From the NCBI GenBank assembly GCA_964494345.1, contig CAZBSI010000002.1, forward strand, positions 113,830-177,829: 64,000 nt of DNA, read 5' to 3'. The first letter of the stretch is position 1. Every line of letters begins with the position of its first letter. Under the pieces are notes generated by a model. It did not search any database. It had not been told where the DNA came from and was given only the letters and a program-made list of their open reading frames with translations. Origin of the DNA: an uncultured bacterium. Lineage in GTDB: Bacteria; Armatimonadota; UBA5829. Below, one piece after another: positions 1-64,000 of this stretch. The position numbers and the translations under genes are program-made.

Positions 1-2509
1 GGACAGATACTATATCCGTTAATCTTATATAGCGAACGTATTCGTCGTCGACTTTTTTGATTGAGCTGATTCCTGTGACGATCACGTATTGCCACTGTTC
101 GTCAATCCAGAGTCGACCGGGCGTCTCACACAGCACGGGGGTTCCTGAGCCGTCGTCGATCGTGAATGTTGTCTGGCCGATATACGTGAACGCTCCCCAC
201 GCTTTTACGAGCAGGCCGATGTTGTTGAGCCCAGCGCCACCAGTCACACCTATTTGGCCGGTTCCCGCGGAAGGATTTCCTGAATCGCCGCCTCCCAGGG
301 ATTTATTCGTCAAGCCGAGCGGGTCGATCATAGCCCATTCACTTTGTGACATCAGCATCCCGACAAGGTAGCGTTCGCCGTTCGCATCGGTCTTCAACTT
401 GCCGACAACGTTGACTCCGTTGCCAACATATTGCCTGTGCCTGGGTCTTTCCACCCTTATGCCGCTCACCCGATTACTGGTCTCAACATAGAAAGAGCCC
501 AGCCAGGAGTCATCTATGCCCGGGACGATGATGCTTTTACTTGTGCGGGCCTCGGTCGGTTGACCTCCCCATGCGGCGGTCACTATAACATCATTGATTT
601 CGACCGCAGCGCCATCCGGGAGGAGTTTGGCAGAGCTTGTGCTGGCCGACACCGCCTCGAACGCCTCTTCTTCAAGTATAACAAGACCGCCACCATCACA
701 TGCTGCGTAGGTGTATCCGTCGGCAGTCGCGACTCCACGCAGACCCGAATAGTTGTTGTACTCCCCGACGCGCTTGGGGTTCTGGGGGTCCGAAACATCA
801 ATCACCAACACTCCATTGTGCTCAACGGCGACATAAAGCCTGCTTTCCACCACTGTAATGTCGGTTGCGACTCCAGAGACATCACATTCACCGACAAACG
901 TCGGATTGGCGGGATTGGATATATCTATGACCTTTAGATAGTTGTAGCCATCGCCGATATACGCGTAGTTGCCCGACACGGCAACGCTCAGGCAGAAGCC
1001 GTCGGTTTGATAGGTCCCTATCAGCAACGGACTCGCCGGGTTGGCGATATTTATAACCTTTAGACCACCATAGTAATCCGCCACATACGCATAAAGTCCG
1101 GATACGGCGATTTTGGTGGCGTAATTGCTCGTCGGAAGGGCGCCAGCAAGCGTAGGCAACGCAGGGTTGGCTATATTTAAAATCACCAAACCGTTATAAT
1201 CATCTGCCACATAGGCATAGTTGCCGACAACTGCGATATCCTGAGAATAGCCGTTTGTGTCGTAGTTACCGACCAGTGTCGGGGCGGCAGGGTCGGAAAT
1301 ATTTACTATTCTGACGCCTTCCTCGCTGCTTGCCACATAGGCATAGTTGCCTGAAACAGCGACGCCGTATCCTGGCAATACGTCCACACATACCCCAACT
1401 GGCCGTGGATTTTCAATATCCGAAATATCCACCACCTGCAGACCCGATTGCCTGTCTGCGACGTAGGCGTAATCACCCGATACGGCGACGTCCTGGGTTG
1501 CATTAAATACGCCATATCGCCCGGATTTTACTGGATTCTCCGGGTCTGTGATATTGATCGCCTGCAGTCCGCCTTCGTAGCAGCAGACATACGCATAGTC
1601 CCCTGCCAGCGCGACATAGACAGACCATCCGTCAGGGTCGATGCTGCTGGCTACCGTCGGATTTGCAGGGTTCGTAATGTCAATTATCTGCAATCCCTTT
1701 GAGCCGTAGGCCACGTAGGCGTAGTTTCCCCGGACAGTAAGCTGGTAGGTATATTCTACGACATTACAGTTTCCAACAACTGTCGGGGCGCTGAGATTAG
1801 CGATGTTTACCACATACATGCCATCGAAGTCGTCCAGCACATAGGCATAGTTGCCGGAAATTGAGACTGAGACTGCGTTAAAGTCGTCACAGTACCCGAC
1901 CAGAGTTGGATCTGCGGGGTCTGATATATCAAAAATCATAAGGCCGCCATAAAAATCGGCAACGAACGCGTGTGTTCCGGAGACCTTCACATCATAGGCG
2001 TAATAGGAGTCTTCATAAGCGCCTGCTAACGTCGGGTTTTGTGGGTCGGATATATCGATTATCTGGAATCCAGTGCCGAAGCAGGCAATATATGCGTAGT
2101 TCCCGGAAATATCGATGGCGTTCGCTGTATAATCGGTGCTTAACGACCCGACCAGAGTTGGATTTTCGGGATCAGATATGTCGAGTATCTGCAGGCCGGC
2201 ATAGGACGCCGCCATATATGCGTAGTCCCCTGAAATTGCCACGTCCTTTATTTGTTCTGGCAGCTTTTCGCTTCTCGCGATCTGCACTGGTTTTGATGGG
2301 TTGGTAACGTCCAAAGCCACAAGGCGTTCGCCCATAGCAGTCCAGGCAATGTCCCCTGAGACATTAACCGCGTTGCAGAAGCCGAAGAAGTCTGAGACCT
2401 CAGATAAAGAATAATACGTGGCCCCGTGCGCCACGCCTGCCCCGAATGCACAGGCAATTACGATTACCAGTGCAATTGAGGATAGAAACCGTGCTGGAAA
2501 TTTCCCCAT
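1..2509 (-). CDS. secreted LVIVD-repeat beta-propeller protein (5' end complete, 3' end runs off window start)
   Basis: Continuous minus-strand frame from ATG at 2509 (RBS GAGGTGG ~7 nt upstream) to position 1. It is absent from the ORF track because there is no stop inside the window. Signal peptide MGKFPARFLSSIALVIVIACAFGAGVAHG. More than 15 tandem ~42-aa repeats of the form SGNYAYVA..GLQIIDISDPxNPTLVG, diagnostic of LVIVD repeats. Confidence 0.7.
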   Translation of the reverse strand, partial: MGKFPARFLSSIALVIVIACAFGAGVAHGATYYSLSEVSDFFGFCNAVNVSGDIAWTAMGERLVALDVTNPSKPVQIARSEKLPEQIKDVAISGDYAYMAASYAGLQILDISDPENPTLVGSLSTDYTANAIDISGNYAYIACFGTGFQIIDISDPQNPTLAGAYEDSYYAYDVKVSGTHAFVADFYGGLMIFDISDPADPTLVGYCDDFNAVSVSISGNYAYVLDDFDGMYVVNIANLSAPTVVGNCNVVEYTYQLTVRGNYAYVAYGSKGLQIIDITNPANPTVASSIDPDGWSVYVALAGDYAYVCCYEGGLQAINITDPENPVKSGRYGVFNATQDVAVSGDYAYVADRQSGLQVVDISDIENPRPVGVCVDVLPGYGVAVSGNYAYVASSEEGVRIVNISDPAAPTLVGNYDTNGYSQDIAVVGNYAYVADDYNGLVILNIANPALPTLAGALPTSNYATKIAVSGLYAYVADYYGGLKVINIANPASPLLIGTYQTDGFCLSVAVSGNYAYIGDGYNYLKVIDISNPANPTFVGECDVSGVATDITVVESRLYVAVEHNGVLVIDVSDPQNPKRVGEYNNYSGLRGVATADGYTYAACDGGGLVILEEEAFEAVSASTSSAKLLPDGAAVEINDVIVTAAWGGQPTEARTSKSIIVPGIDDSWLGSFYVETSNRVSGIRVERPRHRQYVGNGVNVVGKLKTDANGERYLVGMLMSQSEWAMIDPLGLTNKSLGGGDSGNPSAGTGQIGVTGGAGLNNIGLLVKAWGAFTYIGQTTFTIDDGSGTPVLCETPGRLWIDEQWQYVIVTGISSIKKVDDEYVRYIRLTDIVSV

Positions 2510-2715
2510 ATCAACCACCTCTCATTGCTGGATGTCGGAGTTGTGAGTTGGCGGCAAGACGTTGGATGAAAAAGTCTGTTGCCAATGCTTGCCGCCTACG
2601 TATCCGGATGTAAACCCTAAATAATACTGGACACTGTCGCAATATAGCATGACAATTATCCATAGTCAATGACTACTATTTGAATAGCGTCGACTCCAAT
2701 CCGACGATCTTATGG

Positions 2716-3837
2716 TCACCCTTCCAGGCAGACTTCAAACAATTTGCAGGCAAACTCGTCAGTTACTTCGACCGGATTGGTTTGGCGATGGCTGCCGTAG
2801 CGGTTTAATGCTGCCATTACTGCGTCTTTGTCGTTGATAGTCAAGCCGTAGTCGGAGAGGCTGGTTGGTAGTCCGCCGTCCCTGCACAGGTCTATGAGGC
2901 GCTCGGCGACGTCGTCTGCTCCCATTGCACGGCTGACTTCGTCGTATGCTGCGGGGTGTTGCTGTTCATTGAGCCTGATTACTTCCGGAAGCAGTGCTGC
3001 TATTGCCTCGGAATGCCTGATCTTGCCGACCATACAGACCGCAGGGGCCAGGGAGTGCGATGCTCCGAGGCCGTTTTGCATAGCCAGCCCCGCAAAGCTG
3101 CTTCCCATCAGACAATCCAACCGCGCCTGCAGATCGTGCGGGCGGTTTTGACAGATGGGTAGACCCGTGCTCAGGTGTTCAATTGCAGCAAGGGCGATCT
3201 GCCGGGTATATGGGGTTGCCGACAGCGAAACGGCGCTTTCTATGGCGTGGGCGAACGCATCCATAGCGGTAAGTGTGGTGAAGCGCAGGTCGAGGTCGAC
3301 GGTAAGTTCGGGGTCGAGAATGGCCACCGCAGGGGTCATTAACGGGTGGGATATGCTTCTTTTAATTGCCAGTGAATCGTTGGTAAGCACGCTTACCCGC
3401 GTCGCCTCCGAACCCGTACCTGCGGTAGTCGGCACGGCGATCTGAGGAAGCGGAGGGTTTACAATGTCTCGTCTTTTGAGCTGGTAGTCCTCGGTTATGC
3501 CATCGTTCACTGCCACCAAAGCGGCCGCTTTAGCGGTGTCCATTACGCTGCCCCCGCCGATTGATATCAGGAAATCCGCATATTCGGCCCGAATAAAGGC
3601 CGCGAGTTCATCGACTCGTTCGACGGTAGGCTCCTGCGTGACCGGCTCTGAGATGGCGAACTGCACATTGGCTTCATCCAGCGCCTCGCAAAGCTCTGTT
3701 ATTCGCGCACTGCCGGCTAGATGCGAGCCTGTTACTATCGCCGCCCGAAAACCCATCCTGGCGGCCTCTGTCGCTATTTTGCCGAAGCAACCGGCGCCGC
3801 AATGAATAATCGCAGGGCTTGTGATCTCAAATGACAT
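2716..3837 (-). CDS. iron-containing alcohol dehydrogenase family oxidoreductase
   Basis: GGGSVMDTAK and other Fe-ADH family motifs. Start placed at ATG 3837 (MSFEIT..), which has GGAGGGTGG ~9 nt upstream. The ORF-track start at 3846 is a GTG lying inside that RBS. Confidence 0.8.
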   Translation of the reverse strand: MSFEITSPAIIHCGAGCFGKIATEAARMGFRAAIVTGSHLAGSARITELCEALDEANVQFAISEPVTQEPTVERVDELAAFIRAEYADFLISIGGGSVMDTAKAAALVAVNDGITEDYQLKRRDIVNPPLPQIAVPTTAGTGSEATRVSVLTNDSLAIKRSISHPLMTPAVAILDPELTVDLDLRFTTLTAMDAFAHAIESAVSLSATPYTRQIALAAIEHLSTGLPICQNRPHDLQARLDCLMGSSFAGLAMQNGLGASHSLAPAVCMVGKIRHSEAIAALLPEVIRLNEQQHPAAYDEVSRAMGADDVAERLIDLCRDGGLPTSLSDYGLTINDKDAVMAALNRYGSHRQTNPVEVTDEFACKLFEVCLEG

Positions 3838-3904
3838 AGCAACCACCCTCCTGGCGATATTATATCACGATGGGCAGGCTCTTACTCGCTGCCGCTTGAA
3901 ATGA

Positions 3905-4210
3905 CTGGAAGGGAAACGCGAAAGCGCGAAAGGGGCGAAAATCAGAAAATGCCAATAAAGTTTCAGTCGGACTTCGAACATCTGACTTCGGACATCGAAA
4001 AAAGCAGATTTCTCGCTGCGCTCGAAATGACGAGGGAGGGTGCTCGAAATGACAGGGGAAATCAAACGCGAAAGTGCGAAAGGGGCGAAAACCAGAAAAT
4101 GCCAGTAAATTTTCAGTCGGACATCGGATGCCTGACCTCGGACATCGAAAAAAGCAGATTTCTCGCTGCGCTCGAAATGACGAGGGAGGGGTGCTCGAAA
4201 TGACAGGGTT
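3905..4210 (+). repeat. two tandem ~150-bp units of a dispersed modular intergenic repeat (core GGACATCGAAAAAAGCAGATTTCTCGCTGCGCTCGAAATGAC)
   Basis: Units begin at ~3915 and ~4065 with AAACGCGAAAG(C/T)GCGAAAGGGGCGAAAA. Each carries the core followed by GAGGGAGGG(G)TGCTCGAAATGACAGGG. The same core recurs at 11725-11760, 13130-13175 and 26285-26320. Confidence 0.85.
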
Positions 4211-4236
4211 AGGCGGCTTTGTAAAACTACAACCGT

Positions 4237-4331
4237 GAACCGATAACCGAAAACCATCAACCGCCAACCGATAACCGATAACCGATAACCGACAACCGAT
4301 AACCGATAACCGATAACCGATAACCGACAAC
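4237..4331 (+). repeat. heptanucleotide tandem array (AACCGAT)n, ~13 copies
   Basis: aaccgtg aaccgat aaccgaa aaccatc aaccgcc then (aaccgat)x3 aaccgac (aaccgat)x4 aaccgac. It lies 85-180 nt upstream of the GH116 start, in a divergent promoter region. Confidence 0.9.
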
Positions 4332-4414
4332 TTCCTTCAGCAGGAAGGCGAGGTGTAGACGGAGAATTATGCGATAACATTTGCTCCATATTTTCAGGCG
4401 CGGAGGACGACGCA

Positions 4415-6928
4415 ATGGCTGACAGACGAGGCAAATTGTTCGTTATGGGTAAGCAGCGCAGCTTCACCGGCGACGCCCTAAAAGAAATCGCATTTCCACT
4501 GGGCGGGATCGGCTCTGGGACGGTGTCGCTGGGAGGTCGAGGCCAGCTTAGAGACTGGGAGATATTTAACCGTCCACAGAAAGGCAACACACTGCCTTAT
4601 ACTTTCCCTATGATTTATGCTAAGCCGGATGGCGGCGAGGCTGTCGCAAGGGTACTGGAATCGAAACTTCAGCCGCCGTTTATCGAATGGGGCGGGATGT
4701 CGCCGAACAGGCTATGCGGGCTGCCGAGGCTGAAAGAGGCGGAGTTTTATGGGGAATATCCATTTGCGCACGTCGATTTCCGAGATGCAGCACTTCCCGT
4801 CAAAGTCGAGCTTACCGCGTTTAATCCGATGATTCCTCTGAATGAGAAGGATTCCTCCATCCCCTGCGCTATTTTGACTTATAAAGTAACTAACACCGCT
4901 GCGAAGTCCGTCGACTGCTCCATCTGCTGGTCTCTGCATAACCCGGTTGGGGACAGGGAGAGAGTCAATGAGTTCGTAGATGCGGGGAGCTATCGCGGGG
5001 TCAAGATGATTTCGGCGCCATTAAAGCCGGAGGATCTGACCTATGGTTCGATGGCACTGGTGACAACTCATAAGACGGTATCGTGCCGTCAGCACTGGCC
5101 GGCTGAGGGTTGGTGGGATGCCGCTCAGGGGATTTGGGACGATTTCAAGGACGACGGTAATCTCAAAGGGGATACGCTGGATCAGAAGAACTCCGACATC
5201 GCCAGCCTTGCCGCGAAGTTTACCCTCAAGCAGGGTCAGAGCATGGAAGTGCCGTTTATATTCACCTGGTATTTCCCGAACAGGCATAACTATTGGAACA
5301 CCGAGCCTGAGGTAAAAGATGCCCGGCTGCGCAATCGATATGCGGACTGGTGGGAAGGAGCATGGGAGGTCGCGGGATACGTTGTCAATGAGCTGCCCAG
5401 ACTGGAAAAGCAAAGTCGTCTCTTCGGCGATGCTCTATATTCCAGCAGCCTGCCCGCAGTGGCGCTCGATGCGGCCGGGTCGAATATGTCGATTATGCGC
5501 ACACAGACCGGTTTGCTTCTCGACGACGACCGGTTCTACGGATTTGAGGGCTGCGGTGATCAATTCGGCTCCTGTCCTATGAACTGCACCCACGTCTGGA
5601 ACTATGAACAGGCGCTGGCGTACCTGTATCCGCGGTTGGAACGCACCATGCGACTGACGGATTTCACAAACAACGTCGAAGAAAACGGCAAAATGGCGTT
5701 TAGAAGCCTGATTCCGCTGGGGGATTATCTGTGGAAGTTTTACGCAGCCGCCGATGGACAGATGGGCTGCATTCTTAAATTATATAGAGAGTACCTGCTC
5801 AGTGGGGACGTAGAGTTTCTCAAAACGGTCTACCCAAACGCTCGCAAATCGCTCGAGTATGCGTGGAAGGAGTGGGACAAGGACGGGGACGGCGTGATGG
5901 AGGCTGTCCAGCACAACACCTACGACATAGAGTTTTACGGCGCAAACACGATGATGGGCACGCTGTATCTTGGCGCGCTGAAGGCTATGGAGAAAATCTC
6001 CCTTATCCTCGGCGAGCGCGCGTTTGCGGCAAAGTGCAAAACGTTATATGAAAGCGGCTATGAAAAGCACGTCGATAAGCTCTTTAACGGGGAGTATTTC
6101 GAGCAGGACTGCGGCCCGGATTCCGACCGCCGCTACCAGTTCGGCCCGGGCTGTCTCAGCGACCAGCTTCTGGGTCAGTGGTTCTGCGAGGTAGTGGGCC
6201 TCGGCCATACATTGCCGCAGGACAAGATCAAATCCGCCCTTTCTTCCATCTTCAAATATAACTGGAAAAGCGACTTGTCGGATCACGACAGCATCCAGCG
6301 AACCTACGCGCTCAACGACGAAGCCGGGCTGCTGCTGTGTTCGTGGCCGAAAGGGGGCAGGCCGCGATATCCGTTCACCTACGCCGACGAGGTCTGGACC
6401 GGGATAGAGTATCAGGTCGCTGCGCATCTGATTTATGAGGATCTCATTGAAGAGGGCCTGGCGATTGTAAAAGGCGTGCGGGATCGTCATGACGGTATCG
6501 CAAGAAACCCCTGGAACGAGTTCGAGTGCGGCAATCACTACGCCCGTGCGATGGCAAGCTGGTCGCTGCTGCTCGCGTTGTCTGGTTTTCATTGCAACAC
6601 CCACGATCGTTTCATCGCCTTCGCGCCGAAAGTCAACTTCGACGACTTCAAATGCTTCTATTCGACCGGAACCGGATGGGGAGTATTCTCACAGAAGTCT
6701 TCACCTGGTCAATTGGTCGCCGAAATCGGTGTGAGCTTTGGAGAGCTCGATATTCAAGACATACGGCTGGCCATACCGCACGGCGCTCGGTTTACGGATG
6801 TGAAGGTTTCCGAAGCCGGAAGCGGGTTCGGGGCGCATGCGCATACGGACGGCAAATACGCGGTCATAAGACTCAGCGAGCCGGTGAAAATAGGGGCTGG
6901 AGAATCGTTGAAGCTGGAGTTGAGTTAA
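4415..6928 (+). CDS. glycoside hydrolase family 116 (GBA2-type beta-glucosidase/glucosylceramidase-like)
   Basis: N-terminal FPLGGIGSGTVSLGGRGQLRDWEIFN motif typical of the GBA2 N-terminal domain. Length 837 aa. RBS GGAGGA 8 nt upstream of ATG 4415. Confidence 0.75.
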   Translation: MADRRGKLFVMGKQRSFTGDALKEIAFPLGGIGSGTVSLGGRGQLRDWEIFNRPQKGNTLPYTFPMIYAKPDGGEAVARVLESKLQPPFIEWGGMSPNRLCGLPRLKEAEFYGEYPFAHVDFRDAALPVKVELTAFNPMIPLNEKDSSIPCAILTYKVTNTAAKSVDCSICWSLHNPVGDRERVNEFVDAGSYRGVKMISAPLKPEDLTYGSMALVTTHKTVSCRQHWPAEGWWDAAQGIWDDFKDDGNLKGDTLDQKNSDIASLAAKFTLKQGQSMEVPFIFTWYFPNRHNYWNTEPEVKDARLRNRYADWWEGAWEVAGYVVNELPRLEKQSRLFGDALYSSSLPAVALDAAGSNMSIMRTQTGLLLDDDRFYGFEGCGDQFGSCPMNCTHVWNYEQALAYLYPRLERTMRLTDFTNNVEENGKMAFRSLIPLGDYLWKFYAAADGQMGCILKLYREYLLSGDVEFLKTVYPNARKSLEYAWKEWDKDGDGVMEAVQHNTYDIEFYGANTMMGTLYLGALKAMEKISLILGERAFAAKCKTLYESGYEKHVDKLFNGEYFEQDCGPDSDRRYQFGPGCLSDQLLGQWFCEVVGLGHTLPQDKIKSALSSIFKYNWKSDLSDHDSIQRTYALNDEAGLLLCSWPKGGRPRYPFTYADEVWTGIEYQVAAHLIYEDLIEEGLAIVKGVRDRHDGIARNPWNEFECGNHYARAMASWSLLLALSGFHCNTHDRFIAFAPKVNFDDFKCFYSTGTGWGVFSQKSSPGQLVAEIGVSFGELDIQDIRLAIPHGARFTDVKVSEAGSGFGAHAHTDGKYAVIRLSEPVKIGAGESLKLELS

Positions 6929-6938
6929 AATGACACAC

Positions 6939-6970
6939 AGGCCGGGCGTGCCCCGGCCTTTTATTATAAC
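6939..6970. terminator. bidirectional Rho-independent terminator between convergent GH116 and WYL-regulator genes
   Basis: AGGCCGGG-cgtgc-CCCGGCCT hairpin followed by TTTTATTATAA. A U-rich tract is also present on the opposite strand. Confidence 0.7.
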
Positions 6971-6971
6971 G

Positions 6972-7985
6972 CTACACCTCTTCCGGCAGGCTAAGAACTG
7001 CGCACTCCAGTGCGGGAAGCGCTGCTATATCACTCTGGACTAACATCGGTGGTGCGTCATATATCGCGGCCATTGCCGTTGCGTGGGTTCGGATTAAATC
7101 CCGCAGCACTGGCGGCTCCAGTACCTCGGCTTCCTTGCCGAAGCCGAGTATCCATATAGCGATTTCCTCGCATCCCGCGACTGTGGCCTCGAAGATTATC
7201 GAGCCATCGTCTTGCGGGTGGATGACCTGGGTGTGATGTCGCCGAGCCTCAGCCACCATCTCCGCAACTACCGGACTGAACCTAACGCGCACGACAGTCG
7301 GCTCACCACCCGCCCATGCTTCCCAACTGTATTTGAAATAGTCCTGCACCGAAAAGCTCTTGGGCACGTCAAACTCCTCCTCTGTCAAATGCGCTTCTCT
7401 GAACCTCAGCAGCTTGAACATCACCACTCTCTCGTGTTCGTGCGAATGAGCCATAAGATACCAGCTATGACGTCGAAAGACCAGCACATAGGGATCGATG
7501 AGATAGTTTTTAACCCTGTTGCTTTTCTGGGAGCGGTAGACGATCTTAAGTCGTTGACGATGGCCGATAGCTTTTTCGATGGTGCGCGGGATTTCAGGGT
7601 CGATGCTGCCCTGGGTGACAGTGAAACGAATGTCATATCCACACGCAAGCTCGTTTGAGAACTCCAGCGCACGGCCGGACGCGCAGTCTCTGATCTTCAG
7701 CCAGGCGGATTGCATCTGTGTGCGCAAGGGAGACACATCGCTGATCGACAGCGAGCGGATCGCCGTGTGTACGGCCAGCAACTCCTCTGCTGAGAGGTTA
7801 TGGTTCTGCGAATCCAGGCCTTCCTGCAGAAAATATCCCCCTTCAGCCGATACCACGGATACTCCGATGTCTGACGTAAGCTCGCCAAGCCACCTGTATA
7901 TGGTGCGCGGGGAGCGGCCAAGACTGGTCGAAAGTTCATCTATCGTGATGCCAGGCCGCGCACGGAGCAGTTCGATCATATCCAT
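6972..7985 (-). CDS. HTH-WYL-WCX transcriptional regulator (DriD/PafBC-like stand-alone WYL regulator)
   Basis: N-terminal DeoR-type HTH (IELLRARPGITIDELSTSLGRSPRTIYRWL) and a WYL domain (RHSWYLMAHSHEHERVVMFKLLRF), with a C-terminal extension. Start uncertain: ATG 7985, ATG 7979 or TTG 8006. Confidence 0.8.
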   Translation of the reverse strand: MDMIELLRARPGITIDELSTSLGRSPRTIYRWLGELTSDIGVSVVSAEGGYFLQEGLDSQNHNLSAEELLAVHTAIRSLSISDVSPLRTQMQSAWLKIRDCASGRALEFSNELACGYDIRFTVTQGSIDPEIPRTIEKAIGHRQRLKIVYRSQKSNRVKNYLIDPYVLVFRRHSWYLMAHSHEHERVVMFKLLRFREAHLTEEEFDVPKSFSVQDYFKYSWEAWAGGEPTVVRVRFSPVVAEMVAEARRHHTQVIHPQDDGSIIFEATVAGCEEIAIWILGFGKEAEVLEPPVLRDLIRTHATAMAAIYDAPPMLVQSDIAALPALECAVLSLPEEV

Positions 7986-8146
7986 CAGTAAAGCAGCTTT
8001 AGCCAATATGCAATCCCACTTGTATTTACAAAATGTGTTTGAGAATTAGTGATGCGGACTCGAAATCCCTTCTCTTGAATACGGAGGATAACATACGGGC
8101 GGACGCGAAGGTTTCACGTGGAATACTGCGTAAAGGAGACTGATAT

Positions 8147-9205
8147 ATGCATAAAATAGCGATCATCGGCGGAGATGGCACCGGCCCGGAAGTGGTCGTG
8201 GAGGGGCTCAAAGTCCTGCAGGCAGCCAGCCAGAAAACCGGGTTTACTTATGAAACCGTGGACTACGATTTTGGAGGGGAGAGATATCTCCGAACAGGAG
8301 AGATATTGCCGGATTCCGCAGTCGATGAAATGAAGAAATTCGACGCTATCTACCTGGGGGCGATCGGCCATCCGGACGTCAAACCGGGCATTTTGGAGAA
8401 GGGAATCCTGCTGACCCTGCGCTTTGCTTTGGATCAGTATGTAAACCTGCGTCCTGTAAAGCTCTACCCCGGCGTGGATACCCCGCTCAAAGACAAAGGC
8501 CCGGAGGATATCGACTACGTGGTGGTGCGTGAGAACACCGAGGGGTTGTATACCGGCGCTGGTGGCACGCTGAAGAAGGGAACGCCGGACGAAGTCGCTG
8601 TGCAGGAGTCGATCAATACCCGCAAGGGTGTCGAGCGATGTATTCGCTATGCTTTTGAGCTGTGCCGAAAGCGAAATCGGGACAAGAAGCTCACGCTGTG
8701 CGGCAAAACCAACGTTCTGACCTTCGCGTTTGACCTCTGGGAGAGGACTTTCTACGAAGTGGCCAAAGAGTACCCGGATATCACCCCGGATTATGCTCAC
8801 GTGGACGCCACTACTATGTGGATGGTCAAAAACCCGGAGTGGTTTGACTGCATCGTGACGGACAATATGTTTGGCGATATCATCACCGACCTTGGCGCGA
8901 TGACTCAGGGCGGCATGGGTATAGCGGCAGGCGGAAACATCAACCCGGACGGGGTTTCGATGTTCGAGCCAATCGGCGGATCTGCTCCTAAATACACCGG
9001 TATGAACGTTATCAACCCCCTTGCAGCCATCGGCGCGCTACAGATGATGCTGGATACGCTCGGCGAAACTGAGGCCGCTGATCTCGTCGACAAGGCGATA
9101 GCCTATGTCACCGGCAGCAAACTTAAGAGCATGAGCGCGGGCAAGATGGGCTATACCACCTCCGAGGTTGGGGATATGGTCGCCCAGTTCGTCGCTGACG
9201 CTTAG
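8147..9205 (+). CDS. 3-isopropylmalate / tartrate dehydrogenase family (isocitrate-isopropylmalate DH superfamily)
   Basis: [26 protein letters not shown] and GDIITD motifs. Length 352 aa. RBS AAGGAGA. Confidence 0.75.
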
Positions 9206-9266
9206 GTTCATAAGCCAACGGCTAAAAACAATAAGCCGGGGTACTTTTGTGGTATTTGCTATCAGG

Positions 9267-9305
9267 CGCCGGGATGTCAGTCTGTCCCGGCGCTTGAGGT
9301 TTAGC
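9267..9305 (+). terminator. possible intrinsic terminator downstream of dehydrogenase gene
   Basis: CGCCGGGA-N10-TCCCGGCG hairpin followed by CTTGAGGTTTAGCTT, a weak U tract. Confidence 0.35.
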
Positions 9306-9350
9306 TTAAGCCAGATCACTGCGATTTGCACATCTTAACGGAGCACGGTC

Positions 9351-10319
9351 GTGATCAAGACGTATTTGTTTTCTGGTGAAAACACAACAGAAGATGTCAG
9401 TATTGCGGACTGGCGTTCGCTGACCGAAGGCGATGATAAGCTGCTGTGGGTGGATGCGAGGTCTATAACTCAACACGAACTTGAGCTGCTTCAGAGCACC
9501 TTTGACCTGCATGATCTGGCTGTTGCGCCGATGCTGGGCCGTTATCGCAGGCCGCATCTATATCAATTCGCCGACCATTTTTGTGTAAATCTGGTGATGA
9601 TCCGAAGTTCTCGATCGGACCATGGCATAAAGCCGGTCGAATTGCACGTTTTTGTCGGGAGTAAATTCATTCTGACCACCACCAAAGACCCAGCCAGCCC
9701 ACCCGCTGACAGTGCCATTGAGGAGTATAAAAACGCCCCTCAGCTCGCCGCAAAAGGGTCGATGCATGCGCTTTTTTTGCTTACCGAAGACCTCGTTGAG
9801 ACGTACTATCCGCTGGTCGACAAGCTCGACGACGATGCGGACAAGATTGAGGATATCCTGCTGGATCACGCCGATGAGGCGTCACTGCGTCGCAATTTCG
9901 CATTGAAACATAAGGTCTTCGAGCTGCGAAAACTACTCGGCCCGCAGCGCGACATATTAAACGACCTCTCTCGCAGGGATTTCGGGTTCATCGACACGCG
10001 AAGCCAGGTGTATTTTCAGGATATCTACAATCGGATGATACGGCTGTTCGATATCCTTGACACGGTGCGGGAGATACTCAGCGGCAATCTGGAAATATAT
10101 CTGTCTACCGTATCAAACAGACTCAATGAAATAGTGAAAATTCTCACTGTGTTCGCCACCGTTTTGGGAGTGGCGACGTTTGTGACGGGATTTTATGGCA
10201 TGAACTTCCGGCATATGCCCGGTCTGGAGTCGCCTCACGCCTTTCGTAACGTCCTGATCTTTATAGTCGTGATCACCATCGCTATGCTGCTGTGGTTCCG
10301 CCGCAAGAAATGGGTATAG
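9351..10319 (+). CDS. corA: magnesium/cobalt transporter CorA
   Basis: C-terminal two TM helices with the GFYGMNF (GMN) signature. GTG start. Confidence 0.85.
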   Translation: MIKTYLFSGENTTEDVSIADWRSLTEGDDKLLWVDARSITQHELELLQSTFDLHDLAVAPMLGRYRRPHLYQFADHFCVNLVMIRSSRSDHGIKPVELHVFVGSKFILTTTKDPASPPADSAIEEYKNAPQLAAKGSMHALFLLTEDLVETYYPLVDKLDDDADKIEDILLDHADEASLRRNFALKHKVFELRKLLGPQRDILNDLSRRDFGFIDTRSQVYFQDIYNRMIRLFDILDTVREILSGNLEIYLSTVSNRLNEIVKILTVFATVLGVATFVTGFYGMNFRHMPGLESPHAFRNVLIFIVVITIAMLLWFRRKKWV

Positions 10320-10321
10320 CG

Positions 10322-11002
10322 ATGGCGATTTATGCAATCTCGGATTTACATCTTTCGCTTTCAGGCGACAAACCTATGGATATGTTCGGCGAAATCTGGC
10401 GGGACCATGCTGTCAGAATCGCTGAAAACTGGGACTCCACGGTGGCTGAAGGTGATACGGTTCTGCTGGCAGGGGATCATTCGTGGGCGCTGCGATTCGA
10501 GGAGGCCAAAGCCGATCTCGATTTCATCGCCGCAAGACCGGGCCGAAAGATCCTGATTCGCGGAAATCACGATTATTGGTGGCGACGAGAGGCGACCAAT
10601 CGCATACAGAAGCAACTGCCGGAGAATATGACCCTGCTGCACGGGCGGGGAATAGTGGTCGACGGGGTCGGGATTGCGGGCACGCGGGGATGGCGGCTGG
10701 AGGAAGACGACCCGGAGACGACAGACCATAAAGTGATGAAACGGGAGCTTGCATATCTGCAGCGCGCATTAAGCGAGATACCTGCGAATGTGTCGCAAAA
10801 AATAGCGATGTTGCACTACCCGCCCTTTGATATACACCTTGATCCCAATGAATTCGCAGACGTTTTGCAGGCGAATAGCGTAGACATCCTCGTCTACGGC
10901 CACATACACACAGGGCTTTACCTGCAGGGCAATATCGACGGCATAAAATATATATTGGTCTCAGCCGATCACGTCGATATGCGGCCGGTGAGGGTTATTT
11001 AG
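10322..11002 (+). CDS. metallophosphoesterase (calcineurin-like phosphoesterase)
   Basis: ISDLHLS, GDHSW and IRGNHDYWW motifs. Start at ATG 10322 (MAIYAISDLH), just after the corA stop. Confidence 0.7.
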   Translation: MAIYAISDLHLSLSGDKPMDMFGEIWRDHAVRIAENWDSTVAEGDTVLLAGDHSWALRFEEAKADLDFIAARPGRKILIRGNHDYWWRREATNRIQKQLPENMTLLHGRGIVVDGVGIAGTRGWRLEEDDPETTDHKVMKRELAYLQRALSEIPANVSQKIAMLHYPPFDIHLDPNEFADVLQANSVDILVYGHIHTGLYLQGNIDGIKYILVSADHVDMRPVRVI

Positions 11003-11642
11003 GGAGTTCTTCCATTGCGACGACTCGTGTCGGGGAGCCGTCCAAGCCTGCAAAATTCATTGGCAACGCTGCGATAAACACCCTGTCCGCCGTGACTTCG
11101 TGCATATTTGCAACCGTTTCCAGCACCACCATTCCCGTCACCAGCAGCGCTTTGTGAACCTGCTGATCAAGCGACAAATGCACTGACGGCTGTTCTATGC
11201 CCAATAATTTAACGTTTCGTGCAGTCAACCAAGCCGCTGCGCCCTCGCTTATGCCGGGGAACTCGGTGAAAAACTCCGGCTGGCCCCATCTTTTGCCCCA
11301 TCCGGTTTTAAGCAGCAGCCTTGCCGATTTGCCGACGCGGTTTTCGAAGCGATCAAGGTCTGCGGAGATTATCTGGGTGCGCGGGGCCAAATCGCCCAAA
11401 TCCAGCACCTCCGCCCACCCCACGAGTGCGTCGAGGTCATAACTATCGACTCCGCGACTGTCGTGCATCACGTGGTGAGGGCTGTCGATATGCGTGCCTG
11501 TGTGGGTTCCGAAGCAAACTCGCGTGTTGTTGTAGCCGGATTGCGAGATAGTCGTGGTCTGAGAAAACTCGACTTCAGGGTCACCAGGCCACACGGGCAT
11601 AGGCGCCGTTATTTTATAGCTCAGGTCAATTATCCGCTTCAA
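10995..11642 (-). CDS. cyclase family protein / kynurenine formamidase-like
   Basis: HTGTHIDSPHH and the surrounding sequence match the putative cyclase/arylformamidase fold. Confidence 0.65.
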   Translation of the reverse strand: MKRIIDLSYKITAPMPVWPGDPEVEFSQTTTISQSGYNNTRVCFGTHTGTHIDSPHHVMHDSRGVDSYDLDALVGWAEVLDLGDLAPRTQIISADLDRFENRVGKSARLLLKTGWGKRWGQPEFFTEFPGISEGAAAWLTARNVKLLGIEQPSVHLSLDQQVHKALLVTGMVVLETVANMHEVTADRVFIAALPMNFAGLDGSPTRVVAMEELPK

Positions 11643-11724
11643 TGGCTGCTCCCTTGCAATTATATATGGAGTATATCCAAATCAAATCGGATACACAACA
11701 TTTACCGCATACGCCATCAAATAT

Positions 11725-11807
11725 GTCATTTCGAACGCAGTGAGAAATCTGCTTTTTCGGTTGTCGGTTGACGGTTGACGGTTGTCGGTTGACGGTTGTC
11801 GGTTGAA
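11725..11807 (-). repeat. copy of the dispersed repeat core (reverse orientation) with adjacent (GGTTGAC/GGTTGTC)x7 heptamer array
   Basis: tgtcatttcgaacgcagtgagaaatctgctttttcg is the reverse complement of the core, followed by cggttgt/cggttga x7. Intergenic between the divergent cyclase and WbsX-like genes. Confidence 0.85.
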
Positions 11808-11887
11808 TATCCGGCAGCTTCCTACTTTTCAGCCTGTAAGATATAATGCATACCAACACGGATAAATTAAGGTTAAGGGTATAAACG

Positions 11888-13030
11888 ATGATGACCAAAC
11901 CACAAATCGCAGTATACTATTTCCCACAGTATCACCCCGACCCACGAAACGACGTCTGGCACGGGAAAGGCTGGACTGAGTGGGAGTTGATGAAATGTGC
12001 TCGGCCACGTTTTGAGGGTCACCGGCAGCCGAAGGTTCCGGCTTGGGGATACTTCGACGAGTCCGACCCAAAATGGGCCGCCAAAGAAATCGACCTGGCA
12101 GCGGACAGCGGCATCGACGCATTTATTTACGATTGGTACTACTACGAAGATGGCCCGTTTCTGCAGGACGGTTTGGACAAGGGCTTTCTGCAGGCGGATA
12201 ATCGCGACCGCATTAAGTTCGCCCTGATGTGGGCTAATCACGATTGGCTGGATATCCACCCGATGAAGTCGCACGGCACGCCTCCGCTGCTGGCGTCCGG
12301 AAAGGTGACGCGGGAGGCCTTTGATAGAGCTTGTGATCACGTCATTGAGCGATACTTTTCCCAAGCTAATTATTGGACCATCGACGGAGAACCGTATTTT
12401 TCAATCTACGATATAGGTGCGTTGATTGAGGGTCTTGGCGGGTTTGCAGAGACGCGTGACGCGCTTAAAAGCTTTAGAGATAAGACCGTGGCAGCGGGGC
12501 ACACCGGGCTGCATCTTAATTGCGTGGTTTGGGGAATCAAGGTTCTGCAGGGCGAGAAAGGCGTCGAGGAACCTGAGCGCGTGATCCCACAGTTGGGCTT
12601 TACCAGCGTCGGCAGCTATGTATGGGCGCACTATTATTATCCGAACTGGGGAGGGTTCCCGTTGGGGAGTATGCGTGGTGCAGCGGATAAAAATTATGAG
12701 GTTTGGGAGGAACTCGCCGCGCAGTATAGCCTGCCGTATCATCCGAATGTAACTATGGGCTGGGACCCAAGCCCCCGCACAATCCAAAGCGACGTCTTCG
12801 AGCCGAGAGGCTACACGTGGACCTCGATTCTGCAAGACGACCCTGGTATTTTCGAAGAATCGCTGCTGCGAGCCAAAGAGTTCGTGATGAGATTGGATTG
12901 CAAGCAAAAAATTGTCACCATAAACGCCTGGAACGAATGGACCGAAGGCAGCTACCTCCTCCCGGACACCGACCACGGCACCGCCTATACCGACGCGATT
13001 AAGGTTGTGTTTGGGGAGAAGGAAGATTAG
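11888..13030 (+). CDS. WbsX-like glycosyltransferase family protein
   Basis: N-terminal IAVYYFPQYHPDPRNDVWHGKGWTEW matches the characteristic WbsX-family (PF14307-like) start motif. Confidence 0.7.
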   Translation: MMTKPQIAVYYFPQYHPDPRNDVWHGKGWTEWELMKCARPRFEGHRQPKVPAWGYFDESDPKWAAKEIDLAADSGIDAFIYDWYYYEDGPFLQDGLDKGFLQADNRDRIKFALMWANHDWLDIHPMKSHGTPPLLASGKVTREAFDRACDHVIERYFSQANYWTIDGEPYFSIYDIGALIEGLGGFAETRDALKSFRDKTVAAGHTGLHLNCVVWGIKVLQGEKGVEEPERVIPQLGFTSVGSYVWAHYYYPNWGGFPLGSMRGAADKNYEVWEELAAQYSLPYHPNVTMGWDPSPRTIQSDVFEPRGYTWTSILQDDPGIFEESLLRAKEFVMRLDCKQKIVTINAWNEWTEGSYLLPDTDHGTAYTDAIKVVFGEKED

Positions 13031-13270
13031 AAAACGCGAAATCGCGAAAAGAGCGAAAAACAGAAATAACGATATTGTATCGTAATTAGCGAGCCGTAGA
13101 GGGCTTGATCGGACCTCCGACCTCGGATATCGGACATCGGAAAAAGCAGATTTCTCGCTGCGCTCGAAATGACGAAGGGGGCCGCTCGAAATGACGAAGG
13201 GGGCGCTCAAATGACGGTGGGTAGGTGCTCGAAATGACAAGGGGTGGGCACTCGAAATGACGTGGGTGGT
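13031..13270 (+). repeat. copy of the dispersed modular repeat: 5' GAAAACGCGAAATCGCGAAAAGAGCGAAAAACAGAAA module, core, and ~5 tandem ~21-nt GCTCGAAATGACGAAGGGGG units
   Basis: Direct reading; it has the same module order as the 3905-4210 copy. Intergenic between the convergent WbsX-like and Prs-like genes. Confidence 0.85.
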
Positions 13271-13458
13271 TTAAGTAGTGGCCGTGCCTCTGTCCCGGCC
13301 ACAACCAGCTTCCAAGGAGAGACTGTCCGAGGCGGAGATCGGACACTACCGTTTGGAAGTTAGAAGTTGGAGATTGGAGGTTGGCATTGGTTATGAGGCG
13401 GCGATTCGGAGATCATTACCTATCATGGGATGACTACGCCGCCAGGCTGGTTTGGTCC

Positions 13459-14697
13459 CTACACCCTCTCCACAGGGTCCGAGAAATCCAGAGCCGGCTG
13501 AGTGTCTATGGTGCGGGTTGAGTGATCCACGTCCAGGCTCCAGCGCGGGTTTTTAGATGACATATCTATGGTGTAGGTTATCCCACAAGGATCGCTGGGC
13601 TGGTGTCCGATGTAGCGCATGGTGTAGTCAGAAATCCACTTCTCCAGCTTCAGCACAGTCAATTTGCGTCGCAGCCTGCCCTGCATGTCCCGGTTCAAAA
13701 TGGATGGCAGGGTGTTTGTGGTTACTATCTCATCAACCGCCTGCGTTGCCAGGGTCTCGCGCACCTCTGGAGAGGAGTAGAAATGGGTCACGAAGAATAC
13801 CACACGCCCTGCTCCCGCCTCTTTAAGCTGCCGGCAGCACTCTCGGATTGTGTTTCCCGTGCGCACCATGTCATCGAAGACAATTACGTCCTTTCCCGCT
13901 ATCGACTTCTCCGGGCAGGGGGATTCCGGGGATATAAAACTCGATACGCTGCGCTCATCTCTTCGCTGCTTTGCGAAATAAAGCAACCCGGCGGTGCTTG
14001 AGTTGAGATAATCGTGAACCTGTGTCGCAAACTCCCTGGCCCCGTCGTCGGGTGCACAGACCAGCAGCCCAGCCCCGCTCGAAAGACCAGGCGCCACATC
14101 TGAGTTGCGAATATAATCCGCAAACACCTCAGCAGGGTTAAGGTTCACAAACTCACCCTTCATCACCTCTCTAAAGAGCCTTTGCACGGATTCAGAGTGA
14201 TTATGGATAGTAATAACCGCATCAACCCCCGCCAGAGATAGCGCCTGTGCGTAAAATCGACTCGAAAACGGCTGTCCATCGAACTTTTTATAGTCCTTTG
14301 AGCCCCTGGTCCAAGTCACATCGCCGTGCTCAGGCCTCGGCCCTCTGTCCTGTGCGCTGAAGAACAGGTCCGGCTCGACCAACACAACCTTCCCCGCCCC
14401 GTTGTCCTTAGCCGCCCGCGCCACCAGCATATTTCGCATAGCGAGTTCATTGCGTGTGAGAGTATTGGAAGCCGTGGAGACCATCACCACCGTCGCCCCG
14501 CTGAGCTTGTTACCTATATCGTCCATATCCTTTTCATCGGAAATGAACCTGGGGCAAAACTCGGTGTTGGCGAAAGTTTTAAGAGAGATAACATCGGCAA
14601 TATCGGTCATCTGACCACAATATACGCCGATATCTATGGCGAACGGGTTATCCGATTCCGTACCGGTTATAAGCACTGTATTTCGGCCGGCAGACAT
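13459..14697 (-). CDS. ribose-phosphate pyrophosphokinase (Prs)-like phosphoribosyltransferase, atypically long (412 aa)
   Basis: PRPP-binding loop VIVFDDMVRTGNT. The N-domain is Prs-like: VVMVSTAS is similar to Prs FIIQST, and VVLVEPDLFFSAQDRG to Prs VIPYFGYARQDRK. It carries insertions and a ~70 aa C-terminal extension. It sits 20 nt downstream of the GT2 gene on the same strand. Confidence 0.6.
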   Translation of the reverse strand: MSAGRNTVLITGTESDNPFAIDIGVYCGQMTDIADVISLKTFANTEFCPRFISDEKDMDDIGNKLSGATVVMVSTASNTLTRNELAMRNMLVARAAKDNGAGKVVLVEPDLFFSAQDRGPRPEHGDVTWTRGSKDYKKFDGQPFSSRFYAQALSLAGVDAVITIHNHSESVQRLFREVMKGEFVNLNPAEVFADYIRNSDVAPGLSSGAGLLVCAPDDGAREFATQVHDYLNSSTAGLLYFAKQRRDERSVSSFISPESPCPEKSIAGKDVIVFDDMVRTGNTIRECCRQLKEAGAGRVVFFVTHFYSSPEVRETLATQAVDEIVTTNTLPSILNRDMQGRLRRKLTVLKLEKWISDYTMRYIGHQPSDPCGITYTIDMSSKNPRWSLDVDHSTRTIDTQPALDFSDPVERV

Positions 14698-14716
14698 AGC
14701 AATCCCTCTTTTCTAT

Positions 14717-15523
14717 CTAAAATGACCTGTGCCGTTTGATCGAAAAATATATCCTGCCCACCAGCTTTCGCGCCAGCCTGGGCAACAAGCGAATACGCAT
14801 ATTAAGCGATGCAGTTTTCCAATAATTCCAGATCAGGGCGGTCAATAATTTATTGTCGTTAAGACGGTCGACCCCGTAGTTCACATTTGCGCCGTGCAGC
14901 CTGTATTTTGCCAATGTCTCCGGCAAATGAACCACAGGCGCGATCATCAAAATCTTCAACCACGCATCGAAGTCATCGCAGGTGGAGTAACGGCCATCAA
15001 ACAGGCCGATATCGATCATCATTTGCCGCTTTGCCATCACCGCGCTGGCCGAAATCGTATAATTTCCGTGGCTGACGAACCAATAGAAATCCGGCCTCTG
15101 CGGGATGATGCTCTGGTCGAGATTAAGCCTGTTGGCGTTAGGCCCAAAAACTTCCAGATCGCAAAATACCATCCCCGCATCGGGATTTTCCGCCATCGCC
15201 TCCACTTGCCGAGCCAGTTTATCCGACAGCCAGATATCATCGTGATCCAGAAAGGCGATAAGCTCACCTTTGGCTTCCCTGACACCCACGTTGCGCGATT
15301 CCGCCTGTCGCAGGTTGGTCTGGTTGCGAATCAGTCGCATATTCGGCAGGTTATCAATGGACTCTATAAGCGGCGTCGGATCGATTGGAGAACAATCGTC
15401 GACCGCCACCAACTCAAAGTCCCGAAAACTCTGCGCCGCAACCGAATCCAGCGCCTCGCGCAGGTAATCTTCGTGCGCCTGCGACGAACAGTATACCGGC
15501 ACGACTACTGACACCTTTGGCAT
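14717..15523 (-). CDS. family 2 glycosyltransferase
   Basis: VSVVVPVYC..VAVDDCS, the DHDD region, and a typical GT-A fold N-terminus. Confidence 0.8.
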   Translation of the reverse strand: MPKVSVVVPVYCSSQAHEDYLREALDSVAAQSFRDFELVAVDDCSPIDPTPLIESIDNLPNMRLIRNQTNLRQAESRNVGVREAKGELIAFLDHDDIWLSDKLARQVEAMAENPDAGMVFCDLEVFGPNANRLNLDQSIIPQRPDFYWFVSHGNYTISASAVMAKRQMMIDIGLFDGRYSTCDDFDAWLKILMIAPVVHLPETLAKYRLHGANVNYGVDRLNDNKLLTALIWNYWKTASLNMRIRLLPRLARKLVGRIYFSIKRHRSF

Positions 15524-15615
15524 TTGTCTTTATTGTAGCGCAAAAACGACTTCGATGGAACAGGGGTGAACGGCGCCTTCGAAGCTCGACAAATCCGGCA
15601 TATAAGCCAGCCCGG

Positions 15616-18315
15616 CTAAGAGTCGCGCGGAATGCTCTCCATCTCCGCCCAGTTCGGCCCAGCTTTAACGTCGACTTTTAACGGCACTTTGAGCGGATGT
15701 GCGTTTTCCATAGACTGTCGCGCCAGCTCAGCCACCGCGTCGAGTTCCTCAGTCGGAACCTCGAAGAGCAGTTCATCGTGCACCTGAAGCACCATTTTCG
15801 CCTTATATGGCGCAAGCGCATCGGCGATTCGGATCATGGCTATTTTAATAATATCCGCTGCCATACCCTGGATCGGCATATTCACCGCCGCACGTTCCGC
15901 GAACTGGCGGACGTTTCGGTTGGCGTTGTGAATATCCGGCACATAGCGTCGCCTGCCGAGCTGAGTCGAGACATAACCCCGATCACGCGCCTGTTCGATA
16001 GTCGAGTTTGTGTATTCCCGAACGCCTGGGAAGCGCGCGAAATAGGTGTCGATGTATGTCCGTGCCTCCTCAATGGGGATATCCAGCGTGCGGCTGAGCG
16101 CAAAGTCGCTCATTCCGTAGATGACCGCGAAGTTGACTGTCTTTGCCCTGCGACGCATCTCCGGGGTGACTTCATCCTCGCTGCATCCGAATATGGTGCT
16201 GGCTGTTCTGGTGTGAATATCCAGATCGTGCTCAAACGCAGATACCAGACCCGCATCACCCGTCACATGCGCCATTATTCGCAGCTCTATCTGAGAATAA
16301 TCCGCAGACAGCAGCACACAGCCCGGTTTGGCCACAAAAGCCTTTCGAATCTCCCGACCAAGCTCGGTGCGGATAGGGATATTCTGTAGATTAGGGTCGC
16401 TTGATGACAACCGCCCAGTGGCCGTCACAGCCTGGTTCAGCGAAGTATGAACACGACCAGTAACCGGGTTAATGAGCTTGGGAAGTGAATCGGCGTAAGT
16501 GGATTTGAGTTTGGTAAGCTCTCGCCATTTTAATATCTGATCGACGATAGGGTAATCCCCCGCCAGCGCTTCGAGGGTCGCAGCCGATGTCGAGTATCCG
16601 GTCTTGGTGCGTTTGCCGCCGGTCAAACCCATCTTCTCGAAGAGCACGACGCCGATCTGTTTAGGCGAACCGATGTTAAACTGCTCCCCCGCGATCTCAT
16701 ATATCTGCTGTTCCAGCTCGCGAATCTGCGAGTTGAGCCTAAGAGACAGGGTCTCCAGTTCCGCGCGGTCGATAGTGACTCCGGTAAGCTCCATATTGGC
16801 TAAAATGCCGGCGAGCGGGAGTTCGATATCGTGATAGAGGCCATATTCGGCGTCGGTTTGAAGGCGCTCCTCAATCAGCGGTTTGACCCGGTATATAACC
16901 TCAGCTTCGCTGCAGAATTGCTTGACCTCGTCGACATCGGCCTCTTTACTGGTAACCCCTGCAAGCTCAATTGACAACTGCTCGAACGCTATGCTGCCTA
17001 TATCGTAAGAACTGCGCGATGAATCCAGCACGTAAGCGCCAAGCATCGCATCAAAGTCGATGCCCTTTAACTCGACGCCGCGCAACGCCAACGCCGCGAT
17101 GTTTCGCTTGGCATCGTGGACGTATTTGGTGAGCTCTTCATTGCTGAGAATATCGACCAGATCCGGCAGATCAGCTTTGTAGGTCTCCCCCATCGACAGG
17201 GTCAGATTCTGCTCAGCCGCGTCTTCTATCTGGACATAAGCGGTGCCTATTGGGTCGGCGCAGAAACTTATCCCCATAAGCCGTGCGTCTATCGACTTTT
17301 CCTGACTGGTGTTGCACTGCATCGCAAAAGCCCCGGCCTTTCGCAGGGATTCGATCAGTGCGTTTAATTCCTGTGCCGAATTGATGCGTCGGCACTCCCC
17401 CAATCCAGGTCGCCCTTCCACGCTTGTCTTGCCAGCGGCCTGCTCGACCTCCGGCAGGCGCTTGAGCATGGTCTTAAACTCCAGCCGAACGAACAGATCC
17501 CGTAACGCGTCGTAATCCGGCTGCTTAAAACGGTATGACTCCAAGTCGAACTCGAACGGTACGTCGGTGACGATAGTGGCCAAATGTTTCGACAGCCTGG
17601 CAAGGTCTGCGTTCTCCTGAAGGGCTTTTTTAACCTTGCCTTCAGGAAGCTCGGAGACGTGGTCGAGGACACCTTCCACAGTCCCATATTTGGAGAGCAG
17701 GCTTTGCGCGGTTTTGTCGCCGATGCCGGGCACACCGGGTATATTGTCCGATGAATCCCCCTTCAGGCCTTTTAAATCTGCAATTTGATCGGGTTTGAGG
17801 CCGAATCTATCCTCCACAGCCTGCTCATCGTAGACGACGATGTCAGAGACCCCCTTCACGGTGGTCAACACCTGCACATCCTCGTTGACCAACTGAAGCG
17901 CATCGAGGTCTCCGGTCAATATCTCAGAGGCAACACCATGGGCTCGGGCCTGTGTTACCAGCGCGCCGATAATATCGTCCCCTTCATACCCCTCGACCTC
18001 AATTGTCGGGATATTAAAGGCCTGTATCAGCTCCCTTGCTATTGGAGCCTGCTCAATAAGCGCGTCCGGAGCCGCTTTGCGATGGGCCTTATATTGGTCG
18101 TATTGATCGTGCCTGAAGGTCGGTTTGGGGGTGTCGAAGGCCACCACGATATAATCAGGATTCTCTTCGAGGACCTTCAGCAGCATAGTGGTCAGGCCGT
18201 AGACGGCGTTTGTCGGGGTGCCTGCGGATGTGGATAGATACCGCATCGCAAAAAACGCCCGGTATAGAAGGCTATTGCCATCTACGGCTATGAGTTTCGG
18301 TTTGTTTTTATTCAT
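15616..18315 (-). CDS. polA: DNA polymerase I
   Basis: 899 aa. 5'-3' exonuclease N-terminus (LIAVDGNSLLYRAFFA), with Klenow-like 3'-5' exonuclease and polymerase domains (RRxAKxxNFGxxYG, HDELxxE). Confidence 0.95.
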   Translation of the reverse strand: MNKNKPKLIAVDGNSLLYRAFFAMRYLSTSAGTPTNAVYGLTTMLLKVLEENPDYIVVAFDTPKPTFRHDQYDQYKAHRKAAPDALIEQAPIARELIQAFNIPTIEVEGYEGDDIIGALVTQARAHGVASEILTGDLDALQLVNEDVQVLTTVKGVSDIVVYDEQAVEDRFGLKPDQIADLKGLKGDSSDNIPGVPGIGDKTAQSLLSKYGTVEGVLDHVSELPEGKVKKALQENADLARLSKHLATIVTDVPFEFDLESYRFKQPDYDALRDLFVRLEFKTMLKRLPEVEQAAGKTSVEGRPGLGECRRINSAQELNALIESLRKAGAFAMQCNTSQEKSIDARLMGISFCADPIGTAYVQIEDAAEQNLTLSMGETYKADLPDLVDILSNEELTKYVHDAKRNIAALALRGVELKGIDFDAMLGAYVLDSSRSSYDIGSIAFEQLSIELAGVTSKEADVDEVKQFCSEAEVIYRVKPLIEERLQTDAEYGLYHDIELPLAGILANMELTGVTIDRAELETLSLRLNSQIRELEQQIYEIAGEQFNIGSPKQIGVVLFEKMGLTGGKRTKTGYSTSAATLEALAGDYPIVDQILKWRELTKLKSTYADSLPKLINPVTGRVHTSLNQAVTATGRLSSSDPNLQNIPIRTELGREIRKAFVAKPGCVLLSADYSQIELRIMAHVTGDAGLVSAFEHDLDIHTRTASTIFGCSEDEVTPEMRRRAKTVNFAVIYGMSDFALSRTLDIPIEEARTYIDTYFARFPGVREYTNSTIEQARDRGYVSTQLGRRRYVPDIHNANRNVRQFAERAAVNMPIQGMAADIIKIAMIRIADALAPYKAKMVLQVHDELLFEVPTEELDAVAELARQSMENAHPLKVPLKVDVKAGPNWAEMESIPRDS

Positions 18316-18336
18316 AAGACTGCTGTAATCTGGTCG

Positions 18337-19389
18337 TTATCTAAGACCTGGGCTGGCGTTATTGGTCAACTGGTCGATTAATTGCCTGCCGATTGCGCCC
18401 CGCAAAGACTCGCTCTCCGAGCTGAGTATATCGGAGAACGACAGGCGCTTTTTGTATTCTACCACCTTAGGCTCGCCCTTGATTCCTCCCGCCTTCGCCG
18501 CCGCGGTGATTGTGTCTTGAATGCCGCCGATATCGTCCACCAGTTTGACATCCTTCGCCTGGCTGCCTGTAAAGACGCGTCCATCGGCGATCTTTTTGAT
18601 ATCGCCTACAGGGAGTTTACGTCCCGCCGCCACCGCGTTGACGAACTGTTCGTATGTGTCCATTACTATACCCTGTAACAGGGCGCGTTCTTCAGGCGTA
18701 AGGGGTCGATTTGGCGACCCGATATCCTTGAACTTGCCGGACTTAACGACCTGTGGGCTGTAGCCGATTTTCTTGAACAGCCCGCTCATATCGGCCACGT
18801 CCCAGATCACTCCGATACTTCCCGTGAGGGTCGAATCGTCGGCGTAGATTTTGTCCGAAGCCGCTGCGATATAATAACCGCCGGAGGCCGCCACGTCGGC
18901 CATGGATGTGTAGATCGGTTTTTTAGCCGCACGGATACGCATAAGCTCGTTATATACTTCTTCAGATGCCGCCGGGCTTCCACCGGGGCTGTTTATGCGC
19001 AGAACTATAGCCTTGACGCTCTTGCTTTTGCGCGCCTTCTCGAGTTGATCTATCAGATCATCAGAGCCGGTGGTCGAATCGCTGAACATACTGGTGACGC
19101 TGCGTCCGGATGTAATTACCCCGGTAATTCGAATTAGCGCGATATGATCGCCTCGTTCCGTGACAGGCCCGCCGAAGCTGGACATTCCGGCGCAGGCCGC
19201 AACTATAAAGACAATCGCTATAATCAGCCACGGTAAACAGCCGACAACCAGCGAGACCGGGATCACCCACAGCCAATTATTGCGTCGGGGAGGCTGAGGT
19301 GGCCGGGGAGGTATGTTGTTACTGATGACTGGAGGCGGGGTCGGCTCCTGGCCACCGGGCTGCGAGTTCTGAGAAGCATCTTCGTTCAT
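18337..19389 (-). CDS. sppA: signal peptide peptidase SppA (36K type)
   Basis: N-terminal TM segment. The motif SPGGSPAASEEVYN...ASGGYYIAAASDKIYA..GSIGVI is characteristic of SppA/ClpP-fold serine peptidases. Confidence 0.85.
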   Translation of the reverse strand: MNEDASQNSQPGGQEPTPPPVISNNIPPRPPQPPRRNNWLWVIPVSLVVGCLPWLIIAIVFIVAACAGMSSFGGPVTERGDHIALIRITGVITSGRSVTSMFSDSTTGSDDLIDQLEKARKSKSVKAIVLRINSPGGSPAASEEVYNELMRIRAAKKPIYTSMADVAASGGYYIAAASDKIYADDSTLTGSIGVIWDVADMSGLFKKIGYSPQVVKSGKFKDIGSPNRPLTPEERALLQGIVMDTYEQFVNAVAAGRKLPVGDIKKIADGRVFTGSQAKDVKLVDDIGGIQDTITAAAKAGGIKGEPKVVEYKKRLSFSDILSSESESLRGAIGRQLIDQLTNNASPGLR

Positions 19390-19440
19390 TTAATCGCTCC
19401 TTTGGAACGTATTTACGCGAAGTATGATTCTCTGCTTGCA

Positions 19441-19469
19441 TTGACACTTCCTGCTTTACGCGTTATAAT
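19441..19469 (+). promoter_or_regulatory. consensus sigma70-type promoter for tRNA-Leu
   Basis: TTGACA (19441-19446), 17-nt spacer, TATAAT (19464-19469), positioned ~9 nt upstream of the tRNA 5' end. Confidence 0.75.
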
Positions 19470-19477
19470 TTTCCCAC

Positions 19478-19563
19478 GCCGGAGTGGCGGAATGGCAGAC
19501 GCAGTGGTCTCAAAAACCACCGAGGGCAACCTCATGTCGGTTCGACTCCGACCTCCGGCACCA
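19478..19563 (+). tRNA. tRNA-Leu (anticodon CAA), class II with long variable arm, CCA encoded
   Basis: Acceptor stem GCCGGAG/CTCCGGC, D-stem GCG/CGC, anticodon stem GTGGT/ACCAC with loop CTCAAAA, variable arm GAGGG-CAA-CCTC, T-arm GTCGG-TTCGACT-CCGAC, discriminator A, then CCA. Confidence 0.9.
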
Positions 19564-19640
19564 ACCCACTTTGGCCGCAGGCCGTACGACATGCTAATCA
19601 TATATTGTAAGCCGCAAACCACACCAACGAGATCGCCAAT

Positions 19641-20021
19641 ATGTTAAAGGCAATCCTTGTTTTAGCGGGCGGGGCGTTGGGAGCTCTGACCAGGTATGGC
19701 GTCGCTCACTTCAGCGCGAAAACGCACCCCTCCATCTTCCCGTTCGGCACGCTTTATGTAAATTTGATCGGGTGTTTGTTGATAGGAATAGTGTTTGGAC
19801 TAAACGAACTGCGCGGGGTCAATTATCAATTTCGGCTCTTCTTCACCACCGGATTTTTGGGTGCATTGACCACATTTTCAGCCTACAGCCTGGAGACCAT
19901 CAGCCACGCAAACAACGGAGAGACCTCACTGGCCATAGCCAATATCGCAATAAGCAACATAGGTGGGCTATTGTGTGTGAAACTGGGCTCAATGTTGGCC
20001 AGGTTTATTTGCGCGCATTAA
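19641..20021 (+). CDS. crcB: fluoride ion channel CrcB/Fluc
   Basis: 126 aa with 4 TM helices. GGALGALTRY and GFLGALTTFS motifs are typical of CrcB. Confidence 0.85.
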   Translation: MLKAILVLAGGALGALTRYGVAHFSAKTHPSIFPFGTLYVNLIGCLLIGIVFGLNELRGVNYQFRLFFTTGFLGALTTFSAYSLETISHANNGETSLAIANIAISNIGGLLCVKLGSMLARFICAH

Positions 20022-20066
20022 ATCGCACCTGAATACGGGCTACCACATTGTGTTCCAGCCCGGCTA

Positions 20067-20798
20067 TTAAAGTAATTCAAACCAGGTAGAAGCGTCAAAA
20101 CCAATGGACGCCATAACTGACTCCAGTGTCATAGGCGGAGCCAAACGCAGGCGGAACGCCACCCGATTTGATGGCACGTCATCAATAATAGTAAACTGTG
20201 ATCCGTGCGGTTGCCACGTAAATTTATGCCTCCCCGATTTATCGTGACCTTGCAGGTTGCCGCGTTTATTCCATTGCCATTCATACAACTCCTGGTCATA
20301 GCGCACAGTTTCGGTTTCAAACATAGCGCACTCGCGTAAATCAGCTGACTTCATCAAAACTATTGTGCGGCAATGAGAAAACCGCTGTCGAACTGACGAA
20401 ACCCGTTCACGGTAGATGGACAATACCATCTGCCCAATTTCATCGGGAGGCACACTCCGAACATCACTGACGGCAAAGGAATAATCTAACGAACACCGGC
20501 CAGAAATCAGACGGACCGTTTTCGTTTCGGAAGGTATTTTCTGCTTTACGGTCTTTGCCCCCCAACAACAACATCCCAAGCGGATATCGTCCAAACCAAC
20601 GTTTGAAGGGGCCCACTCGGCGCAAATGGCATTAGCAAACATTTTCTCCCAGTCCGGGCCTTCCAAGCGAGCTTCGCCACGAGTATGGACAAGATAGATA
20701 ATCTGTTTTGCCACAGACAGGACAGTTCCTGAAGGAAACACGCCTAAAGGATATCGCGGCTTTACTTTATCGACATTTCTCAATTTTGGGTCTAGCAT
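20067..20798 (-). CDS. putative Type II restriction endonuclease (partner of adjacent C5-MTase)
   Basis: Its ATG overlaps the MTase stop (ATGCTAG, a 7-nt overlap giving translational coupling). No recognisable housekeeping motif. It has the size (243 aa) and position of an R subunit. This is inference only. Confidence 0.45.
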   Translation of the reverse strand: MLDPKLRNVDKVKPRYPLGVFPSGTVLSVAKQIIYLVHTRGEARLEGPDWEKMFANAICAEWAPSNVGLDDIRLGCCCWGAKTVKQKIPSETKTVRLISGRCSLDYSFAVSDVRSVPPDEIGQMVLSIYRERVSSVRQRFSHCRTIVLMKSADLRECAMFETETVRYDQELYEWQWNKRGNLQGHDKSGRHKFTWQPHGSQFTIIDDVPSNRVAFRLRLAPPMTLESVMASIGFDASTWFELL

Positions 20799-21784
20799 AC
20801 AAATAGACTCCGCAGGCTCGGCAAAGTTTCTACCGATGCGACAGGTTTCAATAGCTGGTCCAAAACCCTTTCAGCCACTGCTTGGATGACCGGCACGGGA
20901 ACAGCGTTGCCAACCTGCTTTCTTATTGTTCCATAGCCGCTAATAATCTTGAAAGAATCAGGAAAGCCCTGCAATCGCAACATTTCACGAGGTGTCAGCC
21001 TGCGCTCACCGTTCACCAGCAGATAGTTGTGGCTTGCACCCGCTCTCAATGCACAACTATAAGGCAAAGCGCTCACATGCCCAGACTTGTTTTCATGCCA
21101 AATGGTGGGCTTGTCTGTGGGTTCACATTGTTTCAATCTTCGTTTTCTGATATACTCAGAGGCATAATACTGCTGTGGGACCGTCGGCTCGAGAATTGTG
21201 CTGAGCGGCGCTATCGGCAGAGGAGACATCGGCCACTCAATTTGTCTGTCACTGCGGAATCCCACTATTACAATTCTCTCCCGCTTTTGTGGCAGACCAA
21301 AATCAAGTGCATTGAGTATTCTATGGGAGTGAGTATACCCGAGCATATCCAAAGTCTCAAGTATTCTACTCAATGTCCTGCCACCGTCGTGACTGGCCAA
21401 ACGTTTTACATTTTCCAAAATGAATGCCGGAGTGCGCTTAGCTTCAAGCACTCGCGCAATATCAAAGAAAAGAGTGCCTCTGGTGTCAGCAAAGCCCTTG
21501 GAGGAGCCAATGATACTAAACGGTTGACAAGGGAATCCTGCCAGCAGAATGTCATGATCAGGAATGTCACACCCATCTACTTGGGTTATATCACCTGCCG
21601 GCCGCATGTTGAAATTAGCTTCATACGCATCTTGAGCATCGGGGTCAATGTCGCTGGCAAATACACATTGTCCTCGAATACCTCGGGTCTTCAGCGCCGC
21701 ATCCATTGCGTAGTGAAATCCGCCAATACCACAAAACAGGTCAATGAACCGCACGGCCATTCGCCTCCTATTCGTATATGGCAA
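20792..21784 (-). CDS. DNA (cytosine-5)-methyltransferase
   Basis: Motif I FIDLFCGIGGF, motif IV GFPCQPFS, and ENV (FILENVKRL). Confidence 0.9.
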   Translation of the reverse strand: MPYTNRRRMAVRFIDLFCGIGGFHYAMDAALKTRGIRGQCVFASDIDPDAQDAYEANFNMRPAGDITQVDGCDIPDHDILLAGFPCQPFSIIGSSKGFADTRGTLFFDIARVLEAKRTPAFILENVKRLASHDGGRTLSRILETLDMLGYTHSHRILNALDFGLPQKRERIVIVGFRSDRQIEWPMSPLPIAPLSTILEPTVPQQYYASEYIRKRRLKQCEPTDKPTIWHENKSGHVSALPYSCALRAGASHNYLLVNGERRLTPREMLRLQGFPDSFKIISGYGTIRKQVGNAVPVPVIQAVAERVLDQLLKPVASVETLPSLRSLFVC

Positions 21785-21856
21785 TGAATTTACTGCATTA
21801 TACTATTGATGGGGCAAAGACCGCAATGAAGTCTTTTGGGCCGTTTTTGAGTAATT

Positions 21857-22270
21857 ATGAGTGACGTCTATAGCAAAAACAAAAGAAGCTCAGTTATGAA
21901 ATCCGTGAAATCCGGCGACACCAAACCAGAGTTACTCTTGCGTGGGATACTACACCGTTGCGGTTTGCGGTACAGGCTTCATCGCCGTGACCTCCCTGGT
22001 ACGCCAGATATCGTGCTGCCCGGGTTTTCAACGACAATATTCGTGCATGGCTGCTTCTGGCATCAGCACCCTAATTGCAAGCACGCAGTTCGGCCAGCAA
22101 GCAATGTTGATTACTGGAATGCTAAACTTGATGGTAACATAGAACGTGACCGAATTAACGTTCGGACGCTACTTGAGGCCGGCTGGAATGTGCTCATAGT
22201 GTGGGAGTGCGAAATGCGCGATATACCTGCGGTACTGGAGCGGATTTTGGATCACCTTATAGAAAAGTAA
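21857..22270 (+). CDS. vsr: very short patch repair endonuclease Vsr
   Basis: SKNKRSSVMKSVKSGDTKPELLLRGILHRCGLRYRLHRRDLPGTPDIVLPGFSTTIFVHGCFWHQH is a near-canonical Vsr sequence. Confidence 0.9.
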   Translation: MSDVYSKNKRSSVMKSVKSGDTKPELLLRGILHRCGLRYRLHRRDLPGTPDIVLPGFSTTIFVHGCFWHQHPNCKHAVRPASNVDYWNAKLDGNIERDRINVRTLLEAGWNVLIVWECEMRDIPAVLERILDHLIEK

Positions 22271-22423
22271 CTGCGTGCGCAATGACAAACCTCACCGACT
22301 AAGCATTCTTCGGAGTCAGCTCTTAATCCATTGGCAAGGGTTGCTGGTTGTTGTATAGTATATGGTGGCTGGCAGCAGCCTGGAAATTCATCAATTTGCA
22401 TATGGGGAGATATTTCGGTGAGC

Positions 22424-23827
22424 ATGACACTTGCTGATTACGTTATAAAAGATATAAGCCTGGCGGAGTTTGGTCGTAAGGAGATCGCGATTGCCGAAAA
22501 AGAGATGCCGGGGCTGATGGCGACGCGGGAGAAATACGGCCCGAAAAAGCCTCTTGCCGGGGCGAGGGTCGTCGGGTCTCTGCATATGACCATCCAGACC
22601 GCTGTGCTCATCGAGACGCTCGTCGAACTCGGCGCCGATGTGCGCTGGGCAAGCTGCAATATATTTTCCACCCAGGACCACGCCGCAGCGGCTATCGCGG
22701 ATCGCGGAATCCCTGTGTTCGCATATAAAGGGGAGAGCCTGGAGGAGTATTGGGAGTTCACCAAAAAGGCTATGATCTGGCCGGATGGCGAGGGGCCGAC
22801 GCTGATCGTAGACGACGGCGGGGACGCGACCCTGATGATCCACAGAGGCTATAGTGCGGAAAATGATTCGGCGATAATAGACGAACCTACCGACAACAAA
22901 GAACTCGCCCTGCTAAACGACGTGATCCGCAAGTCGATCGCAGAAGACCCGACGTTTTTCCACAGAGTGGTAAAAAACCTGCGGGGCGTCTCTGAGGAGA
23001 CTACCACCGGGGTGCATCGCCTCTATCAGATGCTCGAAAAAGGGGAGCTCCTGTTTCCGGCAATCAACGTAAACGACTCCGTAACCAAGAGCAAATTCGA
23101 TAACATCTACGGCTGCCGGGAGTCGCTGGTGGACGGCATCAAACGGGCGACGGACGTGATGATATCAGGCAAAATAGCGCTGGTCTGCGGATATGGCGAC
23201 GTGGGCAAAGGCTCGGCGGAATCTCTTGCGGGGCAGCGGGCGCGCGTGTGGGTAACTGAGATCGACCCGATTTGCGCGCTGCAGGCTTGTATGGCAGGCT
23301 ATACGGTTACAACAGTCGAGGATGCCCTGCCCTATGCCGATATCTATGTGACTGCGACCGGCAACTGCAACGTCATCACCGCAGAGCATATGTCCAGGAT
23401 GAAGGATCAGGCCATCGTCTGCAACATCGGCCATTTCGATAACGAAATAGAAGTCGATCAACTGAAGGCGTGGCCGGGGATTAAGCATACGAATATCAAA
23501 CCGCAGGTCGATGCGTTCACGTTCCCGGATGGGCACACGATTTACCTGCTGGCGGAAGGCCGCCTGATAAACCTCGGCTGTGCGACCGGGCACCCGAGCT
23601 TCGTTATGTCGAACTCGTTTACCAACCAGACTCTGGCGCAGATGGACCTATGGCAGAACAAGTATGAAATCGGCGTCTATGTGCTGGACAAGAAGCTCGA
23701 CGAAGAAGTCGCGCGGCTGCATCTAAGCAAGCTGGGAGCGAAGCTGACGACGATGACCCAACGGCAGTCGGATTATATCGGCGTGCCGAAGGAAGGGCCT
23801 TTCAAGTCGGAGCACTATCGCTACTAA
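22424..23827 (+). CDS. ahcY: adenosylhomocysteinase (S-adenosyl-L-homocysteine hydrolase)
   Basis: Full-length AhcY homology. NAD-binding GYGDVGKG. Start at ATG 22424 ([21 protein letters not shown]), which has GGGGAGA upstream. Confidence 0.9.
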
Positions 23828-23828
23828 G

Positions 23829-24890
23829 CTAGACCTTGTTCTGGCCGTTGTTGTTGCGACGGACCGGGTCGACTATAACGCCATCGAAGACCGCTGCGCT
23901 GGATTTGACGCTGCAGTGGTCTCCGACCACGCATCGCTCGATTATGGTGTTGCGCATCACACATGCGCCTTCCCATAGTATGCTCTGCTTGACCACTGAG
24001 CCCATTTCGAGCACGCAGTTATCTGCAAGCACGCTGTATTCAAGCAGCCTGGCGCCTTTTTCGATTCGGCAGTTATTGCCTATGACCACGGGGTAGCCGA
24101 TCTCGGCGCTGGGGTCGATTTCGACGTTCTCCCCCATCCAGACGTATTTTCGCTCTTCGGGCACGGGGATATTGAAGTCACATCGCCCATTGAGTGCGTC
24201 GCGATGCGCTTCCTGATACTGTTTAAGGTTACCCACGTCTTTCCAATAGCTGGATGTTAGATAACCGAAGAATCGCGCGCGCTGTTCGAGCAGCATCGGG
24301 AAGAGGTTGTGGCCGAAGCCGTATGGGGTGCCCTTGGGGATCAGGTCAAGGACGTCTCGATTGAAGACATAGACCCCGGTGTTGGCCGAGTTGCTGAATA
24401 TGACCTCCCCTTTCGGCTTTTCGAGGAACCTGGTGATCTTGCCGCGCTCGTTTAACAGGGCGATACCGTATTCGGAGGGGTCGTCGACTAACGACAGGCT
24501 GATGGTGGCGATGGCTTTCTTGTCCTGATGATACCGAACCATTCGCTTCAGGTCCATATCCGCCAGATCGTCGCCGCCGACCACCAGGAATGAGTCCTCG
24601 TCAAAAAAGTCCTCGCAGCGCTTTACACTGCCCGCATCCCCCCAGAGCTTATCCTCCGGAGAGTATTGGATCTTGACGCCCCACTTCCTGCCGTCACCGA
24701 AATATTCCTGAATCTGCTCGCCAAGATAATGGAGATTGACCATTATATCTTTGAAGCCGTTTCGGGCGAGAACCTCGACGATGTGTTCCATAACGGGCTT
24801 GTTTACGACCGGCACCATCGGTTTCGGCACGTTTCTAGTTAAAGGATCGAGCCGGGAACCGACCCCGGCGGCCAGGATCATAGCCTTCAT
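23829..24890 (-). CDS. sugar-1-phosphate nucleotidyltransferase with C-terminal left-handed beta-helix (mannose-1-P guanylyltransferase-like)
   Basis: N-terminal MKAMILAAGVGSRLDPLT NTP-transferase motif, with a C-terminal hexapeptide-repeat region. Confidence 0.75.
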   Translation of the reverse strand: MKAMILAAGVGSRLDPLTRNVPKPMVPVVNKPVMEHIVEVLARNGFKDIMVNLHYLGEQIQEYFGDGRKWGVKIQYSPEDKLWGDAGSVKRCEDFFDEDSFLVVGGDDLADMDLKRMVRYHQDKKAIATISLSLVDDPSEYGIALLNERGKITRFLEKPKGEVIFSNSANTGVYVFNRDVLDLIPKGTPYGFGHNLFPMLLEQRARFFGYLTSSYWKDVGNLKQYQEAHRDALNGRCDFNIPVPEERKYVWMGENVEIDPSAEIGYPVVIGNNCRIEKGARLLEYSVLADNCVLEMGSVVKQSILWEGACVMRNTIIERCVVGDHCSVKSSAAVFDGVIVDPVRRNNNGQNKV

Positions 24891-24926
24891 ATCAGATACA
24901 CCTCGCCTTTGATACGCTCTAGCTTG

Positions 24927-26051
24927 TTATTCCAGTTCCTGCACCGACTCCCTGACCGCGCCGATGACCTTGTTGACCTCGTTATCGGTTAATTCCGGGA
25001 ACATCGGCAAGCACAGCACCTCGGCTGCGGCTTTCTCGGCGTGGGGGAAATCCCCGTGCTTGTAGCCCAAAGTTAGATACGCGCGTTCCAGGTGCAGCGG
25101 ACTGGGATAAAACACCTTCGAGCCGACACCGCGCTTCGCCAGCTTCACAGCCAACTCGTCGCGCTGTTCGCATCGGATTGTGAACTGGTGATATATGTGA
25201 TAATTCTCGGTTCTTGACACGGGTAACTGGAGAGGCAGGTCGTTAAGAGCATCTATGTAGCGGTCGGCGATGGCTCGGCGGGCCTCGTTCCATTTTTGAA
25301 CGTGTCCAAGCTTGACCCTGAGCACCGCCGCCTGGAACTCGTCAAGCCGGGAACAGTAGCCGACGTGTTCGTAAGCATATGTCGAATCGACGCCAATATC
25401 TCCCTGGCCGTGGAATCTCAGCGACCGTGCGCGTTTGCAGACATCTTCACAATTCGTGAGAACCATCCCGCCGTCGCCGCAACCGCCGAGGTTTTTTGTG
25501 GGATAAAAGCTGAGCGTCGAGGCGTCGCCGTAGCACCCTATTCCAAGTCCGTGATGCTGCGAGCCTATAGCCTGGGCGCCGTCGTAGATTACCTTTAGGC
25601 CGTGCTTATCTGCGATTTGCGCAAGAGCGGTGGCATCGGCACACTGACCATACAGATGAACCGGCAGAATGGCCTTTGTCTTTGGTGTAATTTTGCTTTC
25701 TATGAGAGAAACATCAAGGTTAAAGTCAGACGGATCTATGTCGACGTATACCGGTTTGGCTCCCACGATCATAATGGCCTCTGTGGTTGCCACGAATGTG
25801 AACGGAGTGGTGACTACCTCATCGCCAGGCCCCACCTGCGCCGCAGCTAATGCTATAACAAGCGCGTCCGTGCCGGAGTTTACCGCAACGCCGTATTCGG
25901 AACCGCAAAACTGAGATATCTCCAATTCCAGGAGCGCACCATTAGGGCCAAGCACGAAGGCGCCGGAATCGAGAACGGACTGGACAGCATGCGCCAGTTC
26001 GTCCTTCAGGGCAAGATTTTGGGCTTTGGGGTTCACTACCGGTATAGCCAA
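24927..26051 (-). CDS. DegT/DnrJ/EryC1/StrS family sugar aminotransferase
   Basis: PLP-dependent fold-type I. SGTDALVIAL and the SFYPTKNLGGCGDGG lysine motif. Confidence 0.85.
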   Translation of the reverse strand: MAIPVVNPKAQNLALKDELAHAVQSVLDSGAFVLGPNGALLELEISQFCGSEYGVAVNSGTDALVIALAAAQVGPGDEVVTTPFTFVATTEAIMIVGAKPVYVDIDPSDFNLDVSLIESKITPKTKAILPVHLYGQCADATALAQIADKHGLKVIYDGAQAIGSQHHGLGIGCYGDASTLSFYPTKNLGGCGDGGMVLTNCEDVCKRARSLRFHGQGDIGVDSTYAYEHVGYCSRLDEFQAAVLRVKLGHVQKWNEARRAIADRYIDALNDLPLQLPVSRTENYHIYHQFTIRCEQRDELAVKLAKRGVGSKVFYPSPLHLERAYLTLGYKHGDFPHAEKAAAEVLCLPMFPELTDNEVNKVIGAVRESVQELE

Positions 26052-26194
26052 CGCTGATTCACTCCTTTGATGTTACAATTCTCCCGCAGTATTATCCCGT
26101 GTAGTGACTTTTGTGTCAAATGCACAGGTGGAGATCAGCCCATCGGTCACGCTCGGCCGCCCGCAGATGGGTGGTGATCTCCGAATCACCACCC

Positions 26195-26345
26195 CACAAC
26201 CCGTCACTCGTCATTTCAAACGCCTTTCACTCGTCATTTCAAGCGCCCCCTTCGTCATTTCGAGCGCCCCCCTTCGTCATTTCGAGCGCAGCGAGAAATC
26301 TGCTTTTTCCGATGCCATATATCCGAACTTCGAAGCCCGACCTCA
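26195..26345 (-). repeat. copy of dispersed modular repeat (reverse orientation): core plus ~4 tandem ~21-nt units
   Basis: Reverse complement reads GGATATATGGCATCGGAAAAAGCAGATTTCTCGCTGCGCTCGAAATGACGAAGGGGGGCGCTCGAAATGACGAAGGGGGCGCTTGAAATGACGAGTGAAAGGCGTTTGAAATGACGAGTGACGG. Confidence 0.85.
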
Positions 26346-26347
26346 GA

Positions 26348-28045
26348 TTACTTAAGCCCATCTATCGCTCTTCCGACATTCGCCCTGATCGCTTCTATTT
26401 TCTTGACGTCCGTGCAGAAATCAGTCAGCGATGGCACGCACTCGTTGACCTGACGCAACGCGTCGACTGCGGCGGAGTAAGCCGGGGTCTTTTTCTTAGC
26501 GTCGGAGGCGGCGTCGATTTTGTCCTGGAGTATTCGGAAGTAATCCCAGTCCTCGATGCCTTCGCGCACTAATTCCCATCTGATGGAATCCACCGGGCCT
26601 TTATCGACGAACTTCTCAGACGGCAGCCGCGACGCCGGATACAGCAGTTGGCCATCGCCATTGCCCCAGTTGTGGGTCCTCTCCGGCGGCTGGCTCATCG
26701 CAACCTGCCACGGGTTGTCCTGCCAATACATCGTATTCCAATACAGAATGCCGTTGACTCCGTATTTCCATGTCTGCCAGTGGAACATACGCATCTGTGC
26801 AGCGGGGTAGTCGATGAAATAGCCATTGGCATAAGGCGCGCGCGGCTCACAGCACAAATACCACCAAAGCTCCTCGCCTTTAGCCTGTCGCGCCTTGCTG
26901 GGCTCTTCGACATAATGATGTACTATCGGCACCCATATATCAACAGATCCTATGAGCTTGTCCTCTACGCGCTTGGTCAGAAGAATCTTAATTCGACCAT
27001 CCGCCATGCGTATGTCTTTGGCAGCTTCCACGATGCTGTCGTAGACGTCCGGCTGAGGCTCGTCTGTTATATAGACATAACCTTTCGACAGAACACCCTT
27101 GTTGATCAAATGCTCCGCTACCTGGCGCATATAATCGATTTTGAGACGCTGGCTGTCCGCGCCCTTTCCGAAACCGAGATCATCGTGCATCCACGACCTC
27201 GGCAGCATGAAGCTGTTAAAATATGGGAAATACTTCTGAATAGCCACGTCGAAGTCTTTGAAATCGACCTTAACCTCGCCGTTTTCCCTCTCGATTTTAA
27301 GATCATATCCGGCGTAAGGCTGATAAGGCGAGACTCTATGCTTGCGGAAATTGAGATTATACAAATCGACCAGCTTGCGCTGCTGTTCGATGGTGGCGGC
27401 GCCCTGGTAGTTGAACACTTTGTGCATAGTGTTGCCGTAGGCAGTGCGCAGGCGGCTCACCGACGGCAGCGTGAAGTTCCATACTCGCAGATGAACCGGC
27501 ACCGCGATCGTGCCGATACTCGGCGCGATTACGTCAATGGTTCCCTTATATTCCCCCGCAGGCGTATTTCTGGGCACATAAACCGTCACCCACGCTGAGG
27601 TATTGCGATTCTCGATCGCGTTATATGGGAAGTGATCCGGCAACGGGTCCGGATACAGCCCCGGCTCTATGCCTTCGTTGGTCGGGGTGGAGCAGTTGAC
27701 ATACTCCACATTTTTGACCGTAATGCTCCACGCCGGCACCTTTCCCCCCTTTGGGCCGGTGAGGGTGCGCGGTATAACTTTGACGTTGCCGATGCGTGAT
27801 TTTGTGGTCAGTACTATCTGAAACGGCTCATATTCGTTGTTTGCCGCATATAGCTGTACACTTTTGGCCTTATTGGCCGGCACGGGTGTGTTCGGCAAAA
27901 TCTTCTGATTAGGGCTTGCTGTCCAGGCTGTGCCCCATTTGCCCTCGGCTACTACCCCCCAAGCCGACGCGGCCTGAGACTGCGCATAGGCACAGGTTGT
28001 GGAAATCAGGAAAAACAAGATTGGAATCGACAGGATGTATCGCAT
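26348..28045 (-). CDS. secreted hypothetical protein, possibly DUF4091-type glycoside-hydrolase-like
   Basis: Signal peptide MRYILSIPILFFLISTTCAYA, with start at ATG 28045 and GGAGGTG upstream. Size ~566 aa. Only weak similarity to DUF4091-family N-terminal regions recalled. Confidence 0.45.
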   Translation of the reverse strand: MRYILSIPILFFLISTTCAYAQSQAASAWGVVAEGKWGTAWTASPNQKILPNTPVPANKAKSVQLYAANNEYEPFQIVLTTKSRIGNVKVIPRTLTGPKGGKVPAWSITVKNVEYVNCSTPTNEGIEPGLYPDPLPDHFPYNAIENRNTSAWVTVYVPRNTPAGEYKGTIDVIAPSIGTIAVPVHLRVWNFTLPSVSRLRTAYGNTMHKVFNYQGAATIEQQRKLVDLYNLNFRKHRVSPYQPYAGYDLKIERENGEVKVDFKDFDVAIQKYFPYFNSFMLPRSWMHDDLGFGKGADSQRLKIDYMRQVAEHLINKGVLSKGYVYITDEPQPDVYDSIVEAAKDIRMADGRIKILLTKRVEDKLIGSVDIWVPIVHHYVEEPSKARQAKGEELWWYLCCEPRAPYANGYFIDYPAAQMRMFHWQTWKYGVNGILYWNTMYWQDNPWQVAMSQPPERTHNWGNGDGQLLYPASRLPSEKFVDKGPVDSIRWELVREGIEDWDYFRILQDKIDAASDAKKKTPAYSAAVDALRQVNECVPSLTDFCTDVKKIEAIRANVGRAIDGLK

Positions 28046-28272
28046 ATAAACACCTCCGATGACGAATCGCATCCGCGTAAGCATTATATCATTCTTTCTC
28101 ACAATCGTGACTGATTGATGGGCTATGAGGGTATAATGCAATCGGCAGACGATTTTGAGACGTGAAATGATGTGCCGTATCTTGCGTCTAATATAATAGC
28201 GACCAGGCAATTGTCGCGAATGTTGGTTGCGACCGGCCAGCGCTGAGGTTAAACAGGAGGAGGGCTTTTACA

Positions 28273-29037
28273 ATGAGAGAATTGCGTTTGCGACCGCTGT
28301 GTTATGTGATAATGGCTGCAGTGCTGACGATCTCGATCGGATTGCCGATCCTGGCGGCTGATGCCGCGCAGACTAATGTGAACCTTGACCTGAAAGATAC
28401 TGATGTCAAGGCGGCCATAGAGGCCCTTTTTCGAGGCACGGGAAGGAACTACTCCATAGATTCCAATGTCTCGGGCATCGTTTCGGCGCTGTCTATTAAG
28501 GATGTTCCGTTCGAAACTGCGCTCAGGAGTCTTACGAAATCGGCCGGGTTGGTATATCGACAGGACGGCGGAGTATATCTTATCAGCGTTAAGCCAGATA
28601 CCTCAAATCTCGTCGCTGCGTCTATGCCGATATCAGAACTGCCGTCGGTGGATGCTACTACCGATGAGCCTGAGATTAAAATAGAAAAGATTCCGCTGAA
28701 TAACGTCAGCGCCAACGAGATATTGTCGATTCTCGGCGGTACGGATTCCAATAGAGCCTACGGCGGCTACGGTATGGGCGGCTGGAATTATGGCATGGGA
28801 ATGGGCGGTCGTTATGGCGGCTCTGGCGGATACGGTAGTTACGGCGGCAATTACGGTGGCAACTATGGCGGTTATGGTAACTACGGCAGCTACGGAAACC
28901 GCAGCTATGGCGGCAACTTTGGTGGTTATGGCAGCAACTACGGCGGTTATGGCAGCAACTATGGCGGCTACAACAACCGTTCGTCAGGTTACGGTGGGTC
29001 TTACGGTGGATCTTATGGCGGCTACCGAGGTTGGTAG
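28273..29037 (+). CDS. secreted protein with secretin-N/STN-like domain and C-terminal Gly/Tyr-rich low-complexity tail
   Basis: N-terminal signal/anchor. Residues ~35-105 (NVNLDLKDTDVKAAIEALF...GLVYRQDGGVYLI) resemble the secretin/TonB short N-terminal domain. The C-terminal ~95 aa is almost pure G/Y/S/N (GGYGSYGGNYGGNYGGYGNYGSYG...). Confidence 0.55.
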   Translation: MRELRLRPLCYVIMAAVLTISIGLPILAADAAQTNVNLDLKDTDVKAAIEALFRGTGRNYSIDSNVSGIVSALSIKDVPFETALRSLTKSAGLVYRQDGGVYLISVKPDTSNLVAASMPISELPSVDATTDEPEIKIEKIPLNNVSANEILSILGGTDSNRAYGGYGMGGWNYGMGMGGRYGGSGGYGSYGGNYGGNYGGYGNYGSYGNRSYGGNFGGYGSNYGGYGSNYGGYNNRSSGYGGSYGGSYGGYRGW

Positions 29038-29046
29038 ATGAGTTTG

Positions 29047-29087
29047 TGGTGGTCGGATAATACCGGCCACCATTGTTTTGTGTGTCC
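29047..29087 (+). terminator. Rho-independent terminator
   Basis: GGTGGTCGG-ataatac-CCGGCCACC hairpin (9 bp with one G-U pair) followed by ATTGTTTTGTGTGT. Confidence 0.7.
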
Positions 29088-29144
29088 TTAGCATCCGCGT
29101 TTTCTCTTCTTTAATTTCTAACCTTTAAATCTTCGCTCCTCTGC

Positions 29145-29172
29145 TTGCAGCTTCTACTAGCGCTGCTATAAT
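29145..29172 (+). promoter_or_regulatory. sigma70-like promoter upstream of C39-like peptidase gene
   Basis: TTGCAG (29145-29150), 16-nt spacer, TATAAT (29167-29172). Confidence 0.55.
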
Positions 29173-29274
29173 GAAATTCAAAGTGGCACATTTTGTGCAT
29201 CCAGACAGTTAGGTCAACTCGTCGTTTCCCTTGCGGCCACAAAACACTAAATCCATCGCAAACGGAGTAACAAG

Positions 29275-30021
29275 TTGCGCTTTTATCGGACACTACGCAC
29301 ATCTACCCTCATAGTGCTGAGCCTCGCCCTGCTTTCGCCAATTATCAGCGGACAGGGTTTATCAAGTTTCAAAATCGAGGGAGTTCCGCGAATCAAACAA
29401 ATGCAGAATTATTGCGGCCCAGCCACAATGTCCTCGATATTTTGTTATCTGGGAGAAAATATCACCCAGGAAGAGATCGGCAAGACGATATATGATCCCG
29501 TCGGTGGGGCGACCCACGGCGCCGATATGCTCTATTATGCCAAAAACAAAGGCTACTGCGCCTATTCATTCAACTCCGGCATAGCTGACGCCAAACGCAA
29601 GCTGGTATCAGGCACGCCGCTGCTTGTTTTGCAACAAAACAGCAATCGCGACCATTCCGGGCACTTCCGAGTGCTCACCGGCTACGACGATGCAGCCGAA
29701 AAGTTCTACGTAACCGACCCCTACTACGACGATATCACAGAGATGACTTATGCGCAGTGTGAAAAGTTGTGGAAGCCGATGGGGTATTGGGCGATGATTA
29801 TTGTGCCGGCGGATAAAGATGACTTCAAAACCGAGCTCGGTGCAAAAAATCCGGTCTTTCACATGGACCTTTCCTATGCTCTATATAAGCACGGGCAATA
29901 TACGGACGCGCTGAAGGAGATCAATGCCGCGCTATCTCTGGAGCCGTCCAACAAATATGCATTGTCGATGCTCTCCAAGATAAACGGGGCCATCGGAGCC
30001 GGCAAAAAGAGCAAATCCTGA
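29275..30021 (+). CDS. secreted C39-like cysteine peptidase domain protein with C-terminal TPR-like region
   Basis: Signal peptide. QNYCGPATMSSIF (catalytic Cys) and SGHFRVLTGYD (His) are characteristic of Peptidase_C39-like domains. TTG start. Confidence 0.6.
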   Translation: MRFYRTLRTSTLIVLSLALLSPIISGQGLSSFKIEGVPRIKQMQNYCGPATMSSIFCYLGENITQEEIGKTIYDPVGGATHGADMLYYAKNKGYCAYSFNSGIADAKRKLVSGTPLLVLQQNSNRDHSGHFRVLTGYDDAAEKFYVTDPYYDDITEMTYAQCEKLWKPMGYWAMIIVPADKDDFKTELGAKNPVFHMDLSYALYKHGQYTDALKEINAALSLEPSNKYALSMLSKINGAIGAGKKSKS

Positions 30022-30023
30022 GC

Positions 30024-32150
30024 CTACCGCACTTTAGAAGCCTGGGCCGTCGCTTTGGCGGCCTCGGCTTTGTTTCCGGCCGCAGAATAGGCGGCGCTCA
30101 GACCCGTGTAGCAGCCCTTGAACAGTTGCAGCATATCCTCGGCGTCGCTTTTGGTGACTAGTCCGATTCTTCTCTGCACTTCCCGCATATCCCCGGATGA
30201 TCTCCATCGCTCCAGTCGATTGATTGCTGCGCGATACTCCCGAATTGCGGCGCTGTAGTAGCGTCGTGCGAGGTATTTGTCGGCGAAGTGGGCGTGAGCA
30301 AAGGCGTAGGTGCCGTCGACGATCTCCGGAGTCCCTTTGATATTCTCATAATCTGAGCTTTCAATTGCCATCAACCGTCGCAACACGGACTCGAAGTTTT
30401 CGGTGTCATCGGTGTCTCTGTAAATTAGAGCGAGTTTATATAGAGTGCGCGTTGAGTTAGGGTGATATTTCAGAGCCTGTTTGAAACTCGATATAGCCAA
30501 CGGCAGGTCGTGGTGATTCTCCGCAATCACACCTTTCGCAAACCACCCGCCTTCAGAGGTGCGCCGAGCCAGTTTAATCGCCATATCCGCCTGCTCATAC
30601 GCAGCATCGTCGGAAATAGCCTGTGTCGAAAGCCAGGTGGCCAATTGCCGCCGATAGGTGGGCATCAGAGGAGATGCAGAGACGGCTTTTTTATAGAGGT
30701 CGATGATCCGCAGAGCATTGTCGGGGTTCCTCGCGTATACGGCCTCGGCTTTAGTCGCGTAGAAATCACCCAGGCCAAATGAAACCGTCATAGCCATCAA
30801 CACAACGCACGCAGCGCCTGCGACTGCGCGGCCAACAGGGGCTAACTTCACCTTTTTATCAGCCGCACCGGATCGTGAGACCAATACCCCCGCCACCACC
30901 CAAAACGGTATCGCTATTCCAGAGACATACCAATCTGAATCGACCAGGCTTCTTATCGCCGAGCCGAACAGAGCCGCAAACAGGGCGCAATCCAGCAGCC
31001 TCCAGCCGCTGTACGGCAAAATATCCGTCCACGTGACCGACCCGAATGCACATTCGTCGGCTGCTTCTTTGACAGGCTCTGATCGCCTGCCGACGCTATG
31101 AATAGTCCCCAGAACGGCGGAGCGGGCTATGGCCAGCAGCAACAACATAAAAGCAGCAGCAGCCGGTATTCCGCACTCAGCCGCGAGCTGCAAATATGAG
31201 TCGTGCGCCATTCGCGTCGGGCCAGCTATGGTGTACTGTTGATAAGTCACAGGATAAGTCCCCGGCCCCGTGCCGAGCCAGGGCTGCGCCCGAATCATGT
31301 CCAAAGTCGCCTGCCAGGTGTAGGCTCGAAACACAGTTGAATGAACCTGTGTGCCGCCGGACTCCGCAGCCTGTATCCTGGATTTAACCGGGGCTGAAAA
31401 GAAAACCAGCAGTGGGGTCAATACCGCACACAGCACAAGCAATCTAAGAAATCGGGATCGTCGCAACGCCTTTGTAACGATGGCCAGCAAAAAGAACAAC
31501 CCAAGCGACATCACCGCGGCGATAATACCGAACTTGGCCCCAGTCAACATCAGCGCCAGCGTCTGCACCACAAAAGCAAAGCCCGCCAGCAATACTAACA
31601 GGCTGCGCCGTGTCACCAGAAAGATTCCCAACGTCACCGGAAGCGTAATGACCAGATAGCCTGCAAAGAAGCTGGGGTTCAAAAAAGGCCCAAACAGCCT
31701 GCCGTGTTCACCGCGCCCCATCAGAGACTGCCAGAAGTGTATGCCCCCGCCGGTGTCCAGAGCGTAGTCTCTGACCCCCATCGCGCTGATAATCAAGGCC
31801 GAAAGCAGCAAAACCCAGACGGTCGCTGTCGCCATTTTCCGGTCCTCGCTCAATGAAGAAGCCAGAAGATAAACGCCCAAACAAGCCGCGAAGAATACCA
31901 TTTGATTCAGGCTGAAGAAAATAGCGCGGCTGAAACAAGTGGAGATAATATAAAACAGAAGAAAAGCAGCAGCAAACCACAGCCCCGGCACCCGTTGCCA
32001 GGTTCCGGATTTGTCTTTTGTCAGCAACAGGCGACAACAGACCCCGCCCAGGATAATCAGGTACAAAAACCCGTTAGTGAGCGTGCCAAGTTTGCCACCG
32101 ATTACCGGAGCAAGCACAATCGCTAATAAAAGCAGCACGGAGCCTTCCAC
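30024..32150 (-). CDS. O-antigen ligase (Wzy_C) family membrane protein with C-terminal TPR domain
   Basis: ~10 TM helices. Central Wzy_C-like region (MAHDSYLQLAAECGIPAAAAFMLLL). C-terminal ~250 aa TPR-like repeats. Located immediately downstream of the minor pilin genes. Confidence 0.7.
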   Translation of the reverse strand: MEGSVLLLLAIVLAPVIGGKLGTLTNGFLYLIILGGVCCRLLLTKDKSGTWQRVPGLWFAAAFLLFYIISTCFSRAIFFSLNQMVFFAACLGVYLLASSLSEDRKMATATVWVLLLSALIISAMGVRDYALDTGGGIHFWQSLMGRGEHGRLFGPFLNPSFFAGYLVITLPVTLGIFLVTRRSLLVLLAGFAFVVQTLALMLTGAKFGIIAAVMSLGLFFLLAIVTKALRRSRFLRLLVLCAVLTPLLVFFSAPVKSRIQAAESGGTQVHSTVFRAYTWQATLDMIRAQPWLGTGPGTYPVTYQQYTIAGPTRMAHDSYLQLAAECGIPAAAAFMLLLLAIARSAVLGTIHSVGRRSEPVKEAADECAFGSVTWTDILPYSGWRLLDCALFAALFGSAIRSLVDSDWYVSGIAIPFWVVAGVLVSRSGAADKKVKLAPVGRAVAGAACVVLMAMTVSFGLGDFYATKAEAVYARNPDNALRIIDLYKKAVSASPLMPTYRRQLATWLSTQAISDDAAYEQADMAIKLARRTSEGGWFAKGVIAENHHDLPLAISSFKQALKYHPNSTRTLYKLALIYRDTDDTENFESVLRRLMAIESSDYENIKGTPEIVDGTYAFAHAHFADKYLARRYYSAAIREYRAAINRLERWRSSGDMREVQRRIGLVTKSDAEDMLQLFKGCYTGLSAAYSAAGNKAEAAKATAQASKVR

Positions 32151-32242
32151 CAGCCACCATCCCTGCTATCGTTGCATTGGATAAACGATACGCCGGAAGC
32201 GCCACCGTGTCAAGCGAGTGTCCGAACGATAGGAGTTATACC

Positions 32243-33841
32243 TTAGTCCGTCAGCACCTTCCATGAGAGCCTGTCGTATTGCCCGGTGGTCGGATAAAAC
32301 GGCGGCGGAGCTACGGCTAACCTGGGGTCGTAGTTGTAGTCTTTGGCATAACCGGTTTTGATCGTGCCTCCGCTTATGGTTCCGACCGCGCCACGGGTGC
32401 TTTGGATCAGCCCTCCGATAACCTTTAGAGCGCCCGTATTGCCCTGATTATAGTTGTTTACGGAGATGCTGCCGTTAACGCTGCTGCTGCCGGCCAGCAA
32501 AACAGCGTCAATTTCACGGTCGGGGTGGTTATGCTTTAAGGTCCCGTCATCTGCGATATAGATATCCTGCGCAACAAGGCCGAGCGTACCGGCAGCCAGG
32601 TTAGTCTCGTGAGTAGATGGCAGTTGCTTATTTGGACGGGTTTTATAGACCAGATCATTCGTAATGGTGATATTCTTTTTGGCCACGGTATCGGTGGCTA
32701 TCGTCCAAGCTGAGCGACGGGTGATTTTACCGGCGGAATATGAATTATCCGCGATTGTGCCGCTAAGCGATGTTATGTCACCGGTGCAGTAGATTACCCC
32801 GTTTGAAAACGAGTTGGCCGAGGTCGGACTGCCCTGACCCATCGCCGTTCCAGACGCTGTTGTGGTCCCACTCGATTTGTTAAATATGACCGTTGCAGAT
32901 TTTTGATACGCACCGGTGCCCTGGGTTATAGTAGCTACTTGATTCCCGCTTGCATCGACCGACATCGTTATCGCTGCGTCGCCTCGTATATATATCCCAC
33001 CCGTATCGGCGCCATCGACTTTGTTGGCTTTTAAATAGACTCCGTCGGTAGTCGGAAAGCCGGTGTCGCTGCCCCAGGCCGCCTTTTTTTGGTCTTCGGT
33101 GGACGGCGGCAGGTTGATTTTTTGAATGCCGAGCAGATATCCCCTGCTTCCGTTGAGAAATACCTTCTGGTAATCGGTCTCGTTGGCGGGCCTGCGTGGG
33201 TTATAGTTGATCGTAGTGCCGGACGCCGTGACCTGATCCAAAAATATCGGCCTTCGGGTGCTCGACCACCCGCCGTAGTCTATATTGAAGTTAGTGCCTC
33301 CGGTGTTGTTGCTGTGAACAGGCCCATCGACCCTGTCGTTGGAAGCCCACCAAATCACGCTGCCGGAGGTTGAGGTTTCGCGATCTGTAAAATACGCATA
33401 TTTGCCGAAAGTGGACTGTCTGACCACAACTTGCACACGCCTGGTATGGCCGGACACGGTGCCGGTGGATATTATCTCATATTTCTTTAAAAACACCCTG
33501 CCATTATCCGGGTCGCAGATTATATTTACCGTCCACGCGCCGGCAGGGGACGCGCCGATTTGAGCGGTTATGTTTTGATCCGAAGTCGGCGGCAGGGCCT
33601 GATCGCGCAGCCAAAGCACCCCTCTCTCCGCCCCGGATTCCGCCACCTGCAAAGCCGATGATCTAAGCTGCTGGCGGTTGTTAGAGCGAATGGCGGCGCT
33701 GGTCATACCCAAAAGGATCACCGACAAGCCGATTATCACAAATGCAGCTCCGGCCACCGCTAAAAGCAGCGAGCCTCGCTTATTACGAGCAAGCGTCATA
33801 TTCGATATTGGTGATTTATATTTGTTTACAACCGGAGGCAT
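32243..33841 (-). CDS. large PilX-like type IV pilus minor pilin/tip-associated protein
   Basis: N-terminal hydrophobic helix after KRG (MTLARNKRGSLLLAVAGAAFVIIGLSVILL), then a Thr/Ser/Gly-rich beta-rich region. Start ATG 33841 with AAGGTG RBS overlapping the upstream stop. Confidence 0.5.
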   Translation of the reverse strand: MPPVVNKYKSPISNMTLARNKRGSLLLAVAGAAFVIIGLSVILLGMTSAAIRSNNRQQLRSSALQVAESGAERGVLWLRDQALPPTSDQNITAQIGASPAGAWTVNIICDPDNGRVFLKKYEIISTGTVSGHTRRVQVVVRQSTFGKYAYFTDRETSTSGSVIWWASNDRVDGPVHSNNTGGTNFNIDYGGWSSTRRPIFLDQVTASGTTINYNPRRPANETDYQKVFLNGSRGYLLGIQKINLPPSTEDQKKAAWGSDTGFPTTDGVYLKANKVDGADTGGIYIRGDAAITMSVDASGNQVATITQGTGAYQKSATVIFNKSSGTTTASGTAMGQGSPTSANSFSNGVIYCTGDITSLSGTIADNSYSAGKITRRSAWTIATDTVAKKNITITNDLVYKTRPNKQLPSTHETNLAAGTLGLVAQDIYIADDGTLKHNHPDREIDAVLLAGSSSVNGSISVNNYNQGNTGALKVIGGLIQSTRGAVGTISGGTIKTGYAKDYNYDPRLAVAPPPFYPTTGQYDRLSWKVLTD

Positions 33842-33850
33842 ACCGACACC

Positions 33851-34450
33851 TTAATGATTATAATAGTTGCGCATATAGATGACGCGCTGGGTCAGGGTGG
33901 TCTCTTTTTTGCCGGAATCGCTTGCTTTATATTTCAACACCGATTCGCGAGTGGTGATCGTAATCTGGACAGCATCAGCCCCCAGTTCCGAATTGACCTC
34001 GAATAGCAGCGAGGAGACGTCTTTTCTAATGGGCAGCAGTTTGCCCTTCCAACTCCACCACAACCATGTCCCATTTTTGCCGACTATCCCGGATTGGTCC
34101 GACGTGTAGAAATACATCGGATTCTGGGTATCCGATTCGGTGCGGTCGTAATGACCGTCCACGGTTTCAGGCAAGATCACGCACAATCTGCGTCCGCTAT
34201 ATGGGCCGCTGTCGTAGATTGTGATCTTTTGGGCCTCTCGCACCCACAGCACCATAAACTGCAGCGCCGAAGAGGCGTTGGTGTCGCTGCTGACCTGCGC
34301 CAGATCATCGTCCACTGCACGCATCGCAGCGATAAGCATGCTCACCGTGCAAACCAGCAGCAGAGCCATTATTCCTGTCGCCGCCAGCACCTCAATTACG
34401 GTGAACCCTCGGCGATTCAAAACACGTTTTTGGGTGATGTTAACTCGCAT
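33851..34450 (-). CDS. prepilin-type N-terminal cleavage/methylation domain pseudopilin (PilW-like)
   Basis: Leader MRVNITQKRVLNRRG|FTVIEVLAA. The G-F-T-x-x-E prepilin signature is present. Start chosen at ATG 34450 rather than the ORF-track 34486. Confidence 0.7.
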   Translation of the reverse strand: MRVNITQKRVLNRRGFTVIEVLAATGIMALLLVCTVSMLIAAMRAVDDDLAQVSSDTNASSALQFMVLWVREAQKITIYDSGPYSGRRLCVILPETVDGHYDRTESDTQNPMYFYTSDQSGIVGKNGTWLWWSWKGKLLPIRKDVSSLLFEVNSELGADAVQITITTRESVLKYKASDSGKKETTLTQRVIYMRNYYNH

Positions 34451-34934
34451 TGGATATATAGGCAACCTGTTCAACTTTGCTGTCACCGGCCCGCCTGGGC
34501 GATGAACGCCAGGTGATGGTGACGGTGATCTTCTTCATTCTCGTGTCTGTGGGGTGATTCTCAATTTTCAGGGTTGCTGTCGGCGGCTGGCCGACGCTCG
34601 CGCCAGGCAGATAATCCGCAACCCCATCCACACTGACGAAACTGTAGGGAGATGAGGTCGGCGAGCTATCGATAAAGCCTCCCTCTTGCAGTTCGGAATA
34701 GGTCAAACGGCCCCATTCGATAGCCCTGAGCTGGTCGATTTTGTGCTGCGCCAGGCTAATGGCCTGCGCATACTCTCCGTTGATCTTGGCTGCGGATTTG
34801 CCGACTATTAACGATGACGAAAAAACGACCACCAATAGCGAAAACACGAAAAGCGATATCATCACTTCCATCAAAGTGAGGCCGCTTTTAAGCCGCCGGC
34901 GCCCAATTAAAATGCTCGGTCTGGTCTTGTCCAT
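34440..34934 (-). CDS. prepilin-type pseudopilin (PilV/GspI-like)
   Basis: KSG|LTLMEVMISLFVF prepilin cleavage/methylation motif. RBS GGGAGTGA. Confidence 0.7.
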   Translation of the reverse strand: MDKTRPSILIGRRRLKSGLTLMEVMISLFVFSLLVVVFSSSLIVGKSAAKINGEYAQAISLAQHKIDQLRAIEWGRLTYSELQEGGFIDSSPTSSPYSFVSVDGVADYLPGASVGQPPTATLKIENHPTDTRMKKITVTITWRSSPRRAGDSKVEQVAYISNAS

Positions 34935-35046
34935 TGATAACGGTCACTCCCTAAGATATTATCAGTAAACACGACACCGAAGATTAGGTCATCGACGAAA
35001 AACCGTCATATCTACCTATCACAACTGTTTCCAATACGATTCACCC

Positions 35047-35075
35047 TTGACATCTGGCGCGGCTTGAAGTATAAT
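35047..35075 (+). promoter_or_regulatory. consensus sigma70 promoter for carD/cdnL
   Basis: TTGACA (35047-35052), 17-nt spacer, TATAAT (35070-35075). A leader hairpin at 35090-35109 abuts the RBS. Confidence 0.7.
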
Positions 35076-35128
35076 ATTTCCATCGTACGCGAGACCAGAG
35101 CTGGTCTCGGAAGGGGGACTGTTTCCTT

Positions 35129-35614
35129 ATGGAAATTGGTGACACAGTCTTACACCCGCGTTACGGCGTCGGCGTAATCGACCACATCGAGACACGCGAC
35201 CAGGATGGTACGGTTCGAGAATTCTATGTAATTCCAAAACCGTCCATCGCCTCAACAATCCTGGTCCCGGTAGACGCCGCCGACGAGTTGGGTTTAAGAC
35301 CAATCTCTTCCGCTGACAAACTCAACAAAGCCATTAAAATCCTCTCCGGCGAGACCGATGAAGGTCATATCACCTGTGCGTTGCGCAACGTGACTTGGAA
35401 CGATCCTCTCGCGCTTGCGCGTGCAATCCGCACCAAAGCCACCGAACCCAAGCCGCGATACCCTAAAGTGAGTGAGCTGCACCAGCTTAAAAGAGCTAAG
35501 AGCCTGCTTGCTGAGGAGATGTCTGCTGTTTTGGGGATTCCTGAGGATGAAGTGGCTGCACTTATCGACTGCAAGGATGCAGACCCCGATACAGCGGCGG
35601 CAGGTCAGGCTTAG
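35129..35614 (+). CDS. cdnL: CarD/CdnL family RNA polymerase-binding transcription factor
   Basis: N-terminal GDTVLHPRYGVGVIDHIE is the CarD_CdnL_TRCF RNAP-interacting domain. Length 161 aa. Confidence 0.85.
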   Translation: MEIGDTVLHPRYGVGVIDHIETRDQDGTVREFYVIPKPSIASTILVPVDAADELGLRPISSADKLNKAIKILSGETDEGHITCALRNVTWNDPLALARAIRTKATEPKPRYPKVSELHQLKRAKSLLAEEMSAVLGIPEDEVAALIDCKDADPDTAAAGQA

Positions 35615-35724
35615 CCTGTCAAAGGGTCTTCTTACCACGGATGACTCTCAGATGTGTGCTTCGGCATGCGTAACATGCCGAAGCTTGCACATAGTCAACT
35701 TGTGTTTAGCTGCTCGTTATTTGT

Positions 35725-36192
35725 TTACGCCACGGAGATGATTTTATATCGCAACCGGCCGACCGGAACCTCGATGATGACGGTTTCTCCCATCTTTTTG
35801 CCTAACAACGCCTCACCCACGCACGACTCATGAGATATCTGGCCCTCGGCGGGGTTAGACTCGGCGGCGCCGACTATCGTATACTCTTCCTGGCTGCCGT
35901 CATCAAGGTCTTTAATCTTTACAGTCGAGCCGACGCCAACCGACCCATCCGCCGACGCGTCGACAACACTGGCGTGCGAAAGGATCGCTTTAAGCTCGGT
36001 GATGCGCGATTCCAGAATCGCCTGGCCCCGCTTGGCATCCTCATAATCGAAGTTCTCGGTAAGATCCCCTAGCTGCCGGGCCTGACGGATCCTCTCGATG
36101 ATGGCAGGCCGCTTAACGGTTACCAGTTCGGCCAGCTCGTTGCGCATATCCTCAAAGCCCCGAGGCGTAAGGACAAATTCCATGTCGGACAT
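35725..36192 (-). CDS. greA: transcription elongation factor GreA
   Basis: 155 aa. LTPRGFEDMRNELAEL..RPAIIERIRQARQLGDLTENFDYEDAKRGQ coiled-coil region and C-terminal FKBP-like domain. Confidence 0.9.
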   Translation of the reverse strand: MSDMEFVLTPRGFEDMRNELAELVTVKRPAIIERIRQARQLGDLTENFDYEDAKRGQAILESRITELKAILSHASVVDASADGSVGVGSTVKIKDLDDGSQEEYTIVGAAESNPAEGQISHESCVGEALLGKKMGETVIIEVPVGRLRYKIISVA

Positions 36193-36623
36193 TTTTTAAT
36201 AACAGCTCCAATTTACAGTATTAGCAACAGCCCGGCTTAAGCGCTCCGGACAGTCACTACATCCATTCATCAACCAACAGATATCAAGCGCGCATTTTAC
36301 CATAAATCTTACGTTAATGGAAGAGCGTAAGTTCGAAAAATCAGAAAAATCGTATGGGCGGCGCTGGTTTATGTCGCTTTCAGGCTTGAGTAGATCGGTA
36401 CGTACGTGATATAAAAGTGACGTTCTCGCCCAGCTATGGCCAACGTTGGTTAATAAAATCATTCAATTGCAGCGTTATTGCATCCGGGCAAAAATATATC
36501 TTGACAACTGAGCGTTCATGAACTACACTGCGTGTGGTATTCGTGATATTGATAATTTGAGATAGAATATCTCTTCCGATATTTTTGCGAAGTGACTCGA
36601 GGAAGGAAAGAGGGGAGAGGAAA

Positions 36624-36660
36624 GTGGCCATAAGCATGCTTTTGGCCACTTTCCATTTCA
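36624..36660. terminator. strong hairpin terminator downstream of oxidoreductase gene (possibly bidirectional)
   Basis: GTGGCCA-TAAGCATGCTTT-TGGCCAC followed by TTTCCATTTCA on the plus strand and a pyrimidine-rich tract on the minus strand. It lies 22 nt past the stop of the minus-strand gene. Confidence 0.55.
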
Positions 36661-36671
36661 ACCCGAATTCA

Positions 36672-37919
36672 TTAGACCTGAGTGATCGACCTGCCGGCAG
36701 GATCGAATATCTGCTTTTTGCCCGAATCCTGCGCGCGAACGCCCATCACTACAGCCACTGAGTGCTCATAGCCGTTCATCACCGTCGCAACCGGCTGCTT
36801 GCCGGCTCGCACGGATTCCACCCAGTTGCGCATGTGATCCGGCATAGGCTCGGCAACAATGGTGACCTCGTCTGACATTCGAATATCCTTGCCACCACCA
36901 ACACCGCTGGCCTTCCACGTCGCACAATCCAACGTGCCTTTAGTGCCGTATATTTTGAACTCGCTGCCGGGAGAGTCGTTTCCGAAACCAGTTGTGTAGT
37001 TGAGGATAAAGCCTTCAGGATACTCAAAAAGAGCCTCGAACGTGTCCGGGTTCTCTCTGCCGTCTTTCCAGATGAGATTCTGGCCCATCGCCACACAGCT
37101 TCTGGGGAAAGTAGCGCCCATAACAAGGTTCACCGCATCGACCATATGGCTCATCCATTGACACGGAATGCCGGTGGAGTATGGTTTGAATATGCGCCAC
37201 TGCCGAAAGACCCTGGGGCTGAACGGCCTGTCCGACCTGCCCATCTGAAACTGTTTCCAGTCTACATCTTCGGCTTTAGCCGTGGAATGGTCGCGAATCC
37301 AGCGAGCGCCGTAGTAGTTCCAGGATACATTCACCCTGGCAATTGAGCCTAACGCACCGCTTTTAATGAACTCCGCCGCCGCGTGGTATTTGGGGTCGCT
37401 GCGCCGTTGAGTCCCTATCTGGACAATTATGTGTGGGTTGGCTTCGGCGGTTTTGATCAGGGCATTGGCATCTTCCAGCGTGTTTGCCGTCGGCTTCTCG
37501 CAGTAGGTGTGCTTGCCGGCCGATATCGCCTTACGGAGCATCTCGGCGTGCTGGAAATCGGCAGTGCCTATAATAACCGCGTCGATGTCACTGGCCGCCA
37601 GCATCTCTTCGTAGGTCGTGTAGACCTTCGGCTTCGCGCCATATAAATCAGTGATGCGCTGCACGGCCTTATCGCGATTGACAGTCCAAATATCGTTGAC
37701 CGCGACGATCTCGCAATTATGGCTGCCTTTAAGTGCGTGGAACTCCTTGATCAGCGAATCCATCCGCTCGCCGACCCCTATGACCCCGACTCGAAGCCGG
37801 TCATTGGCGCCCTGAGCGCGAGCCGGCGCCGGAATCCCCGCGCTTCCGATCGCAACTCCCGCTACTCCCACCATCGAGGCCGCAAGAAATTCCCGCCGGG
37901 TGATTTTCTTTATATTCAC
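36672..37919 (-). CDS. Gfo/Idh/MocA family oxidoreductase with twin-arginine signal peptide
   Basis: TRREFLAASMVGVAGVAIGSA Tat motif. Rossmann segment LRVGVIGVGERM. EKP motif (CEKP). Confidence 0.8.
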   Translation of the reverse strand: MNIKKITRREFLAASMVGVAGVAIGSAGIPAPARAQGANDRLRVGVIGVGERMDSLIKEFHALKGSHNCEIVAVNDIWTVNRDKAVQRITDLYGAKPKVYTTYEEMLAASDIDAVIIGTADFQHAEMLRKAISAGKHTYCEKPTANTLEDANALIKTAEANPHIIVQIGTQRRSDPKYHAAAEFIKSGALGSIARVNVSWNYYGARWIRDHSTAKAEDVDWKQFQMGRSDRPFSPRVFRQWRIFKPYSTGIPCQWMSHMVDAVNLVMGATFPRSCVAMGQNLIWKDGRENPDTFEALFEYPEGFILNYTTGFGNDSPGSEFKIYGTKGTLDCATWKASGVGGGKDIRMSDEVTIVAEPMPDHMRNWVESVRAGKQPVATVMNGYEHSVAVVMGVRAQDSGKKQIFDPAGRSITQV

Positions 37920-37921
37920 AA

Positions 37922-38878
37922 TTATTCTCCCGCAGCCTCGTCCTTATGTTCAGAGCGCTTGCCCGATTCCATAAACGCCAACACGTCGGAGAGCTTGAAC
38001 CTGCGCTGATTGCCGGCCGTTCGATAATGTTTCAGCACGCCGCGGTTGGTGTATCTTCGCACCGTGGTCGGGCAGACGTTCAATACGCGCGCGGCCTCTT
38101 CGAGGCTGATAATAGGGTCCAAAAGCCGCTGTATGAGCTGCTCGCGAGTCTCCTTAAAAGTTTTATATGAGTTCTGTGCAATCTCCTCACCAGCCGTTCC
38201 GAACAGGGTCTGCAGGTGATGCGGCATGCGATCCCAGTTGGCCTGCGTTACGTCAGGCACAACGGCCTTAGGCTTTAAGCCGATAGCCACCTCCGGCGAC
38301 GGAACCGGCCTTGGCGGGAGAGGAATCTCTACCGGAGGCCCCGGTTGCAATTTCTCGCGCCGGCTGACAGGCGGCTGCGGCGCCGGTTCCCTGGGCAGCG
38401 GCCGAGGTTGCCCTGTGCCCTCAGACAGCCCGAGACTGCCCTGATCCTCAGCCACCGGCATCTCCTCTACTTTCTCAACTATCTCCGTTTCCTCCGGATC
38501 GTCAAGAACGGACTGCCGGCCGGATCTGCTTAAAAACGAGAAGAAATCCTCAACTTGCGGCGTTTCCTCCTCGCCAAAGAGCTTGCCGGATGCCTGATCG
38601 GTTGAGTCAGCGGAAGACGATGTCTCAATAACGGGGGTCGGCTCTACCACTACCTCGTCAGAATCCACAGTGGCGACCACAGAGATGGGAGCTTCGGCAG
38701 CAGGGGCCTCGATTTGCACCTGGTGAATCTGCTGATCCGGCACGCTCTTCTCGGCGCTTGGCTTGAGATCGTTGTTGGGTTTTGGTTGAGTTGGAGCCTT
38801 TCTGGCCTTTACTTCTTGTTCTTGCTTGTCAACCTGCTTGAACCATTCTCCGAGTTTGTTGTCGTAGTTAGCCATCAA
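37922..38878 (-). CDS. DNA-binding protein with C-terminal excisionase/MerR-type HTH and long acidic Pro/Glu-rich disordered N-terminal region
   Basis: C-terminal LSLEEAARVLNVCPTTVRRYTNRGVLKHYRTAGNQRRFKLSDVLAF matches the HTH_17/excisionase-family helix-turn-helix. The first ~250 aa are low-complexity, P/E/Q/V-rich. Confidence 0.5.
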   Translation of the reverse strand: MMANYDNKLGEWFKQVDKQEQEVKARKAPTQPKPNNDLKPSAEKSVPDQQIHQVQIEAPAAEAPISVVATVDSDEVVVEPTPVIETSSSADSTDQASGKLFGEEETPQVEDFFSFLSRSGRQSVLDDPEETEIVEKVEEMPVAEDQGSLGLSEGTGQPRPLPREPAPQPPVSRREKLQPGPPVEIPLPPRPVPSPEVAIGLKPKAVVPDVTQANWDRMPHHLQTLFGTAGEEIAQNSYKTFKETREQLIQRLLDPIISLEEAARVLNVCPTTVRRYTNRGVLKHYRTAGNQRRFKLSDVLAFMESGKRSEHKDEAAGE

Positions 38879-38887
38879 TATTCTCCC

Positions 38888-39901
38888 TCAAAAAAGCAAC
38901 ATTGCATCGCCGAAGCTGAAAAAGCGGTATCTTTGCCGCACCGCTTCCGCATAAGCGTGTCGAACCAGTTCTGTTCCGCCAAACGCGCTCACCAGCATCA
39001 GCAGAGTGGATTTTGGTATGTGAAAATTAGTAATCAGACCATCGACTATCTTAAACTCATAGCCAGGTCGTATAAATAATTTCGTCTCGGCCTGCGTCGG
39101 CGCTACCCGCCGTTTGCCGATTGCTGCGCTCTCGAGGGCCCTTACGCTTGTGGTGCCTACGCAAATAACCCTTCCCGGCGCCGAATTTATCACCTCCGCG
39201 CATTGCGGGCTTATCGAGAAAGCCTCCGAATGCATGTCGTGATCTTCAACATTCTCCGTGCGGACCGGTCTAAACGTCGCAACCCCAACGTGCAACGTCA
39301 CAAACGCCACCCTAACGCCTTTATCGCGTATCTTCTTCAGCAGGCTATCCGTAAAATGCAGCCCTGCAGTGGGCGCTGCGGCAGAACCATCCGCAGAAGC
39401 GTAGATGGTCTGGTAGCGGTCTTTATCCCCCAATTCTCCGTGAATATACGGCGGCAGCGGCACCTCTCCGATGCGTTCTATAACAGCGTCCGGGTCCGCA
39501 TCCGCATAAAACCGCAGTATACGGCCGCCATCCTCTGTTCTATCGATGACATCCGCCCGCAGCTCGTCGCCGAACCTCAGCCCTGTCCCCACCTGAACCC
39601 GGCGGCCCGGCTTAACCATCGCGTGCCATAAAGCAGGCGCCAAACGCTTCATCAACAAAGCTTCGACAGCCCCGCCTGTCGACTTCGCCCCGAACAGCCT
39701 CACCGCGACAACCCGCGTGTCGTTCATAACCAGCAGATCGTCTTCTCGCAAATAATCGACCACGTCGCTAAACCGGCGATGTTCGATGCTTTGATTTGCC
39801 CTGTCGACCACCAACAGCCTGGAATTGTCCCTTTCGGGCAGGGGCTGCTGCGCGATTAACTCTTCGGGCAGCGTATAATTAAAATCGCTTAGTCGCATCA
39901 C
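38888..39901 (-). CDS. queA: S-adenosylmethionine:tRNA ribosyltransferase-isomerase
   Basis: MRLSDFNYTLPEELIAQQPLPERDNSRLLVV N-terminus, and full-length QueA similarity. Confidence 0.9.
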   Translation of the reverse strand: MMRLSDFNYTLPEELIAQQPLPERDNSRLLVVDRANQSIEHRRFSDVVDYLREDDLLVMNDTRVVAVRLFGAKSTGGAVEALLMKRLAPALWHAMVKPGRRVQVGTGLRFGDELRADVIDRTEDGGRILRFYADADPDAVIERIGEVPLPPYIHGELGDKDRYQTIYASADGSAAAPTAGLHFTDSLLKKIRDKGVRVAFVTLHVGVATFRPVRTENVEDHDMHSEAFSISPQCAEVINSAPGRVICVGTTSVRALESAAIGKRRVAPTQAETKLFIRPGYEFKIVDGLITNFHIPKSTLLMLVSAFGGTELVRHAYAEAVRQRYRFFSFGDAMLLF

Positions 39902-40183
39902 ACTCTCTGAGCCTTACTTTCCAGGCACAGAGCAGTGTACAACTTCTCTCGCACAAACCTATACGGCGGGCTGCCTGTGCATGTGATTGTAAGGTCTTAA
40001 CAAGCCAAAGTCAAGGGAATTACAGTGTAATTTAATGCCAAGTTTCACTCACGGATACAGCACGTAAAATACGAAATAACCACAATTGTCGCGGCTTATC
40101 GCACAGGACTGTAATCCGGTAGACGTACAAACAAAATAGCCTAAAATAATAGGTAATAAGCTACAAAATTGGTCTGTTGTCGC

Positions 40184-41008
40184 CTAACCTTTGCTGTAGA
40201 GTTGAACGGGGTAGAGCGCGCTGCGGTGTTGTTCAAAACTCGCGGGATTGTCGTATATCAGCAGGCAGTTTGTAATCGATCGGCTCGGGTTGGAAATAAG
40301 TTTTCCGGCATAATATAACCCGGTCGAGGAGCCGCCGTCCAGCCCCGCTGCATCGACGCATCCCAGCGCCTGCATCGCTTTGGCGAGCTGGCTGAGATAA
40401 GTCTTGCGGGTGGTGGTCACCAATACCAGCTTATTAGCCCTGGTCACACCGATTCCCGTGCGGATGCGAGGTGAAAAATGCACGCTGCTTCGAAATCCCT
40501 GGTCGCGCGGATATACCGCCCATTTGCCGCCGCTAAGCAGGCTCGGCCCTGCCGAAAGCACTGACTGGTAATCGCTCCAGTTATATTTTTGGCTGTTTAC
40601 AAACGTCACCGAGTTGCTCTCGCCGAAAGCCACTGCTGTGCCGAGATAGCCTCCGTGGATGAGTTGTCCGTCTATGACTATATCCCCGGTGGGTTTAAAT
40701 GTGCGAGTGCAGAAAAAAGTGCCGTCTATAGCGGCGGCGGGCCGGGTCCGGCGCAGCATTGATCGGAAAGACTCTGTGGTGCCGATGCCGTTTTTTGCTA
40801 TCAACGGGGTGACGCGCACGTCCGGACTGTTGAGGTTTGCCGTGATTATGTGCACCCATACGCCGGCGACTTTCGCTTTTCTATACGACACATTGCTTGC
40901 GGCAAAGCAAGATTGCAGAGAAGACAAAAACACTAATACAAATATCAGGCTAAGCGGGAAAAGACTGCGGTTTTGCACTTGGGCCTCCATGCTCATATAC
41001 GCAAGCAA
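40184..41008 (-). CDS. secreted phosphodiester glycosidase family protein (NAGPA-like)
   Basis: Signal peptide. C-terminal GLDGGSSTGLYY motif typical of the phosphodiester glycosidase domain. Confidence 0.65.
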   Translation of the reverse strand: MLAYMSMEAQVQNRSLFPLSLIFVLVFLSSLQSCFAASNVSYRKAKVAGVWVHIITANLNSPDVRVTPLIAKNGIGTTESFRSMLRRTRPAAAIDGTFFCTRTFKPTGDIVIDGQLIHGGYLGTAVAFGESNSVTFVNSQKYNWSDYQSVLSAGPSLLSGGKWAVYPRDQGFRSSVHFSPRIRTGIGVTRANKLVLVTTTRKTYLSQLAKAMQALGCVDAAGLDGGSSTGLYYAGKLISNPSRSITNCLLIYDNPASFEQHRSALYPVQLYSKG

Positions 41009-41176
41009 TAGCGGTTATCTTCATAATAGCACAACCGTACCGTGACGGTCAATATCTGTTGCGTAGTACCGCAGACCGATCAAAATATATGGCAAGCAGA
41101 CACAATATATTCTTCACAATCGAAAATATTGCCGGCGGGTATGGGTGGCGATACCGCAATCGCCACCCGCATGATC

Positions 41177-41740
41177 TTATCGTTCCGGTTCCAGATACTT
41201 CTCATCGAGCCGATCCAGCAACGCGTGATAAGCCTCGTGCACACCTGGCCCAATGCGCTGTTCCTCTATCTCGTCGAAGCCCTTGGCCAGCGCCTCGTGC
41301 TGGTCGGCAGGAAGATACTGCTCCGCCATCGGAAACAGCACATTGTTTTCCTTAAAAATATGAGCGGTCAGCAGCCCTGCATACCCCCGGGCCCCGGCAG
41401 CAAATTGAGATCTGGCCGCCGGATCGTTGGCACGCAGTCCCGGCAACGACTCGGCCATAGTGGCGATGTGTTTTCGACCCTGCACGTGATCGTCCAGCAT
41501 CACTCCGATAGGCCCTCCCTGCCTGGGAATGCCAACGGCTTCCAGCGCCGGAAACAACAAGTCTTCTTCCTTGCCGTGGTGGCATTTATCGGCGAAAGTG
41601 CGCAAAAAGTCGACGGTTTGCTCGATGTCGTCGATATCGAGAGGCTTGTTTTCGTCGGCATCGTCGGCCAGGCGCTCAAGAACCGCCAGCGCGACCTTTA
41701 TGCCCTCATGCTCTTTGCGCAGATCATCAGTTGCGTACAT
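41177..41740 (-). CDS. hemerythrin-like (HHE cation-binding) domain protein
   Basis: H..HxxxE pattern (LRKEHEGIKVAL.., HHGKEEDLLFP, HIFKENNVLFP). Start at ATG 41740 with GGAGGAGG 8 nt upstream. The ORF-track extension to 41788 is rejected. Confidence 0.7.
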   Translation of the reverse strand: MYATDDLRKEHEGIKVALAVLERLADDADENKPLDIDDIEQTVDFLRTFADKCHHGKEEDLLFPALEAVGIPRQGGPIGVMLDDHVQGRKHIATMAESLPGLRANDPAARSQFAAGARGYAGLLTAHIFKENNVLFPMAEQYLPADQHEALAKGFDEIEEQRIGPGVHEAYHALLDRLDEKYLEPER

Positions 41741-42016
41741 AAAGAAACCTCCTCCGAAAGAGGCCATACTCCGACCCCAGCCTTGCACATTTAGTGTTGA
41801 GATTATTCTTCCAACAGAACTCCACTATGAAACCCGTTTGCAAGGAAATGTTGGAGCAGGCCGCAAATAAGCAGGAATTTAGTCCCCGTAGATTACGCAT
41901 CCCATAGATTCCGCGAATGACGGGGTTTTCGGTCGTAAAATATGCCGACCAGGCGTATACTGTTGATGTGTTGGGTATAGTTATTGCTGAAGTAATCATA
42001 TCAGGAGGAATTTGTT

Positions 42017-42253
42017 ATGGCAGATAAGCACGTAACCGTCTATTCCACTCCCACTTGTCCCTATTGTCACCAGGTGAAGGACTATCTGAAGCAAAAGGGC
42101 GTTGACTTTACCGATCTCAACGTGGCCTCCGACCTTGAGGCACGAAATAATATGGTGCAGAAATCGGGTCAGCTTGGGGTTCCGGTGATCGATGTCGATG
42201 GGCAGATGGTCGTAGGATTCAATCGCGCCAAACTCGAAGAGCTTCTCGGTTGA
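42017..42253 (+). CDS. glutaredoxin-like protein
   Basis: 78 aa with a CPYC active site and a thioredoxin fold. Immediately upstream of trxB. Confidence 0.8.
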   Translation: MADKHVTVYSTPTCPYCHQVKDYLKQKGVDFTDLNVASDLEARNNMVQKSGQLGVPVIDVDGQMVVGFNRAKLEELLG

Positions 42254-42275
42254 GTATTCGAATGTGAGGTAAAAT

Positions 42276-43232
42276 ATGCCGGAGAAGACTCATTACGACC
42301 TGATCGTCCTCGGCGCGGGGCCGGCGGGGATGACCGCGGTCGTCTATGCCGCTCGAAAGCAGATCGATACGCTGATCATCTCAGACGACATCGGCGGCCA
42401 GACTTTGTGGAGCGCGGGGATAGAGAACTATCTTGGGTTTATGTTTATAACCGGGCCGGAATTGGTTCGGAAATTCGAGGAACACGTGCGTGCGTTCGAT
42501 GTTCCGCAGGAATATACCCGCGTCTCCAGCCTGCTGCGCGACGGGGACAAATTCAGCATACATACTGATGATGGTCGAGTTTTTACTGCGAGAGCGGTTA
42601 TCGTGGCTACGGGAAAGTCCCCTAAGATGCTCGGCGTGCCTGGGGAAAAGGAGCTTATCGGACGTGGGGTGGCGTATTGTGCGACCTGCGATGCCCCTTT
42701 ATTTGCAGGACATAACGTGGCTGTGGTGGGCGGCGGCAATTCCGGCCTGGATGCGGTAATCCAGTTGATGGGGTTGTGCCCTAAGGTCTATCTTATCGAA
42801 CACTCGCCTGCGCTTCGCGCCGACGCGGTGGTGGTAAAAAAAGCCGAAGCCGCAGATAATGTTGAGGTTCTCACGAACACATCGGTGAAAGAAATAATCG
42901 GCGCCGATTTCGTTGAGGGTATTAAAATCGACAGCGCCAATGGAGGCAACCCGCGACAACTCGATGTTAAGGGAATCTTTATCGAGATCGGCCTGAGTCC
43001 GAACACCAGCTTCTTAGACCAACTCGTGCGTTTGAACCCGCAAGGGGAGGTTCCGGTGGACTGCGCCGCTCGCACGGGGGTTCCGGGCTTGTATGCCGCC
43101 GGAGATGTGACCGATGTGCCCGAAAAGCAGATCATTATCGCGGCGGGTGACGGGGCAAAGGCCGCGCTGGGCGCGTATGCTTATCTGCTAAGGCTGCCAA
43201 TTGTCGATGATTGGGGACCGATGATCTCGTGA
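42276..43232 (+). CDS. trxB: thioredoxin-disulfide reductase
   Basis: FAD motif DLIVLGAGPAG, redox-active CATC, and NADPH motif VAVVGGGNSG. Confidence 0.9.
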   Translation: MPEKTHYDLIVLGAGPAGMTAVVYAARKQIDTLIISDDIGGQTLWSAGIENYLGFMFITGPELVRKFEEHVRAFDVPQEYTRVSSLLRDGDKFSIHTDDGRVFTARAVIVATGKSPKMLGVPGEKELIGRGVAYCATCDAPLFAGHNVAVVGGGNSGLDAVIQLMGLCPKVYLIEHSPALRADAVVVKKAEAADNVEVLTNTSVKEIIGADFVEGIKIDSANGGNPRQLDVKGIFIEIGLSPNTSFLDQLVRLNPQGEVPVDCAARTGVPGLYAAGDVTDVPEKQIIIAAGDGAKAALGAYAYLLRLPIVDDWGPMIS

Positions 43233-44380
43233 TTGGGGCTGTGCGGTCGGCGTATGTGCATATTCCGTTTTGCGTGTCGAAGTGCTGGTATTGTGACTTC
43301 AATTCATATTGCGGCTTGGAATCGCTATATGAGGGCTATGTTCGCGCGCTGATTGCAGAGATCAACAGCACTGCACCACACTCGGAGAATAATCTTCAGA
43401 CCATCTATTTTGGAGGCGGAACCCCGACCGTGCTGCCCGAAGACGATCTGATCCGGGTTTTGGATACGCTGTGTGAGAGGTTCGGCATCTCGGAGACCGC
43501 CGAGGTAACCATCGAAGCGAATCCAGGCACGGTGAGTCTTCGCGGGCTGAAAATGTTGCATAAGGCCGGGTTCAACAGAATCAGCCTCGGAATACAGTCC
43601 CTCGACGACGACTTCCTGCGCGGCATCGGGCGAACGCATACGCGCCTGCAGGCGATTGCAGCGTATAATTACGCTCGCGAGGCCGGGTTCGATAACGCCG
43701 GGGTGGATCTAATATTCGCCCTGCCTGGACAGAGCCTGACGCACTTCGCCGATACTCTCGAAAGCGTTATGGAACTAAGCCCAAGACCCGGACACGTCTC
43801 CCTTTATGAACTCTCCATAGAGGAGGGGACCCGTTTTGCGGAGTTGTGTGCGCAGGGGGGGCTTCCGGTGGTCGACGAAGAGCTGCGATTGCAGATGTAT
43901 GAGTGCGCCATAGATCGGCTTACACAAGCTGGTTATGAGCACTACGAGGTCTCCAATTTCGCGCTGCCGGGGTTCCGGTCGCAGCATAATCTGACCTATT
44001 GGCGGAACGAGCCGTATTATGGCTTTGGGGCCGGGGCCAGCAGCTATGTAGATGGAACGAGAAGCCGACGCGTCCCGGACCCGCGAAAGTATATTGAGGC
44101 AGTTGACAGCGGTTCCGAGTTGATGGAGTTTTCTGAGACCCTCAGCCCCATTGCCCGCCTCGGAGAGACGATAATTCAGGGGCTGAGGATGCTCGAAGGC
44201 GTCGATCTCAATTATATCGAAACCGAAACAGGCCTTAATCCGCGACTGATATATCAAACCGAGATCGAATCTCTGTTGCGCAAGGGTCTAATCGATGTTG
44301 CGGCTGACCATATGCGCGTAACTCACGCCGGGCTGCTGTTGCTCAACGACGTATCTCAGGAGTTCGCTGTAATATCCTGA
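43211..44380 (+). CDS. hemW: radical SAM family heme chaperone HemW (coproporphyrinogen III oxidase-like)
   Basis: CxxxCxYC radical SAM motif (CVSKCWYCDF), with a HemN_C-like C-terminus. The start may instead be GTG 43229. Confidence 0.85.
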   Translation: MGTDDLVIGAVRSAYVHIPFCVSKCWYCDFNSYCGLESLYEGYVRALIAEINSTAPHSENNLQTIYFGGGTPTVLPEDDLIRVLDTLCERFGISETAEVTIEANPGTVSLRGLKMLHKAGFNRISLGIQSLDDDFLRGIGRTHTRLQAIAAYNYAREAGFDNAGVDLIFALPGQSLTHFADTLESVMELSPRPGHVSLYELSIEEGTRFAELCAQGGLPVVDEELRLQMYECAIDRLTQAGYEHYEVSNFALPGFRSQHNLTYWRNEPYYGFGAGASSYVDGTRSRRVPDPRKYIEAVDSGSELMEFSETLSPIARLGETIIQGLRMLEGVDLNYIETETGLNPRLIYQTEIESLLRKGLIDVAADHMRVTHAGLLLLNDVSQEFAVIS

Positions 44381-44383
44381 GCG

Positions 44384-45115
44384 CTACGGTTTTTTGTGCT
44401 GCAGGAACCAATCTCCGAGGTTTTCGTTGCGATAGGCGTTATCCCAGCTATTGTGACCGACTCCCGGATAGATCGTCAATTTGCAGTTGCCTCCTGCGGC
44501 GTTGATCCATCTTTCCATCTCGCGACTGCGCTCGACATCGACTGCTTTATCGTGGTCGCCATGAAAAGTCCAAATCGGCAGTTTGACAACTTTTTTCGCT
44601 ATCTCTTCATCAGCCCAACCACACACGGGCGCGATGGCGGCGAAAAGATCCGGATGGCGGGCAGCTATGGCCCATGTGCCGTGACCGCCCTGAGAAAGGC
44701 CCGTGAGATACAGTCGGGAGAGGTCTATGTTGTAATCCTTTTTCGCCTGCTCGAAGACAGCCATCGCCATCGGCTCCTCGTCCTCCCACAGCGACTCCGA
44801 GTCTTGCTTCTGCGGGAACAGGACTATAAACGGCCATTTGTCGGAATCGAGCATAATCGCGCCGCCAAAGTGATAGCACTGCCTCAGCCCGTCGGAGCCG
44901 CATTCTCCCTTGCCGTTAAGGAACAGAATAGTCGGCATCGGCTTTGCCGGATCGTAGGAGAGAGGCGCGTAGACCGCGTAGTTCATCTCCTTGTCATCGA
45001 CTTTTATGGTCTTCATGATGAACCCACGCTGAACATCCTTTTGTTTTGCCGATACCGGGCATGCGTTCATCAGGATCAGCATAATCGCCACGACGAAAAT
45101 TATCGATTGAGTCAT
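44384..45115 (-). CDS. secreted alpha/beta-hydrolase esterase
   Basis: Signal peptide. Nucleophile elbow GLSQGG. A downstream Asp and the His in GVGHNSWD give a catalytic triad arrangement like PHB depolymerase or carboxylesterase. Confidence 0.65.
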   Translation of the reverse strand: MTQSIIFVVAIMLILMNACPVSAKQKDVQRGFIMKTIKVDDKEMNYAVYAPLSYDPAKPMPTILFLNGKGECGSDGLRQCYHFGGAIMLDSDKWPFIVLFPQKQDSESLWEDEEPMAMAVFEQAKKDYNIDLSRLYLTGLSQGGHGTWAIAARHPDLFAAIAPVCGWADEEIAKKVVKLPIWTFHGDHDKAVDVERSREMERWINAAGGNCKLTIYPGVGHNSWDNAYRNENLGDWFLQHKKP

Positions 45116-45198
45116 AGCACAAAACCCCCTCGTTTGGCTGTCTAATTATATCACGCGTGCGTTGTCGTGAGCTTGAATCTTAGACCATTCAGATCAAT

Positions 45199-45717
45199 CT
45201 AATTATACACGCTATCAACCAGCCACCTGCGCCCATTCTTGACCAGGTTGATCGGTATCTGCCGCTCCCGTTGATCAGGGTATTTCAAGGTCACAATCAC
45301 AACGGCGTGCCCTGCCGAGGGATACGCGGCGTCGCCTACGGTATATGTCGCCTCGTTGTTGTGTATCTCATCGAAGAAATAATCCGACAGCGCGTGAGTG
45401 TCGGAGACCCCCGGCTGCATACGCGAATTAAAGGCGTCGGTATGATAACCGGCAGCTTTGCCGCATGACCTCTGAGCCATCGCGTCGAACCACTCCGTGG
45501 CGATAACATTCGGCGGTATTGTCCTGAATATGTGGCACAGCAGCAAAATGACCAGCAATAACCCCACGCCCGCCGCAGCATATTTCACTCTGGCAGACGG
45601 CTTCCACGCCTCCTTTGTCTCGACGTGAAAATGCCCCCCGGCAGCCGTTCGAGCGCCGCACACGATACATACTTTTTGTTCTGAACGCAGATCAGCGCCG
45701 CATTTGACGCATTTCAA
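45199..45717 (-). CDS. hypothetical membrane-anchored protein with N-terminal zinc ribbon
   Basis: MKCVKCGADL...VCIVCGA, a CxxC-N12-CxxC motif, followed by one TM helix. Confidence 0.4.
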   Translation of the reverse strand: MKCVKCGADLRSEQKVCIVCGARTAAGGHFHVETKEAWKPSARVKYAAAGVGLLLVILLLCHIFRTIPPNVIATEWFDAMAQRSCGKAAGYHTDAFNSRMQPGVSDTHALSDYFFDEIHNNEATYTVGDAAYPSAGHAVVIVTLKYPDQRERQIPINLVKNGRRWLVDSVYN

Positions 45718-45738
45718 GTATCATCACCTCTTAAACGA

Positions 45739-46908
45739 TTACAACCGTTCGATTACACTCGCCCCGTCTTCAGCAGTGCAGACGTAAAGCGATGGGGAGA
45801 GTTGCGTTTTCTTATGATATTCTACGGCAACAACCTCTAGGAATTGTTCCACGTAATCGTCTTTTACCAGACTCACAGTACATCCGCCGAACCCCGCGCC
45901 TGCCATTCTGCCCGCCAGCGACCCCGGCGCGGCGCGAGTCACTTCCACCATCGCCTCCAACTCCGGGCAACTGACCTCATAAAGGTCTCTCGCGGAATCG
46001 TGGGATGCGTTCATCAGCCTGCCGAACTCGACAAAATCCCCGTCCTGCAAAACCTGCCTGCTGCGTAGCACGCGCTCGTTTTCTCCGACCACATGCGCCA
46101 CCCGCTTGCCGACCACCTCAGGCAGATCGGATTTATGAGCCTCATACATCTCCGAACTCACATCCCGCAGAGCCTTAACTTCAGGATACCACCCCGCAAA
46201 CAGCCTGGCCCCTTCCTCGCACTGGCTTCTGCGCAGGTCGTATTCGCTGTCCACCAACCCCCGCCGCTTCATGGTGTCACAGACCACTATCTTAACTCGC
46301 GACGTATCCAGCGGCACATACTCATATTCCAAAGTGCGACAGTCCAAAAACAGCGCAGAATCTTTCTTGCCGAGCCTGGAGATAAACTGATCCATTATCC
46401 CCGTATTGACCCCGACGAACTTGTTTTCCGCCTTTTGACCTATCAGAGCCAAATCCGGGCCGCTCATCTCAAATCCATTGAGAGTCTGCATCAAAAACCC
46501 GGTCGCCATCTCAATCGCCGCCGAGCTGGAAAGCCCGGAACCTATCGGCACGTTGCCGTGAATGACCATATCCGCGCCGCACAGCGCCACGCCCGACTCC
46601 TGCAAAAAGTGGATCACCCCGCGGACATAGTTGCTCCACGTGTTAACGTTGTCGAACTCGATGGAATCCAGATCAAACTCGACCAATTGCTCGAAGTTGG
46701 CGGAATAGACCGCGATCTTTCTATCCTCGCGCAGCCTGCCCCCCGCCAACACGTCGACATTCACAGCCACCGGCAGTACGAAGCCATCGTTGTAGTCCGT
46801 ATGGCTTCCCATTAAGTCAACGCGCCCAGGCCCCTTTACTATTGCTTGCATCGACGATTCGAATATTTTCGAAAAATCCTCTTTAATACGCCTTATGCGA
46901 TCAGGCAT
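45739..46908 (-). CDS. galK: galactokinase (GHMP kinase)
   Basis: GPGRVDLMGSHTDYNDGFVLPVAV galactokinase signature. GHMP motif PIGSGLSSSAA. C-terminal GAGFGGCTVSLV. Start at ATG 46908. Confidence 0.9.
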   Translation of the reverse strand: MPDRIRRIKEDFSKIFESSMQAIVKGPGRVDLMGSHTDYNDGFVLPVAVNVDVLAGGRLREDRKIAVYSANFEQLVEFDLDSIEFDNVNTWSNYVRGVIHFLQESGVALCGADMVIHGNVPIGSGLSSSAAIEMATGFLMQTLNGFEMSGPDLALIGQKAENKFVGVNTGIMDQFISRLGKKDSALFLDCRTLEYEYVPLDTSRVKIVVCDTMKRRGLVDSEYDLRRSQCEEGARLFAGWYPEVKALRDVSSEMYEAHKSDLPEVVGKRVAHVVGENERVLRSRQVLQDGDFVEFGRLMNASHDSARDLYEVSCPELEAMVEVTRAAPGSLAGRMAGAGFGGCTVSLVKDDYVEQFLEVVAVEYHKKTQLSPSLYVCTAEDGASVIERL

Positions 46909-48406
46909 TATCCTCTGCTTTCCCCTGCGCCGATTTGAGCGACTCCCGTATTCGCTGAGGCACCCTTGCCAGCGCCTGTGTCCATTCTTTATTTGCTTTC
47001 TCGACACGACGGATCAGGATATGCCCATACGCGCTGTAGGCCCACTTTCTCGCCCTGCGCTCGATCTCCCAGCGCGCCCTCTTCCACTTGCCCTTCAGCA
47101 AATTCAAATTGAGCTTCGCCAGAAACTTAAACGAATCCGCCCCGATCAGCAGCCGTATGCACTCACGTATGCTGTAGAAGCACTTCATAGCTCTGAACGC
47201 CTCTCGCTGGAGTTCATACGGGCTTATCTCACGCGGCTCGTATACTACGTGGTGGCCGTCATACAACTGCCAATCCCTGGTGAGCAGCCGATCCTGTCGT
47301 TCTAACTCATGATAGTAGACAGTACCGGGCAGGGGTGTCAAGGTCATAAACTGTACGGTATCAATTTGATGCTTGATCGCAAATTGTACGGTCTTGCGGA
47401 TGCTCTGGGTGGTGTCGTTTTCAGCCCCCAAAACGAACATACCGTGGACTATTATCCCGTGCTCATGCAGCACGCGCACGGCCTCAGCCATCTGCTCGAC
47501 GGTCTCTTTTTTGTTGTATTCCTTCAGCGTTTCCTCATCAGCAGACTCAAAGCCGACATACACCACCCAGCAATTCGACTGCTGAAACAGCCTCATAAGC
47601 TCCCTGTCGTGCACAGCATCGGCCCTGATTTGCGCCGACCAGGGCTTTGTCAGCCCCTTCGACATCATAAGTTCCAACAGCGCCTTGGTGCGTTTCGGAT
47701 TCGCTACAAAGTTGTCGTCGTAGAAAAAAGTCAATTTCTGTTCGCGGGTGAGCATCTCATCGGCGACACTTTCGATACTGCGATACCGGCACGCCTTGCC
47801 GAACATCCCCGTCACGCTGCAGAAACTACAATCAAACGGGCAGCCTCGCGATGTCTGAACAGGCGAAATGCTGATCCTCTCCGAACCCTTAATCAACGAA
47901 AGATCGGGAAACGGCAGTGAGTCCAGATCCTTCACCCGCCCCCGGTCTTCGTTGTGGATAACCTCGTCGCCTGCTCTGAACGAAAGTCCTTTTATGTCTT
48001 TCAGCCCATCCCCACCCGATTCCAGCGCGTCAACGAGCTCGACTATGGTTTGTTCGCCCTCTCCACGCACGCAATACTCCCCGTGCTCCAGGGCCTCGTT
48101 CGATGAAAAAGTAACGTGAGAGCCACCGAACACAATGGGAATACCCGCCTGCCGGACACGATCAGCGATCCGGTAGGCTTCCGGCGCGGTGGAGGTGGTA
48201 GTGGAGATGCCGACCAAATCGCTCGACAACACTTCGTCGTAGTCGACAGGATGAAAATCCTGGCAGTAGATGGAGACTTCTATCCCCTTGTTTCTCAGAA
48301 TCGCACCGAGAATCGGCAGCCCCAGCCTGGGCAATGGAAAAAGGCTGTAGACGTGAAAGCCCGGTGGGCGAGGTTCGATAAGAGTGACCTTTCGTATGCG
48401 TCTCAA
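46901..48406 (-). CDS. B12-binding domain-containing radical SAM protein (class B-like)
   Basis: N-terminal cobalamin-binding-like Rossmann region (VGISTTTSTAPEAYRIADRVRQAGIPIVFGG). Radical SAM CPFDCSFC. Its stop overlaps the galK start by 8 nt. Confidence 0.8.
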   Translation of the reverse strand: MRRIRKVTLIEPRPPGFHVYSLFPLPRLGLPILGAILRNKGIEVSIYCQDFHPVDYDEVLSSDLVGISTTTSTAPEAYRIADRVRQAGIPIVFGGSHVTFSSNEALEHGEYCVRGEGEQTIVELVDALESGGDGLKDIKGLSFRAGDEVIHNEDRGRVKDLDSLPFPDLSLIKGSERISISPVQTSRGCPFDCSFCSVTGMFGKACRYRSIESVADEMLTREQKLTFFYDDNFVANPKRTKALLELMMSKGLTKPWSAQIRADAVHDRELMRLFQQSNCWVVYVGFESADEETLKEYNKKETVEQMAEAVRVLHEHGIIVHGMFVLGAENDTTQSIRKTVQFAIKHQIDTVQFMTLTPLPGTVYYHELERQDRLLTRDWQLYDGHHVVYEPREISPYELQREAFRAMKCFYSIRECIRLLIGADSFKFLAKLNLNLLKGKWKRARWEIERRARKWAYSAYGHILIRRVEKANKEWTQALARVPQRIRESLKSAQGKAEDNA

Positions 48407-48465
48407 AGCGCTCCCCCTCTTTTCCTCGCCCCGTACGGTTGGTTATGAGTATAGGAGCCGGCCGC

Positions 48466-49503
48466 CTATAATTGGTCGCTGGTTATAAACGTGTCCTGTA
48501 TTGTGCTCGGCGCCGCTTCCCGAAGTTCCGCGGCTTTTTCCTCGGCTATGGTATCGTTTATATACGACCCCGCTCCGCTTTCACAGCCCGCCAGATATTT
48601 CAGCTTCGTCTTAGTCCGCAGGGGCGGATGGAACTCAATATGGTAATGATAATACCCATAATCCCGCCCGTCAGTCGGCGCCTGGTGCATAATCATCATA
48701 TAGGGTTGGGATATTCCCCACAGATTGTCATATTTCAGCAGCACGGCCTTAAGAATCGCGGCAAGGTCGGCCCGTTCTGTATCATCAAAATCGAGCATAG
48801 TCTGCCGGTGATTGCGAGAAAATACATACACCTCGTAAGGATATCGAGCAAAGAACGGGATCATCGCCACAAACGAGTCGTTTTCGACGACGATCCTGCG
48901 CCTGTCCTTCAGCTCTTCGGCGATAATATCGCAGAACAAGCATCTGCCGGTGCGATTCTGATGTTTCAGCGCGGAGTCAAGCTCCCGTTGAATCTTAGGA
49001 GGAATGAACGGAAACGCGTATATCTGCCCGTGCGGGTGAGTCAGAGTCACCCCGATATCCTTGCCTTTATTCTCGAAAATCAGCACGTAGTCTATAAAAT
49101 CACGACCGCTGAGGTCCTTAAATCGATCAGTCCACACATCGATCAGGTTTTGCATCTCCTGCAAAGAGGCGTCGGTGAGTGTGCCGCCGTGGCGGGATGT
49201 ATAGCAGACCACTTCACAAATCCCATGAGCCGGTCGAACTTTATAAAGTTCGCTGCCTTCCACTGCAGGCTCGGGCGCAGGGTGTTGCAAAGAGGGAAAC
49301 TTATTCTCAAAAGTGACTATTTCATAGTCCGGCTGCGGGATCTCCGTAGGAAACGCGCCGGGCTTGGTCGGGCACAGCGGGCAATAGTCGTCCGGGGGAA
49401 GAAAAGTTCTGTCCTGCCGGTGTGTTGCAGTTATAACCCATTCCTCTAAAATGGGATGCCATCTCAATTCAGACACTAATCCCGCCCTCCGTCGCATTCG
49501 CAC
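48466..49503 (-). CDS. galT: galactose-1-phosphate uridylyltransferase (HIT family, GalT type 1)
   Basis: Zn site CPLC, active site HPHGQIYA (HxHxQ), and overall GalT collinearity. Confidence 0.85.
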   Translation of the reverse strand: MRMRRRAGLVSELRWHPILEEWVITATHRQDRTFLPPDDYCPLCPTKPGAFPTEIPQPDYEIVTFENKFPSLQHPAPEPAVEGSELYKVRPAHGICEVVCYTSRHGGTLTDASLQEMQNLIDVWTDRFKDLSGRDFIDYVLIFENKGKDIGVTLTHPHGQIYAFPFIPPKIQRELDSALKHQNRTGRCLFCDIIAEELKDRRRIVVENDSFVAMIPFFARYPYEVYVFSRNHRQTMLDFDDTERADLAAILKAVLLKYDNLWGISQPYMMIMHQAPTDGRDYGYYHYHIEFHPPLRTKTKLKYLAGCESGAGSYINDTIAEEKAAELREAAPSTIQDTFITSDQL

Positions 49504-49601
49504 TCGCCTGATGGGTCCTCGACCTCTGCGTCATCAAACGTAAAGTATATGAGATACCTGCCGTCCTCCAGCCTGATCTCCTCTTTTTTCATCGCCATAA
49601 A

Positions 49602-50369
49602 TTATCTACCTCGCAGAATCTGTTCGATCGCCTGAAGCTGCTGTGGGGTGTTTACACCCATAAGCTCAGCAGGGTCACACTCCACAGTCGAAACTCTCCG
49701 ATTTTGTTCGATGGCAACACGAACCATATCCGTCAGGTTATATTCACCAGCCTCGTTGACGGCCATTTGCTCGATATTGCCAAACAGCCAGCGTGAATCG
49801 CACGCGTAAATGCCGCCGTTGACCTCGCGGATCGCTTTCTGAGCCTCATCAGCACACTTCTCTTCGACTACCCCGGCCACACAACCTGCCCCATCTCGCA
49901 TGATTCTTCCATAGCCAAAGGGGTCATCGAGAGTTGCGGAGGCCAGGGTGATGGCAGCTTCGGAACGAGTATGCTCAAGGCGCATTCTATTCACAGTGTC
50001 CGAAGTGAACAAGGGGCTGTCACCGCACATAATTATCAGCGTGCCATCGAAGTCTCTAAAAGCATTCTTAGCACACGCCACCGCATGCCCGGAGCCTTTT
50101 TGCTCAGTTTGCTCCACGTATCCGACTTCGGAACCGACCTCGTCGATCACTGCGGATGCGCCGAAGCCGACTATGAGGGTAATATCATCGACACCCGCGC
50201 CGGTCAGCGCATCGATGACATAGCCCACCAGCGGCTTGCCAAGCGCCTTGCGAAGCACCTTCGGAAACGGATCCCCAGATTCTGCGGCAAATCGCGACCC
50301 TCTGCCGGCTGCCAGCACCAATCCTGCAGATTTATTGTCGGGGCAGAACATTGCGATACCACTGCCCAT
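49602..50369 (-). CDS. sugar-phosphate nucleotidyltransferase (NTP_transferase domain, GlmU N-terminal-like)
   Basis: LVLAAGRGSRF..PKVL motif and the GSGHAV region. Confidence 0.65.
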   Translation of the reverse strand: MGSGIAMFCPDNKSAGLVLAAGRGSRFAAESGDPFPKVLRKALGKPLVGYVIDALTGAGVDDITLIVGFGASAVIDEVGSEVGYVEQTEQKGSGHAVACAKNAFRDFDGTLIIMCGDSPLFTSDTVNRMRLEHTRSEAAITLASATLDDPFGYGRIMRDGAGCVAGVVEEKCADEAQKAIREVNGGIYACDSRWLFGNIEQMAVNEAGEYNLTDMVRVAIEQNRRVSTVECDPAELMGVNTPQQLQAIEQILRGR

Positions 50370-51483
50370 CGGGTTTCAATTCACGAATATCCACCGCACC
50401 GCCGGTTTCCGACACCGAGACATAGTTGCCGCTCTTCAGCGGATAAATGAGGCAATCTCGTAAGGCGTCACGCCAGGCTTTGTCTTTATCCGTGTTGTGT
50501 TTGGAGAGATCGAAGATGGGTTTAGACTTACCCGTAGCCAAATCGAACTGGAACGCGCCATTATAGTTTGTGTAGTCGATTGTCTTGGGCACTTTCGGCC
50601 ATATACTCAGGTCGATGCCGTTCGGCTGTTCGACGAGCCTGGCTGCGACCTGGTCGTAGGTCAAGACTTGCAGTTTCTGGTTGACGCTGCAGATGATTAG
50701 GACCTGTGTCGGTGACGGCCAGATTCCCTCGATTCGACCCGGCACATCGTTAAGCTCGAACATTTTAACCATCGAGCCTGTCTCGGCATCGGCCAAATAA
50801 TAGGCGCGACCGCCGCTCATCTCAGGATCAGCAACCGAGAAGACAAACGTCCCGCCACCATAGTCGATTCCCGTATCCTTAAACAGGTTGTCCTTGTCGC
50901 CGCCGGGGATAGGTATTGCCTGACCGATCATCGAACACTCTTTGCCATTTACGTTGTATGCCGCCACAGAGGCAGGTTCTTCGTCGGTGAGGGCGACAAA
51001 CTTTGAAGCAGTGTTTGGCCAGCAGACTATTCTCTCGATATCAGAGCCATAAACCGGCTCGCCCGTTACTTTGGCCTCCACCGCATCCACCATAATAAAC
51101 CCGGCCCCCTGCAGCGGGTCGGTGATGCTGGTAAAGCACGCCCGCAGTGTGCGGTTGTCGGCCCAGCTTATATAATTGACCTCAATCCCATCCGGCAGAG
51201 CGCAGGATTTGCCGGAATGATCGTTAAAATTGACTATTCTGATGGCCGAGTGCGCAGTGTTCGAAGAGTGTTGCCTGCTGTTCCATGCTCCTGCCCAAAG
51301 GGCGCCGGCGGGGTTTACGGCCTGCGCACCCAACTCGCCATAACTTCGCACGCTTTTCCAATCGGCGAAAGAACCGATTGGGCCAGGCACGATCTTGGGC
51401 GGGGGGTTGCTAATTCGCCACACAAGCGCGACCGCAACCAGCACAAATATCACGTATAACGGCAATCTGTTGTTCTTGTTCAT
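50332..51483 (-). CDS. hypothetical membrane-anchored protein
   Basis: N-terminal TM helix (LPLYVIFVLVAVALVW), then a ~350 aa probably extracytoplasmic beta-rich domain. No recognisable motif. Confidence 0.4.
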   Translation of the reverse strand: MNKNNRLPLYVIFVLVAVALVWRISNPPPKIVPGPIGSFADWKSVRSYGELGAQAVNPAGALWAGAWNSRQHSSNTAHSAIRIVNFNDHSGKSCALPDGIEVNYISWADNRTLRACFTSITDPLQGAGFIMVDAVEAKVTGEPVYGSDIERIVCWPNTASKFVALTDEEPASVAAYNVNGKECSMIGQAIPIPGGDKDNLFKDTGIDYGGGTFVFSVADPEMSGGRAYYLADAETGSMVKMFELNDVPGRIEGIWPSPTQVLIICSVNQKLQVLTYDQVAARLVEQPNGIDLSIWPKVPKTIDYTNYNGAFQFDLATGKSKPIFDLSKHNTDKDKAWRDALRDCLIYPLKSGNYVSVSETGGAVDIRELKPDGQWYRNVLPRQ

Positions 51484-51489
51484 ATTGGC

Positions 51490-52209
51490 TTAAAGGCCTC
51501 TCACTCGATTAATATACCTCGCCAGCAATTTTTCGTTATGCTCGTCGCTGCCGTCGAGATTTGCGCTGATAAACACCGGCGGCGTCTCTCCTGCTTTGAT
51601 CAGGTTCTCTATAGTCTGAGCCACCATCGACTCCACGATAAACATACCCGCCAACCCCGAGGTCGGGCAGGCGCGTCCCGGTAGTCCCTCTATTTCCAGA
51701 ATCGCATCTCCCGCAACGCCGCAGTTGTCTATGACGATATCCGCGATCTCAAACAACCGCTTTCCGCTCGAATGGCGCGAACCAACAGACTTCGAGTGCG
51801 CAAGCGACGTGATAGCGATAGTCTTGATCCCACGCTCCCTGCACCAAAGCGCCGTCTCGACCGGCATAGCGTTGCGACCGGAGTTGGAGACAATAACGAC
51901 CACGCATCCGGGGGTAATATTATAATTCTTCAGAACGGTTTCCGCATACCCTTCGACGCGTTCGGCCCTGCCGAACGTTTTGTCCTCGATCACGTCGACC
52001 GCAGCAAGTCCCCCAGCCCGGTAGTAGCCTTCCATAGCTATCGCAATCGAGTGTCCGCTGCCCAAAAAATACACGATCCGGTCGTGTTTAACACACTCCG
52101 CCAGCGCCTGTGCAGCCTTCGATATGCCCTCCTGCTGGGTGTCCGCTATGCGAGCCAGCAGATCATTCACGGTCTGATAATATCTTTCCGAACTTGTAGC
52201 CATTATCAA
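51490..52209 (-). CDS. SIS (sugar isomerase) domain protein
   Basis: RIVYFLGSGHSIAIA and VVVIVSNSGRN segments are typical of the SIS phosphosugar-binding fold. Confidence 0.7.
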   Translation of the reverse strand: MIMATSSERYYQTVNDLLARIADTQQEGISKAAQALAECVKHDRIVYFLGSGHSIAIAMEGYYRAGGLAAVDVIEDKTFGRAERVEGYAETVLKNYNITPGCVVVIVSNSGRNAMPVETALWCRERGIKTIAITSLAHSKSVGSRHSSGKRLFEIADIVIDNCGVAGDAILEIEGLPGRACPTSGLAGMFIVESMVAQTIENLIKAGETPPVFISANLDGSDEHNEKLLARYINRVRGL

Positions 52210-52371
52210 CCCACCTCCACCGTGATTATCCCACCATTCTCCTCCGAGGTCAATGCGACCTGTGGGAGGAAATGCCCATCAAATCGGAGAACACATACGG
52301 TACCTCACATTATAATCCGCTTGTTTTATACCAAAGCTGCCAAAAAAGGCAGCCAAATCAGGAGGCCTGTT

Positions 52372-53580
52372 ATGGCTAACGTTTATGTGGCAGTAGATGT
52401 TCAAAATTTGGAAACCAGCGCCGAGGAATATGGTCAAACGGTGCCGATCGGCGCGATATTGGACCGGGTCAAAGTTGAAGGTTATCCTGTCGTTTTGAAA
52501 GCCTACGCCGATTGGGCGGAGCCTCGTATTAGAGACCGAATGGCGGAATATCAGGCTTATGGTTTTGAATTAGTCCAGTTAATGAGCAACAGCCGCGGCA
52601 AAAACGCCGGTGACATTATGCTTGTGCTCGATGTGATGGAATCGCTGCATCTGCCGGAGTGTCCTGATGTTTATGTAGTTGTATCAGGAGACGGCGATTT
52701 TGTGCCCCTGGCCCCCAAATTGCGCAGAAAACTCAAGCAATTTATAGCGATGGGGTTCGGCGCGAGTAGCAACACCCTGTTGCAGGGTTTGTGCGATCAA
52801 TTTATCTTTTTGGACGCCCTGGTTGCGGATTTCGAACAGCAGCGCCGCATTAAGTTCCAGATTCCTTCTTTAGACGAATCCGCCGCATCAGCCCAGACCG
52901 CATCGGAGCAGGAAACTGTTGACGAAGAACCGGAGGCGGTGTCTCCTGTAACAGCCATCAATGATCAACCCGAACCAGTTCAGGCGGAACCGCCCAGAAT
53001 ATTAGACTCAGGCATACCCGAACCAGACTACACCGACGTCAAGCAAACCGCTTTGTACTACAGGCGAGTGTTGCAGGAATACAAAAGAGTCCGAGTGGAG
53101 TCGTTTTATCATCGGGAAAAACTTATCAGTCGCGCATGGGATATTATGGAAGACAGCGGCGGATATGTTCTGCTGCAGGATTTGTTCGACGAGTTGCGCG
53201 ACTTCGCCGACTACAATAGCTATGGCATCTACCCCAGAGGAATCGAGGTCATCCTTCGCACCCTGTATATCGCCAGATGCTTCGACCTGGAAGGCGAAAG
53301 CCACGGTTTCAGCCTGCAGGCAAGAGTATGTCCGGGGCCGGAGATAGATGCGAGCGCTGCGCTGGACATGATGAACGAGACCTACGTTCGCGGTATGATA
53401 ATGGCCTTGCCGGATATTCATCTGGAGTTGGATGGATTAGCTCACTTGCTTATGGACAAGGTAACACCGGAAACGACAGCCAAGACGCGCGAAATCATAA
53501 AGAAAGTCAGGCCGTTTTATGGCGAACCGACCGCTTTTGGCCAGGCATTCGAAGAAGCGCAAGGTTCTCCGGAGCCGTAG
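52372..53580 (+). CDS. NYN domain protein with C-terminal OST-HTH/LOTUS-like domain
   Basis: Start at ATG 52372 (GGAGG 6 nt upstream). N-terminus MANVYVAVDVQNLE...DVYVVVSGDGDFVPL is the NYN/LabA-like PIN-related nuclease fold. C-terminal YYRRVLQEYKRVRVESFYHREKLISRAWDIMEDSGGYVLLQDLFDELRD resembles OST-HTH. Confidence 0.6.
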   Translation: MANVYVAVDVQNLETSAEEYGQTVPIGAILDRVKVEGYPVVLKAYADWAEPRIRDRMAEYQAYGFELVQLMSNSRGKNAGDIMLVLDVMESLHLPECPDVYVVVSGDGDFVPLAPKLRRKLKQFIAMGFGASSNTLLQGLCDQFIFLDALVADFEQQRRIKFQIPSLDESAASAQTASEQETVDEEPEAVSPVTAINDQPEPVQAEPPRILDSGIPEPDYTDVKQTALYYRRVLQEYKRVRVESFYHREKLISRAWDIMEDSGGYVLLQDLFDELRDFADYNSYGIYPRGIEVILRTLYIARCFDLEGESHGFSLQARVCPGPEIDASAALDMMNETYVRGMIMALPDIHLELDGLAHLLMDKVTPETTAKTREIIKKVRPFYGEPTAFGQAFEEAQGSPEP

Positions 53581-53583
53581 CCC

Positions 53584-54891
53584 TTATTCGGCCCGGCCCG
53601 GCAAGACAAGCTCCGGTTGCAGCAACTCGCTGCTGTCGTCGTAGCTGAGAATCTCGGCGTAACGACCCCACTCGATGATAAGGTCAAGCTGCCGTTCGGC
53701 CTCTTCGGGTGGGAAGTCGAGTTCGAGCGCGGTGAGAGCGATGTCGCGTTCCAGCAGAGAGTTGTCCGCCGCGTCCAGCATCCTGAGCAGCCACTGGAAT
53801 AACGGCAGTCGCCTGATGCGGGAGGCGAATATCTCCTTGCGAGCGAGGATCCTCGCTTCTGCAAACGTTTCGCCGAGGGGGGTAAGAGTAATATCTCCCT
53901 CGGCCAGCGTGGCGAAGCCCAGCAGTTCTGCGGCTTCGGTTAGTCTCAGCAGGCTATCGGAATCCGCTCGCAGTTCTTCGGCGAGTCGGAATATATCCGC
54001 GGCGCGGCCGGGCATCTCATAAATTCGTTCCAGCATACCTGTCAGATCGCCAATAGCAATATCCGGCAGTTCTCGCGCTCCACCCGGTTCCCCAGGCGCC
54101 GAGCCAACCTCGACATGTTCCGGCTGGGTTTGGCCGGCTAAAGTGGCGTATACCTTGTCGACAATATTGGCGAACTTCGCCGACTTTCGCCTGCGCGGGT
54201 GCAGCATATCCACCACGACGTCTGCCACCACCCGGCCCGGATTCTTCTCCATAACCACAATTCGATCCGACATAAAGACAGCCTCTTCGATGTTGTGAGT
54301 CACCATCAAAATCGCTTTTGTAGGAATATCCCCGCTCGCCCAAAGTTCAAGAAGCTCGCTGCGCAGCGATTCGGCACTTAGCACATCCAGCGCTGAGAAT
54401 GGCTCGTCTAGACATAGAAGCTCGGGTTCCACGGCCATCGCCCTCGCAAACCCAACCTTTTGCCGCATTCCGCCGGACAATTCCCTCGGATACGCCGTCT
54501 CGAATCCGTCCAAACCTACCCTGTCTATAAGTTCCAGCGCCCTGTGGGTTCGGTCTTCCTGCGCAACTCCGCGTGCCTTCAGCGCTACCTCCACGTTTTG
54601 CTGAACCGTCAACCACGGGAACAGCGCGAACGTCTGAAAGACTATCGTCGCGTGCGGGTTGACCCCGACCACCGGCTCCCCGCGATACAATACAGTGCCC
54701 TCACTCGGTTTTTGCAGGCCGGTTACTATTCTTAAAAGGGTGCTTTTGCCGCAGCCCGACGGCCCCAACAGCACCACAAACTCGCCATCGTTCACGGTGA
54801 GATTAACATCCCGCACAGCGGTAAATTCTTTTCTGCCGGTGTGAAATCTCTGCGTCACACCCCGGACTTTAACCAGCGCTTCGTTAGGCAT
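53584..54891 (-). CDS. ABC transporter ATP-binding protein, NitT/TauT family, with ~190 aa C-terminal extension
   Basis: Walker A GPSGCGKST, signature LSGGMRQKV, Walker B LLCLDEP, H-loop. The long C-terminal domain is of unknown role. Confidence 0.85.
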   Translation of the reverse strand: MPNEALVKVRGVTQRFHTGRKEFTAVRDVNLTVNDGEFVVLLGPSGCGKSTLLRIVTGLQKPSEGTVLYRGEPVVGVNPHATIVFQTFALFPWLTVQQNVEVALKARGVAQEDRTHRALELIDRVGLDGFETAYPRELSGGMRQKVGFARAMAVEPELLCLDEPFSALDVLSAESLRSELLELWASGDIPTKAILMVTHNIEEAVFMSDRIVVMEKNPGRVVADVVVDMLHPRRRKSAKFANIVDKVYATLAGQTQPEHVEVGSAPGEPGGARELPDIAIGDLTGMLERIYEMPGRAADIFRLAEELRADSDSLLRLTEAAELLGFATLAEGDITLTPLGETFAEARILARKEIFASRIRRLPLFQWLLRMLDAADNSLLERDIALTALELDFPPEEAERQLDLIIEWGRYAEILSYDDSSELLQPELVLPGRAE

Positions 54892-54895
54892 ATTC

Positions 54896-56614
<1,719 letters not shown>

Positions 56615-56998
56615 GCGTATAATCCTTTCTTCGGTGACCTACGCATAAACCCGGAGTTATGTCTGTTCGAGTTGAGAATCAAAAAGCACCTCCGCTGCTC
56701 GCTTACGGCGTGGCGGGATCAGGTGCTGAGGCGGCTGATGGGGATTTAGAATCCGTCTACAGCAACAGCCCATGAAAGGAGCACTCTGCCTGCAAACGCC
56801 TGATGTTTGACTCCAAGTCGTGAAAACTCGGAGGTTCCGCTGCAGTAGCGTTACCATCAATGGAACTCAAAGCGATGACTCCTTTCCGCTGTGACGTTAT
56901 ACTAATCCTAGCACATTATATCGACCCTGAACAATACCGTTGACCGAATATCGCCCGCGTTATACGATATTAACAGCAAATATTTCGGAGGTGCCGAT

Positions 56999-57421
56999 AT
57001 GTCAGTGTTGGAGCGTTTTGGGGTTTCCATTGAACAGGATATACTTTCCCGGTTCGATGAACTCGTCAAAGAGCGCGGTTATTCCTCACGCTCGGAGGCG
57101 ATCCGCGACCTGATGCGCCAGGAGTTTGTGAAGATAGAATGGGCCGACCCGCAGACCGAAGTCATCGGCACCATCACCATAGTATACGAACATCACGAGC
57201 ACGAACTGGCCAATGTGCTCACTGATCTGCAGCATCAGCGCCACGATAACATAATCTGCAGCACCCACGTACATCTTGATGCGCATAATTGCCTGGAAGT
57301 CATAGTCGTGCGGGGCACAAGCGAAAGCGTCAGAACCGTGGCAGATACTCTAATCGCCGCCCACGGTGTCAAGCACGGTCAATTAGTATGCACAACGACC
57401 GGCGCGCATATTTCGTGTTAG
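56999..57421 (+). CDS. nikR: nickel-responsive transcriptional regulator NikR
   Basis: N-terminal ribbon-helix-helix (ILSRFDELVKERGYSSRSEAIRDLMR). C-terminal metal-binding domain with YEHHEHE and the STHVHLDAHNCLEVIVVRG pattern. RBS GGAGGTG. Confidence 0.85.
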   Translation: MSVLERFGVSIEQDILSRFDELVKERGYSSRSEAIRDLMRQEFVKIEWADPQTEVIGTITIVYEHHEHELANVLTDLQHQRHDNIICSTHVHLDAHNCLEVIVVRGTSESVRTVADTLIAAHGVKHGQLVCTTTGAHISC

Positions 57422-57499
57422 GAGAATGGCCTATTGACTTAGCATTATACTGCTGAGATAATTAATCCAACTACTCCGTAAGCCTCATGAGGATCAGTT

Positions 57500-59488
57500 T
57501 TGAGCCACACGCATTTCGATGCTGCAGAAGAAAAGCGCACTTCGGTAAAATCAAGTGCAAAAAAACCGCCGTCGGGTTTGCGATTGCGCGCGTTCATCAT
57601 CGGCCTGCTGATCATCCCGTTCGATAACTACTGGGTTGTCATCACCGAAAAAGTCTACAGGGGCCCATATCCCACCATTATCTCCCTGTTTGCCAACTGC
57701 GTCTTCATATTGGCGATACTGGTGGTGATAAACGGGGTTTTAGAAAAGATACGACGGTCGTGGGCTTTTAATCCCGGCGAATTGCTGTTGATTTACACGA
57801 TGGTCGTGGTGGGGGCGTCGCTGGCAGGCCACGATATGATCCCGTGCGTGTGCATGTTTATCGGCTATCCCTGGCAATTCGCCACAGTCGACAACAACTG
57901 GGCGAACACGTTTATACCGTATCTGCCAAAGATGCTGAGCGTAACTGACCTTAAGATTTTGAAGCCATTTTATGAAGGACACTCCAGTCTTTATGCTGAT
58001 GGACACTGGAAATATTGGCTGAGGCCGGTGGGGTTGTGGTCGGCGTTTACGGTGGTGTTGTTTTATGTGATGATGTGCATAAACACACTGGTTCGAAAGC
58101 AATGGACCGACCGTGAGCGTCTCACGTTCCCTATAGTCCAGCTTCCAGTGGCTATGACCGATCCCAAGACAAACCTCTGGCGCAATCGTCTGTTCTGGGT
58201 AGGCTTTGCCATCGCGTTTGGAATAGATCTCATTAACGGATTGGCCGTATATTATCCTGCTATCCCTGCCATCAATCTTACGATTACCGGCCACAACCTG
58301 CGCCAGTTTATGACCGCCAAGCCGTGGGATGGTATCGATTGGATGCCGTGGTCGATGTATCCGTTTGTGGTCGGGTTGGGGTATTTGCTGCCTGCTGACC
58401 TCAGCTTCTCTTGCTGGTTCTTCTACCTGATGTGGAAGGCGCAGATGGTAATTACCCGGGCTATGGCCTGGGATGCGGTGCCGAACTTTCCGTTTATACG
58501 TCACCAGGCCTTTGGGGGCTATGTGGGCATTATTCTTATGCTCTCTTGGAGCGGCAAGGGGTATCTCAAACAGGTGTGGCTGCGCATTATAGGCGCCGAT
58601 TCCGAACTCGACGACTCCGATGAGCCGATGTCTTACAGATCGGCGGCTGCAGGTGCGGCGATTGGGTTTTTGCTGTTGTGCCTGTTTATGAGGTGGATCG
58701 GGTTGTCTCCTTTGCTGTGTGTGATAGGGTTTTTGATATATTTCCTCCTCGCCACCGCCATCTCACGTATGCGCGCGGAGCTTGGGCCGCCGGTGCATGA
58801 CCTGCACTTCTCCGGCCCGGATTATATGATTAGCTCCAGCGGAGGGCTTGGGAATCTTAGCCGGGGCGATTTGGTCGGCCTGACCTACTTCTACTGGTTT
58901 AATCGTGCATATCGCGGCCACCCTATGCCGGTGGGAATTGAGGGCATGAAGATGGCCCAGGTGACGAGATCGAGCCAGCGGGCGTATATGAAAGGCATGA
59001 TGCTCGCCGCTTTGGTCGGCACAATTACGGCGTTCTGGGCGTTTTTACATTTGGGTTATCATTTCGGGACGGCGGCAAAGTTCCATCAGGGTTATGGATT
59101 TGCATGGGAGGCGTTCGGCACTCTGGACAGTTGGTGGAAGCATCCGGGTATGATGGAAAGGCCGAATTGGGGAGCAAACTTCGCAATGGTGGGCGGCTTT
59201 TTGTTTTGCGTTTTGCTCAGCTACGCTCGAACACAGATATTCAACTTCCCGTTCCACCCGATTGGCTACGCGATATCCGGCAGTTGGTCGATGAACCTGG
59301 TCTGGCTGCCGATTCTGGTGGCCTGGCTGCTGAAGGTTCTGACGCTGAAATTCGGCGGGCTCAGACTATATAAAACCGCGGTTCCGTTTTTCTTCGGGCT
59401 GATTTTAGGGGAGATGATGATCGGGTGCTTATGGAGCCTTATCGGGCTAGCATTCGACATTCCATACTTCAGCTTCTGGGGAGCTTAG
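57500..59488 (+). CDS. large polytopic membrane protein of unknown function (~14 predicted TM helices)
   Basis: 662 aa, aromatic-rich hydrophobic segments throughout. TTG start with GAGGA 7 nt upstream. Located 78 nt downstream of nikR on the same strand. Confidence 0.5.
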   Translation: MSHTHFDAAEEKRTSVKSSAKKPPSGLRLRAFIIGLLIIPFDNYWVVITEKVYRGPYPTIISLFANCVFILAILVVINGVLEKIRRSWAFNPGELLLIYTMVVVGASLAGHDMIPCVCMFIGYPWQFATVDNNWANTFIPYLPKMLSVTDLKILKPFYEGHSSLYADGHWKYWLRPVGLWSAFTVVLFYVMMCINTLVRKQWTDRERLTFPIVQLPVAMTDPKTNLWRNRLFWVGFAIAFGIDLINGLAVYYPAIPAINLTITGHNLRQFMTAKPWDGIDWMPWSMYPFVVGLGYLLPADLSFSCWFFYLMWKAQMVITRAMAWDAVPNFPFIRHQAFGGYVGIILMLSWSGKGYLKQVWLRIIGADSELDDSDEPMSYRSAAAGAAIGFLLLCLFMRWIGLSPLLCVIGFLIYFLLATAISRMRAELGPPVHDLHFSGPDYMISSSGGLGNLSRGDLVGLTYFYWFNRAYRGHPMPVGIEGMKMAQVTRSSQRAYMKGMMLAALVGTITAFWAFLHLGYHFGTAAKFHQGYGFAWEAFGTLDSWWKHPGMMERPNWGANFAMVGGFLFCVLLSYARTQIFNFPFHPIGYAISGSWSMNLVWLPILVAWLLKVLTLKFGGLRLYKTAVPFFFGLILGEMMIGCLWSLIGLAFDIPYFSFWGA

Positions 59489-59494
59489 CCCGTC

Positions 59495-60124
59495 ATGACG
59501 CCACGGAGCAAAGCGCCGACACCAACCCTTGAGCGATTGGCGACTTACTTCGCGCTCCTTTCTGACCTCAAACGACATCAGATCGAGACGATATCTTCCG
59601 CAGATGTCGCCGAGCGCACTGGAATAAACGCAGCTCAGTTCCGCAAAGACCTCTCCTATTTCGGCGAGATAGGCAGGCCGGGTATCGGCTATGCAGTCGA
59701 CGAGCTGTATTCCCATATCGCGCATATACTGAAAATCGACCAACTGCAGCCGGTATTGCTTGTGGGGGCAGGCAATCTTGGAAGCGCGTTGATGGGATAC
59801 CCTGCTCTGCGGGCCGAGATTTTTCAGATAGTGGCTGCCTTCGACAACGACCCTACCAAAATCGGCAAGCGGTTGTGGGATATTACGGTGCGGGATGTCG
59901 CTGGGCTTGTGCAGGACAACAAAGCTATTGGCGCGCGCCTGGCCATCATCACGGTACCCGCAGCGGCGGCCCAGGATGTAGCGGAGCAGTTGGTGGCGGC
60001 TGATATCCACAACATTCTGAACTTCGCCCCAGTGGCGCTGAGATTGCCGGGGGATGTGATTGTCCGCAATGTGGACTTCATGCAGGAACTAGCCGTACTA
60101 TCCTTCCACCTACCCGATTCGTAG
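59495..60124 (+). CDS. rex: redox-sensing transcriptional repressor Rex
   Basis: Winged-helix N-terminus (ISSADVAERTGINAAQFRKDLSYFGEIGRPGIGY) and Rossmann NADH-binding region (LLVGAGNLGSAL). Confidence 0.9.
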   Translation: MTPRSKAPTPTLERLATYFALLSDLKRHQIETISSADVAERTGINAAQFRKDLSYFGEIGRPGIGYAVDELYSHIAHILKIDQLQPVLLVGAGNLGSALMGYPALRAEIFQIVAAFDNDPTKIGKRLWDITVRDVAGLVQDNKAIGARLAIITVPAAAAQDVAEQLVAADIHNILNFAPVALRLPGDVIVRNVDFMQELAVLSFHLPDS

Positions 60125-60263
60125 AAAAGTTGGCGGTTGGCAATTCGCCACACAATGTGCATTATTTTCTGGCTTTCGCGTTTTCCTCCTCCCACAATGC
60201 CGAGATGGGTTAATTAAAGCGAGCCTTTAATTGCCCTTGCCGAAGGGAGAGTTTGGGATTAGA

Positions 60264-61364
60264 ATGAAAGTGATGGCTGACACGATTCGGCAACAATATG
60301 AAGAGCTTGAGAAGCGATTGCTGGCCCCTGAAGCTGTGGCGGCGATGGATTCGCGAGGCAGGCTGCGAGAGGAGCCCAAGTGCCCTGTTCGCACGGATTT
60401 TCAGCGAGACAGGGACAGAATCATCCATTCCAAGTCGTTCAGACGGCTGAAACACAAAACTCAGGTCTTTATCGACCCCGAAGAGGATCATTACCGCACC
60501 CGGCTGACACACACCCTTGAAGTGGCACAAATTGCCAGAACCGTCGCACGCGCACTCAGATTAAATGAAGACCTCACCGAGGCCATAGCCCTCGGCCACG
60601 ACCTCGGCCACACGCCGTTTGGACACGCCGGGGAGCAGGCTTTGGACGAGGTTTATCGAGAGTTCGTGCCGGGTGGCGGCTTTAAGCACAGCCATCAAAG
60701 TCTGAGGGTGGTCGATGTGGTGGAGAAGAAGGGACAGGGTTTGAACCTGACCTGGGAGGTGCGCGACGGCATAGTGCATCACTCAAAGGGAAGCGCCGAC
60801 CTATCGCTGGATACGGCAGGGCCTTCGACGTTGGAGGGCAAGGTGGTGAAGATCAGCGATCGGGTGGCGTATATCAATCATGATATAGACGATGCCATCC
60901 GAGCTGGGATAATAACCGAGTCCGATTTGCCGGAAGAAGCGGTAGAGGCGCTGGGAAAGTCGCACTCTGATCGAATAGGCGCGATGGTGCGGGATATAAT
61001 CTCATCCAGCAGCAGTCTTGATAAAATATGTATGAGTGATCCGTTCAGGGCGGCGACGGATCATTTGAAGGACTTTTTGTTCGCTGAAGTCTACGGGCGG
61101 GACGCGAGAGGAATAGTGGAACTCGAATACGCCGGAGAGATGTTGAAGAGGCTGTTCAGATACTATATGGCCCATCCGCTTGAAGTGACGAATTTCGCTG
61201 GGACTGAAGACACCGTTTCGGCTCGAGCGAGAAAGGTCTGTGACTTGATTTCGGGGATGACGGATCGGTATGCCCAGCGGGATTACGCGATACGATTTGC
61301 CGGGCAGGCTCAATATGAAAATTGCGATTCTTTGGGACCCGTTGGCAAGAGCGAATTTGCGTGA
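60264..61364 (+). CDS. dGTP triphosphohydrolase-like HD domain protein (Dgt family)
   Basis: RDRDRIIHSKSFRRLKHKTQVF and HTLEVAQIAR ... GHDLGHTPFGH HD motif. The start is uncertain: ATG 60264, ATG 60274, or the ORF-track 60231. Confidence 0.8.
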   Translation: MKVMADTIRQQYEELEKRLLAPEAVAAMDSRGRLREEPKCPVRTDFQRDRDRIIHSKSFRRLKHKTQVFIDPEEDHYRTRLTHTLEVAQIARTVARALRLNEDLTEAIALGHDLGHTPFGHAGEQALDEVYREFVPGGGFKHSHQSLRVVDVVEKKGQGLNLTWEVRDGIVHHSKGSADLSLDTAGPSTLEGKVVKISDRVAYINHDIDDAIRAGIITESDLPEEAVEALGKSHSDRIGAMVRDIISSSSSLDKICMSDPFRAATDHLKDFLFAEVYGRDARGIVELEYAGEMLKRLFRYYMAHPLEVTNFAGTEDTVSARARKVCDLISGMTDRYAQRDYAIRFAGQAQYENCDSLGPVGKSEFA

Positions 61365-61460
61365 TATAATGTAAATGGAGTTGATTATCAAGGCTCCGTC
61401 TATCATATCTCTTACTCCCGTTCCTACAGCCCGCCTAGCTCCTGGAGGTAGCTGATAAAT

Positions 61461-61796
61461 ATGAAATCCACGATCAAATGCAATTGCGGACAGCGCGTTT
61501 TGGCGAAAGATGTGATGCAAACTGGCTACTATCTGCGACTTTTCGGACCGAGCTTTGTTTATGTAAAATTCAGATGTTCACGATGCAAGAAACTCGGTGA
61601 GCAGTTCGTAAAACAGGACGAGTGGGAAGACGGGTTACTTGCCGATGCGCCGGGGGAGATGACCGCCGAGGAGCATCGAAAGTTTAAGGGCATGGACAAA
61701 ATCGATATCCACGAGTGCATAGACGCCCACTTTGAACTGGAGAAAAACTCCAGCTTGCGAGAATTTGTGGAGACATTTGAAGAATCGAAAAGCTGA
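61461..61796 (+). CDS. small zinc-ribbon protein, hypothetical
   Basis: CNCG-N30-CSRC four-Cys motif. RBS GGAGG. Terminator immediately downstream. Confidence 0.45.
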   Translation: MKSTIKCNCGQRVLAKDVMQTGYYLRLFGPSFVYVKFRCSRCKKLGEQFVKQDEWEDGLLADAPGEMTAEEHRKFKGMDKIDIHECIDAHFELEKNSSLREFVETFEESKS

Positions 61797-61834
61797 ACGC
61801 GATTCATAATGCGGATAAATAATAAATATCCACC

Positions 61835-61878
61835 GGGGAAGAGCAGCGCTGCGCGGCTCTTCCTCTTGTTTTGTGTGG
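61835..61878 (+). terminator. Rho-independent terminator
   Basis: GGGGAAGAGC-N11-GCTCTTCCTC hairpin (10 bp including G-U) followed by TTGTTTTGTGTGG. Confidence 0.7.
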
Positions 61879-61933
61879 AGAGGTCTTGTAAAATCACTGA
61901 TGCCGGTCTAAATCGGCGCGAGGAGACGCTTGT

Positions 61934-62713
61934 ATGATCCCGCTGCGGGATGATAATCCTGGTTATAATAAGCCGTATGTCGTATACGCTTTGGTTGGCG
62001 TCAACATATTTTTCTTTCTGCTTCAGCAGACTGGTCTGTTGAATAACTTGACGATGGTCCCCTATTCGGTGGTTCACGATGTTCGAGTGGGCCTTAAAGC
62101 CAGCACGTTTGGTCAGGCGCGGCCGGTTATGATGCCGGGTGTTGGGCCGCATCCGCAGTGGATTACCTTATTTACCTCGATGTTTATGCACGGCGGGATA
62201 ATGCACATCGGAGGCAATCTGCTGTATTTGTGGATATTCGGCAACAACGTCGAAGATGCGCTCGGTCATTTTAAGTTTCTGCTTTTCTACCTGGCGGCGG
62301 GGGTAATTGCTGCTCTTGCGCATATATTTATGAGCCTGGCGGGCGGCGGATTAGGGCCATATATCCCGACGCTTGGGGCAAGTGGAGCTATAGCGGGGGT
62401 GCTTGGGGCCTATATCGTGTTGTATCCTAAAGCGAGGATAGATACTCTGCTGCTGCTGGGATGGTTTTGGACTACGGCGCAGATTCCGTCGTTTTATGTG
62501 CTGGGAATATGGTTCCTGATGCAGCTTACCGGAACGTTTGGGACCGGCGGACAAATCGGCGGCGGGGTTGCGTATTGGGCACACGTCGGCGGGTTTGTGG
62601 CGGGTATGATTTTGATCCTGCTGCTTGGCGGCAAGAAGCTGTCCAGGCAGCGGCGACAGCCACCGGGGTACGGCAACGAAAACCGTCCGTATCCGTTCAG
62701 ACCGTGGAAATGA
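61934..62713 (+). CDS. rhomboid family intramembrane serine protease
   Basis: 6-7 TM helices. Catalytic GASGAIAG (Ser) on TM4 and AHVGGF (His) on TM6. Confidence 0.85.
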   Translation: MIPLRDDNPGYNKPYVVYALVGVNIFFFLLQQTGLLNNLTMVPYSVVHDVRVGLKASTFGQARPVMMPGVGPHPQWITLFTSMFMHGGIMHIGGNLLYLWIFGNNVEDALGHFKFLLFYLAAGVIAALAHIFMSLAGGGLGPYIPTLGASGAIAGVLGAYIVLYPKARIDTLLLLGWFWTTAQIPSFYVLGIWFLMQLTGTFGTGGQIGGGVAYWAHVGGFVAGMILILLLGGKKLSRQRRQPPGYGNENRPYPFRPWK

Positions 62714-62733
62714 GATTCTGAGTTGAGGAGACT

Positions 62734-64000
62734 GTGTTGGGCAGGAGAGTAATTGCTGCGCTCTTAATAATCGGGCTGATGGCGGCGGGATATGTCGCTG
62801 TACAGCGATATCGTGTTGAGGCTAAAAACAGGGCCGTCGAGATAGTAGTGGACTGGGACGAGGTGCAGCAGTTGGCAGCGGCGACAGGCAATAGCCCTGC
62901 GAGCGTATTGGATCGCTTCAAAAAGGCCGGAGTTACAAGCGTCGCCATCACCGAGCAGACCGTGCGAGACGCTATCTCTAACGGGCAGATTATTATTGAG
63001 CCGAACTCGGAGATCCGAATCAACGAGCCTTACTCACAGAGGATAACAAATTATCTGCAGGGCTTGATGCCGGGTCGGGATGTGGCGCGAAGCCTTTCAC
63101 AGAACCTCATCGCCCTGCCATATCTTCAGCAGCTTCCCATAGGTTTCCCCGAAGACGCGGTATCTGCGGTTAAATCTCAACGGATGGGGATAGTGGCACG
63201 TCTTGTAAACTATCCTGGGATCACCGCTAAGGCCATAGATTTTATGATGGCCGATGCCAAAAGATGCGGCGCGAAGGTGGTTATTTTCCAGGGGGATACG
63301 GTTCTGGGCTTTAAAGGCGCTGTCGAAGATACCGCCGAGGCCTTACGCACTAACGACCTGTGCTTCGGACGAGTCGAGTTCTCCAAACAAAAAGGGGATA
63401 TGCGGCTGGCAGAGGAGGCGAAGGACAGACTTATCGTCGTCCACAGCATCACCCAGGCGGAAATGCCCACGCTGAGCGAGACTGCCATAGTCGACCGCTT
63501 CCAGAAAGGAGTTCGGGAGCGTGGCGTACGAATCTGCTACATCCGCATGTATGAATCGGCCGGTGACGATATTTTACACGGCAATGCGGAGTATATAGCA
63601 GCTATCGCCGGAGCAATCACGAAGGCGGGATATGTACTCACGGCGGCTCATACGCAGGATGAAGTCCAGGTTCCGACGGCTGCGAGAGTATTGGCGGGCT
63701 TTGGAGTCGCGGCCGGAGCTATATGGCTGCTGGGTATGATCGTCGGAACGCCGGGACTGGCCACTTCAATTGGCTTGATATTGCTGTGTGCGGGCTTTGC
63801 GGCGTGCGGCGAACTGGGAAGAAAGGCCGTCGCGCTGTTGGCGGCTCTGATATTCCCTGTTGTGGCGACGCTGTGGGCTAGTCGCGGCGGCCCTGCAAGT
63901 CCTGCCCCTGCTTCCGGAGTCTTATGGCGTTCGATAGGTAGATTGGCGGGTGCGATCGCTATAACGGCTTGTGGGGGTATGTTGGTAGTCGGGTTGCTCA
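62734..64000 (+). CDS. hypothetical membrane protein (N-terminal TM anchor, ~300 aa extracytoplasmic domain, C-terminal multi-TM region); 3' end beyond window
   Basis: Open frame from GTG 62734/TTG 62737 (GAGGAG upstream) to the window end. It is not in the ORF track because it is open-ended. Translation LGRRVIAALLIIGLMAAGYVAV... Confidence 0.5.
   Translation, partial: MLGRRVIAALLIIGLMAAGYVAVQRYRVEAKNRAVEIVVDWDEVQQLAAATGNSPASVLDRFKKAGVTSVAITEQTVRDAISNGQIIIEPNSEIRINEPYSQRITNYLQGLMPGRDVARSLSQNLIALPYLQQLPIGFPEDAVSAVKSQRMGIVARLVNYPGITAKAIDFMMADAKRCGAKVVIFQGDTVLGFKGAVEDTAEALRTNDLCFGRVEFSKQKGDMRLAEEAKDRLIVVHSITQAEMPTLSETAIVDRFQKGVRERGVRICYIRMYESAGDDILHGNAEYIAAIAGAITKAGYVLTAAHTQDEVQVPTAARVLAGFGVAAGAIWLLGMIVGTPGLATSIGLILLCAGFAACGELGRKAVALLAALIFPVVATLWASRGGPASPAPASGVLWRSIGRLAGAIAITACGGMLVVGLL

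What the first reader, a model, noticed from the sequence alone, without database searches (positions are those of the whole stretch)
44384..52209. Nine-gene minus-strand sugar-nucleotide operon with a B12-binding radical SAM enzyme inserted between galT and galK
The order is SIS domain protein, hypothetical membrane protein, NTP-transferase, (41-codon small ORF), GalT, B12-radical SAM, GalK, Zn-ribbon membrane protein, secreted esterase. Gaps are short or the genes overlap; the radical SAM stop overlaps the galK start.

A cobalamin-dependent radical SAM enzyme of class B type (typically C-methyltransferases acting on sugars or antibiotics) sits inside a Leloir-like kinase/uridylyltransferase pair. 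This suggests synthesis of a modified, possibly C-methylated, nucleotide sugar rather than simple galactose catabolism.
Basis: inference. Interest (0 to 1): 0.5.

Follow-up and report, generated by a model that had tools for sequence, protein, structure and literature searches.

The report
Radical SAM gene inside galactose operon
A B12-type radical SAM gene of unknown function really does sit between the two core galactose-pathway genes, and stays there across one bacterial phylum (Armatimonadota), but near-identical versions in many other phyla never lie near sugar genes, so a "methylated sugar" pathway is possible but not supported.

Summary
Nine minus-strand genes (44384-52209) have the stated identities and short gaps or overlaps. 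The radical SAM stop overlaps the galK start by 8 nt.

Eight of the genes (SIS to Zn-ribbon protein) recur as a block in related Armatimonadota contigs. The esterase recurs only in contigs of the same organism.

Among 19 distinct related loci, galK follows the radical SAM gene in 13 and galT precedes it in 13. A radical SAM-galK-Zn-ribbon triad survives loss of galT and a GH106 insertion.

- GalK and GalT score above curated Leloir equivalog cut-offs and keep their catalytic motifs.
- No dehydratase, aminotransferase or glycosyltransferase is present.
- The radical SAM protein belongs to a widespread uncharacterised BchE-like family. In 91 loci from at least 15 other phyla, none has a gal-operon gene nearby.
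- 76 of 110 clade-conserved residues are the same in those phyla, so the chemistry is probably the same and gal-independent.

C-methylation cannot be inferred from sequence.

Best reading (0.45): a Leloir/UDP-hexose salvage operon carrying a co-expressed radical SAM enzyme whose substrate is unknown. A real sugar-modifying role remains possible (about 0.25).

The parts
52225..52253 (-). Promoter-like site (TTGACC, 17 nt, TG-n-GATAAT) about 20 nt upstream of the SIS start; candidate operon promoter
   Evidence: 10 of 12 matches with an extended -10 TG. It is a consensus match only: the number of such sites in the region is not above the shuffled expectation.
51490..52203 (-). SIS_2 / UPF0309 phosphosugar-binding protein (237 aa)
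   Evidence: Pfam SIS_2 E 6e-35. NF002805 279.5 bits, above the cut-off of 135. PDB relatives are 3cvj and 9eol (SCO4393, NagS), E 5e-36. The start follows the gene calls in L114-L116.
50332..51483 (-). 383-aa protein with an N-terminal membrane anchor and no recognisable domain; conserved member of the block
   Evidence: No Pfam or NCBIfam hit even at E 10. Homologues at 31-60% identity occupy the same position in L001, L002, L008, L090, L091 and L112.
49602..50351 (-). Sugar-1-phosphate nucleotidylyltransferase, like the GlmU N-terminal domain, without the acetyltransferase domain (249 aa)
   Evidence: PF00483 and PF12804. GlmU models match only their positions 3-239 of about 450, at 213.8 bits against a cut-off of 450; AglF scores 99.6 bits. 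An NTP_transferase-GalK fusion exists elsewhere (P0191).
49476..49598 (-). Conserved 40-codon small ORF, translationally coupled to galT
   Evidence: Translation. tblastn hits at 52-82% identity in the same position in related loci. Genes of 39-63 aa are called there in L001, L002, L008, L006 and L111. The stop overlaps the galT start. Only four small-ORF relatives were found in the protein database.
48466..49476 (-). GalT, class I galactose-1-phosphate uridylyltransferase (336 aa)
   Evidence: TIGR00209 213.6 bits against a cut-off of 102.1. PF01087 and PF02744. PDB 6k5z E 1.5e-61, with LTHPHGQIY and CPLCP aligned.
46901..48406 (-). Radical SAM protein with an N-terminal B12-binding-type Rossmann domain (501 aa); uncharacterised BchE-like family
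   Evidence: PF02310 and PF04055. C189-x3-C193-x2-C196 is invariant. The best NCBIfam model is BchE at 175 bits against a cut-off of 481, and no model passes. AF2 model pLDDT 89. Foldseek finds TsrM, AprD4, MgmA, CysS, OxsB and TokK at 16-22% identity.
45739..46908 (-). GalK, galactokinase (389 aa); its start overlaps the radical SAM stop by 8 nt
   Evidence: TIGR00131 403.5 against 226.65 and NF003705 417.2 against 385. PDB 1pie E 6.5e-80. The signature is the variant GRVDLMGSHTDY.
45199..45717 (-). 172-aa protein: N-terminal Zn-ribbon, one TM helix, small extracytoplasmic domain; third member of the conserved radical SAM-galK-Zn-ribbon triad
   Evidence: Zn_Ribbon_1 E 6.9e-5, below the Pfam cut-off. 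Homologues at 34-66% identity lie directly after galK in L001, L002, L003, L008, L090, L092, L111, L112 and L113, and directly after the radical SAM gene in L093.
44384..45115 (-). Secreted alpha/beta-hydrolase (esterase / PHB-depolymerase-like); same strand, but not part of the conserved block
   Evidence: Pfam hits Peptidase_S9, DLH, Abhydrolase_2 and Esterase. Homologues follow the block only in same-organism contigs L114-L116.

Best explanation
The region is an Armatimonadota operon for salvaging galactose into UDP-hexoses.

Proposed pathway steps:
- GalK makes galactose-1-phosphate.
- GalT exchanges it with UDP-glucose.
- A GlmU-N-terminal-type nucleotidylyltransferase supplies or regenerates the UDP-sugar.
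- A UPF0309 SIS protein handles a sugar phosphate.
- Two membrane-anchored proteins of unknown role accompany them.

Between galT and galK, translationally coupled to galK, lies a member of a pan-bacterial, uncharacterised BchE-like branch of the radical SAM enzymes that carry a B12-binding domain. The same residues are conserved in orthologues from many other phyla that never sit beside gal genes. So the enzyme most likely performs the same reaction everywhere, independent of galactose.

The likely chemistry is reductive cleavage of SAM at the CX3CX2C cluster, then hydrogen abstraction, then probably a cobalamin-assisted methyl transfer or rearrangement, on a substrate shared by those bacteria. 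On this reading it is in the operon for co-expression, not to make a C-methylated nucleotide sugar.

Shown: the gene identities, the operon anatomy, the synteny pattern and the cross-phylum residue conservation.
Inferred: co-transcription, cobalamin use, the type of chemistry, and independence from the gal pathway.
For: - GalK and GalT exceed curated equivalog cut-offs. Their best solved relatives are genuine Leloir enzymes with motifs kept.
- GalK fusions elsewhere are with GalT, UDPGP and NTP_transferase. None of the eight over-long proteins among the 150 nearest representatives carries a radical SAM domain.
- No dehydratase, aminotransferase or glycosyltransferase is in the block.
- The radical SAM family is widespread: 593 relatives confirmed in GTDB species genomes.
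- None of 91 loci outside the Armatimonadota clade, 55 of them with at least 3 kb on both sides, contains a homologue of any operon protein.
- The only recurrent neighbour outside the clade is a MerR regulator, in 13 of 53 upstream genes.
- Gal-linked copies form a single clade in the family tree.
- 76 of the 110 columns that are at least 95% conserved in that clade carry the same residue in at least 90% of 84 sequences from other phyla. The 14 clade-specific columns are mostly conservative changes.
- Within the clade the radical SAM gene also occurs alone (L005, L062) or with only galT (L072, L078, L086).
Against: - The radical SAM-galK junction is never broken in 13 loci spanning 48-100% radical SAM identity, although the flanks rearrange: galT lost in L003 and L112, and a 1033-aa GH106-like gene inserted in L111.
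- The junction is an overlap or a gap of 26 nt or less.
- Cultured Armatimonadetes genomes are reported to be unusually poor in operons (PMC4959169), so a conserved block stands out.
- The GalK of the triad clade has lost the signature glutamate.
- This explanation names no substrate for the radical SAM enzyme.
- Galactose metabolites are universal, so a sugar substrate is compatible with the wide distribution.
Confidence: 0.45

Rival explanations
1. The radical SAM enzyme modifies a sugar of the pathway (galactose, Gal-1-P or UDP-hexose), for example by C-methylation, epimerisation or dehydration. The operon therefore makes a modified nucleotide sugar, with GalK, GalT and the NTP-transferase activating it.
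For: - Phylum-wide conservation of galT-radical SAM-galK, with translational coupling to galK.
- The triad persists through rearrangements of the flanks.
- The GalK sugar-binding signature is altered in the triad clade.
- Sugar-acting relatives exist in the superfamily. AprD4 gives the best TM-score (0.69 / 0.76). HpnJ scores 149 bits. GenK, Fom3 and OxsB are listed in PMC12931638.
- No GalE is in the cluster.
Against: - GalK and GalT are canonical by curated cut-offs and motifs.
- The GalK signature variant is a covarying charge swap also present in 11 of 140 other GalK representatives, so it is not specific to this context.
- The galT-radical SAM-galK loci L006 and L094 keep the canonical signature.
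- Orthologues in 91 loci of other phyla have no gal, nucleotide-sugar or glycosyltransferase neighbours, yet keep the same conserved residues.
- No radical SAM-GalK fusion was seen among the eight over-long proteins scanned.
- Methylation cannot be read from the sequence (PMC12931638).
Confidence: 0.25
2. The radical SAM enzyme acts on a cell-envelope molecule (a glycolipid, a peptidoglycan-linked glycan or a lipid) that in Armatimonadota is built from the UDP-hexose made by the operon. The two membrane-anchored proteins (383 aa and the Zn-ribbon protein) position or sense it at the membrane.
For: - The Zn-ribbon membrane protein stays with the radical SAM gene even when galK is absent (L093).
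- It is part of the triad in at least 10 loci.
- The 383-aa anchored protein is conserved in the block.
- In two other lineages the radical SAM gene is followed by peptidoglycan hydrolase genes: NlpC/P60-like in 6 Thermoleophilia loci, and SLT+LysM in 4 Desulfobacterota loci.
- The C-terminal 80 residues are helical and strongly basic, as in membrane-peripheral lipid-modifying radical SAM enzymes (GrsA/B description in PMC13459092).
Against: - The envelope-gene neighbours are each confined to one lineage and are few.
- There are no glycosyltransferase, flippase or lipid-synthesis genes in the block.
- The membrane proteins have no recognisable domains.
- Nothing ties the Zn-ribbon protein to the enzyme other than adjacency.
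Confidence: 0.15
3. The enzyme is a protein-modifying radical SAM methylase, like its closest solved sequence relative MgmA. In Armatimonadota its target is encoded next to it (for example GalK). In other phyla the target lies elsewhere.
For: - The best PDB sequence hit is 9ccb (E 2.9e-18), which is MgmA, the MCR glutamine C-methyltransferase (PMC11796369).
- The scattered, context-free distribution in other phyla is typical of enzymes acting on macromolecules.
Against: - Only 20% identity to MgmA.
- TIGR04014 scores 112 bits against a cut-off of 360.
- No candidate target residue was identified. The variable signature position of GalK is not conserved, which argues against it being a modification site.
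Confidence: 0.05

Closest known systems
Leloir galactose operons (galK-galT, with galE/galM), and kinase plus pyrophosphorylase sugar-salvage pairs such as AmgK-MurU
   Same: - GalK and GalT pass curated equivalog models and keep their catalytic motifs.
- A sugar-1-P nucleotidylyltransferase accompanies them.
- GalK-GalT, GalK-UDPGP and NTP_transferase-GalK fusions exist elsewhere.
   Different: - No galE, galM, transporter or regulator lies within about 8 kb of the block.
- A radical SAM gene lies between galT and galK.
- A conserved 40-codon ORF is coupled to galT.
- Two membrane proteins and a UPF0309 SIS protein belong to the block.
- GalK carries the charge-swap signature variant.
B12-binding-domain (class B) radical SAM enzymes: MgmA, TsrM, TokK and CysS (methylases); BchE, HpnJ and OxsB (non-methylating)
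   Same: - N-terminal Rossmann-type B12-binding domain, plus a CX3CX2C radical SAM barrel and a helical C-terminal domain.
- Foldseek probability 1.0 to TsrM, MgmA, CysS, OxsB and TokK.
- The best HMM is BchE.
   Different: - 16-22% identity to every solved member.
- Every curated NCBIfam model is far below its cut-off: BchE 175 of 481, HpnJ 149 of 578, HpnR 125 of 650, MgmA 112 of 360.
- The substrate is unknown.
- The family is spread over at least 15 phyla with no conserved pathway context.
Radical SAM enzymes that act on sugars: AprD4 (aminoglycoside 1,2-diol dehydratase), GenK/GenD1 and Fom3 (C-methylases), HpnJ (ring contraction of a hopanoid-linked amino sugar)
   Same: The overall architecture is the same. 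AprD4 gives the highest TM-score of the solved structures.
   Different: - Those enzymes sit in secondary-metabolite or hopanoid clusters with many tailoring genes. This one sits in a primary-metabolism operon.
- AprD4 does not bind cobalamin (PMC12931638).
- NF033070 (AprD4) scores 58.9 bits against a cut-off of 500.
NagS (SCO4393), GlcNAc-6-phosphate dehydratase of Streptomycetaceae, the only characterised UPF0309 SIS protein
   Same: The SIS protein of the block belongs to the same family (NF002805 passes; 9eol E 5e-36).
   Different: The NagS paper reports true orthologues only in Streptomycetaceae (at least 58.7% identity). Homologues at 26-36% identity were inactive on GlcNAc-6P (PMC12680351). 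The function here is therefore unknown.

Membership tests
Galactokinase (GHMP kinase; TIGR00131 / NF003705) | Whole-protein score above the curated equivalog cut-off | tested here: met
   TIGR00131 403.5 against 226.65 and NF003705 417.2 against 385. Three other galactokinase models (PRK05101, PRK03817, PRK00555) fall below their cut-offs.
Galactokinase (GHMP kinase; TIGR00131 / NF003705) | Galactokinase signature G-R-x-N-[LIV]-I-G-[DE]-H-x-D-Y (PROSITE pattern quoted from memory) | tested here: not met
   The window has GRVDLMGSHTDY. Relatives in the triad clade have S, C, A, I, N or H at the [DE] position and D or E at the N position. The same covarying swap occurs in 11 of 140 other GalK representatives, so it is a recurrent GalK variant rather than proof of a new specificity.
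Galactokinase (GHMP kinase; TIGR00131 / NF003705) | Sugar-contact and catalytic residues of L. lactis GalK (Arg36, Asp45, Asp183, Tyr233; identities from memory of Thoden & Holden 2003) and the GHMP phosphate-binding loop | tested here: met
   In the alignment to 1pie, R, D (HTDY), D (GIMDQF) and Y (DSEYD) are aligned and identical, and PIGSGLSSSAA is present. Glu42 is replaced by Ser.
Galactokinase (GHMP kinase; TIGR00131 / NF003705) | Phosphorylates D-galactose at C1 | not testable with these tools
   Needs an enzyme assay with galactose and C6- or C-methyl-modified analogues.
Class I galactose-1-phosphate uridylyltransferase (TIGR00209) | Curated cut-off, both Pfam half-domains, the His-Pro-His nucleophile motif and the CxxC zinc site | tested here: met
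   213.6 bits against 102.1. PF01087 and PF02744. LTHPHGQIY and YCPLCP are aligned to 6k5z.
Cobalamin-dependent (class B) radical SAM enzymes | CX3CX2C cluster motif in a radical SAM barrel, preceded by a B12-binding Rossmann domain | tested here: met
   PF04055 73.9 bits (cut-off 29.5) and PF02310 60.5 bits (cut-off 32.1). C189, C193 and C196 are invariant in 46 sequences. The model has pLDDT 89 and matches TsrM, MgmA, TokK, CysS and OxsB.
Cobalamin-dependent (class B) radical SAM enzymes | Actually binds cobalamin and uses it in catalysis | not testable with these tools
   AprD4 and ArsL have related Rossmann-like domains but bind no cobalamin, and there is no sequence rule for telling them apart (PMC12931638). 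Needs cofactor analysis of the purified protein.
Class B radical SAM C-methyltransferases | Transfers a methyl group to an unactivated carbon (two SAM consumed; SAH plus 5'-dA formed) | not testable with these tools
   According to PMC12931638, methylases and non-methylating members (BchE, HpnJ, ladderane enzymes) cannot be separated by sequence or structure.
BchE (TIGR02026), HpnJ (TIGR03471), HpnR (TIGR04367), PhpK family (TIGR04479), MgmA (TIGR04014) | Score above the curated cut-off of the family model | tested here: not met
   175 of 481, 149 of 578, 125 of 650, 128 of 600 and 112 of 360 bits respectively. The protein is a member of none.
NagS, GlcNAc-6P dehydratase (within UPF0309) | Orthology to Streptomycetaceae NagS (at least 58.7% identity, nagS-dmdR1 synteny) | tested here: not met
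   The relation to SCO4393 is only family-level (E 5e-36, 127.7 bits). The gene context differs. The paper found distant homologues inactive (PMC12680351).
GlmU (bifunctional) | N-terminal uridylyltransferase domain plus C-terminal left-handed beta-helix acetyltransferase domain | tested here: not met
   Only profile positions 3-239 of about 450 match, at 213.8 bits against a cut-off of 450, in a protein of 249 aa. It is a stand-alone nucleotidylyltransferase.

The most novel reading that the evidence does not exclude
In Armatimonadota a cobalamin-type radical SAM enzyme is an obligate partner of galactokinase. It performs radical chemistry (C-methylation, epimerisation or deoxygenation) on galactose or a galactose phosphate or nucleotide. 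This would be a previously unknown radical branch of the Leloir pathway, and it would reveal the substrate class of a large uncharacterised radical SAM family present in many phyla.
Probability: 0.2. Interest if true: 0.75.

Novelty: new variant of a known kind. Interest (0 to 1): 0.4.

Why it matters
Most of the more than 100 sequence groups of B12-type radical SAM enzymes have no known substrate (PMC12931638). This family is widespread: hundreds of relatives in reference genomes of at least 15 phyla.

The Armatimonadota operon is the only conserved metabolic context found for it here, which makes it the best available lead for choosing substrates to test. If the link is functional, it would add radical chemistry to one of the most thoroughly studied sugar pathways. 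If it is not, the case is a clear warning that phylum-deep gene adjacency and translational coupling can arise without a shared pathway.

Tried and rejected
- **Literature.** No paper in the library holds 'radical SAM' + 'galactokinase' + 'cobalamin'. Two searches for the GalK active-site residues found nothing usable, so the residue roles are quoted from memory.
- **Bacterial membrane-spanning-lipid idea (Mss, Tes, Gms, Gmm, Grs).** I read PMC13159169, PMC11214058 and PMC13459092. Mss is not described there as B12-binding, Tes uses auxiliary Fe-S clusters and Gms is a SPASM/Twitch enzyme. Gmm and the Grs enzymes are B12-type but described from archaea. I had no sequences to compare. The idea was dropped as unsupported, not disproved.
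- **Riboswitch or other RNA element.** Rfam finds only a tRNA at 19478-19560.
- **Conserved neighbours in other phyla.** ORF clustering within 7 kb either side and Pfam counts of adjacent same-strand genes gave only a MerR regulator and lineage-restricted neighbours. There was no pathway signal.
- **Rosetta-stone fusions.** GalK fuses with GalT, UDPGP and NTP_transferase, but not with a radical SAM domain in the proteins scanned.
- **GalK signature as evidence of new specificity.** This was weakened by the covarying swap found in other GalK clusters, and by the canonical signature in L006 and L094.
- **sORF as a detached N-terminal piece of an actinobacterial-type GalT (lead from memory).** The word-indexed search found only four small ORFs and no fused protein. 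Inconclusive.
- **C-terminal extensions of Bacillota and Desulfobaccales orthologues.** Only a weak STAS_2 hit (E 0.024).
- **afdb50 fold search.** The library was not available.
- **Promoter and terminator scan.** Counts do not exceed the shuffled expectation. Only the site in front of the SIS gene is well placed.

Full report
**1. The observation.**

ORF listing and translation show nine consecutive minus-strand genes between 44384 and 52209.
- SIS_2 / UPF0309.
- A 383-aa anchored protein with no domain hit.
- A stand-alone GlmU-N-terminal-like nucleotidylyltransferase.
- A 40-codon ORF.
- GalT.
- A radical SAM protein with a B12-binding domain.
- GalK.
- A Zn-ribbon/TM protein.
- A secreted alpha/beta-hydrolase.

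Three contigs from public read sets carry the same organism's locus, with independently called genes of the same sizes. These fix the starts of SIS (52203), the NTP-transferase (50351) and GalT (GTG 49476).

The junctions are tight. The sORF stop overlaps the galT start (TAGTG). The radical SAM stop overlaps the galK start by 8 nt, with a GAGGA Shine-Dalgarno inside the radical SAM gene. The radical SAM gene has its own GGGGGAG before a TTG start, 59 nt after galT. A well-placed sigma-70-like site with an extended -10 lies about 20 nt upstream of the SIS start, although such sites are not enriched in the region. No riboswitch or other Rfam element is present.

Flanking genes are unrelated housekeeping genes: a HemW-like radical SAM protein, thioredoxin reductase, QueA, an NYN protein and an ABC transporter. 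There is no galE or galM.

**2. Who carries it.**

The radical SAM protein has hundreds of close relatives (55-92% identity). Every one that carries a source name is from Armatimonadota MAGs. A relative of the sORF at 88% identity is also named Armatimonadota.

**3. Synteny inside the clade.**

I collected 19 distinct related loci and mapped the window's proteins onto them by tblastn.
- The whole eight-gene block (SIS to Zn-ribbon protein) recurs in L001/L089, L002/L097, L008, L090 and L091, down to 57% radical SAM identity.
- galK follows the radical SAM gene directly in 13 of 19 loci.
- galT precedes it directly in 13 of 19 loci.
- The most persistent unit is radical SAM-galK-Zn-ribbon protein. 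It survives loss of galT (L003, where SurE is upstream, and L112, where the NTP-transferase is directly upstream) and insertion of a 1033-aa GH106-like gene between galT and the radical SAM gene (L111).
- In L093 the Zn-ribbon gene follows the radical SAM gene directly.
- Chthonomonadales loci (L072, L078, L086) keep galT-radical SAM without galK.
- L005 and L062 have the radical SAM gene alone.
- L006 and L094 (48-49% identity) have ROK-sORF-galT-radical SAM-galK.
- The esterase is not part of the conserved block.

Cultured Armatimonadetes genomes are described as unusually poor in operons (PMC4959169), which makes this block stand out.

**4. Outside the clade.**

A scan of one genome per GTDB species confirmed 593 relatives. 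The 80 loci fetched are 42-52% identical and come from:
- Thermoleophilia and other Actinomycetota
- Aminicenantes / Acidobacteriota
- Nitrospirota
- Desulfobacterota
- Zixibacteria
- Ignavibacteria
- Anaerolineae
- Bacillota
- Spirochaetota
- Planctomycetota
- Verrucomicrobiota
- Poribacteria
- Marinimicrobia
- others

In an NJ tree all gal-linked copies fall in one clade. Of 91 loci outside that clade, 55 with at least 3 kb on both sides, none contains a homologue of any of the other eight operon proteins.

ORF clustering and Pfam counts of adjacent same-strand genes show only one recurrent partner: a double-HTH MerR-type regulator overlapping the radical SAM start in 13 loci of one cross-phylum clade. 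There are also lineage-restricted neighbours: NlpC/P60-like genes in Thermoleophilia, SLT+LysM genes in Desulfobacterota, and a few MsrA, PPIase and SurE genes. There are no glycosyltransferases or nucleotide-sugar enzymes.

**5. Same enzyme everywhere?**

110 alignment columns are at least 95% conserved in the Armatimonadota clade. Of these, 76 carry the same residue in at least 90% of 84 sequences from other phyla. Only 14 are clade-specific, and most of those are conservative (V/I, Y/F, T/I). A C-terminal LQ...FYS...W..N pattern is shared too.

I see no sign of neofunctionalisation, so the chemistry and substrate class are probably the same in all phyla.

**6. What kind of radical SAM enzyme.**

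- The CX3CX2C motif (C189, C193, C196) and many Rossmann-domain residues are invariant.
- No curated NCBIfam model is passed. BchE is best (175 of 481 bits), then HpnJ, PhpK, HpnR, MJ_1487 and MgmA.
- The best solved sequence relative is 9ccb, which is MgmA, a protein glutamine C-methylase (PMC11796369).
- An AlphaFold model (pLDDT 89) matches TsrM, AprD4, MgmA, CysS, OxsB and TokK at 16-22% identity.
- A 2026 review states that methylating and non-methylating members cannot be told apart by sequence or structure, and that AprD4 and ArsL do not bind cobalamin (PMC12931638).

So 'class B, therefore C-methyltransferase' is not a safe inference, and even cobalamin use is unproven.

**7. The sugar enzymes.**

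- GalK passes TIGR00131 and NF003705, and GalT passes TIGR00209.
- GalK aligns over its full length with L. lactis and human galactokinases (E 6.5e-80 and about 2e-72).
- GalT aligns with solved GalTs, with the HPH and CxxC motifs in place.

One departure: the galactokinase signature reads GRVDLMGSHTDY. The glutamate that contacts the sugar in solved GalKs (residue role from memory) is Ser here, and S, C, A, I, N or H in relatives. The preceding Asn is always Asp or Glu.

This could have indicated a remodelled pocket. However, among the 140 nearest GalK cluster representatives that show the signature, 11 have the same swap, with perfect covariation. The L006 and L094 loci have the canonical signature despite the same galT-radical SAM-galK order. 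I read it as a compensated variant of ordinary galactokinase, not as evidence for a modified substrate.

GalK fusions in the database are with GalT, UDPGP and NTP_transferase, which supports the kinase-transferase-pyrophosphorylase logic of the block. None of the eight over-long proteins scanned carries a radical SAM domain.

The SIS protein belongs to UPF0309. Its only characterised member, NagS, is reported to be confined to Streptomycetaceae, and distant homologues were inactive (PMC12680351).

**8. Interpretation.**

Two lines of evidence pull in opposite directions.
- For a functional link: the unbroken, translationally coupled radical SAM-galK junction across the whole clade, in a phylum reported to have few operons.
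- Against a gal-specific role: canonical Leloir enzymes, the absence of any tailoring or glycosyl-transfer genes, the single-clade origin of the linkage, and an apparently isofunctional family scattered without sugar context through many phyla.

My ranking:
- Most likely (0.45): an ordinary galactose-to-UDP-hexose salvage operon that carries, for co-expression, a radical SAM enzyme whose gal-independent substrate is unknown.
- An envelope glycoconjugate or lipid target involving the two membrane proteins (0.15).
- A protein-modifying role (0.05).
- The remainder is unassigned.

**9. Novelty.**

I found no description of this arrangement, and the family has no curated model. It is a new variant of a known kind of operon, containing a new, uncharacterised member of a known enzyme superfamily. 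Its main value is as a substrate-discovery lead for a large orphan radical SAM family.

Noticed in passing
window 49476-49598 (-); also L001 6795-6914, L002 6612-6755, L008 6727-6897, L006 6777-6968, L111 954-1124: A 39-63 codon ORF (motif LEDGRYLIY) always lies directly upstream of galT, with a 1-8 nt stop/start overlap where the called genes abut (L001, L002, L008, L111, L078); in L006 a 51-nt gap separates it from galT. Only four small-ORF relatives are in the protein database, and no fused form was found. It may be a small GalT partner or a detached N-terminal segment.
   Followed up: partly
window 46800-46850 (-), GalK residues 27-38; P0150, P0164, P0166, P0171, P0174, P0207, P0210, P0229, P0236, P0245, P0266: Covarying 'charge swap' in the galactokinase signature: Asn becomes Asp or Glu, together with Glu becoming Asn, Gly, Ser or Ala. 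It occurs in 11 of 140 GalK cluster representatives and in all GalKs of the radical SAM-galK-Zn-ribbon clade. This looks like an undescribed GalK subclass.
   Followed up: partly
L021 9282-10004, L036, L039, L040, L043, L057, L058, L065, L070, L071, L079, L083, L084 (gene directly upstream of the radical SAM gene): A roughly 240-aa protein with two MerR-type HTH domains overlaps the start of the radical SAM orthologue. It occurs in one clade spanning Aminicenantes, Clostridia, Spirochaetota and Marinimicrobia. It is the only cross-phylum conserved partner of the family.
   Followed up: partly
L047, L050, L054, L061, L068, L085 (about 590 aa); L073, L074, L080, L081 (620 aa): Bacillota and Desulfobaccales orthologues carry extra C-terminal domains of 100-120 aa. 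One gives a weak STAS_2 hit (E 0.024); the others give nothing.
   Followed up: partly
L009, L017, L023, L025, L030, L033 (about 1 kb downstream); L020, L027, L028, L056 (directly downstream): Peptidoglycan hydrolase genes follow the radical SAM orthologue in two separate lineages: NlpC/P60-like in Thermoleophilia and SLT+LysM in Desulfobacterota.
   Followed up: no
P0167, P0228, P0212, P0191: Natural fusion proteins exist: GalK-GalT in both orders, GalK-UDPGP, and NTP_transferase-GalK.
   Followed up: no
L111 2462-5563; L112 5044-7503: A 1033-aa GH106-like glycosidase gene is inserted between galT and the radical SAM gene in one genome. In another genome galT is missing and the NTP-transferase directly precedes the radical SAM gene.
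   Followed up: no
window 43211-44380 (+): A second, unrelated radical SAM gene (HemN_C domain, HemW-like) converges on the esterase gene, 4 nt from its stop. It is preceded by thioredoxin reductase (42276-43232).
   Followed up: no
window 37922-38878 (-): A 318-aa protein with a C-terminal HTH_17/MerR-type domain lies about 8 kb from the radical SAM gene. No link was established to the MerR partners seen in other phyla.
   Followed up: no
window 19478-19560 (+): A single tRNA gene is the only Rfam match in the window.
   Followed up: no
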